This document shows, piece by piece, positions 1 to 64,000 of a DNA stretch of 64,000 bases. The stretch is from a virus. Its lineage: Duplodnaviria > Caudoviricetes. The notes under the pieces were generated by a model, which was not told where the DNA came from, made no database searches, and saw only the letters and a list, made by a program, of their open reading frames with translations. The first letter of the stretch is position 1; the number at the start of each line of letters is the position of its first letter. Both the position numbers and the translations under genes were made by a program. Location of the stretch: positions 96,001 through 160,000 of IMG/VR virus record IMGVR_UViG_3300028048_000045. One strand, written 5' to 3'.

Positions 1-2
1 TT

Positions 3-1355
3 ATCGAATATGATAGAAGTATTTTCTGGATCTTCGAGACGTTTCAAAACCAATCTATTTTCATCATTTGTGAATATAGAAAGTAAAACTTCATCATCGA
101 ATTCTTTAGTTTTTGTACCAGCAGCATGTTTTACAGCCATTACAGCATTTGACAATTTGTTTTCAACTTCTGTAGATGTTGCACCGCCGATTCTATAAGA
201 AGATTTAAATTCTGGCGGATTGCCGTAACAAGCTTTACATACAAGTCCTTTAACTGGATGTGCACAAGTACAAATACTTCTAAGTTTTACAGTAGTTCCG
301 ATTAAATCAGTATCGTTCTTTGTAACTTTCTTAAGTTTACCATTATTCATAATGATATTCTTAGAAATTATTAATTCGAGATGTTTTGGAGTTTTAACTT
401 CATAATTAATATAGTGTTTAGTTCCACAATCATTCATCTTATAATCGATACGATTATTAAGACCTGCTAAGTTTGTTTCACGTGACATGTAACCAGAAAC
501 ACCTACGAACTTTTTCTTATAAATAAGAGCTTTCGCAGCAAGTTCCGATTCAGCAATCTGATCACCAACATTCTGTAATCCATTCAAATATGAACGTTTC
601 ATAATATGAGGAAGAACGATGTTGTTAATAGACATACGCGGACCTACAGCAATAAACATCTGAGTAAGCTGTAATACTGACAAACAATTTGACTGTACAA
701 ATGGGAACAAACATGAATTTTCATCTTTAAGAATGATATCAAACAATTTTTGTCCATCTTCTTTCAACTGAGCTTCGAGCTGTGCTGATGATTTAGTATC
801 ATCAAGTGTAGTATTGAGAAGATTATCAAATTCTTTATTTCTTCCACAGAAATCAATAAGATCAATAATTGAAATTGTTGGAGAAGAAATAGTTGCCAAT
901 AATTCAGACAATTGTTCCATTCTTTCAGTTATATGAGAAAGAATGAATGAGAAACATTCTTCGGAATTAATCTTCTTCTTTTCAATAATTGGATAGATCT
1001 TTTCCTGACAAATCTTTTCAAGATTTTTATGATAATCTTTTAAGAAGTTAACATCAATATCCTGCATCCAATCTCTTGTAATTGGAATTTTATACATGAA
1101 ATTAAATTCGAGAAAGTATAAGTTTATAAGGAACTGGAATAATGTAATTTCTACTTCTTCATCATCCTCACATATTATCTTTACAGTTTCATTTGTTGCT
1201 CTGGAATAATCATCCAGGATATAATTCTCAATTATTTCACAGAAGATATCATAATCTCGCTTGTTTGTAAAATAATCAAAAATTTCTTTTAGTTTAATAA
1301 CTAATTCCTTCTTGCATAAACTAGTAACCAATTCATTTACTTTGAAAGACAACAT
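3..1355 (-). CDS. RNA polymerase beta' middle/C-terminal subunit, probably non-virion RNAP (partial; runs off window start, not in ORF track)
   Basis: ATG at 1355 after AAGGAG; open to the window edge. Manual translation gives beta' motifs QLTQMFIAVGPR, SYLNGL, bridge helix VGVSGYMSRE, DCGT, LRSICTC...VCKACYG (Zn site) and AVMAVKHAAG (trigger loop). Early motif upstream. Confidence 0.88.
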   Translation of the reverse strand, partial: MLSFKVNELVTSLCKKELVIKLKEIFDYFTNKRDYDIFCEIIENYILDDYSRATNETVKIICEDDEEVEITLFQFLINLYFLEFNFMYKIPITRDWMQDIDVNFLKDYHKNLEKICQEKIYPIIEKKKINSEECFSFILSHITERMEQLSELLATISSPTISIIDLIDFCGRNKEFDNLLNTTLDDTKSSAQLEAQLKEDGQKLFDIILKDENSCLFPFVQSNCLSVLQLTQMFIAVGPRMSINNIVLPHIMKRSYLNGLQNVGDQIAESELAAKALIYKKKFVGVSGYMSRETNLAGLNNRIDYKMNDCGTKHYINYEVKTPKHLELIISKNIIMNNGKLKKVTKNDTDLIGTTVKLRSICTCAHPVKGLVCKACYGNPPEFKSSYRIGGATSTEVENKLSNAVMAVKHAAGTKTKEFDDEVLLSIFTNDENRLVLKRLEDPENTSIIFD

Positions 1356-1402
1356 ATTAAAACTCCTTTACGATATATAATGTTTGTACTTAGCAGTTTA
1401 AA

Positions 1403-1411
1403 AATATATAA
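1403..1411 (-). promoter_or_regulatory. Early-type phage promoter motif TTATATATT (representative copy)
   Basis: Same 9-mer upstream of genes at 4973, 11437, 13170, 16209, 16719, 17998, 22418, 31103, 36044, 46788, 47989, 50494, 53392, 62215; resembles the phiKZ early motif TATATTAC (exact match at 13169-13176). Confidence 0.7.
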
Positions 1412-1418
1412 ATAAAAT

Positions 1419-1445
1419 TTGGATAGGGATTATCTCCCTATCCAA
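1419..1445 (-). terminator. Intrinsic terminator hairpin
   Basis: TTGGATAGGGA/TCCCTATCCAA 11-bp stem just after the stop at 1451, T-rich tail on the minus strand. Confidence 0.75.
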
Positions 1446-1450
1446 TATAA

Positions 1451-3802
1451 TTATTTTTTAGAATCTTTAGCTAATTCTGTTTCAACAATTTCTTTAATTT
1501 TTAAAAAGCTTTCATATTTAATACTAGTATGCATACATAAATAGAAAGCTACCTTAACATCTTCAAGTTTATAAGGTTCATTAGATGCAAAAATATCATC
1601 ATTAAAATATGAATGACCATTGACAAAGAAAACAGGTCTTACATCAAAACCTTTTCTTGCCATTTTACCACATTCAGAAATTATTAATTTCTTAATAGAT
1701 TTATAACTAGATTTTATAGCTCCCATTTCAATTAATAAAGAATCTTTTGTATGTTCATCAACATCATCTCTATATTTACCAGTAACAGGATCGTAAACTC
1801 TACCAGATTTTCTATTAAATTCATTAAGCAATTCTAATAATGGTTTACCTTCAGCAAGAACATAAGTGTATTGGATATTATCAAAAATAGATTTTATTTC
1901 TCTAGGATTTTTATTCTTCATTTCTTTGAAAGCATAGTATAATTTGTTTACAATATCCTGAGCAAAAGTTGTTTCATCAACTAATAAGAAAGAATCTTTT
2001 GAAAAGTCACTATTTTCAGTTGTAAATTGGTATTTTCCATATTTATCGATAGTGTATAGACCATTGATGAATGAGCCTTCTTTCATAGCTTTATTATAAA
2101 GAGCTGTATAATTAGTATAATCTGCTATAATAGGCTCTTCAATAATATTGATATTATCAGAAATAGTTTGAATAATTTTTCTATTTTTGCTCCAAAGGAA
2201 TTTATCAAATAGATAAACTATAACTCCGATTACTCCAAGAACTAAAGTAGAAATTCCTACAGCTATTGTAACTCCACTTATAACACCTTCTGTAGAATAT
2301 TCAGGTTCATAATATGTATTTAAATCTTCTTTAGCAAATTCTTCTTCAGGTTTGATTTTATTTTGAGCATTTGTAACAAGAATCTCTTCTTCTTTAGAAA
2401 TAGTTCTTAACTGACTTACAGTTAAAATAAATGATTCGAAACTATCTTTAGTATCAGTAACATCATCCAATACTCTACATTTGAAACTTATTTTTCCAAG
2501 TCTTTCAGAAATAGTAGGAATTATAAGTTCATCACGAATCTTATGGAATTCTTTAATAGCAACGTCTTGATTTGCACAATTTTGTAATCTTTCAACAAAT
2601 CCTTTATTAAGATTTACTTTAAGAGTTATAGGCATATCGTTTTTAACAACTGCTCCAGCTTTTAAAGTTCCATCCTTTAAGCAAATGAATGATGATTTTA
2701 ATAAGAACTCTTTATATTTAGATTTATTTGAATCTGTGATAAGTTCTTTAAGATATGCTGGATCACTATCCATGCTATTTACAAACATTTCTAATCCGGT
2801 AATAAGTGATTTATCATCAACAGATGTACAGAATGAAATATAATTATTCCAATCTGAATCTAAGAAACTCAAAGGCATTTCATCACATCTTTCAACAAAG
2901 TTAGAACAAACTTCTTCTACAGATTTAAGATACGCTTGTTTACGTTCTTTTAAAATAAATTCAGGATTTATAGCTATTGCTTCTGAAGACATACCTTGTT
3001 TGATAGCTTTAGCTGTAGCTGTTCCCAAATCATTAGCAATACATTCTTTAATTTTAGAACAAGTAGTTTTAAGATACATCTGTTCATCTTTATTACTCAT
3101 GATGAACATTTCAGGAGTTTCATTATTAGAACCATTACCAATAGATAACCAAGGAACTATATCAAACATATAATGTGAAGGTGTTCCAAATTTACCATAA
3201 TCCCATGTACCACGATTTATAGAATCAGTAACAAGTTTTCCACTGTTTTCATTATAGATAAATTGACAACCTTCAAATGAAGAACCTGGAGTTCCACGGA
3301 ATGAAATATTTCCTATTCCAGCTTCTTTTTTATCATGCATAAGCTTATGACTGATTAAATAAAGCATTCTACTTACAGCAGCTTTACGATTTGGTTCTGT
3401 ATCTTCTTTTAAATTGTGGCATGGACTGTAGCCTTCATTAATGAAGTATCCACGTTTAACAAATTCATTCATTGTTTTTAAATCTTTAGGAGCTTTTCCA
3501 TATTGATTTTTATTTCTATCGATATGTCTAGCTTTACCATCAGTTGTAGAAAGATCGAATGTTTTCTTATTATCTAAAATTTCAAAAGCATTCATATATT
3601 CAACTGATTTGATACGATGATTCGAAAGTTTTACATAAGCTTCTCTACCATGACCTTTTGATAGGTGATCAAGAGCTTCGTAATCAGTATATTCAGGATG
3701 TGTTTTGGATAAAGCCTCTAAACTTTTCATAGCTTTATTTTTATTTTTACCGAATAAGAAAATCAAATCATCATCGTTAAATCCAAAATATTTATTATTC
3801 AT
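1451..3802 (-). CDS. Putative internal head protein, multi-module (toxin-like N-domain, S-x-E linkers, one TM helix)
   Basis: 783 aa; late promoter upstream; repeated SSE/SVE/SFE/STE motifs; hydrophobic helix VTIAVGISTLVLGVIGVIVYLF directly after YSTE-G. Confidence 0.5.
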   Translation of the reverse strand: MNNKYFGFNDDDLIFLFGKNKNKAMKSLEALSKTHPEYTDYEALDHLSKGHGREAYVKLSNHRIKSVEYMNAFEILDNKKTFDLSTTDGKARHIDRNKNQYGKAPKDLKTMNEFVKRGYFINEGYSPCHNLKEDTEPNRKAAVSRMLYLISHKLMHDKKEAGIGNISFRGTPGSSFEGCQFIYNENSGKLVTDSINRGTWDYGKFGTPSHYMFDIVPWLSIGNGSNNETPEMFIMSNKDEQMYLKTTCSKIKECIANDLGTATAKAIKQGMSSEAIAINPEFILKERKQAYLKSVEEVCSNFVERCDEMPLSFLDSDWNNYISFCTSVDDKSLITGLEMFVNSMDSDPAYLKELITDSNKSKYKEFLLKSSFICLKDGTLKAGAVVKNDMPITLKVNLNKGFVERLQNCANQDVAIKEFHKIRDELIIPTISERLGKISFKCRVLDDVTDTKDSFESFILTVSQLRTISKEEEILVTNAQNKIKPEEEFAKEDLNTYYEPEYSTEGVISGVTIAVGISTLVLGVIGVIVYLFDKFLWSKNRKIIQTISDNINIIEEPIIADYTNYTALYNKAMKEGSFINGLYTIDKYGKYQFTTENSDFSKDSFLLVDETTFAQDIVNKLYYAFKEMKNKNPREIKSIFDNIQYTYVLAEGKPLLELLNEFNRKSGRVYDPVTGKYRDDVDEHTKDSLLIEMGAIKSSYKSIKKLIISECGKMARKGFDVRPVFFVNGHSYFNDDIFASNEPYKLEDVKVAFYLCMHTSIKYESFLKIKEIVETELAKDSKK

Positions 3803-3824
3803 AGGAACATTCCCCTTATTCTAG

Positions 3825-3838
3825 TATATTATTTTGTC
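3825..3838 (-). promoter_or_regulatory. Late promoter GACA-N6-TATA
   Basis: GACA AAATAA TATA upstream of 3802; one of 11 exact copies. Confidence 0.7.
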
Positions 3839-3875
3839 CTTCATCGAAAAAAAGAAGACTTATCATAATAATATA

Positions 3876-3900
3876 AAAAGTGGACAAAATGTCCACTTTT
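3876..3900. terminator. Intrinsic terminator hairpin
   Basis: AAAAGTGGACA-AAA-TGTCCACTTTT inverted repeat after the stop at 3905. Confidence 0.7.
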
Positions 3901-3904
3901 AATT

Positions 3905-4630
3905 TTACTGAATAAATGATTTAAAAAGTGTGTCCAAAACATTGTAAGTAGTAATAAAATCGCCAAAAATATAATCACAGATATAATCAAAAAAAGTCAT
4001 GATTAAATTAGTTTCTCCAAAGAACATATCGTCTTTATCGAAAATTTTAACATTGTTTTTAAGATCATAAACATGATTAAAGAAATATCTTTTTAATGAA
4101 TCACGTTTTACTTTAGATAAAGGTCTTGATGAAATATTTCTATACATTGTGCTCATCGAAGTAATATTCGAATTACAATGAGTCGCCATCCAAGATTGAT
4201 CAAAAATAAATTCATCCAAACGTTGTACTTCATCTTCTGTAAGATATGAATCAGGATCATTGAAATCACTACCGTTAAGAGTTCTAAATTTATCAGCAAA
4301 TTTCGATAGGAAATCTTCTACAAAATGCGAAGTTTCTCTAAGAATAATTATAGAATTTTCAAATCCCATTGAAAGGATACTATTCTTGATAAGATTTTTA
4401 TTTTTATTAAAATCTATTTTCTTAGTAATGTTTTCATCATATTTGGATTCACCAAACATCAACATTACAAAGACATCAATTAAATCTATCGAACTATAAG
4501 GATCTGGTTTATAACCAACCTTTTTCCAAATTTTTTCAATAGTTTTATAAGCATCTTTTTTAAGATTTTCAAGAGAATGATACAATTCTCTAATTACTTG
4601 ATCTTGAGAAACTGTTTTATTATTTCTCAT
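3905..4630 (-). CDS. Hypothetical protein, possible head protein
   Basis: 241-aa ORF; N-terminus MRNNK with HSLE motif similar to neighbouring head-type proteins. Confidence 0.55.
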   Translation of the reverse strand: MRNNKTVSQDQVIRELYHSLENLKKDAYKTIEKIWKKVGYKPDPYSSIDLIDVFVMLMFGESKYDENITKKIDFNKNKNLIKNSILSMGFENSIIILRETSHFVEDFLSKFADKFRTLNGSDFNDPDSYLTEDEVQRLDEFIFDQSWMATHCNSNITSMSTMYRNISSRPLSKVKRDSLKRYFFNHVYDLKNNVKIFDKDDMFFGETNLIMTFFDYICDYIFGDFITTYNVLDTLFKSFIQ

Positions 4631-4689
4631 AAATTCGCCCTCGAAAAAAAAGAACGAGTTTGTATAAACTCGTTCTTTTAAATATAATA

Positions 4690-4950
4690 CTACATCAACA
4701 AATTTTCTATGTAATTGTTGATGTCAACTGATTCTACACCATTTGATGGAATGTAAACATTCCCTGGTGTAGAATTTTTCAATTTTGACATGAAATCCTT
4801 AGATGTTTCATGTCCAGGATTAGATCCTCTAAAACCTGAAGTTTTAGAAGATCTGATTCCTGCCCCAAATGATTTGTTAGCACTAGAAGCAAATTTACCA
4901 TATCTAGAGCTAACAAAATCCCTTCGGGGGTTAACATTTAAACTTCTCAT
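4690..4950 (-). CDS. Small basic Ser/Gly-rich hypothetical protein
   Basis: 86 aa, GAGG RBS, early motif at 4973, terminator hairpin at about 4648-4679 downstream. Confidence 0.6.
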   Translation of the reverse strand: MRSLNVNPRRDFVSSRYGKFASSANKSFGAGIRSSKTSGFRGSNPGHETSKDFMSKLKNSTPGNVYIPSNGVESVDINNYIENLLM

Positions 4951-5006
4951 AGTTAACCTCCTTCCTATATAAAATATATAAGAAAGTGATACTACTTCAC
5001 AAAGTT

Positions 5007-7124
5007 TTACATTGAAATCATTGAATTCTGAGCCATATAAGCTGCACCAGTTTCAAGCTGTTTCAACTGAAGAGCTTCAAGGTCCATGTTTGGTGAAAGT
5101 AATGTAATCATATTACCTACAGTCAACAAATCACCTACAGTTTCAAGAATGATTTTGATAAGACATGCATCTGTTTCTTTTGGAACAATCAATGTTGTAC
5201 AATTGTCAGGATCATTTCCATCAAACTGTTCAATCATGTTTGTCATGATATTGTAAACAGATGGTGTTTCTTTTTCAATACATTCTCTCCATTTAGCCAT
5301 AGTTTTCTTAGAATCGCGATACATATTAAACAATGCATAACGATAACCATTACCAAATGAGAATTCAATAGATTCAAGAATCAATTTTACAATCTGACGA
5401 ACATTACTATAATTTTCAGCAGCAGTAATATTGAGTTTAGCATCTGTAATCTTCTGCATAATTTCATCAACGAGATTGTTGATATTATGCTCGATATAAT
5501 GACAAACACTGATATTACTTCCGATTGAAACTCCACCATTTTTGATAGCAGATGAAACTGCCTGAACAGCATCATCAATGATGAGCTTTCTTGCATACTT
5601 AGCATTGTCTGTACGTCCGCCACAATAGTAGTAAGTTGTACGAGACTGAAGCTTTTCAATACGCATATTAAGATCTGCAACTGTCCAATCATTGAAATGA
5701 TTTGTTGCTTTCTTAAGAGCTACAAGCTTATCATTAAGCATAGCAATTTTCTTATCAAATTCTTCTTTAACAGGATTTGTACCAATGAAGTTAACATCAG
5801 CATAACCAGCAGAAATATGTTCACATGTACCAAACATTCCTTCAATCTGTTTACAACGTGTTTCACGATCTTCTGCAAATGGAGAAAGTTTAGTATACAT
5901 TGTCTGGAATGGATTAGCACGTACCATCATTCTGAGATCATCAAATTCTGCAGCGTCAGCAATTTCTTTGTTACGAAGAACGATACAAGCGATATCGACT
6001 CTAGCTGGACGAGAATCTGGATCAGATTTAGGATCGTTAAGTTCCTGACCAAGAGAATTGTAATAAGTACCAGAAATACATTTGCGAAGATAATCTGCAA
6101 TATCTTTATCGTACTGTGGTGCAATTACAAACAATGGTCTATGCATATCAAATGCGACTGTTTGTACAATCTGTTTAAATACTGGAAGGTCTGTAGCATA
6201 AAGATTACCATCAAACATGGCAATCAATGGTTTATCAGCTTCCCATGAAGTCTTATCAGGTGTATTAGCCATAGCTTCAAGATCAAGCAATCCCATTGAA
6301 AGTACATAAGCATCGCTTTCTTTTACATATTCTTCTTCAGTATTTGAACGGAGAACAATTACATCACCGCGACCATCAAGTTTGTTTTCATAAAGTCTTG
6401 CAATTCTTTCACCAGTCAAATAATCATTGTTTGCTGAAATAGTTGCAATCTTAGAAAGCCACTTAATGATTTCTTCTTTTTCTTCTTTAGTAAGTTCATC
6501 TGATGAATTTACTTTTTTGAAAGATTTCTGATAATTTGGATTATCGCGGATGTGACTAATGATAACATCGCCACAAATCTTACAAATGTTTCGAATACCA
6601 ACTGGAGAGAATTTCCATCCACCTTCGTTAGAAGTTTTGAAAATTTCTACGAGTTTAGTATAAAGAGCATTCTGAATAGGAATACCAGATGATGTAGAGT
6701 CACCAATCTTTTCATTCATATATTCAGAAGTTTGACGAATAATTTTGAAAATAGCATTAGGAATAGGCTGTGTAAACTTCATATTCTGAAGAATTGTATA
6801 ACCATCCCTAGTATTATAAACTGGAACTTCCCGAGTATAATATGTTTGAACTAATGTGTTATCAGCATAAGGACCAATTGTGTGAGCTATGGCTGTTTCT
6901 GCAGCAGCTGAAATCTTTTTAATTTCATTAACAACCGCATCATTTTTCAAAATATTTGGGTTTGAAGATTTGTAATCCTTTGCCCCGAAACCAATATCAG
7001 AAATATTCATTTCCTGGAAATCACCACTAAATGATTCTTTAATTATACTTTCAGGAGAGTTTTCCAGTTTATTATCGATTTCATTAGCAAATTTTTCCAT
7101 TTCGGCAGAATTTATTTCTCCCAT
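5007..7124 (-). CDS. Phage chaperonin, GroEL/Cpn60-like
   Basis: HTIGPYADNTLV (TLGPxG), TRDGYTILQ (TxDGxTI), GDSTSS (GDGTTT), ATISANND, YYCGG...IIDDAVQAVSSAIKNGGV. Confidence 0.9.
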   Translation of the reverse strand: MGEINSAEMEKFANEIDNKLENSPESIIKESFSGDFQEMNISDIGFGAKDYKSSNPNILKNDAVVNEIKKISAAAETAIAHTIGPYADNTLVQTYYTREVPVYNTRDGYTILQNMKFTQPIPNAIFKIIRQTSEYMNEKIGDSTSSGIPIQNALYTKLVEIFKTSNEGGWKFSPVGIRNICKICGDVIISHIRDNPNYQKSFKKVNSSDELTKEEKEEIIKWLSKIATISANNDYLTGERIARLYENKLDGRGDVIVLRSNTEEEYVKESDAYVLSMGLLDLEAMANTPDKTSWEADKPLIAMFDGNLYATDLPVFKQIVQTVAFDMHRPLFVIAPQYDKDIADYLRKCISGTYYNSLGQELNDPKSDPDSRPARVDIACIVLRNKEIADAAEFDDLRMMVRANPFQTMYTKLSPFAEDRETRCKQIEGMFGTCEHISAGYADVNFIGTNPVKEEFDKKIAMLNDKLVALKKATNHFNDWTVADLNMRIEKLQSRTTYYYCGGRTDNAKYARKLIIDDAVQAVSSAIKNGGVSIGSNISVCHYIEHNINNLVDEIMQKITDAKLNITAAENYSNVRQIVKLILESIEFSFGNGYRYALFNMYRDSKKTMAKWRECIEKETPSVYNIMTNMIEQFDGNDPDNCTTLIVPKETDACLIKIILETVGDLLTVGNMITLLSPNMDLEALQLKQLETGAAYMAQNSMISM

Positions 7125-7483
7125 TTCCTTTCCTCCATAACTCCTTTAGAGTTTTTATTAATTGTAACAGATTTTAATTGTCCATCCTGAATATCACATT
7201 CAAGATTATGATCATCGCAATAAGATTTGATTTTATCAACATCTAACGTAGATGATTCTTTGAACTCTGCAATAACAGATTTCTTTTTATTGTTTTGGAT
7301 TACTTTAGTAATCTCTGGAACTTTATTTCTCGCTTTATTATTAGTTTCAAAATCATAAAGAGATTGATAATGATTAGCGAATTCAACATCGTATGGCGAT
7401 GCTTCAGTTCCTGTATTCGAAAGACATTCTTTAGCGATTTCAGTAATGAAATCAATGAATGTCAGATTAGATTTGCTTGCCAT
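7112..7483 (-). CDS. Hypothetical protein
   Basis: 123-aa ORF with GGAG RBS, overlapping the chaperonin start. Confidence 0.65.
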   Translation of the reverse strand: MASKSNLTFIDFITEIAKECLSNTGTEASPYDVEFANHYQSLYDFETNNKARNKVPEITKVIQNNKKKSVIAEFKESSTLDVDKIKSYCDDHNLECDIQDGQLKSVTINKNSKGVMEERKWEK

Positions 7484-7533
7484 TTTGAATATATTAATAC
7501 TCCATCATAAAATGAAAAATTTAAGTATTACAA

Positions 7534-7980
7534 TTAGGGTGTTTTAATGGTTGTCTTACGGTTAAATTCTTGTAACACTTTATTATCCATATTCATAACT
7601 TCGTTCCTAGTATATGCATTGATAGTTCCGTTCTTAGTAAAAGCTTCGTAAGAATTATCAATATTAGCAAACTCATTATTTACGATATTCTCAAAGTTAG
7701 GAATATCCAATTCTACCAATTGATCAAATGTGAAACGACCTTCAAGTAACTTAGAAGCATTAAGAATATTTTGCATGATTCTATCGGATTGTTTATCCAT
7801 AACATCATGCGTAACTTTTTTCTGTTTCTTCTTCATTATCACAAATAGATTATTGTTTAATATGTCGTTATTATCATCTTGATCTTCTTTGGTAGAATTA
7901 GTTGTTGTTTCTTTTCCATTCTTAGCTTTGAGTGCGGCTATTTCTTTTTCTAGTCTTTCTAGTTTCGCCGCGCGATCATA
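7534..7980 (-). CDS. -1 frameshift extension of the upstream assembly chaperone
   Basis: Frame of ORF 7534..7842 is open back to the T8 run at 7980-7987 (YDRAAKLERLEKEIAALK...); no RBS before 7842. Confidence 0.65.
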   Translation of the reverse strand, partial: YDRAAKLERLEKEIAALKAKNGKETTTNSTKEDQDDNNDILNNNLFVIMKKKQKKVTHDVMDKQSDRIMQNILNASKLLEGRFTFDQLVELDIPNFENIVNNEFANIDNSYEAFTKNGTINAYTRNEVMNMDNKVLQEFNRKTTIKTP

Positions 7981-10031
7981 AAAAAAAGTGTTTCAGGCTC
8001 TACAGGCAATAAGCCAAGTTCTGCTCCACAAGATTCTTCAGGACATTGTTTTCCATCAATAAGGTGACGAATACCAGAAATATTCATAATTGAATTCAAA
8101 CGAGGATCGTCCATAAGTGTATTATAATCTTCTGGAGAAAGATTATAAACAGAATCAATAATACCGTCAAGATCAGTGAATCTAATGTATGAAACTTTTG
8201 TAGCATTAGACTGATCATCAACGATATGTGGAACCATGAGAGATTTGAGATAAATATATTTTCTCAATTCAATCATATAATCTGGTAAACCAAATGTTGA
8301 ATCGATTGATACGACCTGTTCTGTATCTTCATCAACATATTCAAGAGGTTTATCTCTGAATTTTTCAATAATTTCTGCAAGAGCAGCATAAGCCTGTTCA
8401 ACATAAGGAACCTGAAGTTCGTAAATGAAAGAAGAAATAGGAAGTTTCTGCTGAATACGATAAATCTTATTAGCAGATTCTACAACTTTTTCTTTCTGGA
8501 ATTCTTCATATACTTCAGCAGTTGAAGAACCGCTGATAGCTCCCTTATTAATATATTTAGCAAGCTTATCATATTCAATGTGTTTATTGAGTAAGAAACA
8601 AAGATCTTTAGAACCTACTGAAAGATCGTGTGTTGCTCCACAAGTAGCACATGTTAAACCAATAGTTGTTGGTTTCTGGAATGTAGCAGCATAAGCAGCA
8701 AAGAATAACTGTTGGAAATCTGGGAATTTGATAATTTCACCAAACAATTTATGTTTAGAAGGTTTATTTTCAAAACCAGATACAGAATAAATATGCTTAT
8801 AGAAGATATCCATCTGTTTTTCACGCTTTTCCAAGAAAAGAAGGTTTTTATTATAAATGTAATCATCTGAAGAAGGATCGAGTTCATCTACCTTTTCATC
8901 GATCTTACAAATATCTTTGATATCAACCCATTGGAAAGCAGTCATTGTAATAACTACACCAGATACAACAAATGGTACAACTGAATAACTAGGTTGTAGT
9001 GTTGGAAGTACTGTAGTCATATAAATATTCTGCTGTTCTTTCTGTGTTTTCTTAGAAATATCAGTAGCTGTAATAGAATTTGTATCTTCAAGTTTAATGT
9101 TTCTAAGAACTTTAGCTACCTTAGCTGTACGAAGTTTGAAAGCTGTTTGTACACCATCACCACCAAAATAATTATGTTCACGTGGTTCTTCAGCAGCAGC
9201 TTTTTCAATAGCAGCTTCTACTTTTTCTTTTGTATCTTCAGAAGAATCGTCAACAATTTCAACTTCTTTATTATCGGAATTATCAACTTCTTCAGAATCT
9301 TCATAGTTATTATTGAATGTATCGATTACTTTTTCAGGTGTAAGTTCATCATCATCGATTTCACCAAGACGAGCTTCATTAGCTTTTCTGATTTCAATGT
9401 TTTCTTCACGAACACGCTGATCCATATCATCGGTGATTATTTCTTTTCCAAGCTGTGATTTTTCTTCTTCTTTTTCTTTAATAACTGCAGCTTCTGCAGC
9501 AGATACAACAGAAACTTCTTTTTCAACTTTAGGTTTAGAAACAACCTGTGGTTCAGGTTCTTTAATTTCCTCTTTAGGAGGTTCTTCTTCCTTAATTTCT
9601 TTTTCTTCAACAACTGGTTCGTTTTTAACTACAGTAGTTTCTTTTTGAATTGATGGTTGTTCCACATCCCAAGGAGCATCGTCATCAGGAGTGTCATCAA
9701 CAGGACGTTTAGCTGTAATTTCGAGAGTAATATTTTTTATTTCAGGTTCAGCATTTGTAATTTTAGCATCTTTACTAAGATTATGTAATGCTTCTGAAGT
9801 AACAGGTGAAGCTTGTAATTCATCGATAGTTACACGTGGATAATCTTCTTTTTCTTCACTGACTACATCTTTAGATTCTTCCTTAGATTTAATCATCATT
9901 TCCATTTGAAGATTTTCGCGTTCGATATCAGCTTCGGATTTTGTAGGAATTGCTTCTTTAGGTACACTAGAAGCTTCCATCTTCTCAATGAAGTCTTTTT
10001 CAGTCTTCATTTCTTCAGATATCTTATCCAT
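7959..10031 (-). CDS. Putative tail/baseplate assembly chaperone with CxxC motifs and long acidic N-terminus
   Basis: 690 aa; TCATCG and QCPEESCG motifs; ends ETLFF over a slippery T8 run; about 290 aa Glu-rich disordered N-terminus. Confidence 0.5.
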   Translation of the reverse strand: MDKISEEMKTEKDFIEKMEASSVPKEAIPTKSEADIERENLQMEMMIKSKEESKDVVSEEKEDYPRVTIDELQASPVTSEALHNLSKDAKITNAEPEIKNITLEITAKRPVDDTPDDDAPWDVEQPSIQKETTVVKNEPVVEEKEIKEEEPPKEEIKEPEPQVVSKPKVEKEVSVVSAAEAAVIKEKEEEKSQLGKEIITDDMDQRVREENIEIRKANEARLGEIDDDELTPEKVIDTFNNNYEDSEEVDNSDNKEVEIVDDSSEDTKEKVEAAIEKAAAEEPREHNYFGGDGVQTAFKLRTAKVAKVLRNIKLEDTNSITATDISKKTQKEQQNIYMTTVLPTLQPSYSVVPFVVSGVVITMTAFQWVDIKDICKIDEKVDELDPSSDDYIYNKNLLFLEKREKQMDIFYKHIYSVSGFENKPSKHKLFGEIIKFPDFQQLFFAAYAATFQKPTTIGLTCATCGATHDLSVGSKDLCFLLNKHIEYDKLAKYINKGAISGSSTAEVYEEFQKEKVVESANKIYRIQQKLPISSFIYELQVPYVEQAYAALAEIIEKFRDKPLEYVDEDTEQVVSIDSTFGLPDYMIELRKYIYLKSLMVPHIVDDQSNATKVSYIRFTDLDGIIDSVYNLSPEDYNTLMDDPRLNSIMNISGIRHLIDGKQCPEESCGAELGLLPVEPETLFFMIARRN

Positions 10032-10054
10032 AGGATTATATTTCTCCTTATAAA

Positions 10055-10089
10055 AAAAGAAACTAGTTTGTAATTAACTAGTTTCTTTT
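10055..10089. terminator. Intrinsic terminator hairpin
   Basis: AAAAGAAACTAGTT...AACTAGTTTCTTTT inverted repeat. Confidence 0.7.
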
Positions 10090-10111
10090 CCATATTTTTT
10101 ATAAAATATTA

Positions 10112-10846
10112 TTAAAATGGTGAATCAGCAAATTCTTCTTCACCACCATAATTTGAAGAATTGTTATAACCACCAGATCTATTACCAGCACTGTGGAAGT
10201 TTTTGAAACAAGCGCTGATATATTTGGTGATTGTGCTAACAGCAGCATCCTGCATACGATAAATCATAGGAACCAGAGGATCCTGCAATTCTTTGTATGT
10301 TGTTACAAATTCATATGCTTCGATATCTGCATAATCAATCTTGAAATCGAGACTTGTCGAAGCTTCAATTTCACCTGATGGAACACGTGAATTAAATACA
10401 ACTTCAATAGAATCATTCTTTTCAAGATCATGATATGAAAGACGAAGTCTTGGAATACCGTCATACATTTCTGTATCAATCATGAGATATCCTGTTGGAA
10501 CTTCCTGTCCATCACGATAAGCTGATGTAGGAATCTTGTAAACTTCGTCAGACTGATAATTCTTACCAGCAGCATAAGCTTCACGACGTCTTCCCATAAT
10601 ACCTTCAAGAAGGCGAGCAGCATCATAAGCTTTTGCAGGTGAAAGATAACATGTGAGATCAAGTATATTTTCGGAAGTGATTCCACGTTTAAAACGAAGA
10701 GTCAATTTTCCATCATGATACATGATATTTACGAAAGCATAAGCTTTTCCATCGGCAGGTTTCTTGTAGCTGAAAAATGTCTTAGACATCTGAGCATACA
10801 AATGATATACCTGATTTGATTTATTTTCATTAGATTCAACTGCCAT
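10112..10846 (-). CDS. Putative single-stranded DNA-binding protein
   Basis: 244 aa ending in Gly/Asn linker and acidic tip EEEFADSPF resembling the SSB C-terminal DDDIPF motif. Confidence 0.5.
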   Translation of the reverse strand: MAVESNENKSNQVYHLYAQMSKTFFSYKKPADGKAYAFVNIMYHDGKLTLRFKRGITSENILDLTCYLSPAKAYDAARLLEGIMGRRREAYAAGKNYQSDEVYKIPTSAYRDGQEVPTGYLMIDTEMYDGIPRLRLSYHDLEKNDSIEVVFNSRVPSGEIEASTSLDFKIDYADIEAYEFVTTYKELQDPLVPMIYRMQDAAVSTITKYISACFKNFHSAGNRSGGYNNSSNYGGEEEFADSPF

Positions 10847-10860
10847 ATAAGTTTTACTCC

Positions 10861-11028
10861 TTAACCCATTGACTGAGCTGGGTCACGCTGCTGATTTTCT
10901 GTGGAATTTTCCATAGATTTTTCCAAACGAGGTTCGTTAAGTCGACCATCCATTTGGTCACGAAGACTTTCATTACCACGGGCATGTTCTTCGTATTCTT
11001 TCATCTTATCTGAATTTGAATCGCACAT
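10861..11028 (-). CDS. 55-aa hydrophilic hypothetical protein (below ORF-track cutoff)
   Basis: AAGGAG RBS then MCDSNSDKMKEYEEHARGNESLRDQMDGRLNEPRLEKSMENSTENQQRDPAQSMG*; fills the gap in the operon. Confidence 0.7.
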   Translation of the reverse strand: MCDSNSDKMKEYEEHARGNESLRDQMDGRLNEPRLEKSMENSTENQQRDPAQSMG

Positions 11029-11046
11029 AATTAAACTCCTTTAATA

Positions 11047-11412
11047 TTATGCTTCTTTTTTATCTTCTGTCTTTTCAGCAGCTCTAATAGCAGCAATCTG
11101 AACTTCTTCACGATATCTCAAATCGAGAATATTCATAAGTGTTCCGAGAGCAGCATCAATATTTCCCATAGCACAAAGCTGTGTAGAAATGAGTGTGCGC
11201 TGTTCATATGTGTAATCTGACTGACCAGTTTTATCAATTTTTTCATTATCTGTAGTGAGTTTCTTATTCAAATTTTCTGTGATATTAAGAAACTTCTTAT
11301 AATCGTCAGATTTGATAATGTTACGGATTTTTGTTCCAAGAGTTTCAAGTTCTTTGAGTGTATCATCACTTGAAAGTGAATCTACAACAGACTTTTCTTT
11401 AGTTTCAGCCAT
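11047..11412 (-). CDS. Hypothetical helical protein
   Basis: Start reassigned to MAETKEK after AGGAGG; early motif at 11437. Confidence 0.7.
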   Translation of the reverse strand: MAETKEKSVVDSLSSDDTLKELETLGTKIRNIIKSDDYKKFLNITENLNKKLTTDNEKIDKTGQSDYTYEQRTLISTQLCAMGNIDAALGTLMNILDLRYREEVQIAAIRAAEKTEDKKEA

Positions 11413-11462
11413 ATTAGGCCTCCTTTCTTTATTATAAATATATAAATTTATCGTTCTAAATA

Positions 11463-11879
11463 TCAAATTTTAATATCAGATATCTGAATTTCTTTAAATT
11501 TGATATTAAATTCATCAGCAAAATACTTTGCCTGTTCTATAATATAATCAAGATATTCCATTTCGAAATATTCTTGTTTAAACACTGGTTTTATTTTTAG
11601 AGAACGCATTCTCCATTTAACTAATGTTTCAACTTGTTTAGGATTATTACATCTATATAAGTGAAACAAATCGATAAAATAACCGACTGTTTCACTATTA
11701 TTGTACTGCTTGAATCTTTTTAAAGCATTTGAAGTTATACCGAACTTAACTATATCTCTACCTTTAAATTTTACTTTAATAATGTAGAAATATTTTAATG
11801 TTTTAGATTCAACTGGAATTATTCTTTTTCTTCCAGGTTTCTTTTTAACTACTTCTGTTCCAAGAGATTTCTTTGCCAT
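11463..11879 (-). CDS. GIY-YIG superfamily (T5orf172/MUG113-like) protein
   Basis: YFYII...VKFGITSNALKRFKQYN...VETLVK...EYF pattern. Confidence 0.65.
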   Translation of the reverse strand: MAKKSLGTEVVKKKPGRKRIIPVESKTLKYFYIIKVKFKGRDIVKFGITSNALKRFKQYNNSETVGYFIDLFHLYRCNNPKQVETLVKWRMRSLKIKPVFKQEYFEMEYLDYIIEQAKYFADEFNIKFKEIQISDIKI

Positions 11880-13138
11880 AGTTTATCATCCATGGACAAA
11901 CGAGCTCTATCCGAATTCGAACTTTCAATTTGAGCTAATACTGTATTTGTAGCATTTGTAATAACATCAATCATGTTTTTGATATCTTTATTACTACAAC
12001 CAAGATTTAACATAGCTTCTCTTTCAACGGTTTCAATCATATCATATTTAGCTATATCTCCACTAAGTTCAACATTATTCATAATGTCTTCTGTATCAAT
12101 AGAGAATTCATTATAAAGATGATAGATTGGTTTTGTTATTCGAATTTCTCGTTCATTTCCTCCTTCTTTATATAAATAATCTAGAATTGCAAATTTTGTA
12201 TCGAATGAATAGACTAAATAGAAATCTTCATCAATTTTAGCATTTATAATTTCTGCTTGTTTTTCACAAATACATAAAATTTCTTCAATGAAATCATGTT
12301 TTACATCATCGTTAAACTTAGCAAAGAAACCACATTTGGTAACATTGAATTCAAGATGTTTATTCGCCTTTTTCATTACAATTTCAATTTTTTCCAAACC
12401 AATATAAAGAAGTTTTTGAAATACATCATTTATAAAATCGTTTAAAGCTCTTGTCCTGTTGTTAATATATATCCCTGTTTTCACTTCATTATTTATAAAA
12501 TTTTCAACAGAAGTCGAGCCATATGTATTACAGAATATTGTAGTTCTATTATCGACAAATTCATTAATATTTCCGCTTCGTTGTTTCTGCATATCCAATC
12601 GAGCGTCAATACTATTATAGAATTTAGGATTGAATGAATTGTTATAAATCTGATCTTTAAATTTAGGAAACTCACCTTTGTTATCGGCAAAGTTTATAAT
12701 ACCACAAGAACCTGAAACTGACAAATCACACATTGATAGACCCAGGTCAACATAGCTATTTTGACGACGAACTATATGACCTGTTTGAAATGCATATGTA
12801 GGTCTAATATATGCAATTTCTATAAAAGGTTCTATATTTTTAACAATAGCTTCCATATTTAAATCTTTAGGAAACTCAACATCACAGAAATAAACAGTTT
12901 TATTAAACATTCTAGAATCTCTATCAATATCAACTACAGAATAGTTTGTTATCAACGCTGCTATTTCTTGAACCTTTCTATCAGGTATCCCATTAATTCT
13001 TTCTATTTCTTTTATGAATAATTGAATAGTTCTTTTATAATCAATAAATCCTAATTCTTTTAAGTTATTTGATGGTTTAGTCTCTAACATATTTTCATTG
13101 AGTCTAATTCGATCAATAACTATTTCTCGCATATTCAT
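11849..13138 (-). CDS. Hypothetical protein (possible degenerate PolB-like fold)
   Basis: About 430 aa, GAGG RBS, TATATTAC upstream; weak PolB-like motif order (see findings). Confidence 0.6.
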   Translation of the reverse strand: MNMREIVIDRIRLNENMLETKPSNNLKELGFIDYKRTIQLFIKEIERINGIPDRKVQEIAALITNYSVVDIDRDSRMFNKTVYFCDVEFPKDLNMEAIVKNIEPFIEIAYIRPTYAFQTGHIVRRQNSYVDLGLSMCDLSVSGSCGIINFADNKGEFPKFKDQIYNNSFNPKFYNSIDARLDMQKQRSGNINEFVDNRTTIFCNTYGSTSVENFINNEVKTGIYINNRTRALNDFINDVFQKLLYIGLEKIEIVMKKANKHLEFNVTKCGFFAKFNDDVKHDFIEEILCICEKQAEIINAKIDEDFYLVYSFDTKFAILDYLYKEGGNEREIRITKPIYHLYNEFSIDTEDIMNNVELSGDIAKYDMIETVEREAMLNLGCSNKDIKNMIDVITNATNTVLAQIESSNSDRARLSMDDKLWQRNLLEQK

Positions 13139-13247
13139 AATATAATACCTCACTTTATTACATAGAAGTAATATATAAATAATAAAAAAATAAAATAATG
13201 TAAATTATAGGGAGTTATTACTCTCCCTATAATTTATTTACAAATAT

Positions 13248-14165
13248 TTATTTTCGTTTTGTAGAAACTGGTGTAGAAATCAGTGGAATTTCTTTAATTA
13301 CAACTTTATTAAACTGATGTTTAACATAATCGTAATTTTTATCCATAGCTTTCCTTTTGTTCTTATTATTGATATAAAGAATATATCTTACACCGAGATT
13401 AGCAGGAATCGGTTTAGATATGTAATCGTAATTATTAATAAACTCGACAAAAGCAAATCTTGAACTAATATTAAATTCCGAACCAACGTTCTTTTCTTTT
13501 CTAACATCAGTGTTTCTGTAAATCAGATGATGTATTTTAATTGAATATGGGATCTTTCCAGTTGTTTGTTTACAATTAGCAGCATAAGAATCGTATAGAT
13601 CTGCTATATTCATTACAAAAGCCCATTTCCTTTTTCCATTAGAAAGAATCTTTTTATAGAAAAATACATCTCTTGCTTTCGGATCTTTATTAAAGAATTT
13701 ACCATGATTAAAATTATGTTTAATAATTTTCTTAAGCATAATTTTGATATCTTTCTGCATATCTTTTTCCATAAAACAATAATCATATTTCTGACGGAAA
13801 ATTTCCAAAGCCCATGAATTTGTTTCGAAGAAATTTACAATAAGTTGTGTAGATTTTTTAGATAATCTATGATACCATTTCATGACTACAGGAATTTCGA
13901 TATACAAATTTTCAAAATAATCTGTAGCAATTATAGTATTAGCTTCTGGAAGTTTTTTACAAACTTTTCCATATATAGATGACATTTTCACTTTATACTT
14001 TTTATTTTCATTACTTACAGATTTTTTATTTGTCTGTTTAGAATAAGCTTGATATTGTTTACTATCAATCTTCTTAGAATGTTCTTTTCGGCTACGAGCC
14101 TTGCTTTTCGGATTAGAATACGATGACTTATCGGTTCGTCTTCCATTAGTTCTACTCATGTTCAT
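13248..14165 (-). CDS. Basic hypothetical protein
   Basis: 305 aa, Lys/Arg-rich N-terminus, directly downstream of DNA polymerase. Confidence 0.65.
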   Translation of the reverse strand: MNMSRTNGRRTDKSSYSNPKSKARSRKEHSKKIDSKQYQAYSKQTNKKSVSNENKKYKVKMSSIYGKVCKKLPEANTIIATDYFENLYIEIPVVMKWYHRLSKKSTQLIVNFFETNSWALEIFRQKYDYCFMEKDMQKDIKIMLKKIIKHNFNHGKFFNKDPKARDVFFYKKILSNGKRKWAFVMNIADLYDSYAANCKQTTGKIPYSIKIHHLIYRNTDVRKEKNVGSEFNISSRFAFVEFINNYDYISKPIPANLGVRYILYINNKNKRKAMDKNYDYVKHQFNKVVIKEIPLISTPVSTKRK

Positions 14166-14171
14166 TTCCTC

Positions 14172-16163
14172 CTAGAATCTTATGAGTGTACTTGTGCCCA
14201 TTTTCTTAGTACTACTTCCTTCTGCTTGATATCTAGCTGGAGATAACAACAATGAAGAATACAATGATGTAATAGGCTGTAAATGTTTTTGAATCATTGA
14301 ATCTGTACGGATAAATGGAATTACCCATTCTGGTAACTTCTTAGTATTACCATTTACTGGAATAGCAAATGCTTTCAGACCAAAACTAGAAAAATCCATA
14401 CCTAAAGAATTAACTCTAAATACATTTTTTCTAATCTTTTCTTTTATATCATTGAACTTAGGATCAATTCGTTCCAAATCTTCTTCATTCATGAGATTTG
14501 TATCAAACATGTATACAGCATCTCCAGGAACGATGTAATCATCAGGATACAAAAGATTCCAAATACAACTTGCTCTTGCAGCTATAGTTCTTACAGGATC
14601 TTTGATATTGTTAATACCATTGTATCTTGTAAAAATACCAAAAGTTTTATCTCCTTCTTGAATAGATTTATCAATATGATCTTCAATCTCATGGACACCA
14701 TGTAGAATGTTTACAGGATCATACTTATTGGCTCTTAGAACCATATTCTGAAGAAGATCAATGATATGTGTAGACACATATTCATTGAGACCAGATGAAC
14801 CTAAAGAACGTCCAGTAATAGCTAACTGTGCTTCTTCAGGAATCATTTTTCCTTCCTGAATAGTCTGAATTCCTATATAATTTTTCTTTACAGGGAATAA
14901 CAGAATAATTGGGAAGAAGAATTCATTTTTCATATACATAAAGAATCTGTCTTCAGGATGGAATGAATTACAACATTCTACATAATTATGGCAGCACTCA
15001 TCGAGAAGTGTAGTAACCAAAGATACGAATATCATCGTCATTCTAATCTGTACATTCATATCATCCATAAGATTTTCTTTTCCATATATTTTCAATGTAT
15101 TCAAAACTATTTCATAAAGTGACGGCATTGTTGAATCTGTATCTCCAACAACACAACACTTTCTTTTACGAGTCTTATACTTTTCAACACGATTATAATT
15201 AATAACAGTTGCGAAAGCAAAGATTTTCATATAATCTGTAAGTTGTTCCAGATCAGTTTTCATTCCTTCTGGAATTTCATAAGGATTGATAAATTCAATT
15301 CCATTTTCAATAAGTCTATCAACCAAATCGTAAACTTTCTTATTACGTCTGATTAATTCTACAGGATTGTTTGCATAATAAAAAGCTATGCGTTTCCAAT
15401 CTGGCATCATTTCAAACATTAAGAAAGATGATTGTGTAAATTTATTAAGACTCTTTCTGATTCCAACAACATCTTTAGTCATAAGAATGAAACGAGTTCT
15501 ACAATCTTCTGGAGTAGGAATATAATCAATAATTGAAAGTGCTTCTGGAGTAAATAATGATTCTTTGATTTTAAAAATCTGATTAATCCAAGTCATTACT
15601 TCATTTACATTTTCAAATGCAAAATTTCCAGCTAAAAATCTTTCAATTGTGAATACCTGTTCAGAAATAAAGTTACGAGCTTGTGCTGGAATGGATCCAC
15701 CCATATCAATATTTGAAATGAATGAAGATTGCATTGTTGAAGCCCCGTAAATTGAGTTAGTATTAGCTTTTACCTTATTCTGTTTATTATTATATTCGCG
15801 GAAATCATCCATATTACCTGCATTTTTAGCTTCAAGCATTTTCTTCTTAAATACAGCACGAGAATCCATCCAATCGGTAATAATGAAATAACTTGCAGGG
15901 TTCCAATTCTCTGTTAAAGTACCATTTGCAAGAATATTCAATTTATCTTTTTCAATTTCCAACGGAATTGTATTTGGATCCCTTTCAAGTTGCCATTCAT
16001 ATCTATACAGATTCCTACAATGAGCTACTAATTTCTTTCCGGCTGTTTTACGTTCGACAATGTCATTCACGTAATTTTTAAGCCATTCGGCATTGATTTT
16101 TCCATTATAGGTTGTTTTAAGAGTTTCAAACACTTTCTGTTTATACTCATCAAGTAAAGTCAT
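14172..16163 (-). CDS. Family B DNA polymerase, catalytic subunit of a split polymerase
   Basis: Motif B KQNKVKANTNSIYG, motif C VGDTDS, MKNE and KKNYIG; no exonuclease or motif A upstream, as in split PolB of phiKZ-related phages. Confidence 0.88.
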   Translation of the reverse strand: MTLLDEYKQKVFETLKTTYNGKINAEWLKNYVNDIVERKTAGKKLVAHCRNLYRYEWQLERDPNTIPLEIEKDKLNILANGTLTENWNPASYFIITDWMDSRAVFKKKMLEAKNAGNMDDFREYNNKQNKVKANTNSIYGASTMQSSFISNIDMGGSIPAQARNFISEQVFTIERFLAGNFAFENVNEVMTWINQIFKIKESLFTPEALSIIDYIPTPEDCRTRFILMTKDVVGIRKSLNKFTQSSFLMFEMMPDWKRIAFYYANNPVELIRRNKKVYDLVDRLIENGIEFINPYEIPEGMKTDLEQLTDYMKIFAFATVINYNRVEKYKTRKRKCCVVGDTDSTMPSLYEIVLNTLKIYGKENLMDDMNVQIRMTMIFVSLVTTLLDECCHNYVECCNSFHPEDRFFMYMKNEFFFPIILLFPVKKNYIGIQTIQEGKMIPEEAQLAITGRSLGSSGLNEYVSTHIIDLLQNMVLRANKYDPVNILHGVHEIEDHIDKSIQEGDKTFGIFTRYNGINNIKDPVRTIAARASCIWNLLYPDDYIVPGDAVYMFDTNLMNEEDLERIDPKFNDIKEKIRKNVFRVNSLGMDFSSFGLKAFAIPVNGNTKKLPEWVIPFIRTDSMIQKHLQPITSLYSSLLLSPARYQAEGSSTKKMGTSTLIRF

Positions 16164-16267
16164 TTAAATTCTCCTATTATATTACACAATATTGTTTTCT
16201 AGTATTTAAATATATAAATAAAAAAAAAGAAAGCTATTAATTAAAATAGCCTTCTTTTTCATGTAGT

Positions 16268-16654
16268 TTAGAAATTACTACTAGATGTTTGATCTGGAAG
16301 AACTTTATCCAATATAACTTCTCCACCATAAATAATTCTATCCCAAGCAAGTTGGGATTTTTGAACATTTAAACGTTCCAATTCAAGTTCTTGCTGCCGT
16401 ATCTGTTCACGTTCTTCGAATTCCGCTTTTCGAGCAGCTTCTCTTTCAGCAATGTGAACTTTTTCAGTTTCCAATCGACTTTTGTTCTGTTCTTTAATTT
16501 GTTCAATAAGATTATTAGCTATAGCTTCTCTAGCTTTGTTTTGTTGTTCTAATAAAGCTTTAAAACTTTCAGGATTAGTTTTAGCTAATTCTAATTCCTC
16601 GGGTTCAAGTTTCATTTGAAAACTATTTGTTTTTCGATCGAAAATAAATTTCAT
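16268..16654 (-). CDS. Early small coiled-coil protein, paralog of 22072..22359
   Basis: EELELAKTNPESF versus EELELAKANPEAF; shared promoter-hairpin leader. Confidence 0.7.
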   Translation of the reverse strand: MKFIFDRKTNSFQMKLEPEELELAKTNPESFKALLEQQNKAREAIANNLIEQIKEQNKSRLETEKVHIAEREAARKAEFEEREQIRQQELELERLNVQKSQLAWDRIIYGGEVILDKVLPDQTSSSNF

Positions 16655-16686
16655 ACAAAATTTCTCCTTATAATTATTATAATATT

Positions 16687-16727
16687 TAAGAACTCATGCG
16701 AATTCTTTACATTATAATAATATATAA
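16687..16727 (-). promoter_or_regulatory. Early promoter plus 5' stem-loop leader (type A cassette)
   Basis: TTATATATTATTATAATGTA-AAGAATTC GCAT GAGTTCTT; homologous leaders near 22387-22426, 34609-34648 and 53354-53400. Confidence 0.7.
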
Positions 16728-16762
16728 ATAAAAAAGAGAGGATTTATATCCTCTCTTTATCT

Positions 16763-17554
16763 TTAAAGATTTTCTGATAAAAACTTTTCGAAGTTTGATT
16801 CTCTAGCAGAATCTTCTTCTTTATTTTCATCAGAATCTAATTTTATAAATCGCTTAGCAATTATTTTTAAGCAATCTAATTTTTCTTTATCGAAGCCATT
16901 ACAAATAACTTCAATATTTTCTCTTCCGTAAAGCATCATTCCACAATTTGCGATGTGCTTTAATCGGAAGCCTTCATCACCAACCAAATATTGACGATCG
17001 TTATATTCATTCAGATCGATACTATTTGATTTTTTAAGAAAGTTAAATCCTTCATTATCCGCAACAATTTCCCTTTCTATATCTCTTTTAATATCATCCG
17101 GTAAAGGATTAGACGGATGATCTAACAAACAGTGGCCTATTTCGTGTGAAAATGATAACCACGTGATCCTATCTGAAAGATGATCATAAGCATCACTATT
17201 CAATGATATTACATAATCATAACTTTCAGTTCCGTAATTATAAATACGAAACGCCATTGCACCTGTTGTCTGATACAATGATGCGAAGTATTTAAAATTT
17301 TTCCTATCTGTTGAATTGAAGAATGCTTCTCTCCAACTACAATAGGAATATTTGATTCTATGACCATCATTTGATACACATTCTGTATCATCTGATAGCA
17401 TAGCCAGGTTCTGATAGAAAGTATTTTTAACTTTTCCTTTAAAAAGTTTTCTATCATTTTTCTTAATCATCTTGACACATTTTTTATTCTGTGCCAAGAA
17501 ATCGTAGAATATTTTAAAAGCATGTTTAGTGCTTTTAATTTCTTCGTTTTCCAT
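16763..17554 (-). CDS. HExxH zinc metallopeptidase (M48/ImmA-IrrE-like)
   Basis: FSHEIGHCLL followed by EIVAD; start reassigned to MENEE after GAGGTGG. Confidence 0.7.
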   Translation of the reverse strand: MENEEIKSTKHAFKIFYDFLAQNKKCVKMIKKNDRKLFKGKVKNTFYQNLAMLSDDTECVSNDGHRIKYSYCSWREAFFNSTDRKNFKYFASLYQTTGAMAFRIYNYGTESYDYVISLNSDAYDHLSDRITWLSFSHEIGHCLLDHPSNPLPDDIKRDIEREIVADNEGFNFLKKSNSIDLNEYNDRQYLVGDEGFRLKHIANCGMMLYGRENIEVICNGFDKEKLDCLKIIAKRFIKLDSDENKEEDSARESNFEKFLSENL

Positions 17555-17607
17555 ATTTACCACCTCATTATTATAATATACAAAATAACTAATTAATTTA
17601 CAAAAAA
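17552..17607 (-). repeat. Type B early leader repeat (second copy 21961-22017)
   Basis: About 55 nt near-identical: TTTTTGTAAAyTAATT..TTATTTT(T)GTATATTATAATAATGAGrTGGTAAATATG. Confidence 0.8.
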
Positions 17608-17644
17608 AAGAGAGGGATTTGTTCCCTCTCTTTTTAACATGTAT

Positions 17645-17971
17645 TCAGACCACAATGTACACCTGACTTGCCATATGATATACTCTATTACATTGTATAG
17701 TAATAGCATTGATATTTTCATATTTATGATATTTACTATTATAATGGTTTATAATCTTCGGTTGAATAGTTGCTTTTGTTCTCACAAAGTTTACAACGTA
17801 GTAAATATCACCGGTTTTCAGTTTTACAATTTTAAACATCAAGTTTTTTCCAGAATTTTTCATACGATATAATTCTGGATAATGATCTAAATAACCAATT
17901 TCGTTCAGAATAAATGCACCAGAACCATCTGGAACACATTCTAATTCTTCTTTAAGTAATTTTATTTCCAT
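17645..17971 (-). CDS. Early hypothetical protein
   Basis: 108 aa, GAGGAG RBS, own early motif (17998) and terminator (about 17609-17633). Confidence 0.7.
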   Translation of the reverse strand: MEIKLLKEELECVPDGSGAFILNEIGYLDHYPELYRMKNSGKNLMFKIVKLKTGDIYYVVNFVRTKATIQPKIINHYNSKYHKYENINAITIQCNRVYHMASQVYIVV

Positions 17972-18044
17972 AAACTTATTTATCTCCTCATTTTTATAAT
18001 ATATAAATAAAACTAGGGAATATTTTTTCCCTAGTTCTAATTAT

Positions 18045-18800
18045 TTATTTTTTATCATATTCAGATCTAATCATATTTCTTAATTTTTCAATTTTCAAAT
18101 TATCCGTAAATATGTAAGTGTATTTATGAGCTATTTTATACATAGTGCGTTTCTTTTTATCTCTTTTAAGAGCACGAATCGTACTAGTTATACCAGCAGT
18201 TCCTTTGAAAATTATAGGATAAGTTTTAAGCTGCTCATAATTAATGATATTATCTTTATCATTTAATGATAACCAAATTTGAACGCCTTCAACTATTATT
18301 TTATGAGATAATTGTTTATTCATAATATAATTTATAAATTCTTCAGCCAAATCATAACATTTGTGTTCATTTCTATGTAATTTAGCATATTCGTTTTCTT
18401 TAAAGAATTCACAAATTATAGGATCTATTTTATTAAAATCTGAATCGGTAAACATATCTGGAGTCATAATATCATCCAATTGTATTAAACTACAATGATA
18501 TTTTTTAGACAATTCTCCACCTAATGTAGTTTTACCAGAACCAGAAAAACCAGTTACAAATAAAATATTATAGTTACCATTTTCAAATTCTTTTAATTTA
18601 TAACATTCATCATCAATTGTAAAAATTAAATTTTCATTAGATTCTTCAGCTTTATCTAAATCAGGATCTTCATGACCATTGTTACAGTCACCGAGTTGAA
18701 AATCTCCAACAGTTTCTACACCTTCATCCGGTCCAAAAAGACCTTGAGAACATGCGTAAACATTCATTTCAGTAGCAAATATTTTATCATTATTAATCAT
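18045..18800 (-). CDS. P-loop nucleotide/polynucleotide kinase with head-protein propeptide
   Basis: Walker A GFSGSGKTT, IQLDD, IIVEG, RALKRD lid; N-terminus MINNDKIFATE...DPDLDKAEESNE. Confidence 0.75.
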   Translation of the reverse strand: MINNDKIFATEMNVYACSQGLFGPDEGVETVGDFQLGDCNNGHEDPDLDKAEESNENLIFTIDDECYKLKEFENGNYNILFVTGFSGSGKTTLGGELSKKYHCSLIQLDDIMTPDMFTDSDFNKIDPIICEFFKENEYAKLHRNEHKCYDLAEEFINYIMNKQLSHKIIVEGVQIWLSLNDKDNIINYEQLKTYPIIFKGTAGITSTIRALKRDKKKRTMYKIAHKYTYIFTDNLKIEKLRNMIRSEYDKK

Positions 18801-18811
18801 AACTATTTTCC

Positions 18812-19705
18812 TTATTTAGAAAAATCTAAAACAACCATATTTATTAACGATTGTGTTGTACCATGATGATCACCGCCCCAAGTTTTTTCATAATAAATTT
18901 TATTTGGTTCTAACTTAGGTTTATTTCCATCTTTCCATTGTTCATATTCTGTCATAGGAATATTCATTTTATTACAAGTATCTTCGACGACCTTATCAAA
19001 TACTTTATCAAATTTAGTGGTATCCGAATCATCATAAGATTCATCCAATGTATATCGTTTTAAACCATCTAAACCAAATGAGTATTGTTGTACAAGAATT
19101 TCTACTTTTTCTTTATTTTGAATAGCTTTAGCAATATCTATACATTTATTCCATAAATGCGTAGATAATTCATTATATTGATCGCTATCATCTTCACAAT
19201 CGTAAATAGCAATATAATGTTTAGGATCAATTTTACTTATTTCATTTTTTAGAATTGGAACAACAGTTTTGCCAAATTTATTAGCTAAATTCAATGTTCT
19301 AGTTATTTCATTTTGCAATCGTTTTAACTCGGGATGATTTTTTATTTGTTCGAAAGCAGCATCTTCAGCTTTTCTTTCTTCTTTATATTTTTCATAGCGT
19401 TGTTTAGATAATTCTTTTTCTTTTGCTTCTTTACGTTTTAATAAATATTTGTATAATGGTGTTTTTCTATAAAGAGGTAGAATTATATATGCTAAAAGAC
19501 ACCATGCTAAAGCCACAGCACCCAACCCAATTTGAATTTTTTCAAGTATATTAGATTCTTGCGACTGTTCATTATCTAAATATTTATCAAGATCTGGATC
19601 TCCAGTAGTTCCTGTTTCAGGATCATACCGTCGCTCAGCTAATCTTTTCAATTTTTCTTCTATAGTGAAAGATTCGCAAGAGAATATCTTATCATTATTA
19701 ATCAT
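18812..19705 (-). CDS. Putative head protein with propeptide and single TM helix
   Basis: MINNDKIFSCE...DPDLDK...SQESN, then IGLGAVALAWCLLAYIILP and a coiled coil. Confidence 0.6.
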   Translation of the reverse strand: MINNDKIFSCESFTIEEKLKRLAERRYDPETGTTGDPDLDKYLDNEQSQESNILEKIQIGLGAVALAWCLLAYIILPLYRKTPLYKYLLKRKEAKEKELSKQRYEKYKEERKAEDAAFEQIKNHPELKRLQNEITRTLNLANKFGKTVVPILKNEISKIDPKHYIAIYDCEDDSDQYNELSTHLWNKCIDIAKAIQNKEKVEILVQQYSFGLDGLKRYTLDESYDDSDTTKFDKVFDKVVEDTCNKMNIPMTEYEQWKDGNKPKLEPNKIYYEKTWGGDHHGTTQSLINMVVLDFSK

Positions 19706-20160
19706 TGTTGTACTCCATAAGCTTTTTTAAAAGCATCAATAAATATATTCCAACCAGGAAATCCTGGAAAACTTCTATCATCTAAATAATAATCAGCATA
19801 AATCTTTTTTGAAGGTTTAAAATTTATACTATCCGAATTATCATTAGCTTTTGTAACTTTAATACCATTAGCCAATAAAAATGCTAATGCTTGTTTAAGA
19901 TATTCGCCATCTCTACAAGTCCATAAAATAATTTGAACTCCAAAAGATTGTAAAAACTTTATAGATTCGATAGCATTCGGTTTAACTTTACCAATTTTTG
20001 GAAAAGTATCATCGACAATTGTACCATCGAAATCTACAGCAAGTATCAGTTTATCACTAGGTTTATTAAAGTTACCAATAGAAAGGCCGGTAGGATTTAA
20101 TATAGTTATAGGTTCAGTGTTCATAACTTCATATGAAAATAATCTATTATTATTGATCAT
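19702..20160 (-). CDS. HAD-superfamily phosphatase (BT0820-like, capless) with propeptide
   Basis: AVDFDGTIV, ILWTCR, KIYADYYLDDR; start reassigned to MINNNRLFSYE. Confidence 0.8.
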   Translation of the reverse strand: MINNNRLFSYEVMNTEPITILNPTGLSIGNFNKPSDKLILAVDFDGTIVDDTFPKIGKVKPNAIESIKFLQSFGVQIILWTCRDGEYLKQALAFLLANGIKVTKANDNSDSINFKPSKKIYADYYLDDRSFPGFPGWNIFIDAFKKAYGVQQ

Positions 20161-20905
20161 CTTTGTCACCAAAATCTATATTACCGTAATCATTTCCAGA
20201 GAATTTAACCTCTAGACCAGCAGCTTTGCAGAAAACTTCTGTAGTATTAACTGCCTGTTTATTGTGAGTTCGAATATCCAAATCAGATAATCTAACATCA
20301 CCAGTTGATACAATAGTATTCAACATTTGTTGTTTACTTATTTGATCATCTGCACGAGGACCAAGGAATTCTTTAAGAGCATTAGTTTGATTTGTTGCAG
20401 CTAACGCATAAGTCTGAACGTTTGTAGTAGAAGCAGTTTTATCTTCTTGTACAACCTGACCAGTCAATGGGTTAATATGATCACTACTATTAGAAATAGA
20501 GTTTTTATGTTGCAACATCTGCTGGAAGAATCGTCTAATTGGACAGTAAATAATTGGTACCTTTGTTAATGTACACATTGGTTTGCCTCTAGGATTTCTA
20601 AAAGGCATAAATACATATTCGAATAAACCGATCTTCCATTTATCAGCAATAGCTTTAATCTTTTCAAGAGTCATATTATCAGACTTTTTCTTTTCAAGTT
20701 GATTAATATCTATAAAAAGATTTAAATCATCCTGCTCTATATATTTCTTCATCAAATCAATGAATTGTTTATCTGACATTTTAGCAAAAGCTATTCTATA
20801 AGTATCAGCATTAAATCCTGAAGGATCAATATCATCCATTAATTTGTAAATATTTTCTTCATACTTTTTACGTATTTTTTTAAACTGTTCAGCAGAAACT
20901 TTCAT
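20150..20905 (-). CDS. Virion RNA polymerase beta C-terminal subunit
   Basis: RRFFQQMLQHKN...INPLTGQV...ALKEFLGPRADD matches the beta C-terminal (TxQP / ExLT.KSDD) region; in a late operon. Confidence 0.8.
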   Translation of the reverse strand: MKVSAEQFKKIRKKYEENIYKLMDDIDPSGFNADTYRIAFAKMSDKQFIDLMKKYIEQDDLNLFIDINQLEKKKSDNMTLEKIKAIADKWKIGLFEYVFMPFRNPRGKPMCTLTKVPIIYCPIRRFFQQMLQHKNSISNSSDHINPLTGQVVQEDKTASTTNVQTYALAATNQTNALKEFLGPRADDQISKQQMLNTIVSTGDVRLSDLDIRTHNKQAVNTTEVFCKAAGLEVKFSGNDYGNIDFGDKDDQ

Positions 20906-21354
20906 TATATAATAATCCTCCTACCATAGTCATAGGCATAATTTATATAGTCGTAACTTTCGAGAGATTCATCCATTTCATTAAATTCATAACAAAAATA
21001 ACGAATCTTTTCACAAGAATAATTATTAGTCATTATCTTAGCCAAATTATATTTTAAAGCATTTTCTTTATTATGAAAATGCTTAATTTTATTATCATCA
21101 GTTCTAAGATAATAACCCGATTTATCAGAATAAATCGAAAAGAAATAAGATTCAACTGATCTATCCCAATTACCACTATCTATTTGCAAGACATACGAAT
21201 CTTGTTTTATGTGTTCTAAGGATAACATTGAATCTTTTAATTTATCAAATGAATTTTGGTTTTTATGCTTATTTGTAAAATCTTTAATAGTACTATAAGC
21301 GTATTTAGGTGTAAATTCATATGATTCGAAACTAAAAATTTTAGCCAAATTCAT
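20905..21354 (-). CDS. Putative head protein
   Basis: N-terminus MNLAKIFSFES like the KIF-S-x-E family; first gene after late promoter 21383. Confidence 0.55.
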   Translation of the reverse strand: MNLAKIFSFESYEFTPKYAYSTIKDFTNKHKNQNSFDKLKDSMLSLEHIKQDSYVLQIDSGNWDRSVESYFFSIYSDKSGYYLRTDDNKIKHFHNKENALKYNLAKIMTNNYSCEKIRYFCYEFNEMDESLESYDYINYAYDYGRRIII

Positions 21355-21382
21355 AATTGTTATCCCTAATGTTTAATCGTAA

Positions 21383-21396
21383 TATATAGAAATGTC
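21383..21396 (-). promoter_or_regulatory. Late promoter GACA-N6-TATA
   Basis: GACA TTTCTA TATA heading the 21354-18045 operon. Confidence 0.7.
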
Positions 21397-21453
21397 AATT
21401 TAGAAAAAAAAGAAGGATACTTAAATTTCTCCTTCTTTTTTAAAAATCATCAA

Positions 21454-21963
21454 TTAATATGAAACTTTTACAGGTTTCAAACTATAGATGATTTTTCTAA
21501 TCAAAGCCTTATAGAAATTCCATAAAACTTTGAAAAAGTTTTGAATAGCTTGTAAAAGAGTCTTTATTAAAGACTTTCTCTTATAATCATATTCAACAAC
21601 CCAACCTAGTTCAGCATAAACTGCAAGTGGGTTTTTGATACCGGACAGATGATATTTTAACCATCCATCTGGTGCTTCTTCAGAGAGCTGTTCATTAACT
21701 CTCTTGAAGTAGTATTTGCAGAATTTTCTAAATTCTCTGCTATTTTTATAAACAGATTTAGAAAATCCTGTAAGGTCTTCTGAAGAAATTTTGTTGTATT
21801 CAGTCAACCCATTTTCCGTAATATCCTTGAAACGCTTTCCAAGGATATGAATCACTGGATATCCAAATGCCTTAGAAAACTCTAAGTATTCAGATCTTTT
21901 TACGATATTAGAACTCAATCTAACATCGTAATTTTTCAATAATGTTTTCAGGTTCTTTTTCAT
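21454..21963 (-). CDS. Early hypothetical protein (type B cassette)
   Basis: Start reassigned to MKKNLK by homology of its leader to 17552-17607; amphipathic C-terminal helix. Confidence 0.7.
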   Translation of the reverse strand: MKKNLKTLLKNYDVRLSSNIVKRSEYLEFSKAFGYPVIHILGKRFKDITENGLTEYNKISSEDLTGFSKSVYKNSREFRKFCKYYFKRVNEQLSEEAPDGWLKYHLSGIKNPLAVYAELGWVVEYDYKRKSLIKTLLQAIQNFFKVLWNFYKALIRKIIYSLKPVKVSY

Positions 21964-22071
21964 ATTTACCATCTCATTATTATAATATACAAAAATAAAC
22001 AATTAGTTTACAAAAAAGAACCTGAGATTTATTCAGGTTCTTAAATTGAAAATTATTTCAATTTCAGCAAT

Positions 22072-22359
22072 TTACTCATTCGAAAGTTGCGTGTTATCAC
22101 ATATAATAGACATAATACATTTTGTTCTCGATTCGAACATTTGATAAGTTTTCTCATGTTCTATTTTAGATTTTTCAACTTCCATTTGTTGCAATTCAAT
22201 TTCTTTTTCATGAACAAGTCTTTCAGCATCAATCGATTTTAATAAATCTCTTTTATAATTGATATAATTGGTAAATGCTTCCGGATTAGCTTTAGCAAGT
22301 TCTAATTCTTCTTTAGTCAATCCGATACCACTAATATTAGATGTTTTTAAATCATCCAT
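22072..22359 (-). CDS. Early small coiled-coil protein, paralog of 16268..16654
   Basis: EELELAKANPEAF; type A leader; own terminator. Confidence 0.7.
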   Translation of the reverse strand: MDDLKTSNISGIGLTKEELELAKANPEAFTNYINYKRDLLKSIDAERLVHEKEIELQQMEVEKSKIEHEKTYQMFESRTKCIMSIICDNTQLSNE

Positions 22360-22461
22360 AATAGTCTCCTTAATTATTATGATATTAAGAATTCATACAA
22401 ATTCTTTACATTTTAATAATATATAAAACAAGAGGGAACAGATTCCCTCTCGTTTAATTAT

Positions 22462-25400
22462 TTAGAAACCACCAGCTTCATCGTTACCAATACCTTGATT
22501 CAAACCATCATTAGTTGTTACTTTACCATCTGGTGTAACAATTATAGGTTTAAATTCAGTATTAACGATTTGATCATTAACTGATCTATTTACTCTGTTT
22601 TCAATAGCAGTTTTATTAGCTTCAGGTCTAAGATTCTGTGCAAGACGTATATATTTATCCAAACCGATACCAGGCATAAGTTGTTGATAAAGTTTTTGTT
22701 TAAATTTAAATCTTGTAGAATTAGTAACTTCGGTATCATCATCAGGATTAATAACAATACCAATAATATTCTCAATGTAAGATTGAACAGTTGAGAATAA
22801 GTTATTAGCGTTTTGCATATTCAAACTTTCAGGTGGAGCAAATCGTACAAGAATTTCTGAAAGAGAGAAATCTTTATTTCCATCTTTAATTTTCTTATAC
22901 AATCCAGAACCAACAATAAGTAATTTGATAAATTTAGTAGCAATATTACCAAATACTCCCTGAAGTTTAATAAGATCAAAACGATATTCAGCATTTCTAG
23001 AAGCTGCTAATGAAGCAAAATCTTCTTCTTGATAAGGATTAGTAATAGTTACAGGACATTTAAGCTGTGTAACAATATCATTTTCCAATCTTTGTTCAAG
23101 ATCATCCTGTTGATCTATGGTGTTATGCTGTGAAATATCTTCATATTCAAACAATTGTTCGCCATCATAAATTGGTACAACAATTGTTTCAGATAATGAT
23201 GCTGATTTAAGAACTCTTGATAATGAAGTGAATGGAGATTCAACATTCAATTTACGAGTTGTTAAAGCATTTTCAATAGCTCTGATAGAATAACCAAAGT
23301 TTTTAGCTTTACCAACATTAACTGTAATCTTATCACGCTGTCCTGTACGAGTAAGACGAGTCATGATATTATTCATATTTACAAGAATCTTCTCATAACA
23401 TGTGAACAAACAGTTTTTCATAAATGATTCAGGAATACCATTTCCATCCAAACCAGGTGTGAAATAACACATATATTTTTCAGGAATGTACATAATCTTA
23501 ATACGATTCTGTACAATAGCTCCATCTCTAATAAGAGCCATGATAGTATCCATAAACGTTTCATCATCTTCAATATCATGTCTATGGATTTTTTGTTTAA
23601 GTACATTAAACATAATCTTTTTCATGATATTATTTCGACGAATAGCATCATCTCCAGCTACACCAACATCAAAACCTGCTATATCCAATCCTGCTCCAAG
23701 AGCCATTGAACCTGCACCTGTAATACCTACTGAAGGTAAGTCTGATACAGCAGCAATTCCACCCATAGGAACTCCCTGAACACCTGCTCCAAATGAACCA
23801 GATGTAGCTGGTGAAGGAGATATAGCAAAATCATTATTGATACCGAGATTGAGGAACATATCTGTAAAGTTACAGTTACGTTTATTTACAGATTCAACAT
23901 TTCCTGTATATGGTGAAGTTTCAATAATATAATAACCTACATGTCTACCTGCAACAATTACAGGAATAACATCTTCAGCATCATATTCTTTAATCAAACA
24001 ATCGTTTAATAAAGAATATTCATTAGGTGAAAAATCTTCTGTAAATTCATCAAGTACCGATTTAGGTCCATTATCGATTTCCATTCCATCTTTAACTATT
24101 GGATCTTGATCATAATTCTTATCACGTTCTTTAAGACGTTTTTCATCTTGAAGTCTAGCATTGAATGCTTTTAATCCAGCTTTAGGATTTTCATGATAAG
24201 CTGACATCTGCATAAGTCTACGGAAGTTATTAATAGAAACACCCATAGCTAATTCAGACTGATCGTAGAATTCGATATTACTATCGATTGTTTTGACAGC
24301 ATTAAAGATTTGTTCCTTAAAGTGTTCAGACAATGAACCGTCAACTTTTACTTTATCTTGGAATTCACGGAATTTTTCATTAACTTCATTAACTTTTTCA
24401 GATTTATTAATTACGTTAGATCCGTAAATATCAAACAATCTTTCATTTCTAACACGCTCAATATTATTGGAAACATCTTCAATACCACGAGCCATATATT
24501 CGTTAAGATCTTCTTTTGATACAAATTTATCAATTACTGAATCTCTTAAATCTGTATAATTCTTCACATTAAATGATATTTTTTCTTCACCGTCTACAGA
24601 TTCTGTAGACATGATTTTATATTTAGGATCATTGAAATTAGGAATTAAACGATGTTCCCTAGAATGATAATCTGAAATAACATCTTCATAAGCTTCTGTA
24701 GAATTAGCAGAAGTTCTGAACTTATAGTCTGCATATTTTTGTGAAAAATTACGCATACTAATTTTAGCCATTTCCATAATATCTGTGTATGGGAAAACAA
24801 CTACAGGTTTAGCACCTTCGATAAGAGCAGTACGTAAATATCTAGGAAGCCTGTCTTCAATACAATATCTATCAAGAATTTCTTTTTCAATACGTTCATT
24901 GATAGGGTTTTCAGACAATACTGAAGGATCGTTATCATCAGGATTTAATGTACTAGGAACATATACATTTGAAATGGAACGTTTAGTAATTTCATTAATT
25001 GCTAATATATCCCTAGCTTTCATATCAGCACATCTATAAACTGTTGGAATAAGACGTGCTACATTACGATATTCTGAAACAAGATTACGATATGATGAAA
25101 AAATAGAAGCGTGGAAATTATAAGTTTCCAAATCTTCTTTATTATCATTATCACTGTAAACCATACGGAAACCATCTCTTGTAGTTGGATCTCCGTACAT
25201 TCCGCCGAAATTTCTATTCAAAGATGTATCATATGAATCAGCTATAAATGTTTCTTTAGTAAGATTTTGAAGCTGTTTCATGGTATTAAATACATAATTA
25301 GGATCATCCTCATCAGTATTTTTTAAACTCTTAGATACCATCTTTTCAATTCGATCAAGTTGATTTCTATTATCTTGAACGAACTGTGGTGTCAATCCTA

Positions 25401-25473
25401 AATGATCTGCATAAATACTAAGATTAGCATCATTATTTAGAATATCTAAATTGCTATTATTACTTTTAGGCAT
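22462..25473 (-). CDS. Portal protein (phiKZ/AR9-type)
   Basis: 1003 aa downstream of virion RNAP beta'; DAEDVIPV...HVGYYII and terminal EDFASLAASRNAEY recall jumbo-phage portals; late operon. Confidence 0.6.
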   Translation of the reverse strand: MPKSNNSNLDILNNDANLSIYADHLGLTPQFVQDNRNQLDRIEKMVSKSLKNTDEDDPNYVFNTMKQLQNLTKETFIADSYDTSLNRNFGGMYGDPTTRDGFRMVYSDNDNKEDLETYNFHASIFSSYRNLVSEYRNVARLIPTVYRCADMKARDILAINEITKRSISNVYVPSTLNPDDNDPSVLSENPINERIEKEILDRYCIEDRLPRYLRTALIEGAKPVVVFPYTDIMEMAKISMRNFSQKYADYKFRTSANSTEAYEDVISDYHSREHRLIPNFNDPKYKIMSTESVDGEEKISFNVKNYTDLRDSVIDKFVSKEDLNEYMARGIEDVSNNIERVRNERLFDIYGSNVINKSEKVNEVNEKFREFQDKVKVDGSLSEHFKEQIFNAVKTIDSNIEFYDQSELAMGVSINNFRRLMQMSAYHENPKAGLKAFNARLQDEKRLKERDKNYDQDPIVKDGMEIDNGPKSVLDEFTEDFSPNEYSLLNDCLIKEYDAEDVIPVIVAGRHVGYYIIETSPYTGNVESVNKRNCNFTDMFLNLGINNDFAISPSPATSGSFGAGVQGVPMGGIAAVSDLPSVGITGAGSMALGAGLDIAGFDVGVAGDDAIRRNNIMKKIMFNVLKQKIHRHDIEDDETFMDTIMALIRDGAIVQNRIKIMYIPEKYMCYFTPGLDGNGIPESFMKNCLFTCYEKILVNMNNIMTRLTRTGQRDKITVNVGKAKNFGYSIRAIENALTTRKLNVESPFTSLSRVLKSASLSETIVVPIYDGEQLFEYEDISQHNTIDQQDDLEQRLENDIVTQLKCPVTITNPYQEEDFASLAASRNAEYRFDLIKLQGVFGNIATKFIKLLIVGSGLYKKIKDGNKDFSLSEILVRFAPPESLNMQNANNLFSTVQSYIENIIGIVINPDDDTEVTNSTRFKFKQKLYQQLMPGIGLDKYIRLAQNLRPEANKTAIENRVNRSVNDQIVNTEFKPIIVTPDGKVTTNDGLNQGIGNDEAGGF

Positions 25474-25484
25474 CTGTCAAACTC

Positions 25485-27170
25485 CTATTTAGCTACTGGT
25501 TTTGGAATCATATATGTTAAACCGTAAATACCATGTGGAATAACATTAGGGAATTCACGCATAACATTTCCATTTATACCAACAACATTTGAAATTTCTT
25601 TCATATGTTTGTAAACGTCTTCATTACCTTCTTGTGTAAATACACCTTGTGTAGAAATCTGGTCACCATCGTAATCCGCACCCATCGCAGCAAGATATGT
25701 TGAGAACATACGCATTGTATCTGTAAACATACCTTCAATATCTTCTGATGTTTTGTAATTCAAAATAGGATAACGTGGATATAATACACCATTAAAAAAA
25801 ACAGAAGTATATTCATTACAAGGAATAATATTCATAAGACCACAATAAGTATTATTATATGTGGTCAACGGATATCGTGTATTATAAATAGATTTGTTTT
25901 TAATATTATCCATAGCTACAATATAAAGTAATTCACAATATGTAAGTTCTCTATATGAACTAGGATTTTCTTCATCTTCTGTAATATCTGTTGAAAAAGA
26001 TGGTTTACCATCAACAACATTCATACGAACTGTTAATGGAATTCTAAATCCATTTTCACCTTTAAGTGTTACTTTTTCTACACGATAATATTTAGATTTT
26101 TTATAGTTGTCTAAAACATTCCTAATCGAATCTGTTGTAAATTCATCAATCCATGTACTATCAAGTGGAGCTTCGATCAATTTCTTTTGTTCAAAATCAT
26201 AATAATTGATAGATATTCTACCAGATACATAATTTTGAATCCATCTTGAAACGCCAAAAATCATAAAAGGAGCAAAAATATTTGCTGCTGTAGCTAATGG
26301 TGTTGAAGAGTGGAAGAAATCTGCTTCACACTGTGTATAGTGTTCTGTATTAAAATCTGGTGGAGAAATAACCAAACGAGCACCATAGTCTGTTGCTTTA
26401 CCAACTACAAATTTATTAGCAAAACCATCAGCACCACCAATCTTTTTCATATAAAATTCATAAATCTCATAAAGAGCATCTTGCATTTTTACATGAGAGA
26501 TTGAACGTTTTGGTTCATTTGGATCGTCCATGAATGAAATATCATCAAGATTTTTAATAATATCAGCTAAACGTAATATCTTAGCATATAACTGATTTAT
26601 AATATTTCTTTTAGAACTTCCATCAGATGAATATTTAACATCACGATACCAAGCTGGCATTATTAATAATTTGTCCCAGAAAATTTCATCTACGGTATAA
26701 GCTTTTAACCACTTTCTACGTGTTTTAGCAGCTTTACTCATATCATTTGTAATTCTCCAAGAAATATAAGGCCATGCTTCTTTCAACCAAGTAATTCCTG
26801 TACCAGTATTTTTATAAACTGCATCAGCTGGAACAGTTTCACTAGGATCAATTTTAGTAAGTTCACCAGTTTTATCGACATAGTATCTTCCGATACCAAG
26901 TTTCATATCATTTGCTATGCCTTTTTTCAATCGTTTTAAAACATAAAAAGCATGAGGATTCATAAATACATCATTTAGTCTTACCCATCCCCATTTGGTT
27001 TTACGATCTTCTGTACCAGGAGCACCAAATATTTCTTCAGAAAACATTCCTTCAGGATGTAATTCTGATGTACTAGGAACGAAGTATAAAGTTGATGTTA
27101 CTTCTTTCCAATTATTAATTTCTATATCTTTATTAGGATTAACTAGGTTAATCGACATTGAATCTAACAT
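25485..27170 (-). CDS. Virion RNA polymerase beta' N-terminal catalytic subunit
   Basis: GMFSEEIFG, WGWVRL..FMNP, MPAWYRD, GKATDYGARLVISP, RYP and catalytic GADYDGD. Confidence 0.92.
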   Translation of the reverse strand: MLDSMSINLVNPNKDIEINNWKEVTSTLYFVPSTSELHPEGMFSEEIFGAPGTEDRKTKWGWVRLNDVFMNPHAFYVLKRLKKGIANDMKLGIGRYYVDKTGELTKIDPSETVPADAVYKNTGTGITWLKEAWPYISWRITNDMSKAAKTRRKWLKAYTVDEIFWDKLLIMPAWYRDVKYSSDGSSKRNIINQLYAKILRLADIIKNLDDISFMDDPNEPKRSISHVKMQDALYEIYEFYMKKIGGADGFANKFVVGKATDYGARLVISPPDFNTEHYTQCEADFFHSSTPLATAANIFAPFMIFGVSRWIQNYVSGRISINYYDFEQKKLIEAPLDSTWIDEFTTDSIRNVLDNYKKSKYYRVEKVTLKGENGFRIPLTVRMNVVDGKPSFSTDITEDEENPSSYRELTYCELLYIVAMDNIKNKSIYNTRYPLTTYNNTYCGLMNIIPCNEYTSVFFNGVLYPRYPILNYKTSEDIEGMFTDTMRMFSTYLAAMGADYDGDQISTQGVFTQEGNEDVYKHMKEISNVVGINGNVMREFPNVIPHGIYGLTYMIPKPVAK

Positions 27171-27187
27171 ATAGTTACCTCTGTAAG

Positions 27188-27201
27188 TATATAAATTTGT
27201 C
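27188..27201 (-). promoter_or_regulatory. Late promoter GACA-N6-TATA
   Basis: GACA AATTTA TATA upstream of 27170. Confidence 0.7.
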
Positions 27202-27249
27202 TTTGAATAATAAAGAAAAACTGAGGCTAAAATGCCTCAGTTTATCATT

Positions 27250-28221
27250 TTATCGATACGACATACATATTTCAGATTCATCACCAGCATAATATGTATT
27301 AGAATTTTCAGTTTTATATGATCCTAAGTTAGGATTATCAGCAGCATCTGTATAAGTTATACCAGTACCATCACCAATAAGAATAGCTAACCAGGTTCGT
27401 TTGTTATAATGTGTTGCTCCAACAAATTCCACTACAGATATGTCTGGATCTATAAATCTTTCATCATCCTTAGGATTTTCTAAATCAGGATAAGTTGTAT
27501 TAAAATATTCAACTTGTCTATCTTTTTCATCATAAATATAATACATTTTTATAGAAAAATTAGACGGATTATTTATACAATCAGTAATTACATCGGAAGC
27601 ACTAAAATTAAAATCCTTAGCATTCAATCTTGTTTCTTCTTTTGTTATAGGATTTATATATCTTATAGCGAATCGTTTCCAGAAAGTTCTATCATTAACA
27701 GCTAAAATTGTATTAATTCTAGATTTATCCTGTTGTTTAATAGAAACTTTTATAAAGTATATATCTTCACGAAGTTTAGTAACTTTAAATATATTATCAT
27801 TGAATATATTCGTAGGTTTAGTTTTTCGCAAAGATCTAGCGATAGGAATGAAAAACTTTGAATTAGAAACTAATTTAGAGAATTTAGAAATATTAGCTAC
27901 AGTCTCAGATGATGGACCACTCATTTCTTTAACCCTATAAGCAAATTGAGATGCACCGTTTTTAATAAGTAATGATTTAGCTTTTTCTTCAGTCATAGTT
28001 TTCAAATCAACTATAGGATTAAATATATTTATTGGTTTTTTAACAGGTTTATTAGAACCGTCGTAGGTAGTTATAATTTCAGTAGTTCGTTTTTCATAAA
28101 CTATCCCATCATAGGAATTTTCTAAAATAACAGATTTAGAAAAATCTACTGGGAAATTAAAAAGATTATAACTGAAATCATTAACAGTGTTTTTTAAACG
28201 TTCATAATCAAAAATACCCAT
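27250..28221 (-). CDS. Putative virion structural protein
   Basis: 323 aa in a late operon between virion RNAP subunits. Confidence 0.5.
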   Translation of the reverse strand: MGIFDYERLKNTVNDFSYNLFNFPVDFSKSVILENSYDGIVYEKRTTEIITTYDGSNKPVKKPINIFNPIVDLKTMTEEKAKSLLIKNGASQFAYRVKEMSGPSSETVANISKFSKLVSNSKFFIPIARSLRKTKPTNIFNDNIFKVTKLREDIYFIKVSIKQQDKSRINTILAVNDRTFWKRFAIRYINPITKEETRLNAKDFNFSASDVITDCINNPSNFSIKMYYIYDEKDRQVEYFNTTYPDLENPKDDERFIDPDISVVEFVGATHYNKRTWLAILIGDGTGITYTDAADNPNLGSYKTENSNTYYAGDESEICMSYR

Positions 28222-28230
28222 AATTAACTC

Positions 28231-29019
28231 CTATTTAATAGCTTCCTCAATAGGAGAAACAATATCTTTCTTATTTTCACCACGAGTGTGTTCCATAGCA
28301 ACAGTGATACCATATTTAGGATCCCATGAAGTTAATGATGTGAATCCTGATGTATATTTAGGAATATGTTCATAGTTAATCATAGTTCCATTTTTTATTC
28401 CAGCAGCATAATATTTTTCATAAACATTTCTAAATAAAACTGTATAATCTTTAGGATCTCTTGTAAGATTCATACAAATTAATTCAAATGTTGCTAAGTT
28501 AGATTCAAGATCTCCAGATCCATTAATAGCTGCACATTTTTGCCATAATATAGCCAATTCTTCATAAGTAATTGTTTTAGGCATGTGTGCTTTAAGAAGA
28601 ATATCAATGTATTTATCTGAAACATCCAAATCTTGTACAATATTAACGTTTACAATAAATGTATCACCCTTTAAGAAAATTAAATCTATAGATTTTTCTT
28701 TTTTCAAAGTTTCATTTTCAACTTCTTCTATAATTTGAATAGAATCATTTATATGAGAAGGTTTCATAATAATATTTGCTGGGAGTTTCATTGTAAACTT
28801 ATGAGAATATTTAGTCAAATCATCTTCATCAGGATCATCAAAAATCAATCCTTCAAAAATTCCCATTGTTTCTACAACAGTTTGATTTACTCTAGTTACT
28901 CCACTTTCATAAAAATAAGGAGGAATTCTTACAATAAGACGTTCACCATTAAATGTTAATGATCCGTCAGATTCTTCTTTAAAATATTTATCGTAAAGAC
29001 TATTTAATTCATTAGCCAT
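28231..29019 (-). CDS. Virion RNA polymerase beta' C-terminal subunit
   Basis: FELICMNLTR and TSGFTSLTSW...SPIE parallel the beta' HIEVIVRQM / SFISAASF region; late promoter 29038. Confidence 0.6.
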   Translation of the reverse strand: MANELNSLYDKYFKEESDGSLTFNGERLIVRIPPYFYESGVTRVNQTVVETMGIFEGLIFDDPDEDDLTKYSHKFTMKLPANIIMKPSHINDSIQIIEEVENETLKKEKSIDLIFLKGDTFIVNVNIVQDLDVSDKYIDILLKAHMPKTITYEELAILWQKCAAINGSGDLESNLATFELICMNLTRDPKDYTVLFRNVYEKYYAAGIKNGTMINYEHIPKYTSGFTSLTSWDPKYGITVAMEHTRGENKKDIVSPIEEAIK

Positions 29020-29037
29020 ATTAAGTCTCCTTTAGGA

Positions 29038-29051
29038 TATATTAAAATGTC
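29038..29051 (-). promoter_or_regulatory. Late promoter GACA-N6-TATA
   Basis: GACA TTTTAA TATA upstream of 29019. Confidence 0.7.
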
Positions 29052-29112
29052 AACCTTAAAAGAAAATAAAATAAGATATCGTTGGCATTTGATAGCCAAC
29101 GATACCATTTAA

Positions 29113-31077
29113 TTAACGTCTATTTCTTCTAGATTTTTTCTTAGAAGATTTATTGATCTGTGGTACAAAATCACATTCTTCAATAATGCGCTCAGCACCT
29201 TTCTTAACATCTGAAAGATTATAATGGATAAACTGAATAAGTTCTGTACAATCCTTAATGTAAGTACGACGTGTTTCAATAAGATTTACATTCTTCAAAA
29301 GAATATCATCGTTTTTATTTCCGATAATATATGTAAACTTATCTTTAAGAAGATTTTCTGCAAGATCATACAAACCATCTCCAGAAACATTCTGATCTTC
29401 ACCTTCAGTAATAAGTTTCTGACGATAACCAAGTTCATGCTGACAAATAAAGTTACTCATAACTGTTGAGAACATGATATTCTGTGTTTCACCATTATAA
29501 CCAGCTTCATATAAGAAACCGTTCATAGAAGTGATAAGTTCACCAACCATAAACATGTAATAATCTTCAACAAGTCCGCAGAGAACATTGAATGTGCTTA
29601 CACGTTTCTTATCAGCATCAATTTTATCAGATTTAATAGTTGTGTTGAGATTATAAAATAGATAATATCTTTCATATTTCTGAAGATACTTATAAATAAC
29701 AGCCCAGCTTGAGAAATTCTGTTTTGTAACATTTTCAGGAATAAGTTCAGCAATATCCATCATTACTTTTTCACTGTTAGACCAATCATAATTTGGATCA
29801 GAAGCAATTTTCTTTGTAAACGGATCTTTCTGAATAATATCCATAGCAAGTTTCATACCGTTTTCAGCTACAGTAGGATCAAGAAGAAGATCGATAGTAT
29901 CATCAATCCAATTAGCAAGTTCCTTCAATTCAGTATCAAACAAGTTATTAGGATTCATTCTTGAAGAAATTTTTTCTTCTTCTTCAGGTGTCATTTCCCA
30001 TTCTTTTACAGACGCAATACTTGTATTGAATTTTTTGAGAGCCCAAACCATTGGTAATCTCATAAATTCAAAAGTCTTCATATCTGAAGTAAGAACTTTT
30101 TCAATAGTAAGTTTATCGAAATCAAGTTTTCCCTGACGAATATAAACACGAACTGCTTCAGCAAAATCATCAAGATGTGAATTGTAAAATTTAGATCCAA
30201 ACAAGTTGTATTTCATACTAACTTCAGATTTAATTCTATCACGTTCGATGATATTGTGGAAAAGAGGAGCAATATACATTTTATTAAGAAGTTCATCCAT
30301 AATAAACTGTGTATTATCAATCTTATGACGTTCATCAGAAGATGGTCTCCAAGAATTGCTAAGACGATACTTCTTTACAATGTAATCACTACAAGCTTTA
30401 AGTGTTACAGCTTTAATCAAATCTTCAGCAATACGAGATTCCTTGAATTCTTTATCAAGTTTCCTACCATCCTGCTGAATAGATGCAAGAATAATACGAG
30501 AATTTTCTTTAGATTTACTAAGAGAATCGTAATATTCTTTATCATCTTCTGTAGCTTCACCAGAATCTACAAGCTTCTTAACTTCAAGATAGTTTTCGAT
30601 ATCTGCGTGAGCAATACGAATATATGTTTCTACAGCTTCACGATCGATAAAACCTTCAGAAATAGTACAGAAAACATCAAGTTCTTCTTTAGAAACTTTT
30701 GGGAAATTCTTTTCTTCATCTTCGAATTCAATCTTATCCCAATCAATTTCAGCTTCTTTAGAATGCTTTTCAAGATATTCTTTTGCTTCTGCATCAATTT
30801 TATCGATATCTTCTTTTTTCATAGCATTATCTACAATTTCTTCTGTAGATATATCTGTAGCATCTTCTTCAGTTTTTTCTACAGCAATTTCTGTAGGTTT
30901 TGATTCTTTAAATGCCATTTCGTCAAGAGTTACTAATGTTTCATTTGCACCTCTTGGTCTTGGTCTTGGTGGCACGGAATCTTTCGGAAGATTCCCTTCA
31001 GTTTCAATTACAGCTTCTTTAGAAAATTTAGTTGTCTCTTCAGAAAGCAGTTCATTAGTTTCTTTTTCTTCAGCCAT
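29113..31077 (-). CDS. Large helical hypothetical protein
   Basis: 654 aa, acidic N-terminus, basic C-terminal tail KKKSRRNRR, AGGAG RBS. Confidence 0.7.
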   Translation of the reverse strand: MAEEKETNELLSEETTKFSKEAVIETEGNLPKDSVPPRPRPRGANETLVTLDEMAFKESKPTEIAVEKTEEDATDISTEEIVDNAMKKEDIDKIDAEAKEYLEKHSKEAEIDWDKIEFEDEEKNFPKVSKEELDVFCTISEGFIDREAVETYIRIAHADIENYLEVKKLVDSGEATEDDKEYYDSLSKSKENSRIILASIQQDGRKLDKEFKESRIAEDLIKAVTLKACSDYIVKKYRLSNSWRPSSDERHKIDNTQFIMDELLNKMYIAPLFHNIIERDRIKSEVSMKYNLFGSKFYNSHLDDFAEAVRVYIRQGKLDFDKLTIEKVLTSDMKTFEFMRLPMVWALKKFNTSIASVKEWEMTPEEEEKISSRMNPNNLFDTELKELANWIDDTIDLLLDPTVAENGMKLAMDIIQKDPFTKKIASDPNYDWSNSEKVMMDIAELIPENVTKQNFSSWAVIYKYLQKYERYYLFYNLNTTIKSDKIDADKKRVSTFNVLCGLVEDYYMFMVGELITSMNGFLYEAGYNGETQNIMFSTVMSNFICQHELGYRQKLITEGEDQNVSGDGLYDLAENLLKDKFTYIIGNKNDDILLKNVNLIETRRTYIKDCTELIQFIHYNLSDVKKGAERIIEECDFVPQINKSSKKKSRRNRR

Positions 31078-31174
31078 ATATGACTCCTATTATTTAGTAC
31101 TAAATATATAAAAATGTAAGCTAATAATTAAAAATATAAATGTAGGAGAATGAATCTCCTACATTATAAAATAT

Positions 31175-31897
31175 TTAATTTTCTAGCAAATCGATCATAC
31201 CTTGATATCTATTCTTGGTATTTTCCATTTCTTGTCTAGCTTTTTCATATTCTTTTATTTTAGAATCCAACTCAGCAAGTTTAGTATTATAATTTGCTTC
31301 CTTGATACGAGCAGCATTATCCAAATCAATCATTCTTTTTCGGAACGATTTATAGGTAGATTCTCTAGCAGTATCAAGTACATCGTATTCTTCTTTTGTG
31401 ATATATAAATCAGAATAATCACTTTCAACTTCTGTATCAAGATTAGAAAATTCAATAAGACCTTTTATACGATTCAATAACTCAGTTTTAGTCTTTGCTA
31501 TAAATTCGTCTCTATCTATTTCAGTACTAAATTTCCTTACTATAGGATAGATATTAAAGCTTATTTTAGAAACCTTAATATATTCTTCACTTTTATCAAA
31601 ATCTATTAAAGATTCTGGAATAAATACTTTTTCTTCAGTGTAAGAATAAGGTTCTAATGAATCTACTACCAATCCGATATAGATAGTTGTTTCCGGTTTA
31701 ATAGCCGAATAATAACTGGTAAGACCTAAACCAACAGGTTCAAAATAAGTTTTATAGATATTATAGTCATCATCATTGTTACTAACCACATTATCTATAT
31801 TAGTCTTACCAATTATTCGTATATTTGATTTATATCCACCGTACAAACTATTTAAGTAAATAGCATAACTTTTACCATATTCAAGTTTTTCAATCAT
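31175..31897 (-). CDS. Putative virion structural protein
   Basis: 240 aa with C-terminal coiled coil; late operon. Confidence 0.5.
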   Translation of the reverse strand: MIEKLEYGKSYAIYLNSLYGGYKSNIRIIGKTNIDNVVSNNDDDYNIYKTYFEPVGLGLTSYYSAIKPETTIYIGLVVDSLEPYSYTEEKVFIPESLIDFDKSEEYIKVSKISFNIYPIVRKFSTEIDRDEFIAKTKTELLNRIKGLIEFSNLDTEVESDYSDLYITKEEYDVLDTARESTYKSFRKRMIDLDNAARIKEANYNTKLAELDSKIKEYEKARQEMENTKNRYQGMIDLLEN

Positions 31898-31916
31898 AGT
31901 GGAATCACCTCACAAA

Positions 31917-34175
31917 TTATACTTCTACATAATTAAAAGATTTAGCAAAAGCTTTACCTTTATGAGCGATAACTGTAAAGTTAACATTGTTGATAATAAA
32001 CTTAGCAACGTTTTTCTTATAACCACTAGTCTGTAAATCACTATCGGCATTTCTATCGATTTCATAATCAATCTTAACACCAGCAATTGATGAATAGTAT
32101 CTTGCGTTATTATCATTAGTGAACATTGCTTCCATAAGCTTAATAAGAACAATCTGTAACTTATCAGCATAATTAAATGTGTTCATATTAGATTGATTAT
32201 AATTGAAAATCTTAGTTTCATAATTAGCGAAACCTGAAAGACTTGTAAGCGGTCTAGCATCTGTTGTACCGAAAGCTGTACAGATCAAAGGCATTGGATA
32301 TCTTAAATCTAAGCTATTCTGACCAGAAGTTTCCTGTCCATTAAGTGAACCGATGTGAATAAATTCAAGAGGAAGATTTTTCTGTTTTTCTCCAGAAGAT
32401 ACAAGAGAAGCTCTTCCGTTTGAAGCGTATTCGAACAAACTGAATACACCATTAAGATTTTTAATCTGATCATGAGCATCTTCGATATTAGCTGTCCCAA
32501 AATAGTTATTAGGATCGAATCTATCACCAAGACTATTAATCAGTGTATTAGTTGGAATAATATAAACTTCTGTTGTAGTGAACAATTCAGGATACATCTT
32601 AGATAAGAACATATCGAGATCTGTATCACTATGTCCAATATAAGTAATATTTCCATCATCATCGTATTGCATTGGATGACAATGACCACTTGTATGAAGA
32701 CGTTTAATATAATCCTTTACAGCAGTAATCTGTTGTGCTAATGTAGGAGCCTGTGCTTCACTACCATAGAAAATATAGAATTTCTGCATAATGGAATGAT
32801 GTACAGCATCCCAAATTAAATTCTTTCTGTTTTTAGAATCAATAGTAGGTGTAACACGTAAAGTCTGGAACTCTTGATAATATTTATAAGTTCCATCCTT
32901 CATAATATTTGTAATAGCCTGGATTATATTTTTCTGGAATTCAGATTGAGATGTAACGAAATTGTTTTTAAGTGTTGTTGATTCAGATGCAACATTAGCA
33001 TAATCGTTATCATAAATTCCATAGTTATCATCAGCTGCACCTTTAGCACCATCCATATCTTCATCATTATATGTGTATACAGCATATTGTGCTACACTAG
33101 ATGAATTAATGAATGCATCAGGATCGAGATAACAAACAATTACCCAAGTCTTAGAAATAGTTTCAGTATAATTAGCTCTTACTTCAAAAGAGAATTTCTT
33201 AATACGTCCTTCTTTAGATGAAGGTTCAAAGTTAGCAGTTCCGTAAACATACTGAAGATTAAGAACTTCAGAGTTATAGAACATTTCCTGTTCTTCATCA
33301 ACAGAAAGAGTTTCACCATCAGCGTGACGAAGAGTATCATCTCCAGTCATTTCCTTCCAACGGAAAGGATTGTATTTAATTGTACCATTAGCAATAACTT
33401 CCTCACCAGATTCATATCTAGTCTGGAAATGTTTACTATTATCTGTACATTTACCAATGAAAAGTGAAATAAATCTTCCAATTTCAGATTCAGTGTCGAG
33501 ATCACGTTTCATAGCGGCTACAGTATCAGAACTACCGTACCAAGATGAAAGTTTTTCATCAGAAGCATTTCTAATAAACGATGGATATTTAAGTGAACTA
33601 TCAACATACATATTGATAATTTCAGATTCATACTTCTTAATGAATTCACAAATAGTATAAATCTTCTGCCAGAAAATATGTTCAAGAGGATAAATATTAT
33701 TTTCGTATTTTCCGCCAGATTTAAATAATTTTACATTTTCTAATGTATAAGTTTTACCATTGAAAGTTGTATAGTTAGGATCAATATGATCAACAAAACG
33801 TGTTGGTTCAGTAACCTCATTAGACATTACCTTACCATTATCGAGAATAATAGATGATAGATATTCTTGAGATCTATCATTGCGGATATTAAGTCCTGTT
33901 CTTTCACTTTTGGCCGAAATACCATTTGATGAATCGCTGTACAAGCTATACAAATTATCAATCTGTTTAGGATTAGTAGTTCTAATCAATATATCTTTAA
34001 TACTTGTATCAAAGATAGCTGTTTGTGCGAATGTTCCATCACCAGTATTATCATATCCAAATTTATCAGAAACTACCTGATCAATAGGATAATCTTTGGA
34101 ACCTTTAACGTAAAAGAAGAATTTTGCTGTATTAGCTAATGATGTACCAGTAGCATCAATTATATTCTGAGCCAT
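31917..34175 (-). CDS. Putative virion structural protein
   Basis: 752 aa, late promoter AACA TTATTA TATA at 34199-34212. Confidence 0.55.
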   Translation of the reverse strand: MAQNIIDATGTSLANTAKFFFYVKGSKDYPIDQVVSDKFGYDNTGDGTFAQTAIFDTSIKDILIRTTNPKQIDNLYSLYSDSSNGISAKSERTGLNIRNDRSQEYLSSIILDNGKVMSNEVTEPTRFVDHIDPNYTTFNGKTYTLENVKLFKSGGKYENNIYPLEHIFWQKIYTICEFIKKYESEIINMYVDSSLKYPSFIRNASDEKLSSWYGSSDTVAAMKRDLDTESEIGRFISLFIGKCTDNSKHFQTRYESGEEVIANGTIKYNPFRWKEMTGDDTLRHADGETLSVDEEQEMFYNSEVLNLQYVYGTANFEPSSKEGRIKKFSFEVRANYTETISKTWVIVCYLDPDAFINSSSVAQYAVYTYNDEDMDGAKGAADDNYGIYDNDYANVASESTTLKNNFVTSQSEFQKNIIQAITNIMKDGTYKYYQEFQTLRVTPTIDSKNRKNLIWDAVHHSIMQKFYIFYGSEAQAPTLAQQITAVKDYIKRLHTSGHCHPMQYDDDGNITYIGHSDTDLDMFLSKMYPELFTTTEVYIIPTNTLINSLGDRFDPNNYFGTANIEDAHDQIKNLNGVFSLFEYASNGRASLVSSGEKQKNLPLEFIHIGSLNGQETSGQNSLDLRYPMPLICTAFGTTDARPLTSLSGFANYETKIFNYNQSNMNTFNYADKLQIVLIKLMEAMFTNDNNARYYSSIAGVKIDYEIDRNADSDLQTSGYKKNVAKFIINNVNFTVIAHKGKAFAKSFNYVEV

Positions 34176-34218
34176 AAAATTACTCCTTAATTACAATGTA
34201 TATAATAATGTTTTCGAT

Positions 34219-34249
34219 GAAAAAAAAGAGGGAACTATTAAAGTTCCCT
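34219..34249. repeat. 31-bp direct repeat / terminator, copy 1
   Basis: GAAAAAAAAGAGGGAACTATTAAAGTTCCCT identical to 34651-34681. Confidence 0.85.
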
Positions 34250-34273
34250 TCTAGCAACTAATCTAATAAACAA

Positions 34274-34585
34274 TTATGTATTAGTTTGTTTATTATTATT
34301 CTGTTGATCTTGTAATAAATCATCACCTTTTACAAATGAATCAGCTATAGAACTAAAAGATTCTATAAATGATTTAAGTTTAGAAGAAGCTTCGAGACAT
34401 TTGTTAGCTAAATTAAAATAATTAGTCATTTCATCATAAGCTATTGAAAATTTATAAAATTTACTATCAAAATCTCCAACCATTTTAATAAATGTTTCTT
34501 CAGAAATTTTTCCTTCAGAAAAAGATTTTAAAAGAAATTCTTGTGTTAGTTTTCTATCATTTAATACAGTTTCGAAAACATCCAT
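34274..34585 (-). CDS. Early hypothetical protein (type A cassette)
   Basis: 103 aa, AAGGAG RBS, type A leader, flanked by 31-bp direct repeats. Confidence 0.7.
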   Translation of the reverse strand: MDVFETVLNDRKLTQEFLLKSFSEGKISEETFIKMVGDFDSKFYKFSIAYDEMTNYFNLANKCLEASSKLKSFIESFSSIADSFVKGDDLLQDQQNNNKQTNT

Positions 34586-34650
34586 AATTTTTCTCCTTTA
34601 AATGTTATTAGAATTTATACAAATTCTATTCATTATAATGATATATAAAA

Positions 34651-34681
34651 GAAAAAAAAGAGGGAACTATTAAAGTTCCCT
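34651..34681. repeat. 31-bp direct repeat / terminator, copy 2
   Basis: Identical to 34219-34249; terminates the tubulin gene. Confidence 0.85.
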
Positions 34682-34707
34682 CTTTAGTACTTAAGATAAC
34701 TTAAGGA

Positions 34708-36009
34708 TTAGAACAGATCAGCAAGCTGTTCATTAGACATAGTCTTTGCACCAAAAGCATCCTGAAGTGCAGCGGCATCTTCTTTTACAGATGAGAAACC
34801 TACTGATTCAGATTTAAGAACTTCTGCTTTCTTTTCGTTTGATTCTGTCAAACGACGAAGATTTGCACGGAGATCTTCAACTACAGCATTCAATGAAGTG
34901 AAACCAAAGAATCCAATCATAGATTCTTCAATGAGATCTTTAGAAATAGAATCTACTCCATTGATACTCATCTTATCAATTTCAAAGAATACAGACATGA
35001 TGTCGCGAGACATAATGTCATAGTTTGTACGAATCTGCTTAGCAGCTTTTTCTTCTGCACCATCTTCAGTAAACTTAAGCATTTCAACAATACGTTTACA
35101 AGACTGTCCCTGTGGAATTGTGAACTGGAATTTGTTTTCATTGCTGATTGAAAGGAATGCTGAACATCCAGGGATACGAAGTGTGTTTACTTTATCCTGA
35201 AGATCCATACATTTCAATGATGAGTTCATTTCAATTCCAAGGAATTTGAGAATAGGCATAGTAATTCTCGCATTGATGATACGATACATTTCATCAGTAT
35301 TTGTATATTTAACTGATGAAGGCAAATTGTTATCAGCGATGAAGAAGTTAGCCAATCCCTTATCAATTGCATTCTGGATATCAACGAAACATTCAATTGT
35401 ATTCTGAAGATTCTGCTGACCTGCTGATACAGAACATTTTGGAACAAGACCGATTACAACTGGACGTGGAACTGTATTGGTGAGATCATCAATTACATAT
35501 TCCTTTCCATTGTATGAGAACTTCTCAGCCTTATTAACATAGTTAGTAAGGTAAGTTGTTAACATAGGTCCAATTCCAGAACCAGTACCACCATCAGCTG
35601 AGAAACAGTTGATAATGATTGTCTGTACTTCAGGATGGAACAGAACTTCTTCATAATAAGCTACGAATGTCTGAAGAGCATCGAATTTCTGTCCCTGGAA
35701 ATCTGCAGAATATCCTTTGAAGTATGCTTTTGCACGGTTTCTGTTTTTACCAGCACCATCAGCATTAGCACCTCCGATCTTGAATTTCTGAGCATCAGGA
35801 AGGTTCAACTGATCAAGATCCTGATCACTTGTGTTAACAGCAATCAGGTATGGGTTATTTGGTAAACAACTCTTAAGAGTCATACCAATGTTAGCTCCAC
35901 CCTGACCTTCGGTAATGATTACGAATCTTACCTTCTGTCTTGCCTTAGCCTGTGAGATTACAGGTTCTTCATTTCCAGCTGCAGCTGATTTTACATTTTC
36001 TTCTGCCAT
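34708..36009 (-). CDS. Tubulin/FtsZ-family GTPase (PhuZ/TubZ-like)
   Basis: GQGGANIG, AVNT, GAGKNR, signature GGTGSG, DNN, T7 loop DLQD; helical C-terminal tail. Confidence 0.9.
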   Translation of the reverse strand: MAEENVKSAAAGNEEPVISQAKARQKVRFVIITEGQGGANIGMTLKSCLPNNPYLIAVNTSDQDLDQLNLPDAQKFKIGGANADGAGKNRNRAKAYFKGYSADFQGQKFDALQTFVAYYEEVLFHPEVQTIIINCFSADGGTGSGIGPMLTTYLTNYVNKAEKFSYNGKEYVIDDLTNTVPRPVVIGLVPKCSVSAGQQNLQNTIECFVDIQNAIDKGLANFFIADNNLPSSVKYTNTDEMYRIINARITMPILKFLGIEMNSSLKCMDLQDKVNTLRIPGCSAFLSISNENKFQFTIPQGQSCKRIVEMLKFTEDGAEEKAAKQIRTNYDIMSRDIMSVFFEIDKMSINGVDSISKDLIEESMIGFFGFTSLNAVVEDLRANLRRLTESNEKKAEVLKSESVGFSSVKEDAAALQDAFGAKTMSNEQLADLF

Positions 36010-36103
36010 ATTTATTGGCCTCCTTAATACGTATTATGTGAAAAATATATAAGTATTTTAGTTTTTAATAAACATAAAAGGTGCGAATTAACGCACCTTT
36101 TTA

Positions 36104-36871
36104 TTAGAAAATTTTAAATAAGTAATGACCTAATAACCAGAATCCGACTGATGCTAAATCAATACCTGTACCAATTAATATTTTTTCAACATCTTTATTC
36201 ATTATTCCAGTAGTCGCAATTCCAGTACCAACACCAATTCCAGTACCACTAATACCGAAACCTATTATTGCATTATTAAATGAACGTTCTAATCTAACTA
36301 CTTGTTTTTCTGCAAATTCAGCTCTCTCTAAAGCTTCACCAAATAATAAATTAGTATTATGTTCATCTTCATTATTAGAAACTAAAGCAGCTTCAATCTG
36401 TTTATTTTCTTCAACTACTTCATTCAGTTTCTGTGTTATTGTATCCACATGTTGTTGCAATAACATTGATTGTTCTTTCCATTGTGTCGCAGAGTCCAAG
36501 GACTCCTTCAGTGTAGATTTTATTGTATTCGAGTACGTCAAGGTTAGCTCCCTCAATTCGCTTACTGTATTCAGCTGATTGTTGAGCATAGTCTTCACTA
36601 CATCGTTTGATTTCTGTTGCGATGGAATCAAGTTTACCGTTGGAAATGGTGAGATCTGAAATAAGTTTATCTCGTTCGCTTGTAAGCCGTTCTTTTTCAG
36701 ATTTAAGAGTGGAAATGTCAGATTTGAGGCTCCTGATGGTTTCTGAAGCTCTCCCATCTGTTGATTTTGTCGCAATCCTATATCCGATTCCGATTCCTGC
36801 GCCAAGCAAGGCACAAGTACAACAAAAAATAATAACAATACGAATAATGATTTTTTTAATAGATTCTTCAT
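36104..36871 (-). CDS. Secreted coiled-coil protein with C-terminal Gly-rich hydrophobic anchor (putative outer spanin component)
   Basis: Signal peptide MKNLLKKSLFVLLLFFVVLVPCLA-QE, coiled coil, hydrophobic C-terminus; overlaps 36420..36875; late promoter. Confidence 0.5.
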   Translation of the reverse strand: MKNLLKKSLFVLLLFFVVLVPCLAQESESDIGLRQNQQMGELQKPSGASNLTFPLLNLKKNGLQANEINLFQISPFPTVNLIPSQQKSNDVVKTMLNNQLNTVSELRELTLTYSNTIKSTLKESLDSATQWKEQSMLLQQHVDTITQKLNEVVEENKQIEAALVSNNEDEHNTNLLFGEALERAEFAEKQVVRLERSFNNAIIGFGISGTGIGVGTGIATTGIMNKDVEKILIGTGIDLASVGFWLLGHYLFKIF

Positions 36872-36875
36872 TCAC
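36420..36875 (-). CDS. Putative i-spanin (Rz-like)
   Basis: GTG start 6 nt after AAGGAG; N-terminal TM, long heptad coiled coil, periplasmic cysteines. Confidence 0.55.
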   Translation of the reverse strand: MNEESIKKIIIRIVIIFCCTCALLGAGIGIGYRIATKSTDGRASETIRSLKSDISTLKSEKERLTSERDKLISDLTISNGKLDSIATEIKRCSEDYAQQSAEYSKRIEGANLDVLEYNKIYTEGVLGLCDTMERTINVIATTCGYNNTETE

Positions 36876-36898
36876 GATTTACTCCTTTCTTTAAAGAA

Positions 36899-36933
36899 TA
36901 TATTAATTTGTCATAGGTCGACATATTAATATA
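36899..36933. promoter_or_regulatory. Back-to-back divergent late promoters
   Basis: GACA AATTAA TATA on minus (36899-36912) and GACA TATTAA TATA on plus (36920-36933). Confidence 0.72.
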
Positions 36934-36963
36934 AAATCTAAACCAAATTAAGGAGTATTTCCT

Positions 36964-37803
36964 ATGATAAATAATTTTTATATAACAAAAGATGATATTA
37001 AAGATCCAAAAGATCAATGGTTCAGTCTTTATGATCCAGAATTAACAGCTGACATTATGAACGGTAAGAATACAATTATGGATTTGTTACATGCTATTGA
37101 AGATTTTAATGGTAATAAACCAAGAAATAAACGAATAATGTATTCGGTATATGTTAACGGATTTAATTTACCAATATTTGTAGCTAAAGCTAAATTCATA
37201 GGTGAGGATTTCATCTATTTCTATGCATACAATAATAATGGTGCATTGTATGTTACACAGAATAACAATAAACCAAATTTTATTGATGGTGTCTCAACAT
37301 ATTTAGTTAAAATCAACCAAATCACTGCTGTAAACTTTGGTTCTTTCAACAAAGAGGAATGTCCGTTCTTGAATAAAGAGAAATCTAATACTATTTCAGA
37401 AGATAAAATGTTATCTTTACTGACTGATGAGATAGCATCTTTCAATGCTTCTATAAGTTCGGGTGAATACAGAACTGCTATAAATCATTTCTGTATGTTT
37501 ATGAAAAATAATAAAATCAACTCATATGATTTTAATTATAATAGTGCAGCATTCAATAAATACATTATTCTTTGCGGTTCTTATATGTCTCTTATCAAAG
37601 ATATAGTTGGTCGCCATGATGATCCAACAATAAATGTCAACGATCCTAAAGTTCCTAATAAGATGTATTTCTTTGAAAATAAAGCTGCTATGGAAGAATT
37701 TGTTAAAACCGCTGAACATTCTAGAATGAATATTACTATTAATAATACATTCTATGAAGACGATATTAGCACTTTCAAATCTATCATCAATCCAAATCAT
37801 TAA
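36964..37803 (+). CDS. Hypothetical late protein
   Basis: 279 aa, AAGGAG RBS, plus-strand late promoter, convergent terminator at about 37824-37850. Confidence 0.75.
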   Translation: MINNFYITKDDIKDPKDQWFSLYDPELTADIMNGKNTIMDLLHAIEDFNGNKPRNKRIMYSVYVNGFNLPIFVAKAKFIGEDFIYFYAYNNNGALYVTQNNNKPNFIDGVSTYLVKINQITAVNFGSFNKEECPFLNKEKSNTISEDKMLSLLTDEIASFNASISSGEYRTAINHFCMFMKNNKINSYDFNYNSAAFNKYIILCGSYMSLIKDIVGRHDDPTINVNDPKVPNKMYFFENKAAMEEFVKTAEHSRMNITINNTFYEDDISTFKSIINPNH

Positions 37804-37855
37804 TCAATATTTATTAAAAAATAAAAGATGGAGCAAAGAGCTCCATCTTTAATAT

Positions 37856-40800
37856 TTATTGCCAACCAAATTCACCATTTTCATCAGAGTTTTCAAAATC
37901 TTTAGAAGCAAAATCGGTATCATGATACCATTTGTATTCTGGAGATTCTGGATCTGCTGCAGGATCGATAATAGAATTAGGACCTTCTACATCAGAATTA
38001 ACTTCATCAGAAGATAATGATTTACCACTTACTAAGAAATGTGATTTATTAGCTCGTAATGTAGCAAAATATTTTATTCGGTTATCAAATGATAATCTTA
38101 AAGATAGAATACTACCCATTCCATTACCATATACACCATTGGCTAAATTATTAAACCAATCGTTTAATGATAGTTTTGTATTGATTTCTCCACCATTTAA
38201 CAATACTTGATACCAGTTTAAATCTTCTGGTTCTGTAGGGAATAAATTATTTTCAACAGACATATCTCCAGGATAACTAGTGATAAAATCTTTAGTCATA
38301 TCATCATTAAAATCTTCACTGGTAACATCATCAAACATTTCGGTAGCAGTTTTATAATTAGTCAAATCTGTAAATAATGTGGAACTCATTAATGATGTTT
38401 GACAGCTTTCTTGAGTTTTTAAAGATGCATCAGTTACACCATTTAATAATTCATCAACAGTATAAGTGAAAGATAAATCTTCATTTTTACTAGACAATAA
38501 ATCAATAATTCCTTCATTGATTGTTGTTGATGAAGATTCCATCAGATTTTTAGCCAGTTTACTAAGTTCATAATATGATAATTGAGATATATAAGCATCT
38601 ATATCGAAAGCAGCAGTTTTTGCAAGAGAATCATAATCAAAAATTGTTTTATCACGATAAGTTCCAAAATAAACACAATTATGATGTTTATCATAAGCCA
38701 TACTTCCAATATCACCATCATGATATGCTGAAGTATCAGCATATTGATAATTTATACCATCATTGGTAGATTTAAACAATCCATATCCATTTTTAACATA
38801 TTTATTTCCAGAAGATTTATTTGCAAATAATGTAATACTTTTAGCTTTAACTATTTGATAATCAAATAATAAATCAGCTTTAGTAATATCACCAGTTGTT
38901 AAATTAGAATAGTTCATCAATTTATAAACTGATTCACCATTCTTAAATAAAATAACACCGTAATTTTTATTTTGAATATAGATATTATTATCATTTGGAT
39001 CAGATATATTTTCCCAACCGTAATCGCTTTGTTTTACAACTAATGAATCATCAGAAGGTGTTTCATCATCTATATCTTTAAAATAAGAATCAAGTATTGA
39101 AATGCTTACAGAAGAAGATGTTATGGTAATAGTGATGAAATCTAACGATTTATTTGGATAGATTACGATTACCGGTTTTTTAGAAGATGAAATATTAATA
39201 GGATTTATTACTTCTACACTAGTAATAGTATCAGCTATTTCCGAACGAATCAAATACATTATTTCTGTATCATTCTTATAAGGAATGAAATACAATTCTT
39301 TAGTAGTTGAACCGGTTCTTGTTAAGATTGTATAAATTCCATCATCGGTATCGTGTACATAATCTACATTATAAGTATCTAAAGGATATGTAGGATTGGA
39401 AATTTCTACTTCATTACTAAAACTAAACAATTCTCTTGATAACAAAACACTAGTGGATGTAATAGTTATCGGTGCTTTAGCTGCCATAACTTTAGATACA
39501 AATTTAGAATTGTCTCCAACACCTATAACTTTCATGTTATCATAAATATAACATGGGTTATTTCCACTTGCAAATGAATAAGTCTTACCCAATGTTAATG
39601 TTCTAGAACCTGTAAGTTGACCTGTTGTTATATCTACCTGTGCAAGAGCTAGCAAATGAACAATTCCGATATTAGTACTGAATAAAGCACCATACACATT
39701 CATAGGTGTAGGAACTATTGTAGTAGATTGACTTGATCCTCCACTACCAGAAGATGATTGTGAAGTATCTACTGGCCGTTGAACGTTAACAATTGTTCCT
39801 GTCACAACAGGTTTAACTCTAGTTATAGTAGAAACATTATCTGGTAAATCACAAGTATTAACATAAATACCACCAGCATCAAAATAACCTATTCCAGATT
39901 TTGAATCTTTTGGACAAACAAGTAAAGAATTATCTTCCAATTTCACAAAATAATGATCACTTCCTGTACTAGATAATCTAGAACATGTTGTAGTATTTAG
40001 TGTTGTATAATAACATCCTTTATTCTTTTTAGATGTTATGATTAATAATTTGTGTGATACGTCTATTTTAAATGAATAATCTTTAGGATTATCAGTAAAA
40101 CCAGACACACCTATTACTCTATTATTAGTCTGATCATATACATACAATGACTCTGAAATAGAGTTTTTATTAGTATCCATATCATTCAAACCAAAGTATA
40201 CAACACCATGATTATCAAATGTAATTACAAAGAATTCTCTATCTGTGATTTTTGTTCCAGAATTAGAAATAACGTCAATTTTATTTAAAGCGGTTCCTTC
40301 ATAAGTTCTTCTATAAATTCCGTTACCATCACCATTTATATTACTTTTACAAAAGAAAGATCCGATTTCTTTATCATTACTTACACCTATAGAATTCCAA
40401 TCTCCTGTACTATTTTCAGGTACATATAAAATTCTATTATTCTCCAAACTATAACCTGATACACCACGTAAATCAAATTTGTAATTAAATGTTTTAGTTA
40501 AATTATCTTTATATCTTGGAGCTGTTTTAATAAGTGGTTTAGTTTTATCATTTAAAGATTTGAGATGATCAATAGATGTAAAGAAATTTCTTTTTACAAG
40601 AGAATTTAATTGCTCTTTATCAAATTTATACAATCCTGCAATAGTTCCACTCATTTGAATATCGGCTGAACCCATAGCAAATACAAGATTGTAAAGTTTA
40701 GTAAGTTCTTCTTTATTCGTATCTTTTTCATTCTCTAAGAAATATTTATAAGAATTCTTTAAAGCATATATAGATACTAAGAATTTACCATTAGCCAATA

Positions 40801-43252
40801 ATGTTTTATGCGTAGATTTACTGAATACTTTAGAATTCAAATCATCATAATGTGTAATTCCATCAATACCAGACATCGATTTGATAAGTGTTTTGAAATA
40901 TGTATCAGGTTCATGATCTCTAGCTTTCATAGATTTATAGAAAGCTGTAAGATATTTAACTAATAAATCTCTAAGATTTAACATCGAAATTTCAGACATA
41001 AATCTAACAACATTATCAACATATAATTTTGCAGTATTTTCAGAATCCAATTGATTTAATATTTCTGCATAAGTTTCACCATTAGCACCATTTTCAGGAG
41101 TTAGATCTGTTATAGGATCAATTTCTGATATACTAGTTTTTGAAGAAGTACCAGATGTAGATGATGTGTTCGAAGCTTCTATAAGTTTTTCAATCATTGA
41201 TTCTAATTCAGGATCATCACTTATAGAATCGTCCCAAGTATATGCTTGTTTAAAATAATCACCAAACTGTGACCACATATTATTACCGGAACTAAATATT
41301 GTATCCATACCGTAATATGAATGTTCCTTAGGATTTAAAAGATAGTTTTCTACTTTCTTAAGATATACATATGCTGATGAATCAACAGCATTTTCCACAT
41401 CAAATAGTGCTTGAACAGCGTAAGATGAACCTAAAATACTTCCAACTTTAGATAACGATTGATTTAAAGTATTCATTGTTTTTATCTGACAACGTTTATA
41501 AAAATAATCGTTAACCATTCTATTTTTACCATAGATAGTAGCATTAGCTAAAAGAGCATAAATTTGTTTAATGTTTTTATTTCTTAAAACTATGTATTTA
41601 GTGTTTTTATTTAAAAAATCTATTTCATTTGCCTTATCAGCTAAACTTCCGACAAGTTCATATTTTTTAACAATATCACGATCATACATAGAAGCAATAC
41701 GTTTCTTATCTTTTTTAGCATTAATTCCTTTTCCAGATCTATTCCATAAACCTTTGGAATTATTTTCAAGTGTTTTAGATATACCATTTGTAATATTAGC
41801 TGAATATGAAACATTTTGATTATTTGCTACAGATTCCATAGCATTTGCTCTAAATGCTTTGATTTTAGCTGTAGCTCCAGCAGTACCAGATTTAACAGCA
41901 CTATTGACGGTATATCCTGCTTCAGACCAAGGACCTGTACCAGTTCCAGAAGCTATTTTAGCAGCATTTTTAGCTTCCAATGCTTCTGTAGCAGCTTTAG
42001 AAGCTTCTGATCTAGCACCTGATGCAGCAACATATTCATTATTTCTTTGAGTTGCTAATTCCTGAGTATACATATCGCTTTTAGTAGTATCATTGCCTTT
42101 ATAATCAGGCATCATTACTAAACAATCATTTTGTGTAAAAGCATATGCTCCATTATATTTATCATCTGTACTTCCATAATACTTAGGCAAAATAACAGTA
42201 TCGAAATCGGAAAAGAATTTTTGTACAGAAGAAGCATTTAAATATGTATAACTATGAACAATTAATGATTTAAAATAAACCAACATTAAACGTTCTATAC
42301 GTTTTACAAGTGTAGTATTTTCTAAATAAGCATTATATTTAGCTTCGATATCATTTTTAGTTTCAGCAGTTTCATAGTTGTAATTCTGATTCAAACCATT
42401 AGCTATACCTTCATAATCAATTATAGTTTCGGTATAATAATCCGTATTTTTATGGTTTTGAATAAAATCCCTACCGCTTTCATCATCTTTATTGATTTTA
42501 GTTTTTTCTTCACCAACTTGTATATAAAGATTAGCACAATTAGGTATTTCATCATAAGTTACTGACTTAAATCCTTTAATAGGTTTTGAATACATTTTTA
42601 ATGATGATTCTGTTACAACTAAATCAGATCTAATTTTGATTAGTTGATCGTATATTTTACGGAATATATAGTATAAATTATTAACGCATGAATGTTCGGC
42701 ACATAAAGCTAAATCTTTTTCAAGATCACTATAATCACGAACATTGTAATCTATACCATATTGCTCATCTATAAATTTCAAACTTATAGTCCAGTCTCGT
42801 TGTAAAGCTGAAGAACGAATATAATGTTTATTATATGCTAAATCTGCACCAGCTTCATATAAACCCTTTAGTGTTAAAGCAAAAGCACTATCAGGAATAT
42901 ACATCATCGAACGTATATTATTATACAAATCTTCTACAAGATTTGATACAAAGTTTATAGAAGCATTTTGAAGTTGTCTCAGGGCATCCGAACCCATATC
43001 TTTCAGTATATCTAATGCTGAAAGTGATAAGTTTTTGAAAAATCCTCCTAAATTCGAAAGAATGCCAGAGAGGTTAAATCCTTTAAAGGATTTCAATAAT
43101 TTATTTGCGTTTATGATGTCTTTTCCCATAAATGAGTCAAGACCACCAAGTGAATCTAATCCGAAGCCTTTTAATTTACTTGAAAAGCCACCTTTTCCAG
43201 ATGCTTCAACGTTATTTTTATAATTTTCAAATGAGTTTGTATTAATACCCAT
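37856..43252 (-). CDS. Large tail/baseplate structural protein with beta-rich domain
   Basis: About 1800 aa; helical N-half, Ser/Thr/Gly-rich beta-propeller-like C-half; late promoter 43273-43286; start reassigned to MGINTNS. Confidence 0.55.
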   Translation of the reverse strand: MGINTNSFENYKNNVEASGKGGFSSKLKGFGLDSLGGLDSFMGKDIINANKLLKSFKGFNLSGILSNLGGFFKNLSLSALDILKDMGSDALRQLQNASINFVSNLVEDLYNNIRSMMYIPDSAFALTLKGLYEAGADLAYNKHYIRSSALQRDWTISLKFIDEQYGIDYNVRDYSDLEKDLALCAEHSCVNNLYYIFRKIYDQLIKIRSDLVVTESSLKMYSKPIKGFKSVTYDEIPNCANLYIQVGEEKTKINKDDESGRDFIQNHKNTDYYTETIIDYEGIANGLNQNYNYETAETKNDIEAKYNAYLENTTLVKRIERLMLVYFKSLIVHSYTYLNASSVQKFFSDFDTVILPKYYGSTDDKYNGAYAFTQNDCLVMMPDYKGNDTTKSDMYTQELATQRNNEYVAASGARSEASKAATEALEAKNAAKIASGTGTGPWSEAGYTVNSAVKSGTAGATAKIKAFRANAMESVANNQNVSYSANITNGISKTLENNSKGLWNRSGKGINAKKDKKRIASMYDRDIVKKYELVGSLADKANEIDFLNKNTKYIVLRNKNIKQIYALLANATIYGKNRMVNDYFYKRCQIKTMNTLNQSLSKVGSILGSSYAVQALFDVENAVDSSAYVYLKKVENYLLNPKEHSYYGMDTIFSSGNNMWSQFGDYFKQAYTWDDSISDDPELESMIEKLIEASNTSSTSGTSSKTSISEIDPITDLTPENGANGETYAEILNQLDSENTAKLYVDNVVRFMSEISMLNLRDLLVKYLTAFYKSMKARDHEPDTYFKTLIKSMSGIDGITHYDDLNSKVFSKSTHKTLLANGKFLVSIYALKNSYKYFLENEKDTNKEELTKLYNLVFAMGSADIQMSGTIAGLYKFDKEQLNSLVKRNFFTSIDHLKSLNDKTKPLIKTAPRYKDNLTKTFNYKFDLRGVSGYSLENNRILYVPENSTGDWNSIGVSNDKEIGSFFCKSNINGDGNGIYRRTYEGTALNKIDVISNSGTKITDREFFVITFDNHGVVYFGLNDMDTNKNSISESLYVYDQTNNRVIGVSGFTDNPKDYSFKIDVSHKLLIITSKKNKGCYYTTLNTTTCSRLSSTGSDHYFVKLEDNSLLVCPKDSKSGIGYFDAGGIYVNTCDLPDNVSTITRVKPVVTGTIVNVQRPVDTSQSSSGSGGSSQSTTIVPTPMNVYGALFSTNIGIVHLLALAQVDITTGQLTGSRTLTLGKTYSFASGNNPCYIYDNMKVIGVGDNSKFVSKVMAAKAPITITSTSVLLSRELFSFSNEVEISNPTYPLDTYNVDYVHDTDDGIYTILTRTGSTTKELYFIPYKNDTEIMYLIRSEIADTITSVEVINPINISSSKKPVIVIYPNKSLDFITITITSSSVSISILDSYFKDIDDETPSDDSLVVKQSDYGWENISDPNDNNIYIQNKNYGVILFKNGESVYKLMNYSNLTTGDITKADLLFDYQIVKAKSITLFANKSSGNKYVKNGYGLFKSTNDGINYQYADTSAYHDGDIGSMAYDKHHNCVYFGTYRDKTIFDYDSLAKTAAFDIDAYISQLSYYELSKLAKNLMESSSTTINEGIIDLLSSKNEDLSFTYTVDELLNGVTDASLKTQESCQTSLMSSTLFTDLTNYKTATEMFDDVTSEDFNDDMTKDFITSYPGDMSVENNLFPTEPEDLNWYQVLLNGGEINTKLSLNDWFNNLANGVYGNGMGSILSLRLSFDNRIKYFATLRANKSHFLVSGKSLSSDEVNSDVEGPNSIIDPAADPESPEYKWYHDTDFASKDFENSDENGEFGWQ

Positions 43253-43346
43253 AATAAGCTCCATAGTGTAAATATATAGGTTTGTCAAAGCCTAAAAAAA
43301 GAAAAGATCCTAGCATAAAGCTAGGATCAATGTGAATTTATTATAT

Positions 43347-44324
43347 TTATAAATCTGTATTATTATTCTCAGAAATTTCCTGATGTTGTGGTTGTAAAAT
43401 ATTATTAAACATATTGTTTAAAATACGTGTTCTAATAATTGTAATTATATTTGTAGCTGAATTTTTAACAGTGTCATCGATATATTTCAATTTAGCTTCA
43501 CGTTTTAATAACATTGATTTTTTAAGATTAGCTAAATTTGTAAACATCTTTTCAAGAGAATTATACATTTCTGTATTTACAGTTTTTAACGATTCTTCAA
43601 GTTCATCACGCTTAATTTCAGTCATATCAAGTTTACGAGAATCTATACATTGGAAGATACATTCTTGTAATTCCTCAATATAATCTTTAGATTTATTTTT
43701 ATCGTTTAGAAATTCAATAAATCCATTTCTTCTAGTTATTTCTTTTGAACACTTAAGCCAATCTATTTCAAAATCTCGCAATAAGTCTAAGATAAAGAAA
43801 TATTCTCTACTATTTTTTATTTTAAGTAAATCAAATCCAGTTGTGTCCATAGCAACAACTAACAATCTATCATGATATTCTGTTTTAACAGTGTTTAACG
43901 TTTTGTTAAAAATATTATGTGCTTGTTCGTCGTAAGTATCTTCTATTTTTCGAATATCTTTTGTAGCTGTTATAATTTCAGATGAGAATTTTTCTAATTC
44001 AGCAGTCATTATAACATCGAGTATTCTAATGAATATATTTATATTAACTTCATGATTATTGATTTTAACTTCATCATTTGTATTTTTCTTATTTTTAAAT
44101 GTTAAAAAACCAAGTTTAATATATTCAGTCTTTGAAAGAAGTTTTTCAAAAATCTTAGCGACTAAAGTTAGAAATAAAAAAATTATTACTACAATTAAAC
44201 ACAAGAACCCGAATGCTTTAGGAAAAGCATCTGATGCCATTGCATTCACGACAGCTTGAACTTGATTAATAGCTTCTGAACTAATAGGATTAGGTGTTGA
44301 AGTTTGCAAAAATAAAGTATTCAT
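43347..44324 (-). CDS. Single-TM late membrane protein (holin-like candidate)
   Basis: TM FGFLCLIVVIIFLFLTLVA then large helical domain; late promoter AACA ATTTAA TATA at 44368-44381. Confidence 0.4.
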   Translation of the reverse strand: MNTLFLQTSTPNPISSEAINQVQAVVNAMASDAFPKAFGFLCLIVVIIFLFLTLVAKIFEKLLSKTEYIKLGFLTFKNKKNTNDEVKINNHEVNINIFIRILDVIMTAELEKFSSEIITATKDIRKIEDTYDEQAHNIFNKTLNTVKTEYHDRLLVVAMDTTGFDLLKIKNSREYFFILDLLRDFEIDWLKCSKEITRRNGFIEFLNDKNKSKDYIEELQECIFQCIDSRKLDMTEIKRDELEESLKTVNTEMYNSLEKMFTNLANLKKSMLLKREAKLKYIDDTVKNSATNIITIIRTRILNNMFNNILQPQHQEISENNNTDL

Positions 44325-44426
44325 AATACTAATAATCTCCAGTTTCAGTTATTAATCAAACTAATAATATATTAAATTGTTAAAAAAAGAAGTAGGAGAA
44401 ATTAATCTCCTACCTCTTCTTATTCA

Positions 44427-45398
44427 TTAGATGAATGCGAAATCCATTTCAGGTTCATCATCTGAATCTTTTGGCATAATTGGAATAACATTCTGATAAA
44501 CATTAGAAAGACTAATAGTTCCAGTTTTATCAGTGTTTTCTTCAACAAGTTTAGCTTCAGTTTCAGCTGACATATTTGGAGATATGAGATCATCTGTATC
44601 ATTAACAAATGCGATATCATCTTCAGAAAGATCCTGAGAGAAATCTGTAACTTCTTTCTCAATTACAACATTCTTGAGATCTTTATAATTACGTTCTCTT
44701 TCTTTAGCATATTCATCAAAAAGTTCTTCGATTTCAGTTTCAATTGGATCGAAATAACTTTCATCGAGATCTGGACCTTCACCATCGATAAGTTCAATAG
44801 TTTTGATCATGAGAAGAAGAATTGCAACACTTTTGTTTTTACTAGATGCTGTGAAATGACATGTTTCACCATTATCACGAGTTATATCCATTCCAAATGA
44901 ATATACCAATTCACCATCATCTCCTGGAACAGAAGGATATTGTTTTACATTAACATGATTTACAATTTCTTCCTGAGTTACAGTTCGCTCATCAGAAACA
45001 ATCATATCTACAAGTTCTTTCAAATCATCATCAGAATCAGTAATACAATATCTTTCATAGATAATTGGTGTCATCATGAGAAGTAATTTCAACATCTGTT
45101 TATTTTTAATAATCGGGTTGAAATACTCATAATGATCTTTATTAGCTTTATAGTTAAAGAATTCATCCTGTGATTTAATAAGAACATTGATTTTCTGAAC
45201 ATCAACTTTATTTTCTTTATCATACTTTGTAGTGATAAAGTAAGCTGGGACTGGTTTGTTATTTTTTGTATAATCGCAACCGACCCATTTAATTCTTGAA
45301 CATCCGCTTGAACTTTCTGTTGTTAATCCGATAAAGTCAAATACTTTATTAAGATAATTATTCCAAATAAGATTATGATATTTAGTTCTGTAAGCCAT
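44427..45398 (-). CDS. Hypothetical protein with acidic C-terminus
   Basis: 323-aa ORF in early operon. Confidence 0.7.
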   Translation of the reverse strand: MAYRTKYHNLIWNNYLNKVFDFIGLTTESSSGCSRIKWVGCDYTKNNKPVPAYFITTKYDKENKVDVQKINVLIKSQDEFFNYKANKDHYEYFNPIIKNKQMLKLLLMMTPIIYERYCITDSDDDLKELVDMIVSDERTVTQEEIVNHVNVKQYPSVPGDDGELVYSFGMDITRDNGETCHFTASSKNKSVAILLLMIKTIELIDGEGPDLDESYFDPIETEIEELFDEYAKERERNYKDLKNVVIEKEVTDFSQDLSEDDIAFVNDTDDLISPNMSAETEAKLVEENTDKTGTISLSNVYQNVIPIMPKDSDDEPEMDFAFI

Positions 45399-45414
45399 TT
45401 TATCCCCCTATAAC

Positions 45415-45633
45415 TTAGCATTCAATTTCATCAGTTTCATTAGTACAACAATATGCAATAACTTTATTCAATTCAGAAATCGGCATGTCTCTAATAGGTA
45501 TGGAGAGATTCATAAATTTTGATTTTCGTTCCTCACAAAATTTAATAATCTCCTCATACACTTTTTGACGTTCATCTTTTCTTATGGTTTCTTCATAAGA
45601 CAATTCTTTTTTAAGTACTTCTTCTGGTGGCAT
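45415..45633 (-). CDS. Small hypothetical protein
   Basis: 72 aa, GAGGAG RBS, operon-coupled. Confidence 0.65.
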   Translation of the reverse strand: MPPEEVLKKELSYEETIRKDERQKVYEEIIKFCEERKSKFMNLSIPIRDMPISELNKVIAYCCTNETDEIEC

Positions 45634-45636
45634 AGT

Positions 45637-46764
45637 TTACTCCTCTTCTTGAAATTGTTGTGCATCGAAAATTTCAGTAGATATTTCATTCTTAATTTTC
45701 GATTCATTATCAATATTTACATTATTCTTTAAAATTGGTTGATTATCAGGATTATAATCCTTAAATACCGCATCCAATTTATCTCCAAAATACAATGGTG
45801 TGAACATTAATCTTATAGGACCATGTTCACGTTCAATCTGTTTACAATGGAATTTAATCCTATCCAATGTAGTTTCAAGATCATTAACCATTTTTTCTTG
45901 AAATTGCCATTTACCAAATGGAATAAATGCTTTTCCAGTTTTAACTATATTTACACCCATGTTAGTATCATAAATATAAGTATAGCCATTTTGCATCGAT
46001 TCGAATTCCTGGAATAATAACTGATCTGATAAAGCTGTGCTATCATAAGTAGTTACACCTGATAATGGATTGTTTCTAGCAGCTCTAATCTGATACAATT
46101 TATCACGCATTTTATTTTCCATAGTATCGATATCCAAAACATTCATTACTGAAATTCTTGTATAATCATCAAGAAGTTCCTGCCCTTCAAATTGAATTGC
46201 TGTTTCCAATGATGTTATACAATATACTTCATTTTCTGAAAGGTTTTGATGTGTTGGTGTATAATACTGTGGAGGTGGAACTGATGGTGCATATTCCAAA
46301 GTTTTAGCTGCTAATAAACTTTTCATATCTGGTTTATCACGCAAATCTTTAGAATATAATGCTGAACCATTAGACATCGTTTTGTGTAATGAATAATCAT
46401 TTGTAGATGATACAGCCATGCCATTTAATAATGTAAATTTCGCACTTACAAAGTTAGATATATCAGTATCAAAGATTACATCATATGTATACATACAAGC
46501 ATACATTGTAGTTCCATTTGTACACCTCATCCATGGAACTACACCAATTTCTTCATCAGATCCTGCTATAGCCAAATTTATCTGAATAGCTTTTCCATAA
46601 ATTTGATTATGTGGAATGTTTGTATTGTTTTGATGATTCAATATGTCTTCTGGAGCAAAGAATAGATAAATGTATCGATGTGCTTCCAAGATACTGCTCT
46701 GCTCCAATTCAAACCCGACATCATTTAGAAATTGCGTTGGTTTGTTCCAAGTATTTAATTTCAT
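45637..46764 (-). CDS. Hypothetical protein
   Basis: 375 aa, GAGGAG RBS, early motif 46788. Confidence 0.7.
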   Translation of the reverse strand: MKLNTWNKPTQFLNDVGFELEQSSILEAHRYIYLFFAPEDILNHQNNTNIPHNQIYGKAIQINLAIAGSDEEIGVVPWMRCTNGTTMYACMYTYDVIFDTDISNFVSAKFTLLNGMAVSSTNDYSLHKTMSNGSALYSKDLRDKPDMKSLLAAKTLEYAPSVPPPQYYTPTHQNLSENEVYCITSLETAIQFEGQELLDDYTRISVMNVLDIDTMENKMRDKLYQIRAARNNPLSGVTTYDSTALSDQLLFQEFESMQNGYTYIYDTNMGVNIVKTGKAFIPFGKWQFQEKMVNDLETTLDRIKFHCKQIEREHGPIRLMFTPLYFGDKLDAVFKDYNPDNQPILKNNVNIDNESKIKNEISTEIFDAQQFQEEE

Positions 46765-46801
46765 ATTTTACTCCTCTTTAAATTCTTAATATATAAATCA
46801 T

Positions 46802-47956
46802 TTAAAAAGTAGAATGATCTCTTTCCATAGCAGCATGATATTCACATAATGCAGGATTGTCAAATTTTAACTGATCAGAAAGACCTTTAACGTTCGAATC
46901 TGTTTTGTTAACTGCGAATGAATTGAAATTTGGATCTAAATCAACAATACAAACTTTAACATTCGCGTGGTCCATTGTAATCAATAATGCATAATCGTTT
47001 TGATCACACATATAAGCTTCATTGACTCTATCGACTTCTCCACAAAGTAACATAAAGTTTGTACGGACTTCAATAGGTGACAAATTAAGATATGATCTTA
47101 ATTTTTCAAAAGTTATATTATAACCTTGTTTTCCACTGAGAATAATTTCAGCACGTGAATATCCACTATGTTCCAAACCATATTTAAGTTCACTGCAAAC
47201 TTCAGTAATTGTATTGTTTAGTTGCTCATTATAACTAACATCTGTGATTATTTTAGATGAAAGATTTTCTATACAAATATTCAATTTGTATACTTTAGTG
47301 TGATCATCCATCAATTGATTCAATGTTGTTTTATGTAAAGAATTCACATACTGTTCAGTACTCATATTATACTGATCTTCATTCAAATCAAACAAATGCC
47401 GACCATATGATTCTTCAATTCCTCCAAGCATAATCATGTCTTTTTCATCATAGTATTCTGGTGAAGGAATCAAAATATCACGATCTCTTGAGCTTTCACG
47501 AGTAATTTCATATCCTCGTGAAGTCATATCGTATGAAAGCTGAACTGTTGTTAATCCTTTATAAGAAGGACCACTCATTATTTCATCAGGTTTATCAACA
47601 ATAACATTCCAATCAATATCTGTAAATGTTATAGGTGTATCACCATCAATTTGTTCGATATCACAATCAGCCATACCATGATGAATAAAAACATTTCTAT
47701 TTCTAGTATCGACTATACCATGAATAGAACCATAAACCTCTGATGTATTAATAACTAATACTCTTGTCTTTTTAGCATTTGGTGCAAAAGAACCTGTACC
47801 AAATGGTGCTAAACTAAATAAAATTTCAAGAATGTTTGGAATAGTTGTTGAAGTCACGGACGACAACACTATAAATCTGTTATACGATTTAAAACCACCT
47901 ACATCTTTTACTGAAGAGCCAAACCTCGGAGCACTTTCACAAAATGGTAATTTCAT
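46802..47956 (-). CDS. Hypothetical protein
   Basis: 384 aa, GAGGAGG RBS, early motif 47989. Confidence 0.7.
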   Translation of the reverse strand: MKLPFCESAPRFGSSVKDVGGFKSYNRFIVLSSVTSTTIPNILEILFSLAPFGTGSFAPNAKKTRVLVINTSEVYGSIHGIVDTRNRNVFIHHGMADCDIEQIDGDTPITFTDIDWNVIVDKPDEIMSGPSYKGLTTVQLSYDMTSRGYEITRESSRDRDILIPSPEYYDEKDMIMLGGIEESYGRHLFDLNEDQYNMSTEQYVNSLHKTTLNQLMDDHTKVYKLNICIENLSSKIITDVSYNEQLNNTITEVCSELKYGLEHSGYSRAEIILSGKQGYNITFEKLRSYLNLSPIEVRTNFMLLCGEVDRVNEAYMCDQNDYALLITMDHANVKVCIVDLDPNFNSFAVNKTDSNVKGLSDQLKFDNPALCEYHAAMERDHSTF

Positions 47957-48035
47957 ATATAACTAAACCTCCTCTATATTTTTATGAAAATATATAAATA
48001 AAAGATGGGAAGTATTATTCCCATCTTTTAATCGT

Positions 48036-50453
48036 TTATAGATTGTAACTAACAATACCAACTGTATCAGTTGATACTTTCTTAGGAACCTTACCCATAT
48101 CAGACAGACGAACTGTAAGATTAGCTAAAGTAGTTGTGTTATTTTTACCAATAAGAAGATTTTTCATATTCTTATCAGATATATCAATTTTATTCACATT
48201 TGTAACTTTAAAACTATTATCCAATTCGAATAACTTCTTAGGTTTATTAACACGGTTAGTATCTTCAAGAAGACTCTGTTCACCTTTCATAACATATGTA
48301 GATCCATCAGATGTATCTACTACACTACAAATAAGCATTTCATCAGAATCTCTTTCAATCTGAACCATTTCAACATTCTTTACATCATCATTGAAATCAA
48401 TCATTACCCCACTTGCAGATCTTCCAAGTTCAGGTATATCTGAAATCTTAATAAGGTGATAAGCACCTTTAGAATTCATGAAGATTACATAATCACAATT
48501 TGGATTTAATTTCTGAGCGAGGGCAACTCCTCCAACCTTTACAGATTGTTTACCAAACTGATCTACTGTGGTTATACGAATCTTAGAATCATCAGACACG
48601 ATAATAATCTTTTCATCTTCAGATGATACAGGAATAACTGATTTGATAATAGGTTCATCAGAAATTGTAATCCAACTATTAGTACCAACAATTTCAGAAA
48701 CATCAATACGTTTAGCTGCTCCATCATTTGTAAACACAATGATTGAATTAAGATCTGAATTAACATTATTCAAACCTATAATTTCTTTCACAGCTTTACC
48801 ATCAACTTTAACAGAACGTAATCCATTAATCAGATTTTTACTATTAAGTAAACCGTTCAAATCGAATATTGAATACTGATTTTTTGTCCAAATTACAGCA
48901 CCATTAGACATTGGAATTGTTGATGATTTCATATCATCCATTTCATCATTGTCCTGAACCATAGTTCTTCTAGGACGTCCATAAGTTGCTTTAATTTTAT
49001 CAAGATCAGTAATAATTTCATCATCTATTACAAGAAGTTTCCCATCAAGTTCATCAAGCTTTGTCTGAAGCTCTGCTACCTGATCGATAAGTGTTTGTTT
49101 AGAAAGTTTACTAAACTTATAACTCTGCATTTCTGTAATAGCTTTAGACTGAATATCAGTAAGTCCGTGTTTATTTGTAAGATATCTGATACAATCTTCC
49201 TGACCAGAAGATGTTTTTACGAAATTAATATATTCGTCAATATGATCATAAATCTTAATCATACCTTCGATAATATGTTTTCTAGTAGCAATATTGTTAT
49301 ACTGATACTGAATTTTTCGTGTCTTTGTTGTATACAATGTTTCATACCATTTTTCAATGATTTTCTTAATAGAAACATTATGAACAAATGAACCATCGAA
49401 TTCAATCATTGAACATGGAACGGTTTTACAAAGACAATATTTTTCAAGATCTCTAGCAACTTCAAGAATGTTAGCACTCTTATCGAATTCAACATCATAC
49501 TCAATATGAAGTTCACCTTCTCTTTCTGTTTTCATTTCGATAAGTTTAATAACTTTACTAAGAACAGCATGTTTCTTTTCGTTTTGAGTTTTTAAAGCAT
49601 TCAAAACATCCAATTCTGTCATTCCATAAGGAAGATCTTTAATTACAATTGTATTTTCTTCCCTATTGATTTCAAGAGTTGCTTTCATCTTCACATTTGC
49701 TGGGAGACCTAATTTATAACAAGCTTCGATTTCTTCAGCATTTGTAATAATTCCATAATTAGGACAATCTGGATAAAAACCTTCACAGAGTTCAATCAAA
49801 TCAATAGATTTATCTCTGATATATTTCTTACATACTTCTACAACATCATTTAAGTTATGAGGCATTACAGAAGTCATATAAGAATCAGCAATTCCATATG
49901 AACCGTTTACAAGTAACATAGGAATCTTGAATGGGATATAACAAGGTTCCTGATATTTAGCATTGTAGTTTGGTTGAAAGTCTACACATTCTGGACGAAT
50001 ATCCTCACAAACATCATCAAAGAATTTACTAAGACGACATTCTGTATAACGCGCAGCAGCTGCAGGGTCACCAGTTACTTTAGACCAGTTACCAGCACCA
50101 TCTATCAATGGATAATTATTTGTAAAATCTTTTGCCAATGTAACCATTGCCTGATAAGCTGAAGCATCTCCATGAGGATGCCATTTACCAAGAATACCAC
50201 CAACAATTTCTGCTGATTTACAATATGGTTTATTATGTCTATTATCGTTGAAAATCATATCCCAAAGACTTCTACGATAAATATCAATCAAACCATCTTT
50301 TTCAAATGGTACAGCACGTGCAAAAGTTGTAATCGCATATATTTTCTTATTTTGTATAATGGTTTTATACATTTCTTGTTTATCATATTTTTCTTCAAAA
50401 TCTTCAGGAATGTTGAAACCTAAAACGTTCTTTGGAATTTTACGTTTAGCCAT
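48036..50453 (-). CDS. gyrA: Type IIA topoisomerase subunit A (GyrA/ParC) with beta-pinwheel CTD
   Basis: RAVP..KDGL, KSAEIVG..GKWHPHGD, catalytic AAARYTE, LLVNGSYGIA, PHNL, blade motif ELGRSASGV. Confidence 0.9.
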   Translation of the reverse strand: MAKRKIPKNVLGFNIPEDFEEKYDKQEMYKTIIQNKKIYAITTFARAVPFEKDGLIDIYRRSLWDMIFNDNRHNKPYCKSAEIVGGILGKWHPHGDASAYQAMVTLAKDFTNNYPLIDGAGNWSKVTGDPAAAARYTECRLSKFFDDVCEDIRPECVDFQPNYNAKYQEPCYIPFKIPMLLVNGSYGIADSYMTSVMPHNLNDVVEVCKKYIRDKSIDLIELCEGFYPDCPNYGIITNAEEIEACYKLGLPANVKMKATLEINREENTIVIKDLPYGMTELDVLNALKTQNEKKHAVLSKVIKLIEMKTEREGELHIEYDVEFDKSANILEVARDLEKYCLCKTVPCSMIEFDGSFVHNVSIKKIIEKWYETLYTTKTRKIQYQYNNIATRKHIIEGMIKIYDHIDEYINFVKTSSGQEDCIRYLTNKHGLTDIQSKAITEMQSYKFSKLSKQTLIDQVAELQTKLDELDGKLLVIDDEIITDLDKIKATYGRPRRTMVQDNDEMDDMKSSTIPMSNGAVIWTKNQYSIFDLNGLLNSKNLINGLRSVKVDGKAVKEIIGLNNVNSDLNSIIVFTNDGAAKRIDVSEIVGTNSWITISDEPIIKSVIPVSSEDEKIIIVSDDSKIRITTVDQFGKQSVKVGGVALAQKLNPNCDYVIFMNSKGAYHLIKISDIPELGRSASGVMIDFNDDVKNVEMVQIERDSDEMLICSVVDTSDGSTYVMKGEQSLLEDTNRVNKPKKLFELDNSFKVTNVNKIDISDKNMKNLLIGKNNTTTLANLTVRLSDMGKVPKKVSTDTVGIVSYNL

Positions 50454-50508
50454 CTTACTTACCTACCTTTTCTCAAGTCTTAATTATTGTAAAAATATAT
50501 AATTGATT

Positions 50509-50715
50509 TTATGTTCGCATACATATTTCATTATACATTTCTTCTTTATTTTTAAAAGATAATCTATTCCCTTTACCGTCATAGACATCCGAATCACCAT
50601 TTGAAGTTGTGACTTTTAAAAAATCCGTAAAACCATTATGATTTTTAGGAGAATTTTTACAAATGTTATTAAATTCATTATATTTATTAAAAGCGTCATC
50701 TAAAGAACCAGACAT
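50509..50715 (-). CDS. Small hypothetical protein
   Basis: 68 aa, coupled to the upstream gene. Confidence 0.6.
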   Translation of the reverse strand: MSGSLDDAFNKYNEFNNICKNSPKNHNGFTDFLKVTTSNGDSDVYDGKGNRLSFKNKEEMYNEICMRT

Positions 50716-51011
50716 TAGTTTTTAACCTCTTTTTTCACATTAAGTGTTTCCATATCTAAAGTTTCGGTAAATTCTAATTTACCAGTTTTTTCAAGAAGTT
50801 CTTTTTCATCTTCTGTTAAAGGTCTGTTAAGATCTTTACCCATACCAGATTTAGCAATAGCTTCTTTAAATTCTGTTAATTGTTTTTTAGTTTCTTTATT
50901 AACTTTAATATTTACGAAGACCATATATATTAAGCCTAAAAGTAACCATAATGTAGTGATTGTACCAATTATAGTCATTATTATGATGTATATTTTAAGA
51001 AACATATTCAT
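50715..51011 (-). CDS. Small membrane protein
   Basis: N-terminal hydrophobic helix, GGGAG RBS. Confidence 0.65.
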   Translation of the reverse strand: MNMFLKIYIIIMTIIGTITTLWLLLGLIYMVFVNIKVNKETKKQLTEFKEAIAKSGMGKDLNRPLTEDEKELLEKTGKLEFTETLDMETLNVKKEVKN

Positions 51012-51093
51012 AAATTTCTCCCTTTTAAAGTATATATGTATGTATTTATCAATATAAAAAAAGAGAGGATTTTTTAACCCTCTCTTTTACATT

Positions 51094-52371
51094 TTATGAA
51101 TCAAATTGAATAAATTTCTTCATATTTGCAGGATATGTTTTGATAGTTAAATCATGCATCTTTTTCATAGATTTATTAAGAGAAGCATTCATTGGAATAC
51201 TAGATGTTAATCCAATATTCTTAATATTCATAATGTAGAATGAATCTCCAGCACATTTATTACATACAGATTTCTTTCCTTTACAATATAAAGGTGTACG
51301 AATTTTAATTGTTTTACCAATTAACTGTTGTAATATATCAGATGTTAATCTAACTTCTTTACCATTAATCAATGCATATCTAAACAGAATACTCTGCCAG
51401 TTTCCTTTTTCAACTTCATATGTTAAATAACCGTGTGAACCACAATCTGATCCTTTAACATCTAGTGTTACAGTTTGCATCATACCATTTGTATATTTAG
51501 CAAATGTACCACCTTTAGCAGTATTAACGCCGCGAGAATATGAAGCGTACAAAGCTTTATTTGCAATAAGGTCAAAGTTTTCAGGAGTAATTCCATCATT
51601 AAAAGCATTATTATTGATACGGAATTTACCAGTTGTTAAATCCATCATAGGACCATTTTCAATAACAGAGTTTTTATAGTTATTACCAAAATTAGGTTTC
51701 TTAACTTCATAAAGACGAAATGAAGGATCTTTTCCTAATTCTTCTTTAGCTTTATTTACTAAAGGATCTTCAATAAGTTTCTTATAATTAGCAATAACGT
51801 TATTATCAATAACTTCATTTTTAAGAAATTCCGGATGTTCTTTAAGTAACTGTTCTTTTAATTTCTTAACTTCTGGATTAGGAATAATTAATGCTGCTGA
51901 TACACCAGGTGTAAAAATTTCAGTATTATATCCCATCCAACACACAGTATTTTGATAAACCGCAAACTCATCAACTGATATTTTACCTTCCATAAGAAGC
52001 ATACCTAATTTAGAATTAAGTTTACCAAAATTATCTTTACCCATTGTCACGTTCATATATTCGAACTTATTACCAAAAGCATTTGCTATAATAAATGCAT
52101 TGAAAATAAAAATTCCAATAGTTGTATCTTTAACAGCTTTAGTTTGATTTGAAAGAATGTTTGCTGGCAAATCAAAATAATCAGTTACATTATATTTTGC
52201 GGGGCTCATGGTAATATTACCATCTTCATCTTGAGTTTGTGCTCCGCGAGAAAATAATTCAGTTAAAAAAGAACGAGTAACATTTTTAGGATCTGCAAGT
52301 TTTAAAATATCGTCTTTTATTTTATCCCATTCAAGTTTTCTATATACACCATAGTTATCTACAGCATTCAT
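51094..52371 (-). CDS. Virion RNA polymerase beta' middle subunit
   Basis: SRGVNTAKGG, DCGSHG, IRTPLYC...VCNKCAG, NIGL...SMKKMH; late promoter 52396-52409. Confidence 0.88.
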   Translation of the reverse strand: MNAVDNYGVYRKLEWDKIKDDILKLADPKNVTRSFLTELFSRGAQTQDEDGNITMSPAKYNVTDYFDLPANILSNQTKAVKDTTIGIFIFNAFIIANAFGNKFEYMNVTMGKDNFGKLNSKLGMLLMEGKISVDEFAVYQNTVCWMGYNTEIFTPGVSAALIIPNPEVKKLKEQLLKEHPEFLKNEVIDNNVIANYKKLIEDPLVNKAKEELGKDPSFRLYEVKKPNFGNNYKNSVIENGPMMDLTTGKFRINNNAFNDGITPENFDLIANKALYASYSRGVNTAKGGTFAKYTNGMMQTVTLDVKGSDCGSHGYLTYEVEKGNWQSILFRYALINGKEVRLTSDILQQLIGKTIKIRTPLYCKGKKSVCNKCAGDSFYIMNIKNIGLTSSIPMNASLNKSMKKMHDLTIKTYPANMKKFIQFDS

Positions 52372-52472
52372 AAGACAACCTCTTTATCAAATAATTATAT
52401 TCAAATGTCGACTGTAATGAAAAATTAAATCATTGACGACTATCTAATATATTTAAGATAAGGAGTTAATAA

Positions 52473-52748
52473 ATGGAAAATCAAATTATTCCTGGTGGTT
52501 TTTACAAACATTATAAAGGAACCACTGTTCAATTAGTTTCAGAAGGTATCGATGTTTCTACAAAAGAACCGATCATTATTTATAGGTATATGAATCCAGA
52601 AACAGTAGAATACGAATATTTCTCTAGAACTAAAAAAGATTTCTTTGGTAAAGTAGATAAGGAAAAATATCCAAATGCTCCGCAAGAAACTAAATTCAAA
52701 TATCTTAAAAGCGCATCAACTATCGTTATTAATGTAACTGATTTTTAA
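52473..52748 (+). CDS. DUF1653 family protein
   Basis: GFYKHYKG...IIYR...SRT..FF.KVDKEKYP. Confidence 0.8.
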   Translation: MENQIIPGGFYKHYKGTTVQLVSEGIDVSTKEPIIIYRYMNPETVEYEYFSRTKKDFFGKVDKEKYPNAPQETKFKYLKSASTIVINVTDF

Positions 52749-52800
52749 AAAAAAAGATGGGTCATTTAGGCCCACCTTTTTTTCAGCTGTTAATCAGGAA

Positions 52801-53322
52801 TTACTGATTTGTAGTATCAGTAGTTGTTCCTTTTTTAGCTGACTTTTTCAAACTCTCACGGAGTGTTTCCATCTCCTTCAAGAGTCTTTTGTTTTCAGCT
52901 TCGAACGCATCGCGTTCTGACTGAACCTGGTCTACATGTTCAGTGAATCCGAAGATATCCTTGAACATGTTTACAATCGATTTGCAATATTCTTTCAAGA
53001 ATTCTGCAACTGATTTGAGGGATCCGGCTTCAGCTTTGACCTGGTTAATTGACCAGGTTGCGAATTCCTTAATTTCTTCGGTAGAACCTTCGAATTCGAT
53101 GCGAGTTTCTGAGTTTCTAGAGATGGAATATTCTCCATCTACTACAAGCTTAGAAAGGAGATCGGTGATATCGTTTGGCTCTGCGGCAGTTTCGTGTTTG
53201 CCGGTATTACCATTGAAGAGTTTACTGAACCATTTTCCAGATCCAACATTACCATCAAAATGGAAATTTGATTTTCCATTTCCACTTGAATTCTTTGAAA
53301 GAACATAACTTACTTTTGCCAT
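52801..53322 (-). CDS. Early hypothetical protein with C-terminal coiled coil
   Basis: 173 aa; type A-like promoter/hairpin leader. Confidence 0.7.
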   Translation of the reverse strand: MAKVSYVLSKNSSGNGKSNFHFDGNVGSGKWFSKLFNGNTGKHETAAEPNDITDLLSKLVVDGEYSISRNSETRIEFEGSTEEIKEFATWSINQVKAEAGSLKSVAEFLKEYCKSIVNMFKDIFGFTEHVDQVQSERDAFEAENKRLLKEMETLRESLKKSAKKGTTTDTTNQ

Positions 53323-53427
53323 TTGTCTTACCCCCTATGGCTATTAAAAATTTTATAGGATTTTCTTCTTTAGTATCCTATTCATTATAATAATATATAA
53401 AAAAAAAGATTTCATTTGCAAAATAAA

Positions 53428-53454
53428 GATACAGAGGGTTCGACCCTCTGTATC
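53428..53454. terminator. Strong hairpin, terminator of the baseplate operon
   Basis: GATACAGAGGG-TTCGA-CCCTCTGTATC, T-rich tail on the minus strand. Confidence 0.75.
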
Positions 53455-53573
53455 AATAAATAAGTACGACTTATTCAAGGCAAAAGTAGGAGTTTAACAT
53501 GACAAAAAAGTACGTTACGCAAAGAAACGGACTTAAGAGACATATATGCAAAAGCAGCGCAAAAAGCGTTAGT

Positions 53574-54584
53574 TTATGAATAGATTCTATATTGGAAATC
53601 TATAGTTGAGTTATCGCGAGCAACCGAATAAGGATCGAATGTTAAGTGAGCAAACAACTCTGCATCATAGATTTCTGAATTCAATTTAATATTATTCAAG
53701 TTAGCTGTTGATTCTGACAAATCAGCAACTGGAGTAAGAACGTCATTACTATCTTTGTAAGCATCCAAACCGGTAATAAGACCGATTTCAGAAATACTTG
53801 CATTCTCAAGTGATTTATCAATAAAGGTAAACCATTCTTTAAATTCTTCAGCACTAATCTTCATACCCATATCGATGTAGTTAGTTTGAACTTTGTCACC
53901 TTTGAATGAGTTAACATAACCACCAACAGTTTCAGCATTTGGATCTTTAGCTGTATCGGCCCACATCGGAGTATAAGGTTTTCCATCAACCATCATTTGG
54001 ATACCGTCGGTATCATTGAAGTTGATTTTCTTGAAATAATATCCTTTCCAACCAGCAAATCTTGAATTTGATGGATAAATAATTTCCATCTTATACTGAC
54101 TTCTAATATCATTAGGAAGTGTATCATTTACCGGGATAAAGCGGAAAGGAATCATATTATAAAGTTTATTGTCTGTAGAATGAGGAGGCCATGAAGTATT
54201 ATAAACTGTACCATTAATAGCACCATCACCAGCACACCAATATTCTACTTTTCTTCTTCTGAAAAGATCAGAAGGCAATCTATCATTATGAGCTACAACT
54301 GTTGGAACTGAATCTCCAGTAGCAGGATCATATTCGCCAAGAACATTGCTATTAATAAACAAATGTTGTGACATATCCGGTTTAATAGGGAAATTGTCTT
54401 CAAGTAACTTTGTACGTCCTAAAAGAACAGTTTTGTTTTTACAAACTTTAATTTCCTGTGATCCTTCACTTTTACAGTTTTTAGCAGTAATAACAACACA
54501 TGTATCAAAACCTGTTTGATTCTGTTTAATATTTAAATCATCTGGAGTAATCAAACCATCAGATATTTTAACAAGTTTACGCAT
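53574..54584 (-). CDS. Putative baseplate/tail structural protein
   Basis: KNKTVLLGR, GDGA, IPFRF, ISEIGL..., FQYRIY pattern typical of myophage baseplate/tail proteins; start reassigned to MRKLVK. Confidence 0.55.
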   Translation of the reverse strand: MRKLVKISDGLITPDDLNIKQNQTGFDTCVVITAKNCKSEGSQEIKVCKNKTVLLGRTKLLEDNFPIKPDMSQHLFINSNVLGEYDPATGDSVPTVVAHNDRLPSDLFRRRKVEYWCAGDGAINGTVYNTSWPPHSTDNKLYNMIPFRFIPVNDTLPNDIRSQYKMEIIYPSNSRFAGWKGYYFKKINFNDTDGIQMMVDGKPYTPMWADTAKDPNAETVGGYVNSFKGDKVQTNYIDMGMKISAEEFKEWFTFIDKSLENASISEIGLITGLDAYKDSNDVLTPVADLSESTANLNNIKLNSEIYDAELFAHLTFDPYSVARDNSTIDFQYRIYS

Positions 54585-57552
54585 AATTTTTAGTTTCTCC
54601 TGTAGAAGTTTCAATCGTCAATTTACCATCCGATAAATTTATCGAATCTGTAATAGTCGATTTAATATTTATAGATAATTGATGTTTCAATTCTAATAAA
54701 TCTAATATTTTACAAGCACATTGCGTTAATATCGGATCGTATTTAAATTGATCATCTATATATTGAATTGTTGAATTTTCAATCTTCATATCATTATTTA
54801 TATTATCATAAAGAACGTTGTAAGCATTTAGATAGTATGTGTATAATAATTCAAATTCATCGCTACCTAAATCTACATTCAAAGAAGATTTAATATACTC
54901 ACGTAATCCAATTTTATCAATTGGTTTATACGTTTGCCAAACATTAATCGGGTTATAGAATAATTGAATATCCAAACCTTCATAAGATTTATCACCAAAC
55001 GTATAACGATAATCGATGGAATAAAGTTCTGAGAATACTGATAAGAATTCATTAAACAAAATAATCATATCATTGATATAATCTGAAGATGAACCGGATG
55101 TATCTGAATTTTCAGCTTCATATACTAATTTTGAAAATGAATCATTTACCCATTGTTTAAACACATCGATAATTTCATTTTGTAGTCTTGTTATTTCTAC
55201 ATTAGTAGGATTTTTTCCTAATTTGTCAAGTATATAAACTTTAAGTTTATCAGCTTCCAAACTAGTTAAATATTCAGTAAATGTAGTACAATCTCTAAAA
55301 ATGAAATAGATACTATTATTAGTTCTAGATTGATTAAGAATATAAGTCCAAGCTTGGAATTCTCTAAAATCGTAAGAATTTCTTAATTTCCAAGTAATAC
55401 GTTTTAGAAGATTAGGATATTGATTTTTATAATCATCTACCAATTCTTCAAATGTAGTATTGCTTGTAAATTCACCAAGCTGTCGTCCATTGGAATAGAA
55501 TCTGTATACAGTCATGTAATCTGAAAGATCTTCATCATCAATATCAAGATGCTTATGTCCATCAGCTGGAATTTTATCCAATGTTACAATATCTTTAAGT
55601 CTTACAGTTTCAATTCTTTCACCATCAACACCAACGAAGAAATCTTTAAAATCCTCTTCATTTTCTTTAATAAAATCTACAACTTTCCAAGTTGCAATTT
55701 CTGGAGAAATATCATATTGTGTTACGACTCTACCATCTACAATAACTTTATTTTCAAATGAAGTTTTTTCTAGAGCAAATTTTCCAAGTTGTCTAAAAAC
55801 TGCTGTAGAATTTATAACACAGTTATCCTTAATAATTACATCAGGATTTGAATAATTCTTCATCTGTTGTAACCAACATATTGCACCGAACAATGCAGCT
55901 GGTGGAACAGCTATATCAGCTTTAAAGAATGTTTTAATTTCGAAAAATTCTGGAGAGTCATTCTGATCAAAGAATTTCAACATCAAATAAAGTAAATCTC
56001 TAATTTGACGCTGTGATTCCAAAATATCTACAGTTCTTGTTAATGTAATATAACGTGTTAAGATTGAGTTGAAGTTTAATGCAAGTAATTCTTTTTTCAG
56101 AACTTCCTTTTTACTAGATTTTAACTCATTAGTGTCATCTGTAGACCAACCACCCCATAATTTGTCTTCATTAACAAAAATATCATAATCATGAATGATA
56201 TCTTCAGATGTTTTAGTATTAACATCTGTGGCAGAAACTTCTCTAAATACTAAATCTATAGAATTTTCCAATCCTCTAGATGTATCAATACTGATAGAAG
56301 CATCGTCGTCAGTTCTATATTTCTTTTCAAGATAATAACGTTTTAATTGCACATTAGGATCTTCAAGAATTTTTTCAAGAATAAGATTAAGAACGTAGTT
56401 ATTTCCTTTATTAGCGATTAAGTCGTTTAAGTTTTTAACAACTCGTTCTTTCAATTTAACATCACTGATTTTAGTTAAAGAAGAATATCCGTGTGAATTA
56501 AGAATATCGTTAAGATTCTTTTCGGTATAAATACCTAAAGAATATTTTTCAATATATGAATTCGAATAATTGATAATCGTATAATACAAAAGATTTTCAA
56601 TCATAAGAATATTATACAATGGTTGTTTACTATCGAATCCATCTATATAATCAAGTAAAACTTGTGTTTTAGCTTTATTATATGCTTTGAAAAAATAAGT
56701 CAATTCTGTATCAGATAAAACATTCTTTTTATATTTGATAATATCATAATTTCCCATCATTCTTAATTTAAATGGTGTATAAGATTCGCCAATAAATTTT
56801 AAATAATTGTAATTAGGATATTTTTCAATTACTTCATCAATGTGATCTTGAAGTATATAATACGAATATGTTAACGGATAATCTTCACTATTAATATCGT
56901 GAGCTTTAACCAGATTAATTGTATAAAGTTTATCATGAATTGCTAAAGCTGGAGCCCATGAACCTGTTGTTAAATAGAAATTAAGAGGATAAAATAATTT
57001 ATCTTCTTTATCGTAATAATAATATTGAGTATACGGATCTGGAGGTGAAGAATAATCTTCAATTAAACTATAACCCATTTCACCTTTATCAATATTTATT
57101 AAATAAACGATTTCAGCATTTGAATTTGGAACTCCCATGAATTGTCTATAATATTCATTTTTTTCTTCATATAGATAAATTCTAGATATTCGTAAAGCTG
57201 TTAAATAATCTTTATAAAGTTCTTTGTCTTTATTATCTTCCAAATCTTTAAAAGAAGATTCAGTCAACATATCTAAAACCAATTCATTATATATATATGG
57301 TTTAGATTTATCCGAAGATAAATAAACATGTACATACTCTTTATATTTCCTACGATCATCTTTATCATAATCGCTAAAATGATCAGTTTTAGTATATGCA
57401 CCATAATATGCATAGTAGTTTGCTATAGATTCCGAAGTTTCTTTTCTATTAGCTTCGTATTTGTTTTTGATAACTAAACTTCCAATAAAGTCTGCTATCT
57501 TTTCAATTTCCGCGGCTCCAGTTTCGGAGCGATAGACGTTCTCAAAACTCAT
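54577..57552 (-). CDS. Putative baseplate wedge protein
   Basis: 991 aa; YEEKNEYYRQFMGVP and LVKN-type motif NLNDLIANKGNN recall jumbo-phage baseplate proteins; late operon. Confidence 0.5.
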   Translation of the reverse strand: MSFENVYRSETGAAEIEKIADFIGSLVIKNKYEANRKETSESIANYYAYYGAYTKTDHFSDYDKDDRRKYKEYVHVYLSSDKSKPYIYNELVLDMLTESSFKDLEDNKDKELYKDYLTALRISRIYLYEEKNEYYRQFMGVPNSNAEIVYLINIDKGEMGYSLIEDYSSPPDPYTQYYYYDKEDKLFYPLNFYLTTGSWAPALAIHDKLYTINLVKAHDINSEDYPLTYSYYILQDHIDEVIEKYPNYNYLKFIGESYTPFKLRMMGNYDIIKYKKNVLSDTELTYFFKAYNKAKTQVLLDYIDGFDSKQPLYNILMIENLLYYTIINYSNSYIEKYSLGIYTEKNLNDILNSHGYSSLTKISDVKLKERVVKNLNDLIANKGNNYVLNLILEKILEDPNVQLKRYYLEKKYRTDDDASISIDTSRGLENSIDLVFREVSATDVNTKTSEDIIHDYDIFVNEDKLWGGWSTDDTNELKSSKKEVLKKELLALNFNSILTRYITLTRTVDILESQRQIRDLLYLMLKFFDQNDSPEFFEIKTFFKADIAVPPAALFGAICWLQQMKNYSNPDVIIKDNCVINSTAVFRQLGKFALEKTSFENKVIVDGRVVTQYDISPEIATWKVVDFIKENEEDFKDFFVGVDGERIETVRLKDIVTLDKIPADGHKHLDIDDEDLSDYMTVYRFYSNGRQLGEFTSNTTFEELVDDYKNQYPNLLKRITWKLRNSYDFREFQAWTYILNQSRTNNSIYFIFRDCTTFTEYLTSLEADKLKVYILDKLGKNPTNVEITRLQNEIIDVFKQWVNDSFSKLVYEAENSDTSGSSSDYINDMIILFNEFLSVFSELYSIDYRYTFGDKSYEGLDIQLFYNPINVWQTYKPIDKIGLREYIKSSLNVDLGSDEFELLYTYYLNAYNVLYDNINNDMKIENSTIQYIDDQFKYDPILTQCACKILDLLELKHQLSINIKSTITDSINLSDGKLTIETSTGETKNYA

Positions 57553-58283
57553 ATATTCGGTATCTCCGCTTTAGAAGTTACGTATTTAATATTGTATTGA
57601 GTGAATACAGGTTTAAATACATTCAATTTATTATTTTCCAAATTAGCCTGATAATGAATAAAGTAATTCTTAAGATCAGCTCTATTTTTTGGAGAAAGAT
57701 ATTGCCCATATTCTTTAATAAATCCTACTAAATCACCAAAAGTCATATCGAGTGATAAGAATGGCGCTATCTTAGGATTATCCATAGATTTATGAGCGGT
57801 CTCCGATAACATTACAGTTTGTACCAGTTTTCGTCTATGTAAATCTAATACTTCAGCTGCAATATCAAATGTGTTTATATCATTAGCGTTCTCTCGCAAA
57901 TGTTTTTCAAGTACAATAGAAACATAATCATACAATGTGAAAATTGGTCCGTGATGCATTTCTATTTTAGTTTTATCACCTTTTTCAGATTTAATATTTC
58001 CAAAAACAGAACATCGATCTAACTTACAATCTACTTTAAGATATGCTACATAAGCTTTATAAAGTTTAGATCTTCTAACTCTATTTTCAACAGATTTTAT
58101 AAATTTTTCACGAATTTTAGAATCTGATAAATCCAATGGTGATTTGTCAAATGGAAGATAATAATATTGAGCATCTTCCATACAAACTTGTACAGTTCCA
58201 TTTGATGTTTCTTTAGAAATGATATTAACCATTTTATTAGTTGTAGCTGGTAAATCTGGTGTCACATTAGTTAATTTAGCCAT
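57549..58283 (-). CDS. HNH-like protein
   Basis: RCSVFG...IEMHHGP...VMLSETAH resembles a beta-beta-alpha metal fold; late promoter 58302-58315. Confidence 0.45.
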   Translation of the reverse strand: MAKLTNVTPDLPATTNKMVNIISKETSNGTVQVCMEDAQYYYLPFDKSPLDLSDSKIREKFIKSVENRVRRSKLYKAYVAYLKVDCKLDRCSVFGNIKSEKGDKTKIEMHHGPIFTLYDYVSIVLEKHLRENANDINTFDIAAEVLDLHRRKLVQTVMLSETAHKSMDNPKIAPFLSLDMTFGDLVGFIKEYGQYLSPKNRADLKNYFIHYQANLENNKLNVFKPVFTQYNIKYVTSKAEIPNI

Positions 58284-58383
58284 AAATCTACCTCAAAAAT
58301 TTATATTTAAATGTCGAGCTTTAAAGAAAAAAAGAGAGGGATCAAATCCCTCTCTAAATTTAGTTCAATTAATCAAGTAACAT

Positions 58384-58617
58384 TTAAGACAGGCTATCAA
58401 CAATCGCTTTGATGACAATTACTGGCAACCATGTAAATGTGATTGTTAAAATCATATCTTGTATAGTTGCTTGTCTCCACAAAGCAGGTTGTTTTTTCCT
58501 AAAATTAGAATCATGGGTACATCTGATAAAATATATCAACCTTTCGATAAACATAAATACAGATGTGGCACAATAAACGACTAATAACGATATTAAGAAG
58601 AAATCACCATCAACCAT
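58384..58617 (-). CDS. Small two-TM membrane protein
   Basis: 77 aa with two hydrophobic segments, GGAGGG RBS. Confidence 0.6.
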   Translation of the reverse strand: MVDGDFFLISLLVVYCATSVFMFIERLIYFIRCTHDSNFRKKQPALWRQATIQDMILTITFTWLPVIVIKAIVDSLS

Positions 58618-58643
58618 TTATTCCCCTCCTTTTTTAGTTTTGA

Positions 58644-59489
58644 TTAATCAAATTTTGATTTCAATGCAGCAAGATGTTTATGAGCAATATCATGAAGTGA
58701 ACAGATATCCATTTCAACAATTGACTCTCTTTCTCCTTCTTTTGAACTGTCATCAACGATGATAAGATTGAAGATGAAAGTAGCATCGAAGATATCAATA
58801 GTTCTTTCAACTTCGCCCCATTCCTTAATAAGATTAAAGAATGTTTCAATGATACCCATATACTTAGAAATCAGTTTATCATTAAGATCCTCAATTTTCT
58901 TAGTAATAGTTTCAACTGCAGCATTAGTAGCTGCACCTCCAGTGCTCTGAAGTTTCTTAGCAGCCTGATCAGCAGCATTAAGTTCTGACTGAAGTTCAAT
59001 AATTTCGCGGCTACCAATGAATCCTGTAATATTTCCAGAATCATCGAATGTAGACAATGGAGCGAAATCTTTGATAGACAATTCTTTACAAATCAAACCT
59101 TTTGTAGGACTTGTAATAGCTGCCTTGAATTTAACTTCTTCAAAATCTTTTCCAATAACGTTATTACCATACATTCTGGCAAATCTATCATAGATAGAAA
59201 CCACGAATAAAGCAATGTCGTTCATCAGATTGAAATTGTTTGAAGCAATATCATTCTTAATACTTTCGATATTGAATGAAGCAGTGTCTGAAATTGAAAG
59301 GTTGATCAGATCTTCTTTTGAATTTGTAAGATCGTAAAAATTGTCACCTACAATACGTCTGATTGTCTGAATAGGTGCTTCAAAACGATCGATAACCATT
59401 TTAGATGACGGTTCCAATCCTTTGAAATAAATTCCTGTTGCTTCTTTAACAACTGGAGATGCTTTTTTATAAAAAGCGTGATTTATCAT
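58644..59489 (-). CDS. Hypothetical protein
   Basis: 281 aa, AGGAGG RBS. Confidence 0.7.
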   Translation of the reverse strand: MINHAFYKKASPVVKEATGIYFKGLEPSSKMVIDRFEAPIQTIRRIVGDNFYDLTNSKEDLINLSISDTASFNIESIKNDIASNNFNLMNDIALFVVSIYDRFARMYGNNVIGKDFEEVKFKAAITSPTKGLICKELSIKDFAPLSTFDDSGNITGFIGSREIIELQSELNAADQAAKKLQSTGGAATNAAVETITKKIEDLNDKLISKYMGIIETFFNLIKEWGEVERTIDIFDATFIFNLIIVDDSSKEGERESIVEMDICSLHDIAHKHLAALKSKFD

Positions 59490-59589
59490 ATTTTTCCTCC
59501 TATATGATAAAAATATTTTTAGTATTCTAGTAATATAATATATTAACCAAAAAAGGATAAGTTTTTAAGCTCATCCTTTTTTAATCATT

Positions 59590-62172
59590 TTATGAAGGAA
59601 TTTTCTGATGATTAACAAATGGATTATTATCTACTGTAACACCAGCTTTCTTCATAAGATCTGGTAATGATGTGTATTTAACATCATCTAAGAATTCGTA
59701 TGGATCAGGTTCATCAGTATCACCGATTTCCAAGCTAATTGCTGATAAGTACTGATTCAACATCTTTGCAGGTATATTATCAGTTACTTCATCATCAGCT
59801 AAAGGAAGATCATGAAGTCTTGTAGGATCTTCAAACATCAATGATCTAGCCATATCAGATCTTAATTGTGAATTTGTAGACTGTACAGCATAGAATCTGT
59901 TAACCTTTTCAGGATCAACAAGATTTTTAAGGTCATTATTATCCATATCGGACATCTGGTTACAAGTATCACCAAATGGTCTACCAACTTCAGATTTCTT
60001 AACAGATTTGTTAGGAAGTCCAAGTGGAGTAACAGAACCTAATGAACGTGCAGAGAAAGCAGCATCAGGCATCTGTTTAAGAACCATCATGTAAACATCA
60101 GCAATAATGATTTCGTGCTGAGATGTAAATTCACGAACCAATGTATGATCATCTTTCTTAAATACACGAGCTTTAGTAGTGTCGAAAGAATTATGTTTAT
60201 CAAGCTGATTTTCTTTGAATTCTTCTGAATTCCATTCAGATTCATATGCCTGGATATTATTGATGTAGCTTACCAAATCATCAGGTTCGAATGATTCGTC
60301 ACCGATATCTGATTCAGCAATTTCACCATCAGTCCAAACATAATCATCTACCCATTTATTGTCGTTATAAACATCTTTAGGAAGTTTAAGAACGTTTTTA
60401 TTATCGTTAATGTGTAAAATTCCAACTTCATCTGTAACATGTTTTACAGTTGTTTTAGTTTTCTTACCATCTTTAGTTTTGATAACTTTATCAACTGTTT
60501 GAAATATATAGTTATCAGCGATTTCCTTTACAGCATCAATATTTTCTGTTGAATCGTACATTGCTGCTAATTCTGGAGAAACATGATAAGTTCTACACAT
60601 CTTAACTTTAGAAGTTTTAATTTTATACTTTCTTGCAACTCTTTTAAGAATTTCCCATCCAATAGCATCGTGTGCTGGTGGATTATACATCATTATTCCT
60701 AAAGGAGATGTATAAAGATTATTAAGAAGTTCTTCTCTATCTCTATGAGGAATATTATTATAATATTTCTGCCAAAACTGACCCCATTCAGGACTCATAT
60801 CTTTGAGATATTCGAAGTACAACTTATATGAATCTTCCATAGTTTTCTGTTTCTTCATTCTACGAAGAATTTCATCAGAAATGTAACTTATAGTCTGGTC
60901 AAATAACTGATCTGGATTTGTTCGTCCAACAAGACCTGCAGAAGAACAAATAACTTCAGCACGTACACCATTCTTGTCGATAGGCATAAATTCATCAGGC
61001 CATACTTTACCGATTACGGCTTTTCCACCACATCTGTTAGTAAGTTTCATAGCAGATGTAAGACGCTGTTCTTCGGCAGTGTAAATTGTAATATGTGCAA
61101 ATTCAAAGTTACCTGTATTTGAAGAATACTTAATATTTGGAGTTATATAATTTCTTGCATTGAAAAGACACTGCTCCAAACGATCAGTAATATGATTAGA
61201 TTCATCATTTACAATTGGCTGCAACACATTTACAATTTCCTGATTATAACGCAACTGATCATTATAGATCTGCTGCAACTGCTCTCTATGTGGATCAGAA
61301 TTAAGTTCATCAACATCATTTACTTTGATATCAATATCGACTACCTGACCAAAAGCACCGAATTTATTATCAGTAATATGAAGAGTCTGTAAAGCCATAT
61401 CTGTAAAATCTGCAGATATATTTTTCTTATCCATTTTGCGAGTAGCAAATAATATACCTTTAGAGTTTACATATTCTCCTACCATAGGGAGAACTTTATA
61501 TTCCTGATTATTACCATAAATATTGAGAAGAACGTCATTTTTATTAATAACGTATTCTGTTTTGTTTACAGTATGGAATACAACACGTTTAGCAAAAGAT
61601 TCCGAAACTACAATTGAGTCTTCTTTTACTTCAGGAATTAACATAAAAGCTACTTTTGCATTGATTCCATAACGATAATTTCCAAATTCATCAAGAGAAT
61701 TAGCTTTATAAACTACATCGTCTTTTGTAATATATGAACCTGGTCCTTTAGCATCGTTATAAGAAAATGGTCTAAGAAAACCATGTTGATCTGAAAGTTT
61801 CTCATAATGTGAAACTTTGATAACATCGTAATTCTTTGTACCCTGCTCACGTACGACGAGAACATACGACATATCCTGAAATGATGAATGTCGATTAATC
61901 TTTGCAACAATTTCAAGATTTTTATCAGCCTTCATGTAAGAGTTAAGATACTTACCAAATTGTTTTTCCCAACCTGTAAAGTTTCTAGGACTCTCTGGAT
62001 TATCCAGCATCAAATGCTGTGTATAATGGACACTAAACATATGTTGTCGTGGTCCCGCTGCATGAAATGGGTGAGATAATAATCCGGTTGAAAATACTTT
62101 ATTAATATTTTCTCCAGAATATTGCTCAATAAGATACTTCATTTCCTCTTCTGTAATATTAGCACTATTCAC
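59590..62172 (-). CDS. Non-virion RNA polymerase beta C-terminal subunit
   Basis: GPRQHMFSVH..Q, YGINAKVAFM, EDSIVVSES, KLTNRCGGKAVIG, GLVGRTN, YMMVLKQ, FSARS.G; early motif 62215. Confidence 0.9.
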   Translation of the reverse strand: MNSANITEEEMKYLIEQYSGENINKVFSTGLLSHPFHAAGPRQHMFSVHYTQHLMLDNPESPRNFTGWEKQFGKYLNSYMKADKNLEIVAKINRHSSFQDMSYVLVVREQGTKNYDVIKVSHYEKLSDQHGFLRPFSYNDAKGPGSYITKDDVVYKANSLDEFGNYRYGINAKVAFMLIPEVKEDSIVVSESFAKRVVFHTVNKTEYVINKNDVLLNIYGNNQEYKVLPMVGEYVNSKGILFATRKMDKKNISADFTDMALQTLHITDNKFGAFGQVVDIDIKVNDVDELNSDPHREQLQQIYNDQLRYNQEIVNVLQPIVNDESNHITDRLEQCLFNARNYITPNIKYSSNTGNFEFAHITIYTAEEQRLTSAMKLTNRCGGKAVIGKVWPDEFMPIDKNGVRAEVICSSAGLVGRTNPDQLFDQTISYISDEILRRMKKQKTMEDSYKLYFEYLKDMSPEWGQFWQKYYNNIPHRDREELLNNLYTSPLGIMMYNPPAHDAIGWEILKRVARKYKIKTSKVKMCRTYHVSPELAAMYDSTENIDAVKEIADNYIFQTVDKVIKTKDGKKTKTTVKHVTDEVGILHINDNKNVLKLPKDVYNDNKWVDDYVWTDGEIAESDIGDESFEPDDLVSYINNIQAYESEWNSEEFKENQLDKHNSFDTTKARVFKKDDHTLVREFTSQHEIIIADVYMMVLKQMPDAAFSARSLGSVTPLGLPNKSVKKSEVGRPFGDTCNQMSDMDNNDLKNLVDPEKVNRFYAVQSTNSQLRSDMARSLMFEDPTRLHDLPLADDEVTDNIPAKMLNQYLSAISLEIGDTDEPDPYEFLDDVKYTSLPDLMKKAGVTVDNNPFVNHQKIPS

Positions 62173-62272
62173 TTATTTATCCTCCATAAATATTTTCCTG
62201 TTAAGTATTGTATAAATATATAATTAAAAAGTAAACTGGATGACCGAAATCATCCAGTTAACAAATAATATT

Positions 62273-62596
62273 TTAATTATTTATGGATACTTCTTTGTTT
62301 TTTTCAGCTTCTTCTTTCTGCTTATTGAAGAAAATTTCAAATGGACGCCATGTAGATTCTACACCATATTTCTTTTCAGCAATCTGTGCACGAGTCAGTG
62401 GCTTCTTAACTTTAGGTAGTTCTTTTTTATCTGAATCAGATTTATTTTCAGTTTTAGCAGCAGGTTTTTTGTTAGATGTTTTAACAACACGTTTAGCAAC
62501 TGGCTTCTTATCGACAGCTTCAGCTTTCTTTACGAAATCGTTACTGTTTCCTTTAACGACTTCTTTTGGTTCAGTTTTTTCATTTACTTCGTTCAT
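62273..62596 (-). CDS. Lys-rich small protein, possibly DNA-binding
   Basis: KKPVAKRVVK...KKPAAK repeats; GGGAG RBS. Confidence 0.6.
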   Translation of the reverse strand: MNEVNEKTEPKEVVKGNSNDFVKKAEAVDKKPVAKRVVKTSNKKPAAKTENKSDSDKKELPKVKKPLTRAQIAEKKYGVESTWRPFEIFFNKQKEEAEKNKEVSINN

Positions 62597-62654
62597 ACGA
62601 TGTTTTCTCCCATTATGATCAGAATTTTATATTAATATATAGTATACATTTTAA

Positions 62655-62830
62655 TTATTTATTAAACTGATACTTATCTGTAATCCGTGATTTTAAATTA
62701 TATGGTACAGGATTATTACATTTAGCATCAAAAGCTACTGTAAATTTCAAACGATCCAAATCTTTCCAATTCTTCCAATCATGAATAATGTAAAGATTTT
62801 TATCAAAATCTAATCCTTCAAATGTTTCAT
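62655..62830 (-). pseudogene. Frameshifted small gene (or one-base assembly error)
   Basis: AAGGAG then ATG AAA CAT stops after 6 codons, but the -1 frame is open for 58 codons (TFEGLDFDKNLYIIHDW...). Confidence 0.5.
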
Positions 62831-62893
62831 TAAATTAACTCCTTAAAAAATAAAGGGAGTAAAATACTCCCTTTGTATAATTTGATAGTTTGA

Positions 62894-64000
62894 TTACCAA
62901 TTATCACCACAGAGATATTCAGTTTCACCAACTTTTATTTCGTTAGTTGAATAAACTGGTATTTCTACTTTATTATCAATATATGGTTCATCAAATTCAG
63001 TAAGCATCATAATTTCATCTTCACCAAGAGTATTTGTATATCTCTCAACTCTTTCGAAACCATTAGCTACCATATCATGAATTTCAAAATATTCACCATC
63101 AATGATCCAACCATGATTTTCATATCCTGGATAATCCATAGAATAATGGAGGATCAAATAGATACGTGTTTCAAAATCAAGTTCTCCAAGAGCTTTAATA
63201 TCTGGAGGTAATTGATGAAGTAATACTTTACTTATCAGATACAAACGAGTTGTAAAGCTAAGAGCCCTTGCAAGAATTGGATCTTTATGACACAAATCCA
63301 TAAGAGTTTTACGTGTAAACTTGATTTCTGGAAGAATATCAAGATACATACCCATAGGATTACCAGAAATACCCCATTGACCTTCTTCATAGAGAATTTC
63401 AAAGTCTGTAAGTTCTGGTTTGTATCCTGTAGCAGAATCAAATACCATTGGATATCTTACACCTTCTGGACCATTCTTGTTTTTAAGCCAATCCATAAAT
63501 GCAATGATACCATGAACAGCATCTCCAAAGATTTTTGTTTTTTCATTAAACAATCTTTCTTTAACTGAGAGCTGACCAACGCAGAATGACTGATAAAGTA
63601 ATTCTGTACCACCCTTAACTTTCTGATTGTATTTCATACCAGGAAGCTGTGGCTTTGGTGGGTTATAACGATCAAGAACTGGAATTTCTACAAGGTGGTT
63701 AACCATTACGAGACAGATTTTTGCTTCTTCACAAAGTTTCTTAACTTCATTAATAAACATTGTGTTATCTTTAGCAATCTGCATAGCATCCATATTAGAT
63801 GTACCTGCAATTGTATCTGTACTCTTTACATTACCTTCTTTATCAAATTCGAGATCTGTTTTAGAGCGAACTGCAGCGATAGAGTCAATAAGAGCATAAG
63901 TTGTTGGAAGTACTTTAATTGTATCACCGGTAATAGATCTTATACCAGTGTTAATTTCCAATTCTTTTCTATGTGCAATTTTATTTCTAGCCAATACAGC
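62894..64000 (-). CDS. RecA/UvsX-like recombinase (partial; 5' end beyond window)
   Basis: Walker B YALIDSIAAV, LVMVNHL, KVKGG, KNKNGP; frame open to the window edge. Confidence 0.85.
   Translation of the reverse strand, partial: AVLARNKIAHRKELEINTGIRSITGDTIKVLPTTYALIDSIAAVRSKTDLEFDKEGNVKSTDTIAGTSNMDAMQIAKDNTMFINEVKKLCEEAKICLVMVNHLVEIPVLDRYNPPKPQLPGMKYNQKVKGGTELLYQSFCVGQLSVKERLFNEKTKIFGDAVHGIIAFMDWLKNKNGPEGVRYPMVFDSATGYKPELTDFEILYEEGQWGISGNPMGMYLDILPEIKFTRKTLMDLCHKDPILARALSFTTRLYLISKVLLHQLPPDIKALGELDFETRIYLILHYSMDYPGYENHGWIIDGEYFEIHDMVANGFERVERYTNTLGEDEIMMLTEFDEPYIDNKVEIPVYSTNEIKVGETEYLCGDNW

Follow-up and report, generated by a model that had tools for sequence, protein, structure and literature searches.

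Four adjacent late genes of an uncultivated jumbo phage open with a near-identical peptide of 10-11 residues that ends in [I/L]-F-[S/A]-x-E, and the proteins behind it are unrelated: the protein p149, a HAD phosphatase, a membrane protein and a P-loop kinase-like protein. What would one N-terminal peptide do on such different proteins? A preliminary description of the locus had drawn attention to the peptide and proposed that it is a portable targeting and cleavage tag, through which diverse proteins become a modular payload of the head. We have followed up this proposal in the window (the whole 64,000-nucleotide stretch that was analysed, positions 96,001 to 160,000 of IMG/VR record IMGVR_UViG_3300028048_000045), in the 276-kb genome and in related phages.

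Organization of the putative cargo operon

An ORF check placed p149, the C-terminal piece of a split RNAP beta subunit, the HAD phosphatase, the membrane protein and the kinase in five ORFs, every one on the minus strand, and neighbouring genes either overlap or are separated by an 11 nt gap (Table 1). The promoter-like motif upstream of p149 fits the AR9 late consensus AACA-N6-TA (PMC5312081). The corresponding pattern, [AGT]ACA[AT][AT]NNNATATA, has 50 matches in the genome, 40 of them at most 130 nt upstream of a gene on the same strand; it precedes, among others, virion structural genes, the scaffold/capsid operon and the gene of the prohead protease. At the other end, the terminator-like hairpin appears from its sequence to mark the end of the transcription unit; the gene beyond it has a promoter motif of the early type. 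The earlier view that these genes form one late operon agrees with the late-type promoter motif, which is of the kind found on the capsid and protease genes, and with the hairpin at the end. A megablast search of the region against GenBank phages gave zero matches.

Table 1. Features of the operon in window coordinates; a slash marks the predicted cut
Feature	Position	Strand	Leader	Remarks
Late-type promoter-like motif	21383..21396	-		GACATTTCTATATA; 42 nt 5' of p149
p149	20905..21354	-	MNLAKIFSFE; codons 1-10 at 21325-21354 (KIFSFE/S)	149 aa, conserved
C-terminal piece of split RNAP beta subunit, virion type	20150..20905	-	untagged	phrog_3233, E 6.5e-41
Cap-less small HAD phosphatase (DFDGT)	19702..20160	-	MINNNRLFSYE; codons 1-11 at 20128-20160 (RLFSYE/V)
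Single-pass membrane protein	18812..19705	-	MINNDKIFSCE; tag 19673-19705	TM helix residues 59-77
P-loop kinase-like protein	18045..18800	-	MINNDKIFATE; tag 18768-18800	predicted mature body from residue 54
Second kinase leader module	18642-18767	-	Y-A-C-S-Q-G-x-F ... DPDLDK-AEE/S
Intrinsic terminator-like hairpin and T-run	18008..18039	-		13-pair stem; 6 nt past kinase stop codon

A short leader enriched at protein N-termini

The leader has the consensus M-I-N-N-D-K-I-F-[S/A]-x-E, with Ser, Ala or Gly at P3 and Phe at P4. A six-frame scan of the whole genome with M-x-N-N-x-[KR]-[IL]-F-[SA]-x-E, which the preliminary description had suggested as a check, found three matches, all at the starts of these genes. 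In the predicted proteome (84.8 k residues) there are 12 occurrences of the shorter pattern [IL]F[SAG].E, six of which end at residue 8-15, where 0.28 would be expected (binomial P 1.3e-7); in 2000 shuffles the mean number of N-terminal occurrences was 0.24 and the maximum 4. The six carriers are the four proteins of the operon together with two from elsewhere in the genome, an acidic core-like protein and the prohead protease itself, and in every carrier the Glu is residue 10 or 11. An N-terminal F-[S/A/G]-x-E was also seen in an RNase H-like gene (genome 88635-89258) and in a GroEL-like gene; it is not kept in the G002 orthologue of either and was treated as chance. In IMG/VR, the exact MINN-type pattern matched a 99% relative only, so that this spelling of the leader is species-specific.

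A second shared element, DPDLDK followed by [A/S]-x-E/SN, had been reported for two of the proteins. We found it again in these two, the kinase with its predicted cut behind E53 and the membrane protein with one behind E50, and the rest of the genome lacks it; the full leaders of these proteins are 53 and 50 residues long, the latter ending at 19556 (SQE/SN). The start of the RNAP piece, MKVSAE, had also been pointed out, but its orthologues start with MLPDEK, MVSKEK or MRIMTMEPAK. Because the start varies in this way, MKVSAE is not a leader.

Proteins encoded by the operon

A tblastn search with the RNAP piece found homologues in phiR1-37 and in Erwinia and Cronobacter jumbo phages, where their annotation is that of virion structural proteins. 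In four lineages an orthologue of p149 adjoins the RNAP piece; the p149 leader retains [S/G]-x-E in just two of the four, and the other two are without the Glu. The AF2 model of p149 has a pLDDT of 77, with residues 1-16 scoring below 50, and the leader is predicted to be disordered. A fold search with p149 against PDB found nothing at E <= 0.001; the fold resembles papain/transglutaminase-like folds weakly, without a conserved Cys-His pair, and an Atlas search returned its own cluster alone. As an idea only, p149 could serve as the adaptor by which the virion RNAP enters the head.

The phosphatase is assigned to the HAD family by phrog_1238 (E 8.5e-26) and PDB 2obb (E 2e-38). A Shine-Dalgarno-like GGTGA accompanies its ATG start at 20160; an in-frame TTG is present at 20172. 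Close orthologues retain M-I-[ND]-x-x-x-I-F-[ST]-x-E, one of them with Thr at P3; 13 distant homologues have no leader and start 2-20 residues ahead of DFDGT. For the kinase, the P-loop match is sub-threshold only (AAA_18, 28.1 bits; cut-off 29.4). Kinase homologues without a tag begin at positions equivalent to residue 52-55 of our protein, and residue 4 of one of them, P0093, aligns with our residue 55. Since the untagged kinase and HAD homologues begin near the predicted cut, cleavage would restore native N-termini.

Kinase and phosphatase belong to general enzyme families. We considered that together they might be a split polynucleotide kinase-phosphatase (HAD against phrog_415, E 7.6e-4); this found no further support, as L055 has the HAD protein without the kinase. 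Neither the membrane protein nor p149 matched PHROG or Pfam, and a related-locus search with the membrane protein returned no relatives. In these comparisons the four tagged proteins showed no homology to known inner-body or ejection proteins of phiKZ or SPN3US.

Prohead protease and major capsid protein

The prohead protease (genome 30352-31230) was located by motif and confirmed via PHROGs and BLAST. It matches phrog_207 (E 1.9e-9) and aligns with a cyanophage T4-like gp21 (E 8e-12) across the catalytic motifs GELxHPD and SxR; a Pfam Peptidase_S77 search of the phage genome found nothing. Its N-terminus holds NIFSCE-10 and MFSIE-25, and in comparison with a 58%-identical orthologue residues 1-25 are nearly invariant and the following 30 variable. 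The protease of T4, gp21, has an analogous N-terminal site, LIE-9, which was proposed to act in the manner of a T4 capsid-targeting sequence (CTS) (PMC9026906).

The major capsid protein (genome 38677-40641) was identified by fold, with Foldseek matches to its counterparts in the jumbo phages S6, phiKZ and phi-kp24 (E 7e-11 to 3e-10); a PDB sequence search with it returned nothing. Its family comprises 70 clusters. It starts without the leader. Within the protein, F49/E52 and E107/G108/W109 are invariant in 28 homologues (54-90% identity) and form two [S/G]-x-E/GW sites, which match S/A/G-X-E, the motif that the proteases of phiKZ, 201phi2-1 and SPN3US cut (PMC5694885, PMC10052503). The motif is present and conserved, and cutting after it would be expected from the sequence.

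Exchange of protein bodies behind constant leaders

Two strain-level relatives can be aligned with the operon as far as 19673, the base that completes codon 11 of the membrane-protein tag, and the match of the kinase to L055 ends at 18640, codon 53 of its leader. The cargo sets of G000, G001 and L055 differ; L055 is without a kinase and bears tags on three different membrane proteins, and in it the same membrane-protein body stands behind a 22-residue leader. The leader of the kinase is found on four other bodies at 93-100% identity. Among close relatives there are at least nine leader-bearing bodies mutually without BLAST similarity. These alignments show a hypervariable cargo locus in which the leader is constant and bodies are exchanged at the leader boundary.

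The second module of the kinase leader is mobile in another way, being N-terminal, C-terminal or a free ORF in relatives. Its core reads Y-A-[C/S]-S-x-G-x-F ... I-G-G-Y, always with [S/A/G]-x-E ahead. It is N-terminal on the kinase and the p284 family and C-terminal on a p149 homologue, a membrane protein and a kinase variant; the free form is a peptide of 55-74 residues. A profile search with the module also returned P0190 and P0206, which are repeat proteins without the core motif and were set aside as false positives. The module resembles the N-arm of the capsid protein weakly (E 0.0014 and 0.0055 among 661 proteins), a similarity that a search of 1.8 billion proteins did not recover at E <= 0.001. 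Tentatively, and with the odds against it, the module might be a position-independent capsid-docking element of ~40 residues that mimics the mature capsid N-arm, inserts cargo via a capsid-subunit contact and is removed by the protease; the partner in this contact could be the scaffold or an adjacent capsid protein. We know of no phage for which packaging by mimicry of the capsid protein has been described.

Probable function of the leader

We think it likely that the leader is a capsid-targeting and prohead-protease cleavage sequence similar to the T4 CTS, in a jumbo phage related to AR9 and phiKZ. The earlier proposal of a portable tag on unrelated proteins is supported by the tagged protease, the capsid sites, the boundary-exact swaps, the untagged homologues and the late promoter, and from these we infer that the tagged proteins bind to the core and are cleaved, packaged and ejected. 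They would be made late, alongside the virion RNAP subunit, and drawn by the leader into the assembling prohead core, beside scaffold-like proteins and the protease with the same leader. This T4 gp21-type protease would cut after the Glu of [S/A/G]-x-E, with Phe favoured at P4, and so free native-like enzymes and membrane proteins within the head, and the freed cargo would exit with the DNA at the following infection. Longer leaders (22 or 50-53 residues) on some cargo would carry a second cut site, and the 53-residue leader, with its module of ~40 residues like the mature capsid N-arm, perhaps a second docking element. Recombination would exchange bodies behind the constant leaders, giving the hypervariable locus. 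In the membrane cargo the TM helix lies a few residues past the predicted cut, as in the ejection protein gp47 of SPN3US; we counted this in favour of the targeting reading, together with the N-terminal enrichment of the motif, the disorder predicted for the p149 leader and the virion-type RNAP piece in the operon. The missing Glu in two p149 lineages and the Thr at P3 of one HAD orthologue count against it.

Alternatively, the leader could be a processing or activation peptide only, removed by the prohead protease or another one, with targeting, if any, due to the longer module or the bodies. Its best-conserved feature is the [S/A/G]-x-E part, the extra module on some cargo could target, and within the T4 CTS targeting and processing residues are separable (PMC9026906). 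A bare cut site, however, needs none of I-N-N-D-K-I-F, which is also kept across unrelated bodies and in HAD orthologues (52-84% identity); moreover, HAD and p149 carry the short tag alone and the protease retains the same N-terminal peptide. We regard a role in processing only as unlikely.

The recombination breakpoints fall exactly at leader ends, and three leaders have 24 nt of degenerate pattern in common, as might be seen if the shared 5' segment acted as nucleic acid (as a site where cassettes recombine, or as a target in translation initiation or regulation) and the peptide were functionless. This is very improbable in view of the codons, which vary synonymously (Ser TCT/TCA/AGT, Phe TTT/TTC, Lys AAA/AAG, Ile ATT/ATC/ATA), including the two-step Ser change TCT/AGT, with the peptide unchanged. 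The DNA 5' of the tagged genes is unalike, and together with the synonymous differences this places the conservation at the protein level. In addition, the protease and the acidic protein bear the motif in other codons elsewhere in the genome, and diverged leaders of other lineages retain F-[S/G]-x-E. Least probable of all is an address elsewhere (a phage nucleus-like compartment, the phage GroEL-like chaperonin or membrane insertion): the genome encodes a GroEL-like chaperonin and a protein that weakly matches PhuZ-like tubulin, and the T4 capsid protein N-terminus sends proteins to GroEL (cited in PMC10052503), but no single one of these destinations fits soluble enzymes, membrane proteins and a head protease, the tag has a protease motif at its end and is less hydrophobic than a signal peptide would need to be, and the capsid protein start is untagged.

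Comparison with known phage systems

Read as a targeting and cleavage sequence, the leader resembles the CTS of T4 IPI-III and Alt, which is also ~10 residues long, stands on proteins that are unrelated beyond it and has as its last residue the Glu at which a gp21-family protease cuts. The two are not known to have sequence homology, and the cut motif here, with a small P3 and Phe at P4, is phiKZ-like, whereas T4 gp21 takes Leu or Ile at P3. We therefore describe the leader as CTS-like in its proposed action and not as a CTS by descent. Unlike T4, this is a jumbo phage related to AR9 and phiKZ that has a virion RNAP; where the T4 cargo is small basic proteins, its own would be membrane proteins, a HAD phosphatase and a kinase, and some of its leaders are bipartite, with a module that may be C-terminal or free. 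As here, cargo at the hyperplastic IP loci of T-even phages varies between related phages and the leader is kept (PMC3012670, PMC9026906).

The proteases of phiKZ, 201phi2-1 and SPN3US (gp175, gp268, gp245) are of the same family and share the motif [S/A/G]-x-E/S; their substrates have several cut sites per propeptide, as predicted here, and their capsid protein has a long cleaved propeptide, of which the like is predicted here too. In these three phages most propeptides are 111-254 residues long and only two are short (20 and 24), and ~80% of the head proteins of phiKZ and SPN3US are uncut (PMC10052503), so that short leaders are unusual among the closest phages that have been studied. Gp53 and gp54, diverged head-protein paralogues of SPN3US, have identical 15-residue N-termini that were likened to a CTS (PMC5694885), but there the shared N-terminus joins paralogues and here unrelated enzymes. 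The ejection protein gp47 of SPN3US has a leader, a cut site and then, within ~10 residues, a TM helix, the same layout as in the membrane cargo, although its propeptide is ~111 residues and gp47 is essential and conserved whereas our membrane proteins are strain-variable; homology between them and gp47 was undetectable. A cassette-like cargo locus such as the one proposed here is not known to have been described in phiKZ, 201phi2-1 or SPN3US.

The system is most likely T4-CTS-like, on unrelated, swappable enzymes and membrane proteins of a gut jumbo phage, with cargo exchanged between strains at single-codon precision. The kinase, the phosphatase and the changing membrane proteins are likely weapons of the first minutes or entry devices. 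If the leader works as proposed, it would give a simple rule for recognizing capsid-borne proteins in an uncultivated branch of jumbo phages, and injected cargo could be read straight from metagenomes. It would also offer a short tag for putting foreign proteins into large capsids, and would carry the principle of the T4 CTS over to phages of the phiKZ/AR9 type, with a bearing on how these recruit their ejection proteins and virion RNAP.

A leader peptide shared by unrelated proteins

The window covers bases 96001-160000 of an IMG/VR viral contig of 276,071 bp (29% G+C, rated 99% complete), to which four uncultivated contigs are related: G001 (99% identity), G002 (263 kb, 62%), and G003 and G004 (59%). 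Five closely packed genes encode, in order, p149 (149 aa), a split RNAP beta C-terminal part (the RNAP piece), a HAD phosphatase, a membrane protein, and a P-loop kinase. All but the RNAP piece, four of the five, start with a 10-11-residue leader ending in [I/L]-F-[S/A]-x-E. The preliminary description had reported nearly the same N-terminal peptide on these four proteins, and the genome-wide scan that it proposed bore this out: the strict pattern matched three times in the six-frame genome, always at gene starts of this operon. The looser [IL]F[SAG].E occurred 12 times in the predicted proteome, with six matches ending at residue 8-15 (expected 0.28, P = 1.3e-7); several looser N-terminal matches were discounted because they are not conserved. 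Since the tagged genes have unrelated upstream DNA and use different synonymous codons for the leader, the conserved entity is the peptide itself.

The DPDLDK segment followed by [A/S]-x-E↓SN (arrow, predicted cut), also described previously, indeed occurs in both the kinase and the membrane protein, where the cuts would fall after E53 and E50, respectively. The start of the RNAP piece, MKVSAE, which had been listed alongside the leaders, is not conserved, and of four lineages only two retain [S/G]-x-E in the leader of p149.

Coordinates of the features discussed (window positions unless marked as genome, which count on the whole contig)
Feature	Coordinates	Strand	Remark
GroEL-like chaperonin	5007-7124	-	phrog_5725, E 1.5e-43
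E-E-L-E-L-A-K-x-N-P-E-[A/S]-F family	16268-16654	-	
E-E-L-E-L-A-K-x-N-P-E-[A/S]-F family	22072-22359	-	
E-E-L-E-L-A-K-x-N-P-E-[A/S]-F family	genome 218418-219636		
Promoter-region repeat	17564-17610; 21964-22010		~50 nt
Early-type motif, example	17972-18007		upstream of gene 17645-17971
Putative cargo operon	18045-21354	-	five genes
752-residue gene	31917-34175	-	late promoter
433-residue protein	34708-36009	-	phrog_4733 E 3.6e-4; Pfam Tubulin below cut-off
Prohead protease	genome 30352-31230		phrog_207, E 1.9e-9
Capsid protein gene	genome 38677-40641		
Large late-promoter genes	genome 73286-86578	+	outside the window; 437-608 residues

Modularity of the proposed cargo

The modularity of this presumed cargo is the strongest line of evidence in this analysis. 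A protein search with the kinase found its 53-residue leader, at 93-100% identity, on other bodies, namely a soluble protein (177 residues) and several membrane proteins (256-290 residues). With the leaders removed, at least nine bodies show no mutual BLAST similarity. In L055, a strain-level scaffold, p149, the RNAP piece, and HAD are followed by three different tagged membrane proteins and the kinase is absent; the G002 operon is without kinase, HAD, and membrane protein. Collinearity by blastn with G001 and L055 ends at window position 19673, where tag codon 11 has its final base, and the L055 match ends where the kinase leader does, at 18640. One membrane body carries leaders of 50 residues in this genome and 22 in L055, which have the same start (the tag) and the same end (NEQSQE↓). 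Separately, in P0075, a 312-aa metagenomic protein, the leader of the kinase plus ~50 residues from the start of its body are joined to a Cys-rich, zinc-ribbon-like protein; this is either a genuine recombinant or a chimera created during assembly.

Cleavage of the leaders at the predicted sites would give back proteins in native form. Kinase homologues without the tag (213-219 residues) begin at residue 52-55 of the tagged kinase, and 13 distant HAD homologues start 2-20 residues ahead of the DFDGT motif. Close HAD orthologues keep M-I-[N/D]-x-x-x-I-F-[S/T]-x-E before a poorly conserved linker, and the first 16 residues of the p149 model have pLDDT <50.

Leader carriers outside the operon

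The two remaining carriers are the prohead protease and an acidic protein. In the alignment of the protease with a T4-like gp21 from a cyanophage (E 8e-12), the GELxHPD and SxR motifs fall at matching positions. The N-terminus of the protease carries NIFSCE-10 and then MFSIE-25; in the G002 orthologue (58% identical) the first 25 residues are almost invariant, but the following 30 are not. T4 gp21 itself has LIE-9 close to its N-terminus, for which a CTS-like action was suggested as possible (PMC9026906). The acidic protein, of 274 residues, adjoins a virion structural gene and has a second, internal KIFSRE site; its orthologues keep an N-terminal F-S-x-E↓[S/D]. Elsewhere in the genome lies a cluster of large late-promoter genes, some paralogous, several of whose products have short N-terminal leaders ending in [F/Y/L]-[S/G]-x-E, which the G002 orthologues keep. 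These proteins are candidates for abundant internal head or ejection proteins.

A second leader module and the capsid protein

Kinase residues 12-53 form a second module with Y-A-C-S-Q-G-x-F and G-D/G-aromatic motifs. A profile search among 1.8 billion representatives yielded ~20 clusters, which sort into four groups. One comprises free ORFs 55-74 residues long; in a second, the module is fused N-terminally to the p284 family, found ahead of the RNAP piece in G002 and G003; a third joins it to other bodies; and in the fourth it sits at the C-terminus, in a p149 homologue, in a membrane protein that also has the tag, and in a variant of the kinase. All seven aligned copies have [S/A/G]-x-E directly before the module. 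Within the four phage proteomes, the sole other matches were the two capsid proteins, with E 0.0014 and 0.0055 against 0.38 for the next-ranked match, in both just past the second predicted cut site. The resemblance is weak, and we take it as a lead.

The capsid protein gene follows an acidic, coiled-coil, scaffold-like gene. The structure of its product, predicted from a 28-sequence alignment (pLDDT 61), gave as top Foldseek matches the major capsid proteins of jumbo phages S6, phiKZ, phi-kp24, and P1 (E 7e-11 to 9e-6), and this fold match identifies it as the major capsid protein. Because F49/E52 and E107/G108/W109 are invariant in homologues (54-90% identity), we recognize two [S/G]-x-E↓GW sites, which lie where a helical N-terminal propeptide ends. 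These putative sites agree with S/A/G-X-E, the established protease specificity of phiKZ, 201phi2-1, and SPN3US (PMC5694885, PMC10052503), with Phe preferred here at P4.

Promoters and genomic setting

A late-type motif, [AGT]ACA[AT][AT]NNNATATA, fits the AR9 late consensus AACA-N6-TA and matched 50 times, 40 of them upstream of genes. Besides p149, it precedes virion structural genes, the protease gene, and the scaffold/capsid operon, among others. Because p149 and the head genes have this motif in common and a terminator follows the kinase gene, the cargo operon is a late unit of the head-gene class. An early-type promoter-like motif, TATATATTAT-N6-G, agrees with AAATATATATTAT-N6-G, the consensus of AR9 early (virion RNAP) promoters; it is abundant genome-wide, mostly before small ORFs and usually directly after a terminator hairpin. 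Copies of a family of small early-promoter genes lie on both sides of the cargo operon, and a repeat (TTTGTAAA ... TGTATATTATAATAATGAG), a variant of the early-type motif, precedes two unrelated genes, one on either side of the operon.

The nearest named relatives of the RNAP piece are in PBS1/AR9-like Bacillus phages (37% identity), Listeria LPJP1, Yersinia phiR1-37, and Staphylococcus jumbo phages, and its homologues in named phages are annotated as virion structural proteins. The phage also encodes a GroEL-like chaperonin. The 433-residue protein has weak tubulin/PhuZ matches, and the nearby 752-residue protein had no family or PDB match; the two could be a spindle and shell pair as in nucleus-forming phages.

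Comparison with known systems

By analogy, the leader system would work like the T4 CTS/internal-protein arrangement, with presumed packaging, cleavage, and ejection. Like that arrangement (PMC3012670, PMC9026906), it combines a leader of 10 residues with a protease of the gp21 family, and its cargo is diverse and its loci hyperplastic. The leader has no homology to the T4 CTS, and the cut motif is of the phiKZ type. In SPN3US, gp53 and gp54 have identical 15-residue N-termini already compared to the CTS; two short propeptides are known in that phage and most exceed 100 residues. What is new here is a single short leader common to the protease, unrelated enzymes, and membrane proteins, together with a cassette-like cargo locus within a virion RNAP operon, bipartite leaders, and a terminus-independent module.
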